DNA of 3,546 bases, from the sequence record PP430139.1; one strand, 5' to 3'. Shown piece by piece: positions 1-3,546 of this stretch. How positions within the stretch are numbered: the first letter of the stretch is position 1; the number at the start of each line of letters is the position of its first letter. The notes beneath the pieces are model-generated. The model did no database searches. It was given only the letters and a program-made list of their open reading frames with translations, and was not told the DNA's origin. The stretch is from Enterobacteria phage FrBlood. The translations under genes and the position numbers were made by a program.

Positions 1-16
1 GACCCCTTTCGGGGTC
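1..16 (+). promoter_or_regulatory. 5'-terminal stable hairpin (stem GACCCC/GGGGUC, loop UUUC)
   Basis: Seen in sequence: positions 1-6 gacccc are the perfect reverse complement of 11-16 ggggtc, with a 4-nt loop tttc. Corresponds to the known 5' hairpin of MS2-group RNA; probably clipped by a few nt at the window edge. Confidence 0.75.
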
Positions 17-23
17 CTGCTCA

Positions 24-30
24 ACTTCCT
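24..30 (+). promoter_or_regulatory. Upstream complementary sequence (UCS) able to pair with the maturation-gene Shine-Dalgarno
   Basis: Seen in sequence: ACUUCCU (24-30) pairs antiparallel with AGGAGGU (110-116) over 7 positions (6 Watson-Crick plus one G-U). This matches the long-distance SD-UCS interaction described for MS2 that limits A-protein translation to nascent RNA. Confidence 0.65.
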
Positions 31-109
31 GTCGAGCTAATGCCATTTTTAATGTCTTTAGCGAGACGCTACCATGGCTATCGCTGTAGGTAGCCGGAAT
101 TCCATTCCT

Positions 110-116
110 AGGAGGT
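110..116 (+). promoter_or_regulatory. Shine-Dalgarno sequence of the maturation protein gene (AGGAGGU)
   Basis: Seen in sequence: aggaggt sits 7 nt upstream of the ATG at 124; a strong match to the anti-SD of 16S rRNA. Confidence 0.85.
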
Positions 117-123
117 TTGACTC

Positions 124-1305
124 ATGCGAGCTTTTAGCGCCCTTGAGAAGGAATCTGAAACCTTTGTTCCGAACGTCCGCGTTTACGCTGACGGTCAGAC
201 TGAGGATAATTCATTTTCCCTTAAATATCGTTCGAACTGGACCCCTGGTCGTTTTAATTCGACTGGGGCCAGGACGAAACAGTGGCACTATCCGTCCCCC
301 TACTCGAGGGGCGCGCTTAGTGTCACATCAATAGATCAAGGTGCCTATAAGCGCTCTGGGTCATCGTGGGGTCGCCCGTACGAGGAGAAAGCCGGTTTTG
401 GCTTCTCGCTCGACGCACGCTCCTGCTACGGCCTCTTCCCTGTTAGTCAGAACTTGACTTACATCGAAGTGCCGCAGAACGTTGCGAATCGGGCGTCGAC
501 TGAAGTCCTGCAAAAGGTGACCCAAGGTAACTTTAACCTTGGTGTTGCCTTAGCAGAGGCGAGGTCGACAGCCTCACAACTCGCGACGCAAACCATTGCG
601 CTCGTGAAGGCGTACACTGCCGCTCGTCGCGGCAATTGGCGCCAGGCGCTCCGCTACCTTGCCCTAAACGAAGATCGAAAATTTCGATCAAAACACGTGG
701 CCGACAGGTGGTTGGAGTTGCAGTTCGGCTGGCTACCGCTAATGAGCGATATCCGGGGCGCATATGAGATGCTTACGAAGGTTCACCTTCAAGAGTTTCT
801 TCCTATGAGAGCCGTACGGCAAGTGGGCACTAACGTTAGGTTAGATGGTCGCCTGTCGTATCCAGCTGCAAACTACCAGACTACGTGCAACATATCGCGA
901 CGAATCGTGATATGGTTTTACATAAACGATGCACGTTTGGCCTGGTTGTCGTCTCTAGGTATCTTGAACCCACTAGGTATAGTGTGGGAAAAGGTGCCTT
1001 TCTCATTCGTTGTCGACTGGCTCCTTCCTGTTGGGAACATGCTCGAGGGCCTTACGGCTCCCGTAGGATGCTCCTACATGTCTGGAACAGTTACTGACGT
1101 AATAACGGGTGAGTCCATCATAAGCGTCGACGCTCCCTATGGGTGGACAGTGGAGAGACAGGGCACTGCTAAGGCCCAGATCTCAGCCATGCATCGAGGC
1201 GTGCAATCCGTATGGCCAACAACTGGCACATACGTGAAATCACCTTTCTCGATGGTCCATACCTTAGACGCGTTGGCATTAATTAGGCAACGGCTCTCAA
1301 GATAG
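124..1305 (+). CDS. mat: Maturation (A / assembly) protein, the F-pilus attachment protein of ssRNA coliphages
   Basis: 393-aa ORF (MRAFSALEKESETFVP...IRQRLSR), ATG 124-126, stop TAG 1303-1305. Same length as, and by recollection about 96% identical to, the MS2 A protein. First gene in the conserved levivirus order and preceded by a strong SD. Confidence 0.97.
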   Translation: MRAFSALEKESETFVPNVRVYADGQTEDNSFSLKYRSNWTPGRFNSTGARTKQWHYPSPYSRGALSVTSIDQGAYKRSGSSWGRPYEEKAGFGFSLDARSCYGLFPVSQNLTYIEVPQNVANRASTEVLQKVTQGNFNLGVALAEARSTASQLATQTIALVKAYTAARRGNWRQALRYLALNEDRKFRSKHVADRWLELQFGWLPLMSDIRGAYEMLTKVHLQEFLPMRAVRQVGTNVRLDGRLSYPAANYQTTCNISRRIVIWFYINDARLAWLSSLGILNPLGIVWEKVPFSFVVDWLLPVGNMLEGLTAPVGCSYMSGTVTDVITGESIISVDAPYGWTVERQGTAKAQISAMHRGVQSVWPTTGTYVKSPFSMVHTLDALALIRQRLSR

Positions 1306-1318
1306 AGCCCTCAACCGG

Positions 1319-1340
1319 AGTTCGAAGCATGGCTTCTAAC
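1319..1340 (+). promoter_or_regulatory. Coat-gene translation initiation hairpin with the start codon in the loop, plus SD GGAG at 1317-1320
   Basis: Seen in sequence: gaagc (1324-1328) pairs with gcttc (1332-1336), leaving ATG (1329-1331) in the loop; flanking g1319-t1320-t1321 can pair with a1338-a1339-c1340 around an internal mismatch. Equivalent to the well-studied MS2 coat initiator hairpin. Confidence 0.7.
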
Positions 1341-1721
1341 TTTACTCAGTTCGTTCTCGTCGACAATGGCGGAACTGGCGACGTGACTGTCGCACCAAGC
1401 AACTTCGCTAACGGGGTCGCTGAATGGATTAGCTCTAACTCCCGCTCGCAGGCTTACAAAGTAACCTGCAGCGTTCGTCAGAGCTCTGCGCAGAACCGCA
1501 AGTACACCATTAAGGTCGAGGTGCCGAAAGTGGCAACTCAGACCGTAGGTGGCGTACAGCTCCCTGTAGCCGCATGGCGTTCGTACTTAAATATGGAATT
1601 AACTATTCCTATTTTCGCAACGAACGACGATTGCGCGCTTATTGTTAAGGCGATGCAAGGTCTCCTGAAAGATGGAAACCCGATCCCCTCAGCAATCGCA
1701 GCAAACTCCGGAATCTACTAA
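1329..1721 (+). CDS. cp: Coat (capsid) protein, which is also the translational repressor of the replicase gene
   Basis: 130-codon ORF (MASNFTQFVLVDNGGTGDV...AIAANSGIY), 129 aa after Met removal, as in MS2 coat protein. Conserved RNA-binding and structural residues in mature numbering: T45, C46, T59, K61, W82, Y85, N87, C101. Stop TAA 1719-1721 is followed immediately by TAG 1722-1724. Confidence 0.98.
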   Translation: MASNFTQFVLVDNGGTGDVTVAPSNFANGVAEWISSNSRSQAYKVTCSVRQSSAQNRKYTIKVEVPKVATQTVGGVQLPVAAWRSYLNMELTIPIFATNDDCALIVKAMQGLLKDGNPIPSAIAANSGIY

Positions 1722-1899
1722 TAGATTCCGGCCATTCCAACATGAGGATTACCCATGTCGAAGACAACAAAGAAGTTCAACTCTTTATGTATTGATCTTC
1801 CTCGCGATCTTTCTCTCGAAATTTACCAATCAATTGCTTCTGTCGCTACTGGAAGCGGTAATCCGCACAGTAGAGACTTTACAGCAATTGCTTACCTAA
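1672..1899 (+). CDS. lys: Lysis protein L, a small membrane protein encoded in the +1 frame across the coat/replicase junction
   Basis: 75-aa ORF (METRSPQQSQQTPESTNRFRPFQHEDYPCRRQQRSSTLYVLIFLAIFLSKFTNQLLLSLLEAVIRTVETLQQLLT). Basic N-terminal half, hydrophobic C-terminal segment with the LS-dipeptide region (LLLSLL). Starts inside the coat gene and ends inside the replicase gene, exactly the MS2 arrangement; same length as MS2 L. Confidence 0.93.
   Translation: METRSPQQSQQTPESTNRFRPFQHEDYPCRRQQRSSTLYVLIFLAIFLSKFTNQLLLSLLEAVIRTVETLQQLLT
1740..1758 (+). promoter_or_regulatory. Coat-protein-binding translational operator hairpin (TR / MS2 hairpin) covering the replicase SD and start codon
   Basis: Seen in sequence: ACAUGAGGAUUACCCAUGU, i.e. 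stem ACAUG/CAUGU with a bulged purine and loop AUUA. This is the canonical wild-type MS2 operator (U at loop position -5). The replicase AUG (1755-1757) lies in the 3' arm and the SD GAGGA in the 5' arm. Confidence 0.95.
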
Positions 1900-3392
1900 G
1901 GGACGAGTTGCTTACTAAGCACCCGTCTCTAGGAAATGGTAATGACGAGGCGACCCGCCGGGCTTTAGCTATCGCTAAGCTCCGGGAGGCGAATGAACGG
2001 TGTGGCCAGATTAACAGAGAAGGTTTCTTACACGACAAATCCTTGTCGTGGGATCCGGATGTTTTACAAACCAGCATCCGTAGCCTTATTGGCAACCTTC
2101 TCTCTGGCTACCGTTCGTCGTTGTTTGGGCAATGCACGTTCTCCAACGGTGCCTCAATGGGGCACAAGTTGCAGGATGCAGCGCCTTACAAGAAGTTCGC
2201 TGAACAAGCAACCGTTACCCCCCGCGCTCTGAGAGCGGCACTACTGGTCCGAGACCAGTGCGTGCCGTGGATCAGACACGCGGTCCGCTATAACGAGTCA
2301 TATAAATTTAGGCTCGTTGTAGGGAACGGAGTGTTCACAGTTCCGAAGAATAATAAAATAGATCGGGCTGCCTGTAAGGAGCCCGATATGAATATGTACC
2401 TCCAGAAAGGAGTTGGCGCCTTTATAAGACGTCGCCTCAAGTCTGTCGGTATAGACCTGAATGATCAAACGATCAACCAGCGTCTGGCTCAGCAGGGTAG
2501 CGTAGATGGCTCATTAGCTACGATAGATTTATCGTCGGCTTCTGACTCCATCTCCGATCGCCTGGTGTGGAGTTTCCTCCCACCTGAGCTATATTCATAT
2601 CTCGATCGTATCCGCTCCCACTACGGGATCGTAGATGGTGAGACGATACGATGGGAACTATTTTCCACAATGGGGAATGGGTTTACTTTTGAACTAGAGT
2701 CCATGATATTTTGGGCGATAGTAAAAGCTACCCAGATCCATTTTGGTAACGCCGGAACCATAGGCATCTACGGGGACGATATTATATGTCCCAGTGAGAT
2801 TGCACCCCGTGTGCTAGAGGCACTTGCCTACTACGGTTTTAAACCGAATCTTCGTAAAACGTTCGTGTCAGGGCTCTTTCGTGAGAGCTGTGGCGCGCAC
2901 TTTTACCGTGGTGTCGATGTCAAACCGTTTTACATCAAGAAGCCAGTTGACAATCTCTTCTCCCTTATGCTGATCATGAATCGGCTTAGGGGGTGGGGAG
3001 TTGTCGGAGGTATGTCAGATCCGCGCCTTTATAAGGTTTGGGTACGACTGTCCTCCCTGGTTCCATCGATGTTCTTCGGTGGGACGGACCTTGCCGCCGA
3101 CTACTACGTAGTTAGCCCCCCAAACGCCGTCTCAGTTTATACTAAGACTGCATACGGGAAGCTACTCGCGGATGCCCGTACCTCGGGTTTCCGTCTTGCT
3201 CGTATCGCGAAAGAGCGAAAGCACTTTAGCGAAAAGCATGACAGTGGTCGCTACATCGCATGGTTCCATACTGGAGGTGAGATCACCGACAGTATGAAGT
3301 CCGCTGGCGTACGCGTAATGCGTACTTCGGAGTGGCTGACGCCGGTTCCCACATTCCCTCAGGAATGTGGGCCAGCGAGCTCTCCTCGGTAG
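1755..3392 (+). CDS. rep: RNA-dependent RNA polymerase (replicase beta subunit)
   Basis: 545-aa ORF (MSKTTKKFNSLCIDL...ECGPASSPR), stop TAG 3390-3392. Contains the RdRp motif C YGDD (GTIGIYGDDIICP; codons at nt 2769-2780). Same length as, and by recollection highly similar to, MS2 replicase. Confidence 0.98.
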   Translation: MSKTTKKFNSLCIDLPRDLSLEIYQSIASVATGSGNPHSRDFTAIAYLRDELLTKHPSLGNGNDEATRRALAIAKLREANERCGQINREGFLHDKSLSWDPDVLQTSIRSLIGNLLSGYRSSLFGQCTFSNGASMGHKLQDAAPYKKFAEQATVTPRALRAALLVRDQCVPWIRHAVRYNESYKFRLVVGNGVFTVPKNNKIDRAACKEPDMNMYLQKGVGAFIRRRLKSVGIDLNDQTINQRLAQQGSVDGSLATIDLSSASDSISDRLVWSFLPPELYSYLDRIRSHYGIVDGETIRWELFSTMGNGFTFELESMIFWAIVKATQIHFGNAGTIGIYGDDIICPSEIAPRVLEALAYYGFKPNLRKTFVSGLFRESCGAHFYRGVDVKPFYIKKPVDNLFSLMLIMNRLRGWGVVGGMSDPRLYKVWVRLSSLVPSMFFGGTDLAADYYVVSPPNAVSVYTKTAYGKLLADARTSGFRLARIAKERKHFSEKHDSGRYIAWFHTGGEITDSMKSAGVRVMRTSEWLTPVPTFPQECGPASSPR

Positions 3393-3404
3393 CTGACCGA
3401 GGGA

Positions 3405-3489
3405 CCCCCGTAAACGGGGTGGGTGTGCTCGAAAGAGCACGGGTCCGCGAAAGCGGTGGCTTCACCGAAAGGTGGGCGGGCTTCGGCCC
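3405..3489 (+). promoter_or_regulatory. Cluster of 3' UTR stem-loops: one UAAA loop, three GAAA (GNRA) tetraloops and one UUCG tetraloop
   Basis: Seen in sequence: ccccg/cgggg around taaa (3406-3419); gtgctc-gaaa-gagcac (3425-3440); ccgc-gaaa-gcgg (3445-3456); cacc-gaaa-ggtg (3463-3474); gggc-ttcg-gccc (3478-3489). A further small hairpin cggga-ttc-tcccg lies at 3516-3528. Consistent with the structured 3' domain of MS2-group RNA used in replicase and maturation-protein recognition. Confidence 0.7.
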
Positions 3490-3532
3490 AGGGACCTCCC
3501 CCTGAAGAGAGGACCCGGGATTCTCCCGATTT

Positions 3533-3546
3533 GGTAACTAGCTGCT
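3533..3546 (+). promoter_or_regulatory. 5' arm of the 3'-terminal hairpin (partner arm and terminal CCA lie outside the window)
   Basis: ggtaactagc (3533-3542) has no reverse complement downstream in the window. In complete MS2-group genomes it pairs with GCUAGUUACC, followed by the 3'-terminal ACCCA. Confidence 0.6.

Follow-up and report, generated by a model that had tools for sequence, protein, structure and literature searches.

The analyzed stretch of DNA (hereafter the window; 3,546 bases of the sequence record PP430139.1, Enterobacteria phage FrBlood) is a near-complete genome of Emesvirus zinderi, the MS2 group, and corresponds to nucleotides 7–3552 of MS2. The first six nucleotides (GGGUGG) and the last 17 nucleotides of a full genome are absent, position 1 of the window being position 7 of the genome. 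Four ORFs on the plus strand feature the levivirus gene order of a genome of approximately 3.57 kb: the maturation protein gene (124–1305; 393 codons), the coat gene (1329–1721), the overlapping lysis gene (1672–1899) and the replicase gene (1755–3392). At an offset of 6 nt, all four match annotated genes of FrHenna, MS2 and R17. The Rfam scan of the window identified the operator hairpin of the coat protein, located at the start of the replicase gene (RF02359; positions 1723–1758; score 60.6 bits, gathering threshold 40), as the sole curated family, and no curated model of the leader.

A megablast search of 50,697 phage records showed that FrHenna (PP430140) is 99.4% identical to the window across its full length. 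The full-window identity is 94.9% for DL16 and also for FrSaffron, 92.4% for R17 and 92.1% for the MS2 reference NC_001417, and MS2-group isolates other than FrHenna are generally 92–95% identical to the window (5–8% divergence). The MS2-like isolates FrHenna and FrSaffron came from Michael Baym and colleagues, and FrBlood is a third MS2-like phage named from the same source (PMC12169576). The window and FrHenna differ by 20 nucleotides, 19 of the differences being transitions, and by three amino acids: V87E and Q211R in the maturation protein and D36N in the replicase. The maturation protein has 14 amino acid differences from that of MS2 and two from that of FrHenna. The coat protein differs from that of MS2 at three residues (E77Q, S100D and E103A, with Met as residue 1) and the lysis protein at five (F5S, A14E, R19F, K23Q and T68E); both are the same as in FrHenna. 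All features of an Emesvirus zinderi genome and of an MS2-type maturation leader that could be tested are present in the window, but the one feature that sets MS2 sensu stricto apart, the CU context with a GUG initiator, is absent, the window having UC-AUG.

The maturation (A) protein gene starts with an AUG at 124–126, on the plus strand, 7 nt downstream of AGGAGGU, in the context gacTCATGcgagc; the counterpart in MS2 is gacCTGTGcgagc. This codon is the first possible initiator in frame after the preceding in-frame stop. The ORF at 124–1305 coincides with the maturation gene as annotated in FrHenna and MS2 (130–1311 in their coordinates), and the annotated maturation start is at the matching position in 13 related records. 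Positions 110–131 read AGGAGGTTTGACTCATGCGAGC, a 22-mer present once in the window. At the homologous site the MS2 reference NC_001417, the resequenced "ancestral" MS2 (GQ153927) and ST4 carry GACCTGTGCGAGC. Three adjacent bases differ from MS2, at positions 122 (C>T), 123 (T>C) and 124 (G>A), and these are the earliest differences from MS2 along the whole genome. A preliminary description of this DNA had set an ATG at 124–126 against a GUG in MS2; the former is confirmed by the sequence, the ORF and the annotation of the relatives, and the latter is found both in NC_001417 and in GQ153927.

The rest of the leader is the same as in MS2: window positions 1–121 are identical to MS2 7–127, and R17 is identical to MS2 over 1–127. 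Two of the 288 differences from MS2 fall into the 123-nt leader (both at 122–123) versus 39 in the following 200 nt, and nearly all leader columns are invariant across 12 isolates. All structural elements named here are on the plus strand. The 5' terminal hairpin (1–22; MS2 nt 7–28) is predicted to have 12 bp in FrHenna, MS2, R17 and the consensus. The metastable "kinetic trap" hairpin GCUC-AACUUCCU-GUCGAGC (19–37; MS2 nt 25–43, with the identical sequence) has the local fold ((((.((.....)).)))) at −6.5 kcal/mol. The UCS, AACUUCCU, at 23–30 is the 5' strand of a long-distance interaction, whose 3' strand is the Shine-Dalgarno (SD) region AGGAGGUU at 110–117. The arms of the leader cloverleaf, which is identical to that of MS2, occupy positions 31–67 (West), 68–94 (South) and 96–108 (East) in the consensus fold. 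The single-stranded linker UGACUCAU (118–125), unpaired in the consensus of 12 isolates, lies between the long-distance helix and a downstream hairpin (126–135 with 157–167), which is predicted by RNAalifold and begins at the G of the start codon.

The folds of nucleotides 1–145 of FrHenna (that is, the window plus six bases), MS2 and R17 have the same 5' hairpin, the same three arms and the same 8-bp helix. The cloverleaf is also recovered in the consensus that RNAalifold gives for 12 isolates, and the z-score of the FrHenna (and hence window) leader fold is −5.8. The UCS-SD helix is present in both the MFE and the consensus folds, and all eight of its pairs are invariant in the 12 isolates; for a helix invariant within the group, covariation adds nothing. 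The pairs of the downstream hairpin are kept in 12 of 12 isolates, several of them via one-sided changes (RNAalifold). Folding of the leader had been proposed as a check in the preliminary description, and in these predictions the SD-UCS helix, the cloverleaf and the trap hairpin are intact.

In MS2, the leader cloverleaf was structure-probed, and the UCS, a part of the metastable hairpin, whose composition has been described, is transiently sequestered during plus-strand synthesis (passages of the review PMC4615214). The same passages attribute the control of MS2 maturation protein synthesis to long-distance pairing and folding kinetics, with the codon unmentioned there. The full-text literature searched contained no statement on the GUG or on the R17 AUG versus the MS2 GUG. 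The earlier view that the output of the A-protein is deliberately kept low by a weak start codon together with SD-UCS pairing and a kinetic trap is therefore backed by these passages as regards the pairing and the trap, whereas the codon as a deliberate part of the control is unsourced. We propose that positions 110–126 are the maturation ribosome-binding site, consisting of the SD AGGAGGU, a 7-nt spacer and the AUG. At equilibrium the SD (110–117) would pair with the UCS (23–30), and on nascent plus strands the metastable hairpin (19–37) would delay this pairing. From the identity of the elements we infer that kinetic control, with translation from nascent, non-equilibrated RNA only, operates as in MS2.

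The leader also contains an out-of-frame ATG (accATGgct), which opens an 86-codon ORF at window positions 74–334, overlapping the maturation gene. Most likely this ORF is no gene: its ATG is situated in the paired stem of the South arm, has no upstream SD and is replaced by TTG in M12.

A chance test is inapplicable to the identity of one codon, and the relevant measure is its frequency among relatives. Three queries of 39 nt, each holding the variable bases at 27–29, were run against the 50,697 phage records; with its 28-base seed, megablast recovers only the exact variant of each query. The TC-ATG variant was found in ten records, all of them independent isolates: M12, JP501, J20, DL1, DL16, DL52, FrHenna, FrSaffron, LT898437 (German) and MT830620 (from Chinese stool). 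These ten have the gene order and the leader fold of the window, and the 39-nt ribosome-binding site, including GACUC-AUG, is identical in nine of them, DL1 matching at 36 of the 39 positions. The CT-ATG variant was found in one record, R17. The CT-GTG variant was found in 219 records; each bears the name Escherichia phage MS2, and most represent laboratory populations. No G>A reversion in the MS2 context was observed among these 219 MS2-lineage records, the CT-ATG query having matched R17 only. In the leader alignment, GTG is present only in the MS2 reference, the ancestral MS2 and ST4; the start of the more distant phage fr is annotated as "gtg start codon", and the start is ATG in GA and KU1, phages of group II. 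AUG is thus the majority state among independent isolates, and only fr and the laboratory lineage of MS2 have GUG.

The preliminary description had implied that the AUG is noteworthy and had suggested an alignment of the leaders. That alignment has AUG in R17 and M12 and GUG in MS2; R17, M12, JP501 and the field isolates all start with AUG, so that the refuting case named in that description, AUG in reference genomes of the MS2 group, is the one observed, and the implication is not supported. An artefact of sequencing, assembly or priming is hardly conceivable as the source of the AUG in the record: the site recurs in ten records under seven accession prefixes, and the records that were fetched list the USA, China or no country, the sole relevant point on the other side being the lack of the genome termini in the window. 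When IMG/VR and the JGI metagenome contigs were scanned for AGGAGGTTTGACNNRTGCGAGC, no new natural variants emerged. Its matches were MS2 itself (99.6% identical to the reference, with GTG) and three non-levivirus contigs, at positions 3525–3546, 11100–11121 (in a contig of 68,279 bases) and 3986–4007. The occurrences of AGGAGGTTTGACTCATGCGAGC or its one-dinucleotide variant in these large contigs were rejected as chance SD-plus-ATG matches with unrelated flanks.

An error in the MS2 reference is excluded as the origin of the GTG start, because GTG is carried by 219 records. A separate anomaly of the reference concerns codons 81–83 of the replicase gene (window 1993–2003; L011 2001–2009). Here NC_001417 has GGTGATCGC (Gly-Asp-Arg), GQ153927, ST4, R17 and M12 have GATCGGTGC or GATCGATGT (Asp-Arg-Cys), and Glu-Arg-Cys is encoded in the window and the other isolates. 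In NC_001417 this looks like a local error in the order of oligonucleotides in the 1970s reference.

Three further phages were compared with the window. MS2 (NC_001417 / V00642) shares with the window the SD, the spacing, the UCS, the cloverleaf and the kinetic-trap hairpin, but has CU-GUG where the window has UC-AUG, and this is a minority state among independent lineages. R17 resembles the window in having AUG and a leader identical through MS2 nt 127, but has CU, not UC, at −2 and −1. R17 has long been treated as interchangeable with MS2; its A-protein ribosome-binding site was reportedly sequenced by Steitz in 1969 with an AUG start, and we take the classic site to be ...AGGAGGUUUGACCUAUGCGAGCU... 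Phage fr is comparable at the level of the species group and the gene, but is ~74% identical at the nucleotide level and has a different SD context, gctagggagcctcgt GTG, with an explicit GUG start.

The direction of change was considered on a neighbor-joining tree of the maturation gene (15 sequences; start codon excluded; rooted on fr; no support values). One clade comprises DL16, J20, the German and Chinese isolates, DL1, FrSaffron, and the window with FrHenna, all of them CUC-AUG. The other is (JP501,(M12,(R17,MS2))), where JP501 and M12 have CUC-AUG, R17 has CCU-AUG and MS2 has CCU-GUG. The window groups with FrHenna and FrSaffron, away from MS2, and every tip of this tree except MS2 and the outgroup fr has AUG. 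The whole-genome identities agree with MS2 being nested beside R17. Since MS2 sits inside an AUG clade, the simplest history is that its GUG is derived: starting from an AUG ancestor, UC>CU would have occurred in the common stem of R17 and MS2, and A>G later in MS2 alone, the GUG of fr having been acquired independently. A GUG ancestor of the species would agree with the GUG of the outgroup, but costs one more change, three versus two once GA and KU1 are counted.

All three variable bases (122, 123 and 124) are in the 118–125 linker, the only unpaired linker in a stretch of 140 nt that otherwise hardly varies. Relaxed structural constraint in this linker would be a sufficient explanation for the clustering of variation there, as the predicted unpaired linker is where drift is least constrained. 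We infer that the variation between AUG and GUG is tolerated and is not an innovation in regulation. The preliminary description had raised a different possibility, that the neighboring changes compensate for the AUG through RNA structure, so that CU>UC would be a partner of G>A and would restore low expression. Some folds could be read in this way: in the 145-nt fold of FrHenna, compared to those of MS2 and R17, the UC context forms a 3-bp CUC/GAG mini-helix around AUGC (~1.5 kcal/mol), and a 200-nt fold of the window has CUCA paired with UGAG. Both helices are weak, however. The latter pairing requires the G at window position 147, which no isolate other than the window and FrHenna has, and the variable bases are unpaired in the consensus fold. 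Moreover, R17 combines AUG with the MS2-type CU, demonstrating that the changes are separable in nature, and in the tree UC>CU precedes A>G and is on a different branch. As R17 has AUG without the UC change, compensation is unsupported.

In silico swaps of UC or CU and AUG or GUG on the downstream sequences of the window, MS2 and R17 (twelve constructs) point in the same direction. The probability of the SD being unpaired is 0.05–0.13 in all twelve constructs, and ~0.05 in all variants with the downstream sequence of the window or R17. The probability of the start codon being unpaired (0.45 in the window, 0.28 in MS2 and 0.70 in R17) depends on the downstream background, and start-codon accessibility displays no compensating trend across the variants. 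The search of the whole genome alignment for a covarying partner of MS2 nt 128–130 found no antiparallel run; it found many compatible single columns, which shared ancestry would lead one to expect. Structural compensation thus finds no support in R17, the unpaired linker, the covariation search or the accessibility, and we consider it highly improbable.

A 4-bp hairpin at the start codon (MS2 130–133/143–146; window 124–127/137–140) was also considered as a candidate and rejected, 125 of 500 shuffled sequences doing as well. Its pairing reaches 95.8%, one change being two-sided, and the conserved hairpin downstream (126–135/157–167) competes with it. MS2 closes the hairpin with G-C and nine AUG isolates close it with A-U, and R17, the window and FrHenna have an A.C mismatch at the closing position; the MS2 change G145A, in the Thr6 codon, turns a U.G pair of this hairpin into U-A.

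The initiator could still influence the amount of the maturation protein. AUG phages may capture more ribosomes before the SD-UCS helix forms and hence produce more maturation protein per genome than MS2. On this reading, the GUG of MS2 would be a down-tuning specific to its lineage, perhaps an adaptation to the laboratory. Initiation from GUG and UUG in E. coli reporters reaches 10–100% of the AUG level (bioRxiv 10.1101/063800), so a somewhat better capture of ribosomes by AUG phages than by MS2 in the time before folding is complete is plausible. GUG is kept in 219 of 219 MS2-lineage records, and the missing reversion is a hint against plain neutrality of GUG in MS2; fr carries GUG independently. 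Against a higher output stands R17, which has AUG in an otherwise identical leader, and the review passages credit RNA folding with the codon unmentioned (PMC4615214). We therefore regard this reading as possible but doubtful, and even if it is true, the unusual phage is MS2 and not the window. A stronger version seems improbable to us. In it, the codon sets the level of the maturation protein, and the MS2 GUG is a co-adapted, lineage-specific down-tuning that arose with G145A (U.G to U-A), which together with G130-C146 would strengthen the 4-bp start-codon hairpin; wild AUG phages would then run the kinetic trap at a set-point other than that of the textbook strain from which the model was derived.

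In summary, positions 110–126 are, with high confidence, the maturation ribosome-binding site of an MS2-group phage, in which GACUC-AUG is the common and probably ancestral state, the GUG of MS2 is derived, is restricted to the laboratory lineage and followed a UC>CU change shared with R17, and control would be as in MS2. The AUG start is an already known, common polymorphism, and laboratory MS2 is the exception. The MS2 reference is unrepresentative of its own species at the maturation start, which by itself has little biological weight. Models of maturation control that are built on the GUG nevertheless call for caution, as R17, M12 and every sampled field isolate have AUG; the presence of AUG behind an identical leader in these phages argues that folding, and not the weakness of the codon, carries the control.

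Follow-up and report, generated by a model that had tools for sequence, protein, structure and literature searches.

The coat-replicase control region of Enterobacteria phage FrBlood (PP430139.1) in all likelihood contains the classic Min Jou long-range interaction of MS2, with six Watson-Crick pairs where MS2 has seven. We put the probability at roughly 85% that the window has the Min Jou element as described for MS2, that its seventh pair is non-conserved, and that the absence of the pair is a common, tolerated allele that weakens the helix at most slightly. The element, the species and the allele are already known from published genomes, and nothing here is new in kind.

The window (the whole stretch of DNA analysed, 3546 bases) is a near-full-length genome of Emesvirus zinderi, an MS2-type levivirus, with four genes and without the first 6 and the last 17 bases of the MS2 genome. 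Over its whole length it is 99.4% identical to FrHenna (PP430140), about 95% identical to DL16 and FrSaffron, and about 92% identical to MS2. The coat AUG lies at 1329 in the window and at 1335 in MS2, so that a window coordinate is the MS2 coordinate minus 6. The features of the window that bear on the interaction are these:

124-1305, maturation gene, from the open reading frame list
1329-1721, plus strand, coat gene of 130 codons, from the open reading frame list and the homologous annotation of MS2 and FrHenna
1414-1420, plus strand, GGGUCGC, directly 5' of the Min Jou arm and paired with 1950-1956 in the whole-genome MFE structure
1421-1427, plus strand, Min Jou 5' arm UGAAUGG, inside the coat gene, identical to MS2 1427-1433
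1672-1899, plus strand, lysis (L) gene of 75 codons, which runs from the end of the coat gene through the intergenic stretch into the start of the replicase gene
1708-1731, plus strand, coat-stop hairpin CCGGAAUCUA cuaa UAGAUUCCGG, from the MFE structure and the RNAalifold consensus
1732-1738, plus strand, Min Jou 3' arm (anti-Min Jou) CCAUUCC, between the coat and replicase genes; MS2 1738-1744 is CCAUUCA
1740-1758, plus strand, replicase operator (TR) hairpin ACAUGAGGAUUACCCAUGU, Rfam RF02359
1744-1748, Shine-Dalgarno sequence GAGGA, within the operator hairpin
1755-1757, replicase AUG, within the operator hairpin
1755-3392, plus strand, replicase beta-subunit gene, from the open reading frame list, its start hidden by predicted structure
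1950-1956, plus strand, GCGACCC, the downstream strand of the helix with 1414-1420 (whole-genome MFE structure)

The preliminary description had placed the two Min Jou arms at 1421-1427 and 1732-1738 and had read a terminal U-C mismatch between them, leaving six pairs and not seven. These are the right nucleotides, as the interaction has been mapped to MS2 1427-1433 and 1738-1744 (PMC11339067; PMC12143590), and alignment with the MS2 reference used for the arm comparison (RefSeq NC_001417.2, CCATTCA in the 3' arm) bears out both arms and the mismatch. The equivalent MS2 position is A, and not C, in V00642-type MS2, MS2_ancestral, ST4, GI_A, R17, M12 and JP501. In the window the pairs are G1422-C1737, A1423-U1736, A1424-U1735, U1425-A1734, G1426-C1733 and G1427-C1732, so that six of the seven MS2 pairs remain; U1421 faces C1738 as a mismatch, the A-to-C difference at 1738 having removed the counterpart of the operator-proximal seventh pair of MS2, U1427-A1744. 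Whichever downstream partner the adjoining 1414-1420 takes, the absent pair is the junction-side one, closest to the operator, and does not belong to a free end. The 5' arm begins 92 nt after the coat AUG in the window and MS2 alike, and the 3' arm lies directly 5' of the operator hairpin, which begins at 1740. U1421 occupies the wobble position of an Ala codon in the coat gene, GCU (GCA in phage fr), where a change is silent. The variant base 1738 lies 3' of the coat stops and 5' of the replicase AUG, which leaves L as the sole protein altered, and at -17 relative to the replicase AUG it falls outside the 19-nt operator, so that coat binding should be unaffected.

Taken by itself, the hexamer complementarity GAATGG/CCATTC is not significant: the window has 4 such sites against 1.4-1.7 expected, and 8-12 of 200 shuffled sequences match that count. 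The case for the helix consequently rests on exact positional homology with the mapped MS2 element, to which are added the constancy of the six pairs among 15 isolates and the folding prediction. The heptamer CCAUUCC of the C-allele 3' arm occurs a second time at 102-108, just 5' of the maturation-gene Shine-Dalgarno sequence, and GAAUGG occurs again at 2675-2680; both extra copies are probably coincidence. For MS2 itself, the stability of the interaction has been given as near -8 kcal/mol, with the replicase ribosome-binding site hidden until ribosomes cross the coat gene (PMC11339067). Patch probes support the interaction in transcripts, and it is unresolved in the virion cryo-EM (as stated in PMC12143590).

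Thermodynamic folding recovers the six-pair helix in the MFE structures of three sub-segments of the window, with probabilities of 0.90-0.98, and the whole-genome MFE structures contain six Min Jou pairs in the window and seven in MS2. The cofold of 1415-1430 with 1728-1760, put forward in the preliminary description as a check, returns at first an alternative GGUCG/CGGCC pairing, a misleading outcome because the 1728-1760 fragment cuts the coat-stop hairpin in half. Once the whole hairpin is included the alternative vanishes in favour of the Min Jou helix, and we rejected it. Directly 5' of the Min Jou arm, short-segment folds pair 1413-1420 with GCGAUCUU at 1804-1811 instead of with 1950-1956, and the two partners are mutually exclusive. 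The whole-genome fold, together with a compensatory C-G to U-A change in the 1414-1420/1950-1956 helix of fr, favours 1950-1956. A U-to-C change within the 1804-1811 stretch of the lab strain MS2_ancestral would convert a G·U pair to G-C.

In MS2, the dependence of replicase synthesis on ribosome passage through the 5' arm was established with nonsense mutants and base-pair substitutions (summarised in PMC11339067), and the established mechanism comprises the block by the helix, its melting by ribosomes and a later shut-off by coat dimers (PMC11339067; PMC9894550). The coupling mechanism in the window is carried over from MS2 by homology and would run as follows. GAAUGG at 1422-1427 would pair with CCAUUC at 1732-1737, just 5' of the operator hairpin, and the resulting Min Jou helix would meet the coat-stop and operator hairpins and the 1414-1420/1950-1956 helix in a junction, within which the replicase ribosome-binding site would be buried. 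Elongating ribosomes passing 1422-1427 (coat codons 31-33) would unwind the helix and make the replicase start accessible for a short time, and coat dimers bound to the operator hairpin would later switch replicase translation off.

How general is the seventh pair? Alignment and pair counts for the Min Jou region cover 15 distinct isolates, with phage fr (X15031) as the outgroup. None of the 15 departs from the six core pairs. At the seventh position there is U-A in six of them (MS2, GI_A, R17, M12, JP501 and DL1) and U·C in eight (the window, FrHenna, FrSaffron, J20, DL16, DL52, Hu-Sh-YMS from China and GER_L00928 from Germany); in fr it is A·C, which brings those without the seventh pair to 9/15, with origins in the USA, China and Germany in addition to the outgroup. 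Apart from the U to A in fr, the 5' arm does not vary among the 15 isolates. The core pairs never vary, and there is accordingly no covariation in the core helix across these isolates, a constancy that speaks neither for the pairing nor against it; the sole variable pair is the one that is broken in nine. C is the majority base at the variant column of the alignment, and an unguided RNAalifold consensus includes the pairs 23-28:333-338 and leaves out 22:339, the seventh pair. Silent U1421G, which would restore a pair, is absent from every C-allele isolate. Because the pair is broken in most isolates, goes without this silent repair and is missing from the consensus, the alignment indicates that it is under no noticeable constraint. 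The C allele is the majority state among distinct natural isolates, so that MS2 and its close kin are the ones with an extra, non-conserved pair. Judged from the alignment, the window genome is not defective, and its six-pair helix is an ordinary polymorphism and a common natural allele.

In a neighbour-joining tree with fr as the root, DL1, which has the A allele, is nested in the C-allele group, which implies that the site has switched at least three times or has moved by recombination; the outgroup has C, and the ancestral state is not fixable from this tree. A scan of public contigs for the operator yielded no further allele counts, adding only lab-type MS2 (L011, L012). Two other contigs with exact matches to the 19-nt MS2 operator (L013, 2690-2708; L014, 2378-2396) were set aside: they have unrelated flanks and open reading frames on both strands, and the matches are chance in a very large collection, in contigs of DNA organisms and not of leviviruses.

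Two hairpins flank the 3' arm. The coat-stop hairpin holds the coat UAAUAG stops and adjoins the outer end of the 3' arm, and its stem is a perfect 10 bp in the window whereas MS2 has an A·C mismatch. Its pair MS2 1718:1733 (alignment columns 313:328) covaries through A-U, C-G, G-C and U-A, which is good comparative support for the hairpin. DL16 and DL52, both of the C allele, have a G-to-U change at MS2 1737, the last base of the coat-stop hairpin, which breaks the closing pair; the same change would allow an outer extension of the Min Jou helix (A1434-U1737, U1435·G1736). All seven pairs of the operator hairpin are invariant in the 15 isolates. The RF02359 match at window 1723-1758 scores 60.6 bits (E 4.7e-13), above the gathering score of 40, and the Rfam consensus gives the variant column, 1738, in lower case.

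What might the missing pair cost the phage? The preliminary description had suggested that the mismatch could slightly loosen coat-replicase coupling, and the models make this plausible in direction and probably small in size. A stronger version of the idea, that the U·C mismatch measurably loosens coupling and gives more replicase without coat translation, for which the lineage compensates elsewhere through the perfect coat-stop hairpin stacked on the helix or through a C1738-G1760 pair, we consider unlikely. In its favour, the lost pair is the one closest to the ribosome-binding site and the modelled duplex is weaker in the window than in MS2, at -6.5 against -7.3 kcal/mol in isolation and -7.8 against -9.6 kcal/mol with flanking bases, a loss of 0.8-1.8 kcal/mol that is nevertheless segment-dependent and within the error of the nearest-neighbour model. 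Changing C1738 to A in silico gives the seventh pair a probability of 0.42-0.85 and an ensemble energy gain of 0.9-1.7 kcal/mol in three sub-segments, and the probability of the core helix is 0.80-0.95 among C-allele isolates against 0.90-0.99 among A-allele isolates. In a two-strand calculation that takes in the coat-stop hairpin, however, net binding is -6.0 kcal/mol in both the window and MS2, and the overall modelled cost of the missing pair comes to about 0-1.8 kcal/mol. Placing A1744C in the MS2 background lowers the helix probability from 0.76 to 0.15 in one segment (1300-2000), whereas the window's own background keeps it at 0.97; this leaves room for background dependence, though the drop is within what such models get wrong. 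Mismatches in the Min Jou helix are said, in the work of van Himbergen in 1993 and Licis in 1998, to uncouple replicase synthesis, and the revertants reportedly restored pairing or strengthened a neighbouring long-range helix. As for compensation, the perfect coat-stop hairpin is found in five of the eight C-allele isolates, and the DL16/DL52 change, by which the helix could grow at the opposite end, is a possible compensation for the missing pair, but the apparent pattern comes from a handful of isolates that are not phylogenetically independent, the perfect hairpin and the seventh pair occur together in R17 and JP501, and the silent U1421G is present in no isolate. Recapture of C1738 by G1760 under the operator hairpin, across an A·C mismatch, was rejected, with a probability of only about 0.1 in the window and an A at the partner position that makes it impossible in fr. 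In a more speculative extension, which we regard as doubtful, MS2 1744 (window 1738) would be a naturally toggling tuning site, with at least three A/C switches or recombination, at which C gives slightly leakier replicase initiation that is offset, lineage by lineage, by how strong the coat-stop hairpin is or by the outer-end extension of DL16 and DL52.

The variant base could also be held in place by the protein that it alters, with the RNA pairing incidental. C1738 is the first base of L codon 23 (1738-1740), and the K to Q replacement proposed in the preliminary description proved correct, the codon being AAA in MS2 and CAA in the window. The base is outside the coat and replicase frames, and the K/Q state at residue 23 tracks the A/C allele exactly, with Q in fr too. 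Yet selection on K23 versus Q23 as the cause of the polymorphism seems to us improbable: residue 23 belongs to the soluble N-terminal domain of L, whereas lytic activity resides in the last 35 residues of the protein (PMC10688784), and neighbouring residues vary freely among the isolates, as fits weak constraint better than selection. Elsewhere in the lysis gene, GER_L00928 has GUG and not AUG as the first codon (MS2 1678; V in a straight translation). We give practically no credence to a sequencing or assembly error at 1738 in PP430139.1, for which nothing speaks except the single-base difference from MS2 and which is refuted by the same base in eight independently sequenced isolates and in fr. 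The reading that we prefer remains that of a known helix with a non-conserved seventh pair: what is conserved in the classic Min Jou helix is a block of six pairs, and the seventh pair of MS2 is lineage-specific. The six-pair core is relevant to the modelling and engineering of translational coupling of the MS2 type, as in synthetic circuits that use the 1427-1433/1738-1744 pairing, and is useful for annotating new isolates; otherwise the distinction matters little beyond bookkeeping. If the A and C alleles do differ measurably in coupling, they would form a natural pair with which to gauge the helix stability that the switch needs.

Compared with the Min Jou interaction of MS2, that of the window has the same genome position, 5' arm, six core pairs, flanking operator and coat-stop hairpins, and predicted helix in the MFE structure. 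It differs in having U·C in place of the operator-proximal U-A pair, in a linker to the operator hairpin of two unpaired nucleotides (C1738 and A1739) and not one, and in an unpaired U1421 between the two long-range helices. The stem of the operator hairpin is identical to that of MS2 and matches RF02359 over its full length, with differences confined to the unstructured 5' flank, at the variant base and the coat-stop hairpin. FrHenna, DL16, DL52, J20, FrSaffron, Hu-Sh-YMS and GER_L00928 are like the window in the C allele, the six-pair helix and Q23, and DL16 and DL52 also have the G-to-U at MS2 1737 that the window is without. Phage fr shares the GAAUGG/CCAUUC core, the C in the 3' arm and the Q in the lysis frame; unlike the window it has A opposite this C, and its coat-stop hairpin and operator loop differ. 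In the single segment of fr that was tried, the thermodynamic model did not recover the Min Jou helix (probability 0.01). Further afield, a 6-bp helix, GCUUUC/GAAAGC, is predicted by a single-sequence fold of phage GA, of group II, between 1420-1425 and 1725-1730; it joins the equivalent coat position to the stretch just 5' of the GA operator and suggests that six pairs may be a typical size for a coat-replicase switch of this kind.

Follow-up and report, generated by a model that had tools for sequence, protein, structure and literature searches.

Unequal constraint along a +1-frame open reading frame that is very probably the lysis gene L of an MS2-like RNA phage

The window, i.e., the whole stretch of 3546 bases that was analyzed, carries at 1672-1899 an open reading frame (ORF) that is almost certainly the lysis gene L of an MS2-like levivirus, with lytic activity and translational coupling ascribed to it by homology with MS2. 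L has been a textbook example of an overlapping gene since 1979-1982, and the one found here is itself already known, as the single lysis gene of an MS2-like RNA phage whose protein was previously deposited; its value as a discovery is small, as the exact protein is present in GenBank three times already. The gene nevertheless shows clearly how unequally constraint can be spread over a single overlapping gene. Its C-terminal 47 codons freeze the synonymous sites of the replicase and make up the best-conserved part of the coding genome, and its N-terminal residues appear to drift as passengers, which fits the experimental dispensability of the N-terminal half for lysis.

ORF listing and Pfam searches matched four ORFs to families across the window, and the features that frame L are the following:

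124-1305: maturation protein gene (Pfam PF03863).
1329-1721, + strand: coat protein gene (Pfam PF01819, E=1e-67), whose last 50 nt are shared with the N-terminus of L.
1672-1899, + strand: L (lysis, Sgl) gene, with an ATG start, 75 codons and a TAA stop at 1897-1899.
1719-1724, + strand: tandem coat stops UAA UAG (TAA at 1719-1721, TAG at 1722-1724).
1755-3392, + strand: replicase beta-subunit gene (Pfam PF03431, E=1.2e-213), whose first 145 nt encode L residues 29-75.

By alignment, the window appears to be a nearly complete MS2-like Emesvirus genome that lacks only its extreme termini, because the alignment begins at base 7 of related records and ends 17 bases short of the MS2 3' end. Megablast against deposited phage genomes returned 300 records, every one of them an MS2-type Emesvirus, with nucleotide identities to the window of 99.4% for FrHenna (PP430140; 20 differing positions genome-wide), 94.9% for both DL16 and FrSaffron, and 92.1% for MS2. 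The values for FrHenna, FrSaffron and MS2 agree with those published for phage FrBlood (PMC12169576, S1 Fig), and the window is probably FrBlood or else a very close sibling of FrHenna. The start of the maturation gene (124-126) separates these phages as well, being ATG in the window, the DL16/FrHenna lineage and R17 and GTG in reference MS2 and ST4; the two bases preceding it are TC and CT in the ATG and GTG groups, respectively.

The geometry of the L frame is as the earlier note had described it. The 75-codon ORF starts inside the coat gene, crosses the operator region and ends 145 nt into the replicase gene (1899-1755+1), all coordinates being correct; the overlap with the coat gene is 50 nt. 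Both coat (1329-1721) and replicase (1755-3392) are in frame 0 (start mod 3) and L is in frame 1, so that the +1 relationship also holds with respect to both neighbors. The tandem coat stops are present in the sequence at the positions given there, and the L frame reads through them as ..ACU AAU AGA.. (T16 N17 R18). They are kept in 12 of 12 MS2-like genomes, and fr has a single UAA.

The identification as a lysis gene, also advanced in the earlier note, finds support from three sides. Pfam family PF11125 (Phage_MS2_lysis) matches the product, METRSPQQSQQTPESTNRFRPFQHEDYPCRRQQRSSTLYVLIFLAIFLSKFTNQLLLSLLEAVIRTVETLQQLLT (ORF translation, 75 aa), with 131.2 bits and E=1.3e-38 against a curated cut-off of 25 bits, residues 22-75 covering profile positions 1-54 of 54. 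The annotated L proteins of FrHenna, DL16 and DL54 are each 100% identical to this product. Furthermore, the L coding sequences of 12 related records have the same coat/L/replicase layout, and most of them are labeled "lysis protein"; in NC_001417 the label is "hypothetical protein", with the note "L-protein". The match to the profile, the place in the genome, the domain layout, the start hairpin, the spacing and the operator together put the ORF in the MS2 L family; the last four of these are described below.

The domain layout is apparent from two features in the second half of the protein:

1783-1851, + strand: predicted transmembrane hydrophobic segment, residues 38-60, LYVLIFLAIFLSKFTNQLLLSLL.
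1813-1818, + strand: Leu48-Ser49 "LS" motif (CTC TCG), domain 3 of L-like Sgl proteins (PMC10229422).

In L and L-like Sgl proteins, a basic N-terminus is followed by a hydrophobic domain, then by the LS motif and finally by a C-terminus that varies (Chamakura et al. 2017, per PMC10229422), and each of these parts can be recognized here. Residues 1-36 hold six K+R and four D+E, for a net charge of +2, consistent with the positively charged domain 1; the hydrophobic stretch LYVLIFLAIF followed by L48-S49 represents domains 2 and 3; and past residue 23 only positions 61, 68 and 71 vary among MS2-like isolates, in line with the variable domain 4. The transmembrane prediction suggested in the earlier note gave a hydrophobic segment at residues 38-60, with 19-residue Kyte-Doolittle windows of 1.71-1.74 (maximum 1.74), identical to those of MS2.

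For MS2 L, it has been reported that the protein is lytic when expressed from a plasmid, that the C-terminal ~35 residues are enough for lysis, that the soluble N-terminal domain binds DnaJ yet is dispensable for lysis, that oligomerization is driven by the transmembrane domain, and that lesions begin at the outer membrane; according to the same literature, the ultimate molecular target is still unknown (PMC10688784, PMC10229422). By homology with MS2, the product encoded in the window would likewise be a 75-residue membrane protein, with a polar and mildly basic N-terminal domain (residues 1-36) that may interact with DnaJ, and with a hydrophobic C-terminal part (about residues 37-75, LS at 48-49) that would insert in the membrane, oligomerize and cause envelope lesions or autolysis. 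FrHenna, FrSaffron and FrBlood all plaque on E. coli MG1655+F (PMC12169576, Fig 1C data), and, as the L protein of FrHenna is identical, a phage carrying this exact protein does lyse cells.

The expression of L is probably bound up with RNA structure. Folding of 1620-1780 predicted three hairpins, with z=-4.35 for the whole stretch, and the elements of this region are the following:

1641-1696, + strand: predicted lysis-start hairpin, in both MFE and centroid folds, -16.7 kcal/mol, with a modest local z of -2.0.
1666-1668, + strand: L-frame stop UGA in the loop of the lysis-start hairpin, with the L AUG following after 3 nt.
1708-1731, + strand: coat-stop hairpin, whose perfect stem of 10 bp is capped by a CUAA loop containing the coat UAA, -14.2 kcal/mol, z=-6.4.
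1723-1758, + strand: replicase translational operator (coat-protein binding hairpin), Rfam RF02359 with 60.6 bits and E=4.7e-13 (gathering score 40), stem at 1740-1758.

In the predicted fold, the lysis-start hairpin encloses the L AUG (1672-1674) at the junction of loop and stem, with its G paired, and an SD-like GG (1659-1660) is paired too. The same fold is predicted for MS2, with one compensatory pair (1652-1685), and the hairpin, as modeled, appears to be the regulatory one described by Schmidt et al. 1987 (cited in PMC12548453). The coat-stop hairpin encodes L residues 13-20. The operator contains the replicase AUG (1755) and encodes L residues ~23-29; its stem (1740-1758) is invariant in 12 MS2-like genomes, and fr differs from it in the loop only (T to A at 1749).

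Two features associated with coupling to coat termination (Berkhout/Schmidt 1987) are found here, namely a hairpin that sequesters the start, by predicted fold, and a spacing of -50, the distance from the L start at 1672 to the last base of the UAA at 1721 being a 50-nt overlap equal to that of MS2. In wild-type MS2 the coat-lysis spacing is also -50 nt, and a 2025 review that draws on Berkhout et al. 1987 and on Schmidt et al. states that this coat-lysis pair fits activation through the unfolding of the lysis-start hairpin as ribosomes terminate at the coat stop (PMC12548453). By homology with MS2, L in the window would be translationally coupled to coat termination. Because its start sits in hairpin 1641-1696, ribosomes would have no independent access to L, and those that translate the coat gene and terminate at the stops 50 nt downstream would switch it on at a low rate, either by melting the hairpin for new ribosomes or by drifting back and reinitiating. 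Such coupling would tie lysis to the accumulated translation of the coat protein.

The earlier note had stated that L translation in MS2 depends on ribosomes that terminate at the coat stop and reinitiate upstream; the dependence on coat termination agrees with the literature, and the upstream reinitiation is one of two published readings (PMC12548453). It would have the terminating ribosome itself scan back 50 nt and start again at the L AUG, with no new loading on the melted hairpin. Backward scanning and reinitiation have indeed been demonstrated for the coat-lysis pair of phage fr (-38) and for MS2 constructs in which the coat stop was moved nearer; however, when wild-type MS2, at -50, is offered two start codons, it initiates from each of them, in agreement with unfolding of the RNA (PMC12548453), and the window retains the -50 spacing. 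Reinitiation by the same ribosome is thus a possible route for the phage described here, and a less probable one than the opening of the hairpin to new ribosomes.

A second alternative is the route of Kastelein et al. 1982 (cited in PMC5009743 and PMC10229422), in which a few ribosomes shift +1 within the coat gene, terminate at UGA 1666-1668 and start again at AUG 1672, 3 nt further on, so that termination at the coat stop would not be the main trigger. This shift-then-reinitiate model is not the favored account, and we regard it as improbable. A stop in the L frame 3 nt ahead of the AUG, UGA or UAA, does occur in 12 of 12 MS2-like sequences, but it consists of coat codon 113 (CUG/CUA, Leu) and the next A, and its conservation needs no special explanation.

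Whichever way ribosomes reach L, its reading frame leaves a mark on the variation of the genome. The length of the ORF was rejected as evidence: with a +1-frame stop density of 0.063 outside L, about 0.56 stop-free runs of at least 75 codons are expected, and further stop-free runs of 85-90 codons exist in the window. L stands above chance because of its homology (the Pfam match at E=1.3e-38) and its conservation. The earlier note had named loss of the ORF in close relatives that still form plaques as a refutation, and the frame proved to be open in 13 of the 13 relatives compared, including fr at ~81% nucleotide identity. Two other + strand ORFs, at 74-334 (86 aa) and 1993-2232 (79 aa), were considered as extra overlapping genes and rejected as chance ORFs, since stops break both of them in MS2, R17, fr and other relatives.

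Residues 29-75 of L are under dual-coding constraint. Among 12 MS2-like genomes, 2 of 48 third-codon positions of the replicase are variable in the L overlap versus 289 of 497 outside it (Fisher p=3e-14). In bins of 16 codons the counts are 0/16, 0/16 and 2/16 within the overlap and then 11/16 directly past the L stop, so that the suppression of third-position variation in the replicase stops exactly at the end of L. Within the coding genome, variability is lowest over the ~100 nt at 1740-1838, which have one variable site, compared with 17% genome-wide, and the hydrophobic segment of L (residues 38-60) falls in this stretch. A few substitutions do occur, at 1803, 1860 and 1872; they are silent in L and alter the replicase protein, and L is for this reason the more constrained frame in the overlap. 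RNA structure at the replicase start could, besides L coding, contribute to the low variability of 1755-1899.

That the ORF is nothing but a chance open frame, with the conservation of 1755-1899 due to RNA structure or to constraints on the replicase N-terminus alone, is exceedingly improbable, as the expected frequency of such runs and the longer ones found elsewhere are outweighed by the PF11125 match, by a frame open in all relatives including fr when the control ORFs are broken, by the end of suppression exactly at the L stop, and by substitutions that spare L at the expense of the replicase.

When 11 complete MS2-like genomes are compared, the longest run of invariant positions lies outside the lysis gene, at 2157-2230 (74 nt) in the replicase; no run within the L overlap is as long. 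Its end falls precisely at the stop of the +1-frame ORF 1993-2232, which is not conserved, and an ATG inside the run, at 2175, would encode just 18 aa. Local folding of 2140-2250 detected no exceptional structure (z=-0.88).

The overlap with the coat gene behaves differently from that with the replicase. Here each coat third position is a second position of L, and coat third positions are not reduced in variability (6 of 16 variable in the L overlap vs 43 of 114 elsewhere); all six coat-synonymous polymorphisms in 1672-1721 alter L. The protein alignment proposed in the earlier note gave 70 of 75 residues identical to reference MS2 L (NC_001417), with five substitutions, F5S, A14E, R19F, K23Q and T68E. 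It bears out the difference of RFRPFQ versus RRRPFK near the N-terminus that had been given there; the hydrophobic C-terminal half, which had been called conserved, is so except for one residue, T68E in the tail.

The N-terminal differences can be traced to their nucleotides. F5S (1685) and A14E (1712) are synonymous in the coat gene, and R19F (1726-1727) and K23Q (1738) fall within the intercistronic spacer. Pair 1652-1685 of the lysis-start hairpin is G-C in the lineage of the window and A-U in MS2, R17 and fr (7 vs 3 distinct sequences), and pair 1712-1727 is A-U in the window; MS2 and R17 have C-G there, and isolate LT898437 has G-C. Because three of the changes (F5S, A14E and R19F) sit on covarying RNA pairs, residues 5, 14 and 19 are dictated by the upkeep of two hairpins. 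On these comparisons, the N-terminal differences of L are by-products of coat-synonymous or intercistronic changes and of hairpin covariation, not adaptive novelties, and the dependence of residues 5, 14 and 19 on the hairpins agrees with weak selection at the protein level on the N-terminal half of L.

Some further variants were noted in the same region and in the tail. The A-to-C change at 1738, which is the source of K23Q, removes the terminal U-A of a 7-bp complementarity between UGAAUGG (1421-1427) and CCAUUCA (1732-1738) and leaves 6 bp; this complementarity is presumably the long-range Min Jou interaction, which keeps translation of the replicase repressed. Isolate L008 (LT898437), at 1676-1680, starts L with GUG in place of AUG and has D115S in its coat protein, and it also bears the third pair type, G-C, at the covarying position of the coat-stop hairpin. 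At 1872-1874, the change from GAC (MS2) to AGA produces L T68E and replicase D40R together and is common to the whole DL16-like lineage; residue 68 belongs to the variable tail of L.

As the N-terminal domain has fewer basic residues than that of MS2 L, DnaJ dependence or timing might differ. A stronger proposal is that in the DL16/FrHenna lineage the three lost net positive charges in the DnaJ-binding domain (A14E, R19F, K23Q), together with a predicted stability that is ~2 kcal/mol greater for both hairpins, lead to a different lysis schedule, DnaJ dependence or weaker activation of DnaJ-linked defence (e.g., bNACHT25). This proposal is doubtful, and a substantial shift of lysis timing or DnaJ dependence from the differences in charge and hairpins is unlikely; if it were true, the L of DL16/FrHenna would be a natural allele for dissecting the "dispensable" half of the protein.

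The closest known systems are FrHenna (PP430140, WZB35600.1), DL16 (EF108464, ABO33462.1) and DL54 (JQ966308, AFN39799.1), in which L has the same position and frame and differs in nucleotides alone. Inside L, the sole difference between FrHenna and the window is at 1860, where the window has A and FrHenna G; the A is silent in L (V63) and corresponds to D36N in the replicase relative to FrHenna. R17 shares the A at this position.

MS2 L (NC_001417, YP_009640126.1) has the same length, start and stop positions, and the same 50-nt coat and 145-nt replicase overlaps, and MS2 shares with the window the tandem coat stops, the operator hairpin, the hydrophobic segment of L and LS48-49. The two differ in the net charge of the N-terminal domain, which is +2 in the window and +5 in MS2 (8 K+R, 3 D+E), and in the stop ahead of the L AUG, UGA in the window and UAA in MS2. 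The predicted lysis-start hairpin is slightly stabler in the window than in MS2 (-14.5 kcal/mol), and the perfect stem of the coat-stop hairpin contrasts with an A.C mismatch in MS2 (-12.0 kcal/mol).

Phage fr is more distant. Its L (X15031, 71 aa) is a homologue in the same frame that keeps the hydrophobic domain at the C-terminus and the LS motif, and its expression is coupled to the coat stop. The annotated start, a non-AUG codon, lies 12 nt more downstream (-38), the coat gene of fr has a single stop, and substitutions in L are more numerous. The L-like Sgl proteins of other Fiersviridae (PRR1, Hgal1, etc.) share the four-part layout with the protein of the window (PMC10229422), whereas they have no sequence similarity to L and occupy other genome locations. 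The L of the window is by sequence a true homologue of MS2 L and not merely an L-like protein.

What the first reader, a model, noticed from the sequence alone, without database searches (positions are those of the whole stretch)
1557..1637. Charge-altering coat protein substitutions relative to MS2 (Q76, D99, A102 in mature numbering)
By recollection MS2 coat protein has E76 in the FG loop and S99 and E102 near the C-terminal helices; this sequence encodes Q76, D99 and A102, so the net change removes one acidic side chain from the capsid protein. The RNA-binding residues T45, T59, K61, Y85 and N87 are unchanged, so operator binding should be retained. Changes of this kind can affect capsid surface charge, stability or antigenicity, which is relevant if the coat protein is used as a VLP scaffold.
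Basis: partly seen in the sequence, partly recalled or inferred. Interest (0 to 1): 0.35.

Follow-up and report, generated by a model that had tools for sequence, protein, structure and literature searches.

The report
Common wild-type MS2-group coat protein allele
The three coat-protein differences from laboratory phage MS2 are real, but they make up the ordinary coat protein of wild MS2-like phages, at three of the most mutation-tolerant surface positions, and two of the three are ancestral states that laboratory MS2 itself changed.

Summary
The window is a near-complete Emesvirus zinderi (MS2-group) genome. It is 99.4% identical to phage FrHenna and 92.1% identical to reference MS2.

- **Observation:** its coat protein differs from reference MS2 at exactly three residues: E76Q (1557-1559 CAG), S99D (1626-1628 GAC) and E102A (1635-1637 GCG). 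The coordinates, the net loss of one acidic residue and the unchanged RNA-binding residues are all confirmed.
- **Not unusual:** the identical 130-aa protein is encoded by FrHenna, DL1, DL16, J20, DL52, DL54 and nine metagenome or sequencing-run assembly contigs. These carry 11 different coat-gene nucleotide sequences whose 46 variable sites are all silent.
- **Direction of change:** outgroups (fr, a 75%-identical metagenomic relative, GA, BZ13) carry D99. fr and the metagenomic relative also carry A102. So S99 and E102 are derived in the 1960s laboratory clade. Only Q76 is derived in the wild clade.
- **Tolerance:** a published deep mutational scan of MS2 coat protein scores all three changes as assembly-competent (0.55, 1.10, 0.74; silent changes average 0.63). 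It ranks the three positions among the 14 most mutable of 128.
- **Selection:** coat dN/dS against MS2 is 0.038, the lowest of the four genes.

Verdict: an ordinary natural polymorphism, public since about 2007. Interest is low.

The parts
1329..1721 (+). Coat protein gene (130 codons plus stop). It matches Pfam Levi_coat.
   Evidence: ORF list. PF01819 at E = 1e-67. The translation is identical to the coat proteins of FrHenna, DL16, DL1, J20, DL52 and DL54.
1557..1559 (+). Codon 76, CAG = Gln (MS2 has GAG = Glu). It lies in the FG loop at the capsid pores. This is the only one of the three changes that is derived in this lineage.
   Evidence: E76 is invariant in MS2, M12, fr, L020, GA and BZ13. 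The deep-scan score for E76Q is 0.551. The E76 side chain hydrogen-bonds the T71 backbone, per 10.1101/2020.06.23.168070.
1626..1628 (+). Codon 99, GAC = Asp (MS2 has TCC = Ser). It sits at the base of helix A. Asp is the ancestral state.
   Evidence: D99 is present in fr, L020, GA and BZ13. S99D scores 1.096, the highest in its row. [quoted passage not shown] FrSaffron's GCC (Ala) is the one-step intermediate between GAC and TCC.
1635..1637 (+). Codon 102, GCG = Ala (MS2 has GAG = Glu). It lies in the first turn of helix A. Ala is the ancestral state.
   Evidence: A102 is present in fr, L020, M12, JP501 and every wild strain examined here. E102A scores 0.739. Glu102 is solvent-exposed (76 square angstroms) and has no adjacent positive charge in MS2 dimers.
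1542..1559 (+). Codons 71-76, the mutable tip of the FG loop that lines the capsid pores. Apart from Q76 it is identical to MS2 (TVGGVQ). Pro78 (1563-1565) is conserved.
   Evidence: Sequence and alignment. The loop definition and pore location come from PMC9764284.
1464..1592 (+). Span holding the RNA-binding residue codons T45 (1464-66), T59 (1506-08), K61 (1512-14), Y85 (1584-86) and N87 (1590-92). All are unchanged from MS2.
   Evidence: residue table; codons read directly.
1723..1758 (+). Replicase translational operator hairpin, the coat-protein binding site. The 19-nt core at 1740-1758 is identical to MS2.
   Evidence: Rfam RF02359, 60.6 bits, E = 4.7e-13. Exact match to ACATGAGGATTACCCATGT.
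1568..1639 (+). Predicted (unverified) RNA stem, 1568-1576 pairing with 1628-1639. The nonsynonymous nucleotides 1626-27 and 1636 fall in unpaired positions of this stem. Nucleotide 1557 is also predicted unpaired.
   Evidence: RNAalifold on 14 strains. This is a local 242-nt fold with little covariation, so the evidence is weak.

Best explanation
This stretch encodes the standard coat protein of wild Emesvirus zinderi, not a peculiar variant of MS2.

- **Residues 99 and 102:** they lie at the start of surface helix A. The Asp/Ala pair is the ancestral state. The 1960s laboratory clade changed D99 to S, probably through Ala (GAC to GCC to TCC). After M12 and JP501 split off, the MS2/R17/ST4 branch changed A102 to E. 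That restored the carboxylate one helical turn away.
- **Residue 76:** the invariant Glu became Gln in the wild clade through a single G-to-C change. Gln has the same shape as Glu and can still accept the hydrogen bond that the E76 side chain makes with the T71 backbone. The loop geometry should therefore be kept while one negative charge per subunit is lost at the pores.
- **Consequences:** all three positions are solvent-exposed and highly mutation-tolerant. They are away from the RNA-binding sheet. Assembly, operator binding and infectivity are retained. The expected phenotype is a small shift in capsid electrostatics, one fewer acidic group per subunit.

Shown here: sequence identity, distribution among strains, direction of change, tolerance in the scan, and infectivity of phages carrying this protein. 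Inferred: retention of the hydrogen bond, the charge compensation between 99 and 102, and near-neutrality.
For: - **Same protein in many strains:** it is in FrHenna, DL16, DL1, J20, DL52 and DL54 and in 9 independent ENA or Logan assemblies. It is recorded on 38 contigs and in 114 index blocks.
- **Maintained by purifying selection:** across 16 genomes there are 11 coat-gene nucleotide sequences and 46 variable sites. All are synonymous, with up to 25 differences between pairs.
- **Tree:** rooted on fr, the laboratory clade (M12, R17, ST4, MS2) has 100% bootstrap support and is separate from the wild strains.
- **Ancestral states:** D99 is in fr, L020, GA and BZ13. A102 is in fr, L020, M12 and JP501. 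E76 is invariant outside the wild clade.
- **Codon path:** TCC, GCC and GAC are all observed at codon 99.
- **Deep scan (PMC5895741):** E76Q 0.551, S99D 1.096, S99A 0.951, E102A 0.739, against a silent-change mean of 0.63 with SD 0.3. Mutability index is -0.09 for position 76 and -0.04 for positions 99 and 102, all within the top 14 of 128.
- **Exposure:** Glu76 and Glu102 are solvent-exposed and not next to a positive residue.
- **Structure notes:** the E76-T71 backbone hydrogen bond. FG-loop residues 71-76 line the pores.
- **Selection:** coat dN/dS is 0.038.
- **Binding and function:** RNA-binding residues and the operator are unchanged. FrHenna is an infectious isolate and is still restricted by bNACHT systems.
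Against: - No direct measurement exists of charge, stability or antigenicity for this allele compared with MS2.
- Near-neutrality is inferred from single-mutant VLP assembly scores in the MS2 background, not from phage fitness or from the triple combination in a VLP.
- The strict conservation of Q/D/A across diverged genomes could equally mean that the allele is actively favoured.
- The number of E/Q changes at residue 76 is unresolved. It is 1 on the coat-only tree and 3 on the maturation-plus-coat tree, with a wide bootstrap spread. Recurrent mutation, reversion or recombination cannot be told apart.
- The structural placement rests on the literature, because the AlphaFold model was of low confidence (pLDDT 53).
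Confidence: 0.85

Rival explanations
1. Adaptive allele. The charge changes, especially loss of the pore carboxylate at residue 76, were selected in nature. Possible benefits are altered adsorption or aggregation, resistance to disinfectants, or evasion of a host or immune factor that recognises the coat protein. On this view Q/D/A is kept by positive and then purifying selection.
For: All three changes involve an acidic residue. Sites 76 and 99 changed more than once on a small tree although coat dN/dS is 0.038. The allele is held with no amino-acid change across 46 silent variable sites. DL52, which carries this coat protein, appeared relatively chlorine-resistant in a wastewater study. Coat protein is the trigger of bNACHT defence, and escape maps to a surface loop.
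Against: DL52 also has a recombinant replicase, and DL54 has the same coat protein yet behaved differently. bNACHT systems still restrict the MS2-like phages, FrHenna among them. Assembly scores for the three changes are within the range of silent changes. D99 and A102 are ancestral, so they are not new adaptations of this lineage. No phenotype has been measured.
Confidence: 0.1
2. RNA-level cause. The nucleotide changes at 1557, 1626-27 and 1636 were fixed for genome RNA folding or packaging contacts, and the amino-acid changes are tolerated by-products.
For: MS2-group genomes are densely structured. In an RNAalifold consensus of 14 strains, all four nonsynonymous nucleotides sit in unpaired positions next to a conserved stem, 1568-1576 pairing with 1628-1639.
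Against: Unpaired positions are where change is free, not where it is required. No compensatory partner changes accompany them, and the covariation term is only -0.87 kcal/mol. About 43% of columns are unpaired, so four out of four has a chance of about 0.03 and was examined after the fact. The fold covers a 242-nt fragment only. The protein-level data already explain why these sites vary.
Confidence: 0.03
3. Artefact. The differences are sequencing or assembly errors, or laboratory-passage mutations in one isolate.
For: None found. The only reason to consider it is that the window is a single sequence.
Against: The same three codons (CAG, GAC, GCG) occur in 16 independently obtained genomes from different laboratories, countries and sample types.
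Confidence: 0.01

Closest known systems
Coat protein of wild Emesvirus zinderi isolates DL16, DL1, J20, DL52, DL54 and FrHenna (GenBank ABO33461, ABQ02456, AFN39794, AFN39798, WZB35599; UniRef J9QBW2_BPMS2)
   Same: All 130 residues are identical, including Q76, D99 and A102. The whole window is 99.4% identical at nucleotide level to FrHenna.
   Different: Nothing at protein level. There are 2-25 silent nucleotide differences in the coat gene. Elsewhere, the window differs from FrHenna by 20 nucleotides and 3 amino acids: maturation V87E and Q211R, replicase D36N.
Reference MS2 / R17 / ST4 coat protein (CAPSD_BPMS2; PDB 2MS2, 1ZDI, 5TC1)
   Same: 127 of 130 residues, all RNA-binding residues, Pro78, the same length and an identical operator hairpin.
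   Different: E76, S99 and E102 instead of Q, D and A. MS2 has one more acidic residue (9 against 8). S99 and E102 are derived in that clade.
Phage fr coat protein (PDB 1FRS) and the intermediates M12 / JP501 (E/S/A), GER_L00928 (E/D/A) and FrSaffron (E/A/A)
   Same: fr and GER_L00928 share D99 and A102 with the window. M12, JP501 and FrSaffron share A102.
   Different: All of them keep E76. fr differs from MS2 at 17 positions in total.
Engineered MS2 FG-loop mutant E76D (PDB 1MST) and the E76 variants in the SyMAPS fitness landscape
   Same: The same residue is altered, and capsids still form.
   Different: Those are laboratory constructs. E76Q here is a natural allele of infectious phages. 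It is the same shape as Glu and removes the charge, whereas E76D shortens the side chain and keeps the charge.

Membership tests
Levivirus coat protein family (Pfam PF01819, Levi_coat) | Full-length match to the family profile above the curated cut-off | tested here: met
   226.7 bits against a cut-off of 25, E = 1e-67, profile positions 1-132 of 132.
MS2-type coat protein acting as translational repressor | RNA-binding residues conserved (V29, K43, T45, S47, R49, T59, K61, E63, Y85, N87) | tested here: met
   All are identical to reference MS2.
MS2-type coat protein acting as translational repressor | Cognate operator hairpin at the replicase start | tested here: met
   Rfam RF02359 at 60.6 bits (gathering score 40) over 1723-1758. 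The 19-nt core is identical to MS2.
MS2-type coat protein acting as translational repressor | Actual binding of the operator RNA and repression of replicase translation | not testable with these tools
   Inferred only from the conserved residues and hairpin.
MS2-type T=3 capsid protein | FG loop with conserved Pro78, and a 129-residue mature length | tested here: met
   The sequence reads ...GGVQLPVAAW..., so Pro78 is present, and the ORF has 130 codons.
MS2-type T=3 capsid protein | Fold and the placement of residues 76, 99 and 102 (FG loop; start of helix A) | tested here: inconclusive
   The single-sequence AlphaFold2 model has mean pLDDT 53.4. Its secondary structure agrees (hairpin turn at residues 74-75 and helix from residue 101 in Met-inclusive numbering, i.e. 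mature 73-74 and 100), but it is unreliable. The placement is taken from the literature and from 98% identity to solved MS2 chains.
Species Emesvirus zinderi (MS2 group, genogroup I) | Gene order mat-coat-lys-rep with overlapping lysis gene, and high nucleotide identity to members | tested here: met
   The four ORFs match Pfam Phage_mat-A, Levi_coat, Phage_MS2_lysis and RNA_replicase_B. Identity is 99.4% to FrHenna and 92-95% to MS2-group genomes. The formal ICTV demarcation threshold was not checked.
Wild-type Q76/D99/A102 coat allele of environmental strains | Exact identity of the 130-aa protein | tested here: met
   Exact-sequence look-up found it in the collection. Translations of 16 genomes are identical.

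The most novel reading that the evidence does not exclude
The Q76/D99/A102 coat protein may be a selectively maintained allele of the lineage that now circulates, while the E/S/E coat of laboratory MS2 represents a 1960s sewage lineage that is rare or absent in the field today. If so, wild capsids carry about 180 fewer acidic groups, concentrated at the pores. They could then differ measurably from MS2 in isoelectric point, aggregation, adsorption or disinfectant susceptibility. That would make laboratory MS2 an imperfect surrogate in water-treatment studies.
Probability: 0.15. Interest if true: 0.3.

Novelty: already known. Interest (0 to 1): 0.1.

Why it matters
It matters little for biology. 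It is a textbook case of natural variation confined to the most mutation-tolerant surface positions of a strongly constrained capsid protein. There are three practical points.

1. People using MS2 coat protein as a VLP scaffold have a naturally validated triple variant. It assembles into infectious particles and has one less negative charge per subunit at the pores.
2. Nature shows that the E76 carboxylate, invariant in the other Emesvirus coat proteins compared here, is dispensable when replaced by Gln.
3. Reference MS2 is not representative of wild MS2-group coat proteins at these sites. This could matter where MS2 surface charge is used as a model for virus removal.

Tried and rejected
- **Structure prediction:** The single-sequence run gave pLDDT 53.4, too low to map residues, so no fold search was done.
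- **Collection scans:** scans of IMG/VR and JGI metagenomes with the coat protein returned only two laboratory-MS2 copies (99.6% identical to MS2) and one distant relative, L020. They added an outgroup but no wild strains. The exact-protein look-up was far more productive.
- **Accession guesses:** NC_001333 and PP430139 are not in the collection. AF227250, which I recalled as JP501, is actually the group II phage KU1. The JP501 coat protein was obtained from the cluster listing instead.
- **Missing paper:** Hartman et al. 2019 (FG-loop double-mutant and thermostability landscape) is not held, so no thermostability score for E76Q could be read.
- **Literature search:** searching for E76Q, S99D or E102A together with MS2 found nothing relevant.
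- **RNA-structure explanation:** examined and judged weak.
- **Monophyly of Q76 strains:** not resolved by neighbour-joining trees.
- **Artefact explanation:** rejected.

Full report
**What the window is.** The 3546-base window carries four ORFs in the MS2 arrangement: maturation 124-1305, coat 1329-1721, lysis 1672-1899 (overlapping) and replicase 1755-3392. They match Pfam Phage_mat-A, Levi_coat, Phage_MS2_lysis and RNA_replicase_B. Megablast against 50,697 phage records finds phage FrHenna (PP430140) at 99.4% identity over the full length. The wild isolates DL16, FrSaffron, J20, DL1 and Hu-Sh-YMS follow at 94-95%, and reference MS2 (NC_001417) at 92.1%. The window starts at MS2 nucleotide 7 and stops 17 nucleotides short of the 3' end. 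It is therefore a near-complete genome of a wild Emesvirus zinderi strain.

**Checking the observation.** With the initiator Met removed, mature residue n is the codon starting at 1329+3n. Residue 76 is CAG (Gln) at 1557-1559, residue 99 is GAC (Asp) at 1626-1628, and residue 102 is GCG (Ala) at 1635-1637. Reference MS2 has GAG, TCC and GAG at these codons. They are the only three differences in the whole coat protein.
- The charge arithmetic was correct: 8 acidic residues here against 9 in MS2, with 10 basic residues in both.
- The RNA-binding residues are unchanged.
- The operator hairpin is intact. Rfam RF02359 scores 60.6 bits, and the 19-nt core is identical to MS2.

**How common the allele is.** A tblastn search shows that six GenBank genomes encode exactly this 130-aa protein:

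| Isolate | Source |
|---|---|
| FrHenna | USA |
| DL16 | bay water |
| DL1 | river water |
| J20 | chicken litter |
| DL52, DL54 | bay water, 1130 km apart |

A seventh genome, a human-stool isolate from China, adds only G16S. The exact-sequence look-up finds the protein on 38 contigs within a 35-member cluster. It has its own UniRef entry, J9QBW2_BPMS2. The gene-position index lists it in 114 blocks. Nine further near-full-length ENA or Logan assemblies were retrieved, each 93.7-94.8% identical to the window. Across 16 genomes the coat gene has 11 distinct nucleotide sequences and 46 variable sites. All are synonymous, with up to 25 differences between pairs. CAG, GAC and GCG are invariant at the three codons. 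This is a stable wild-type allele held under purifying selection. It is not a peculiarity of this window and not an error.

**Direction of change.** A neighbour-joining tree of the maturation and coat genes, rooted on fr, separates two groups. One is a 100%-supported clade of the classic laboratory isolates (M12, then R17, then ST4 and MS2). The other holds all the wild strains. A protein alignment with outgroups and the JP501 sequence give these states:

| Residue | State in outgroups and relatives | State in the MS2 reference lineage | Conclusion |
|---|---|---|---|
| 99 | Asp in fr, the metagenomic relative L020 (75% identical), GA and BZ13 | Ser in the whole laboratory clade | Asp ancestral. 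FrSaffron alone has Ala |
| 102 | Ala in fr, L020, M12, JP501 and every wild strain examined; Thr in GA and BZ13 | Glu in the MS2/R17/ST4 branch only | Ala ancestral |
| 76 | Glu in fr, L020, GA, BZ13 and the laboratory clade | Glu | Gln derived in the wild clade |

At codon 99 the three observed codons form a one-step series: GAC (Asp), GCC (Ala, FrSaffron) and TCC (Ser). Only Q76 is new in the wild lineage. FrSaffron and GER_L00928 retain E76. The number of E/Q events is unresolved: 1 on a coat-only tree and 3 on the maturation-plus-coat tree, with a broad bootstrap spread.

**Is it more than chance?** There is no excess of amino-acid change. dN/dS against MS2 is lowest in the coat gene:

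| Gene | dN/dS vs MS2 |
|---|---|
| coat | 0.038 |
| maturation | 0.069 |
| replicase | 0.071 |
| lysis | 0.73 |

What is non-random is where the changes fall. In the mutability index from the deep mutational scan of MS2 coat protein (Hartman et al. 2018, PMC5895741), positions 99 and 102 score -0.04 and position 76 scores -0.09. All three lie within the 14 most mutable of 128 positions, a chance of about 0.001. The assembly scores are E76Q 0.551, S99D 1.096 (the best residue at that position, ahead of Ala at 0.951 and wild-type Ser at 0.713) and E102A 0.739. Silent changes average 0.63 with SD 0.3.

**Structural context, from the literature.**
- Residues 71-76 form the surface-exposed tip of the FG loop, which lines the capsid pores (PMC9764284).
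- The E76 side chain makes a hydrogen bond to the T71 backbone (10.1101/2020.06.23.168070).
- In simulations of MS2 dimers, Glu76 (116 square angstroms) and Glu102 (76 square angstroms) are solvent-exposed and not next to a positive charge (PMC9685359).
- My own AlphaFold2 attempt was too poor to use (pLDDT 53.4).

**Mechanistic reading.** The following points are inferred, not shown.
- Gln has the same shape as Glu, and its side-chain oxygen can accept the same backbone hydrogen bond. The FG-loop geometry should therefore be kept while one negative charge per subunit is removed at the pores.
- At helix A, the observed 99/102 combinations are D/A, S/E, S/A and A/A. D/E was never seen. The carboxylate seems to have been moved by one turn in the MS2 lineage, with viable neutral intermediates (M12, JP501, FrSaffron).
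- Net effect: the wild allele has one fewer acidic group per subunit than MS2, or about 180 per capsid. Assembly, RNA binding and infectivity are retained.

The functional evidence is that FrHenna and the other isolates with this protein are plaque-forming phages. bNACHT defence systems, which sense MS2 coat protein, still restrict the MS2-like phages, FrHenna among them (PMC12169576).

**Rival explanations.**
- **Adaptive allele.** This cannot be excluded. All three changes involve acidic residues, sites 76 and 99 changed repeatedly, and DL52 looked relatively chlorine-resistant. However, DL52 also carries a recombinant replicase, DL54 has the same coat protein and behaved differently, and no phenotype has been measured.
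- **RNA-level cause.** This is weak. In an RNAalifold consensus the four nonsynonymous nucleotides are unpaired beside a conserved stem. There is no compensatory covariation, and the fold covers only a local fragment.
- **Artefact.** This is refuted by 16 independent genomes.

**Comparison with what is known, and verdict.** The protein is identical to database entries that have been public since about 2007, judging by the DL1, DL16 and J20 accession numbers. No paper in the searchable library discusses these substitutions by name. The finding is accurate as a description, ordinary in meaning and already known as sequence.

The most novel reading still open is that laboratory MS2 carries an atypical coat protein from a 1960s lineage, and that wild capsids differ in electrostatics enough to matter for studies that use MS2 as a surrogate. 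The only MS2-type genomes found in the IMG/VR and JGI metagenome scans were 99.6% identical to the laboratory strain. I give this reading a probability of about 0.15 and modest interest.

Noticed in passing
window 124-126: The maturation gene starts with ATG here. It also does in every wild strain examined, in M12 and in the R17 record EF108465. Reference MS2, ST4 and fr start with GTG. The base pair just upstream also differs (TC against CT). This could alter translation initiation of the low-copy maturation protein.
   Followed up: partly
window 1672-1899: The lysis protein differs from MS2 at 5 of 75 residues (F5S, A14E, R19F, K23Q, T68E). Its dN/dS is 0.73, against 0.07 or less for the other three genes. 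Four of the five changes lie in the N-terminal part that the Pfam lysis domain (residues 22-75) barely covers.
   Followed up: partly
window 1860-2003 (replicase codons 36-83): There is a cluster of charge-changing replicase differences from MS2: D36N, D40R, G81E, D82R and R83C. D36N is also one of only three amino-acid differences between the window and FrHenna.
   Followed up: no
window 1-3546 vs L001 (FrHenna): The window is not FrHenna itself. It differs at 20 nucleotides and 3 amino acids (maturation V87E and Q211R, replicase D36N). It lacks MS2 nucleotides 1-6 and the last 17 nucleotides, which is consistent with primer-trimmed or incomplete ends.
   Followed up: yes
L007 (MT830620, Hu-Sh-YMS-1704-01), coat codon 16: This human-stool isolate carries G16S on the Q/D/A background. 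The same AB-loop glycine mutates to Asp in MS2 escapers of the bNACHT32 defence system, where it is called G17D in Met-inclusive numbering (PMC12169576).
   Followed up: no
L020 (OGVH01003227.1) 811-1197: This 1.5-kb metagenome contig encodes a coat protein only 75% identical to the window's and about 75% identical to fr at nucleotide level. It looks like an undescribed Emesvirus lineage. It carries E76, D99 and A102 and was useful as an outgroup.
   Followed up: partly
L013/L014 (DL52, DL54), replicase and 3' UTR: These two strains have the identical coat protein, but their replicase is only about 80% identical and their 3' UTR 74-76% identical to the window. This fits the published conclusion that they are natural recombinants (PMC3499819).
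   Followed up: partly
P0011, P0015 (laboratory-evolved MS2 coat proteins), residue 99: S99P appears in MS2 coat sequences deposited from experimental-evolution studies. Position 99 therefore also changes under laboratory passage. S99P scores 0.72 in the deep mutational scan.
   Followed up: no
L018 (IMGVR_UViG_3300011370_000027), L019 (FUIF01025674.1): The only MS2-type (E/S/E) genomes recovered from the IMG/VR and JGI metagenome scans are 99.6% identical to laboratory MS2. They are probably spike-in controls or contamination and not wild phages.
   Followed up: partly
window 1568-1639: RNAalifold predicts a conserved stem, 1568-1576 pairing with 1628-1639, inside the coat gene. The variable nucleotides of codons 99 and 102 sit in its bulges. 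Only one-sided changes were seen and no compensatory pairs.
   Followed up: partly
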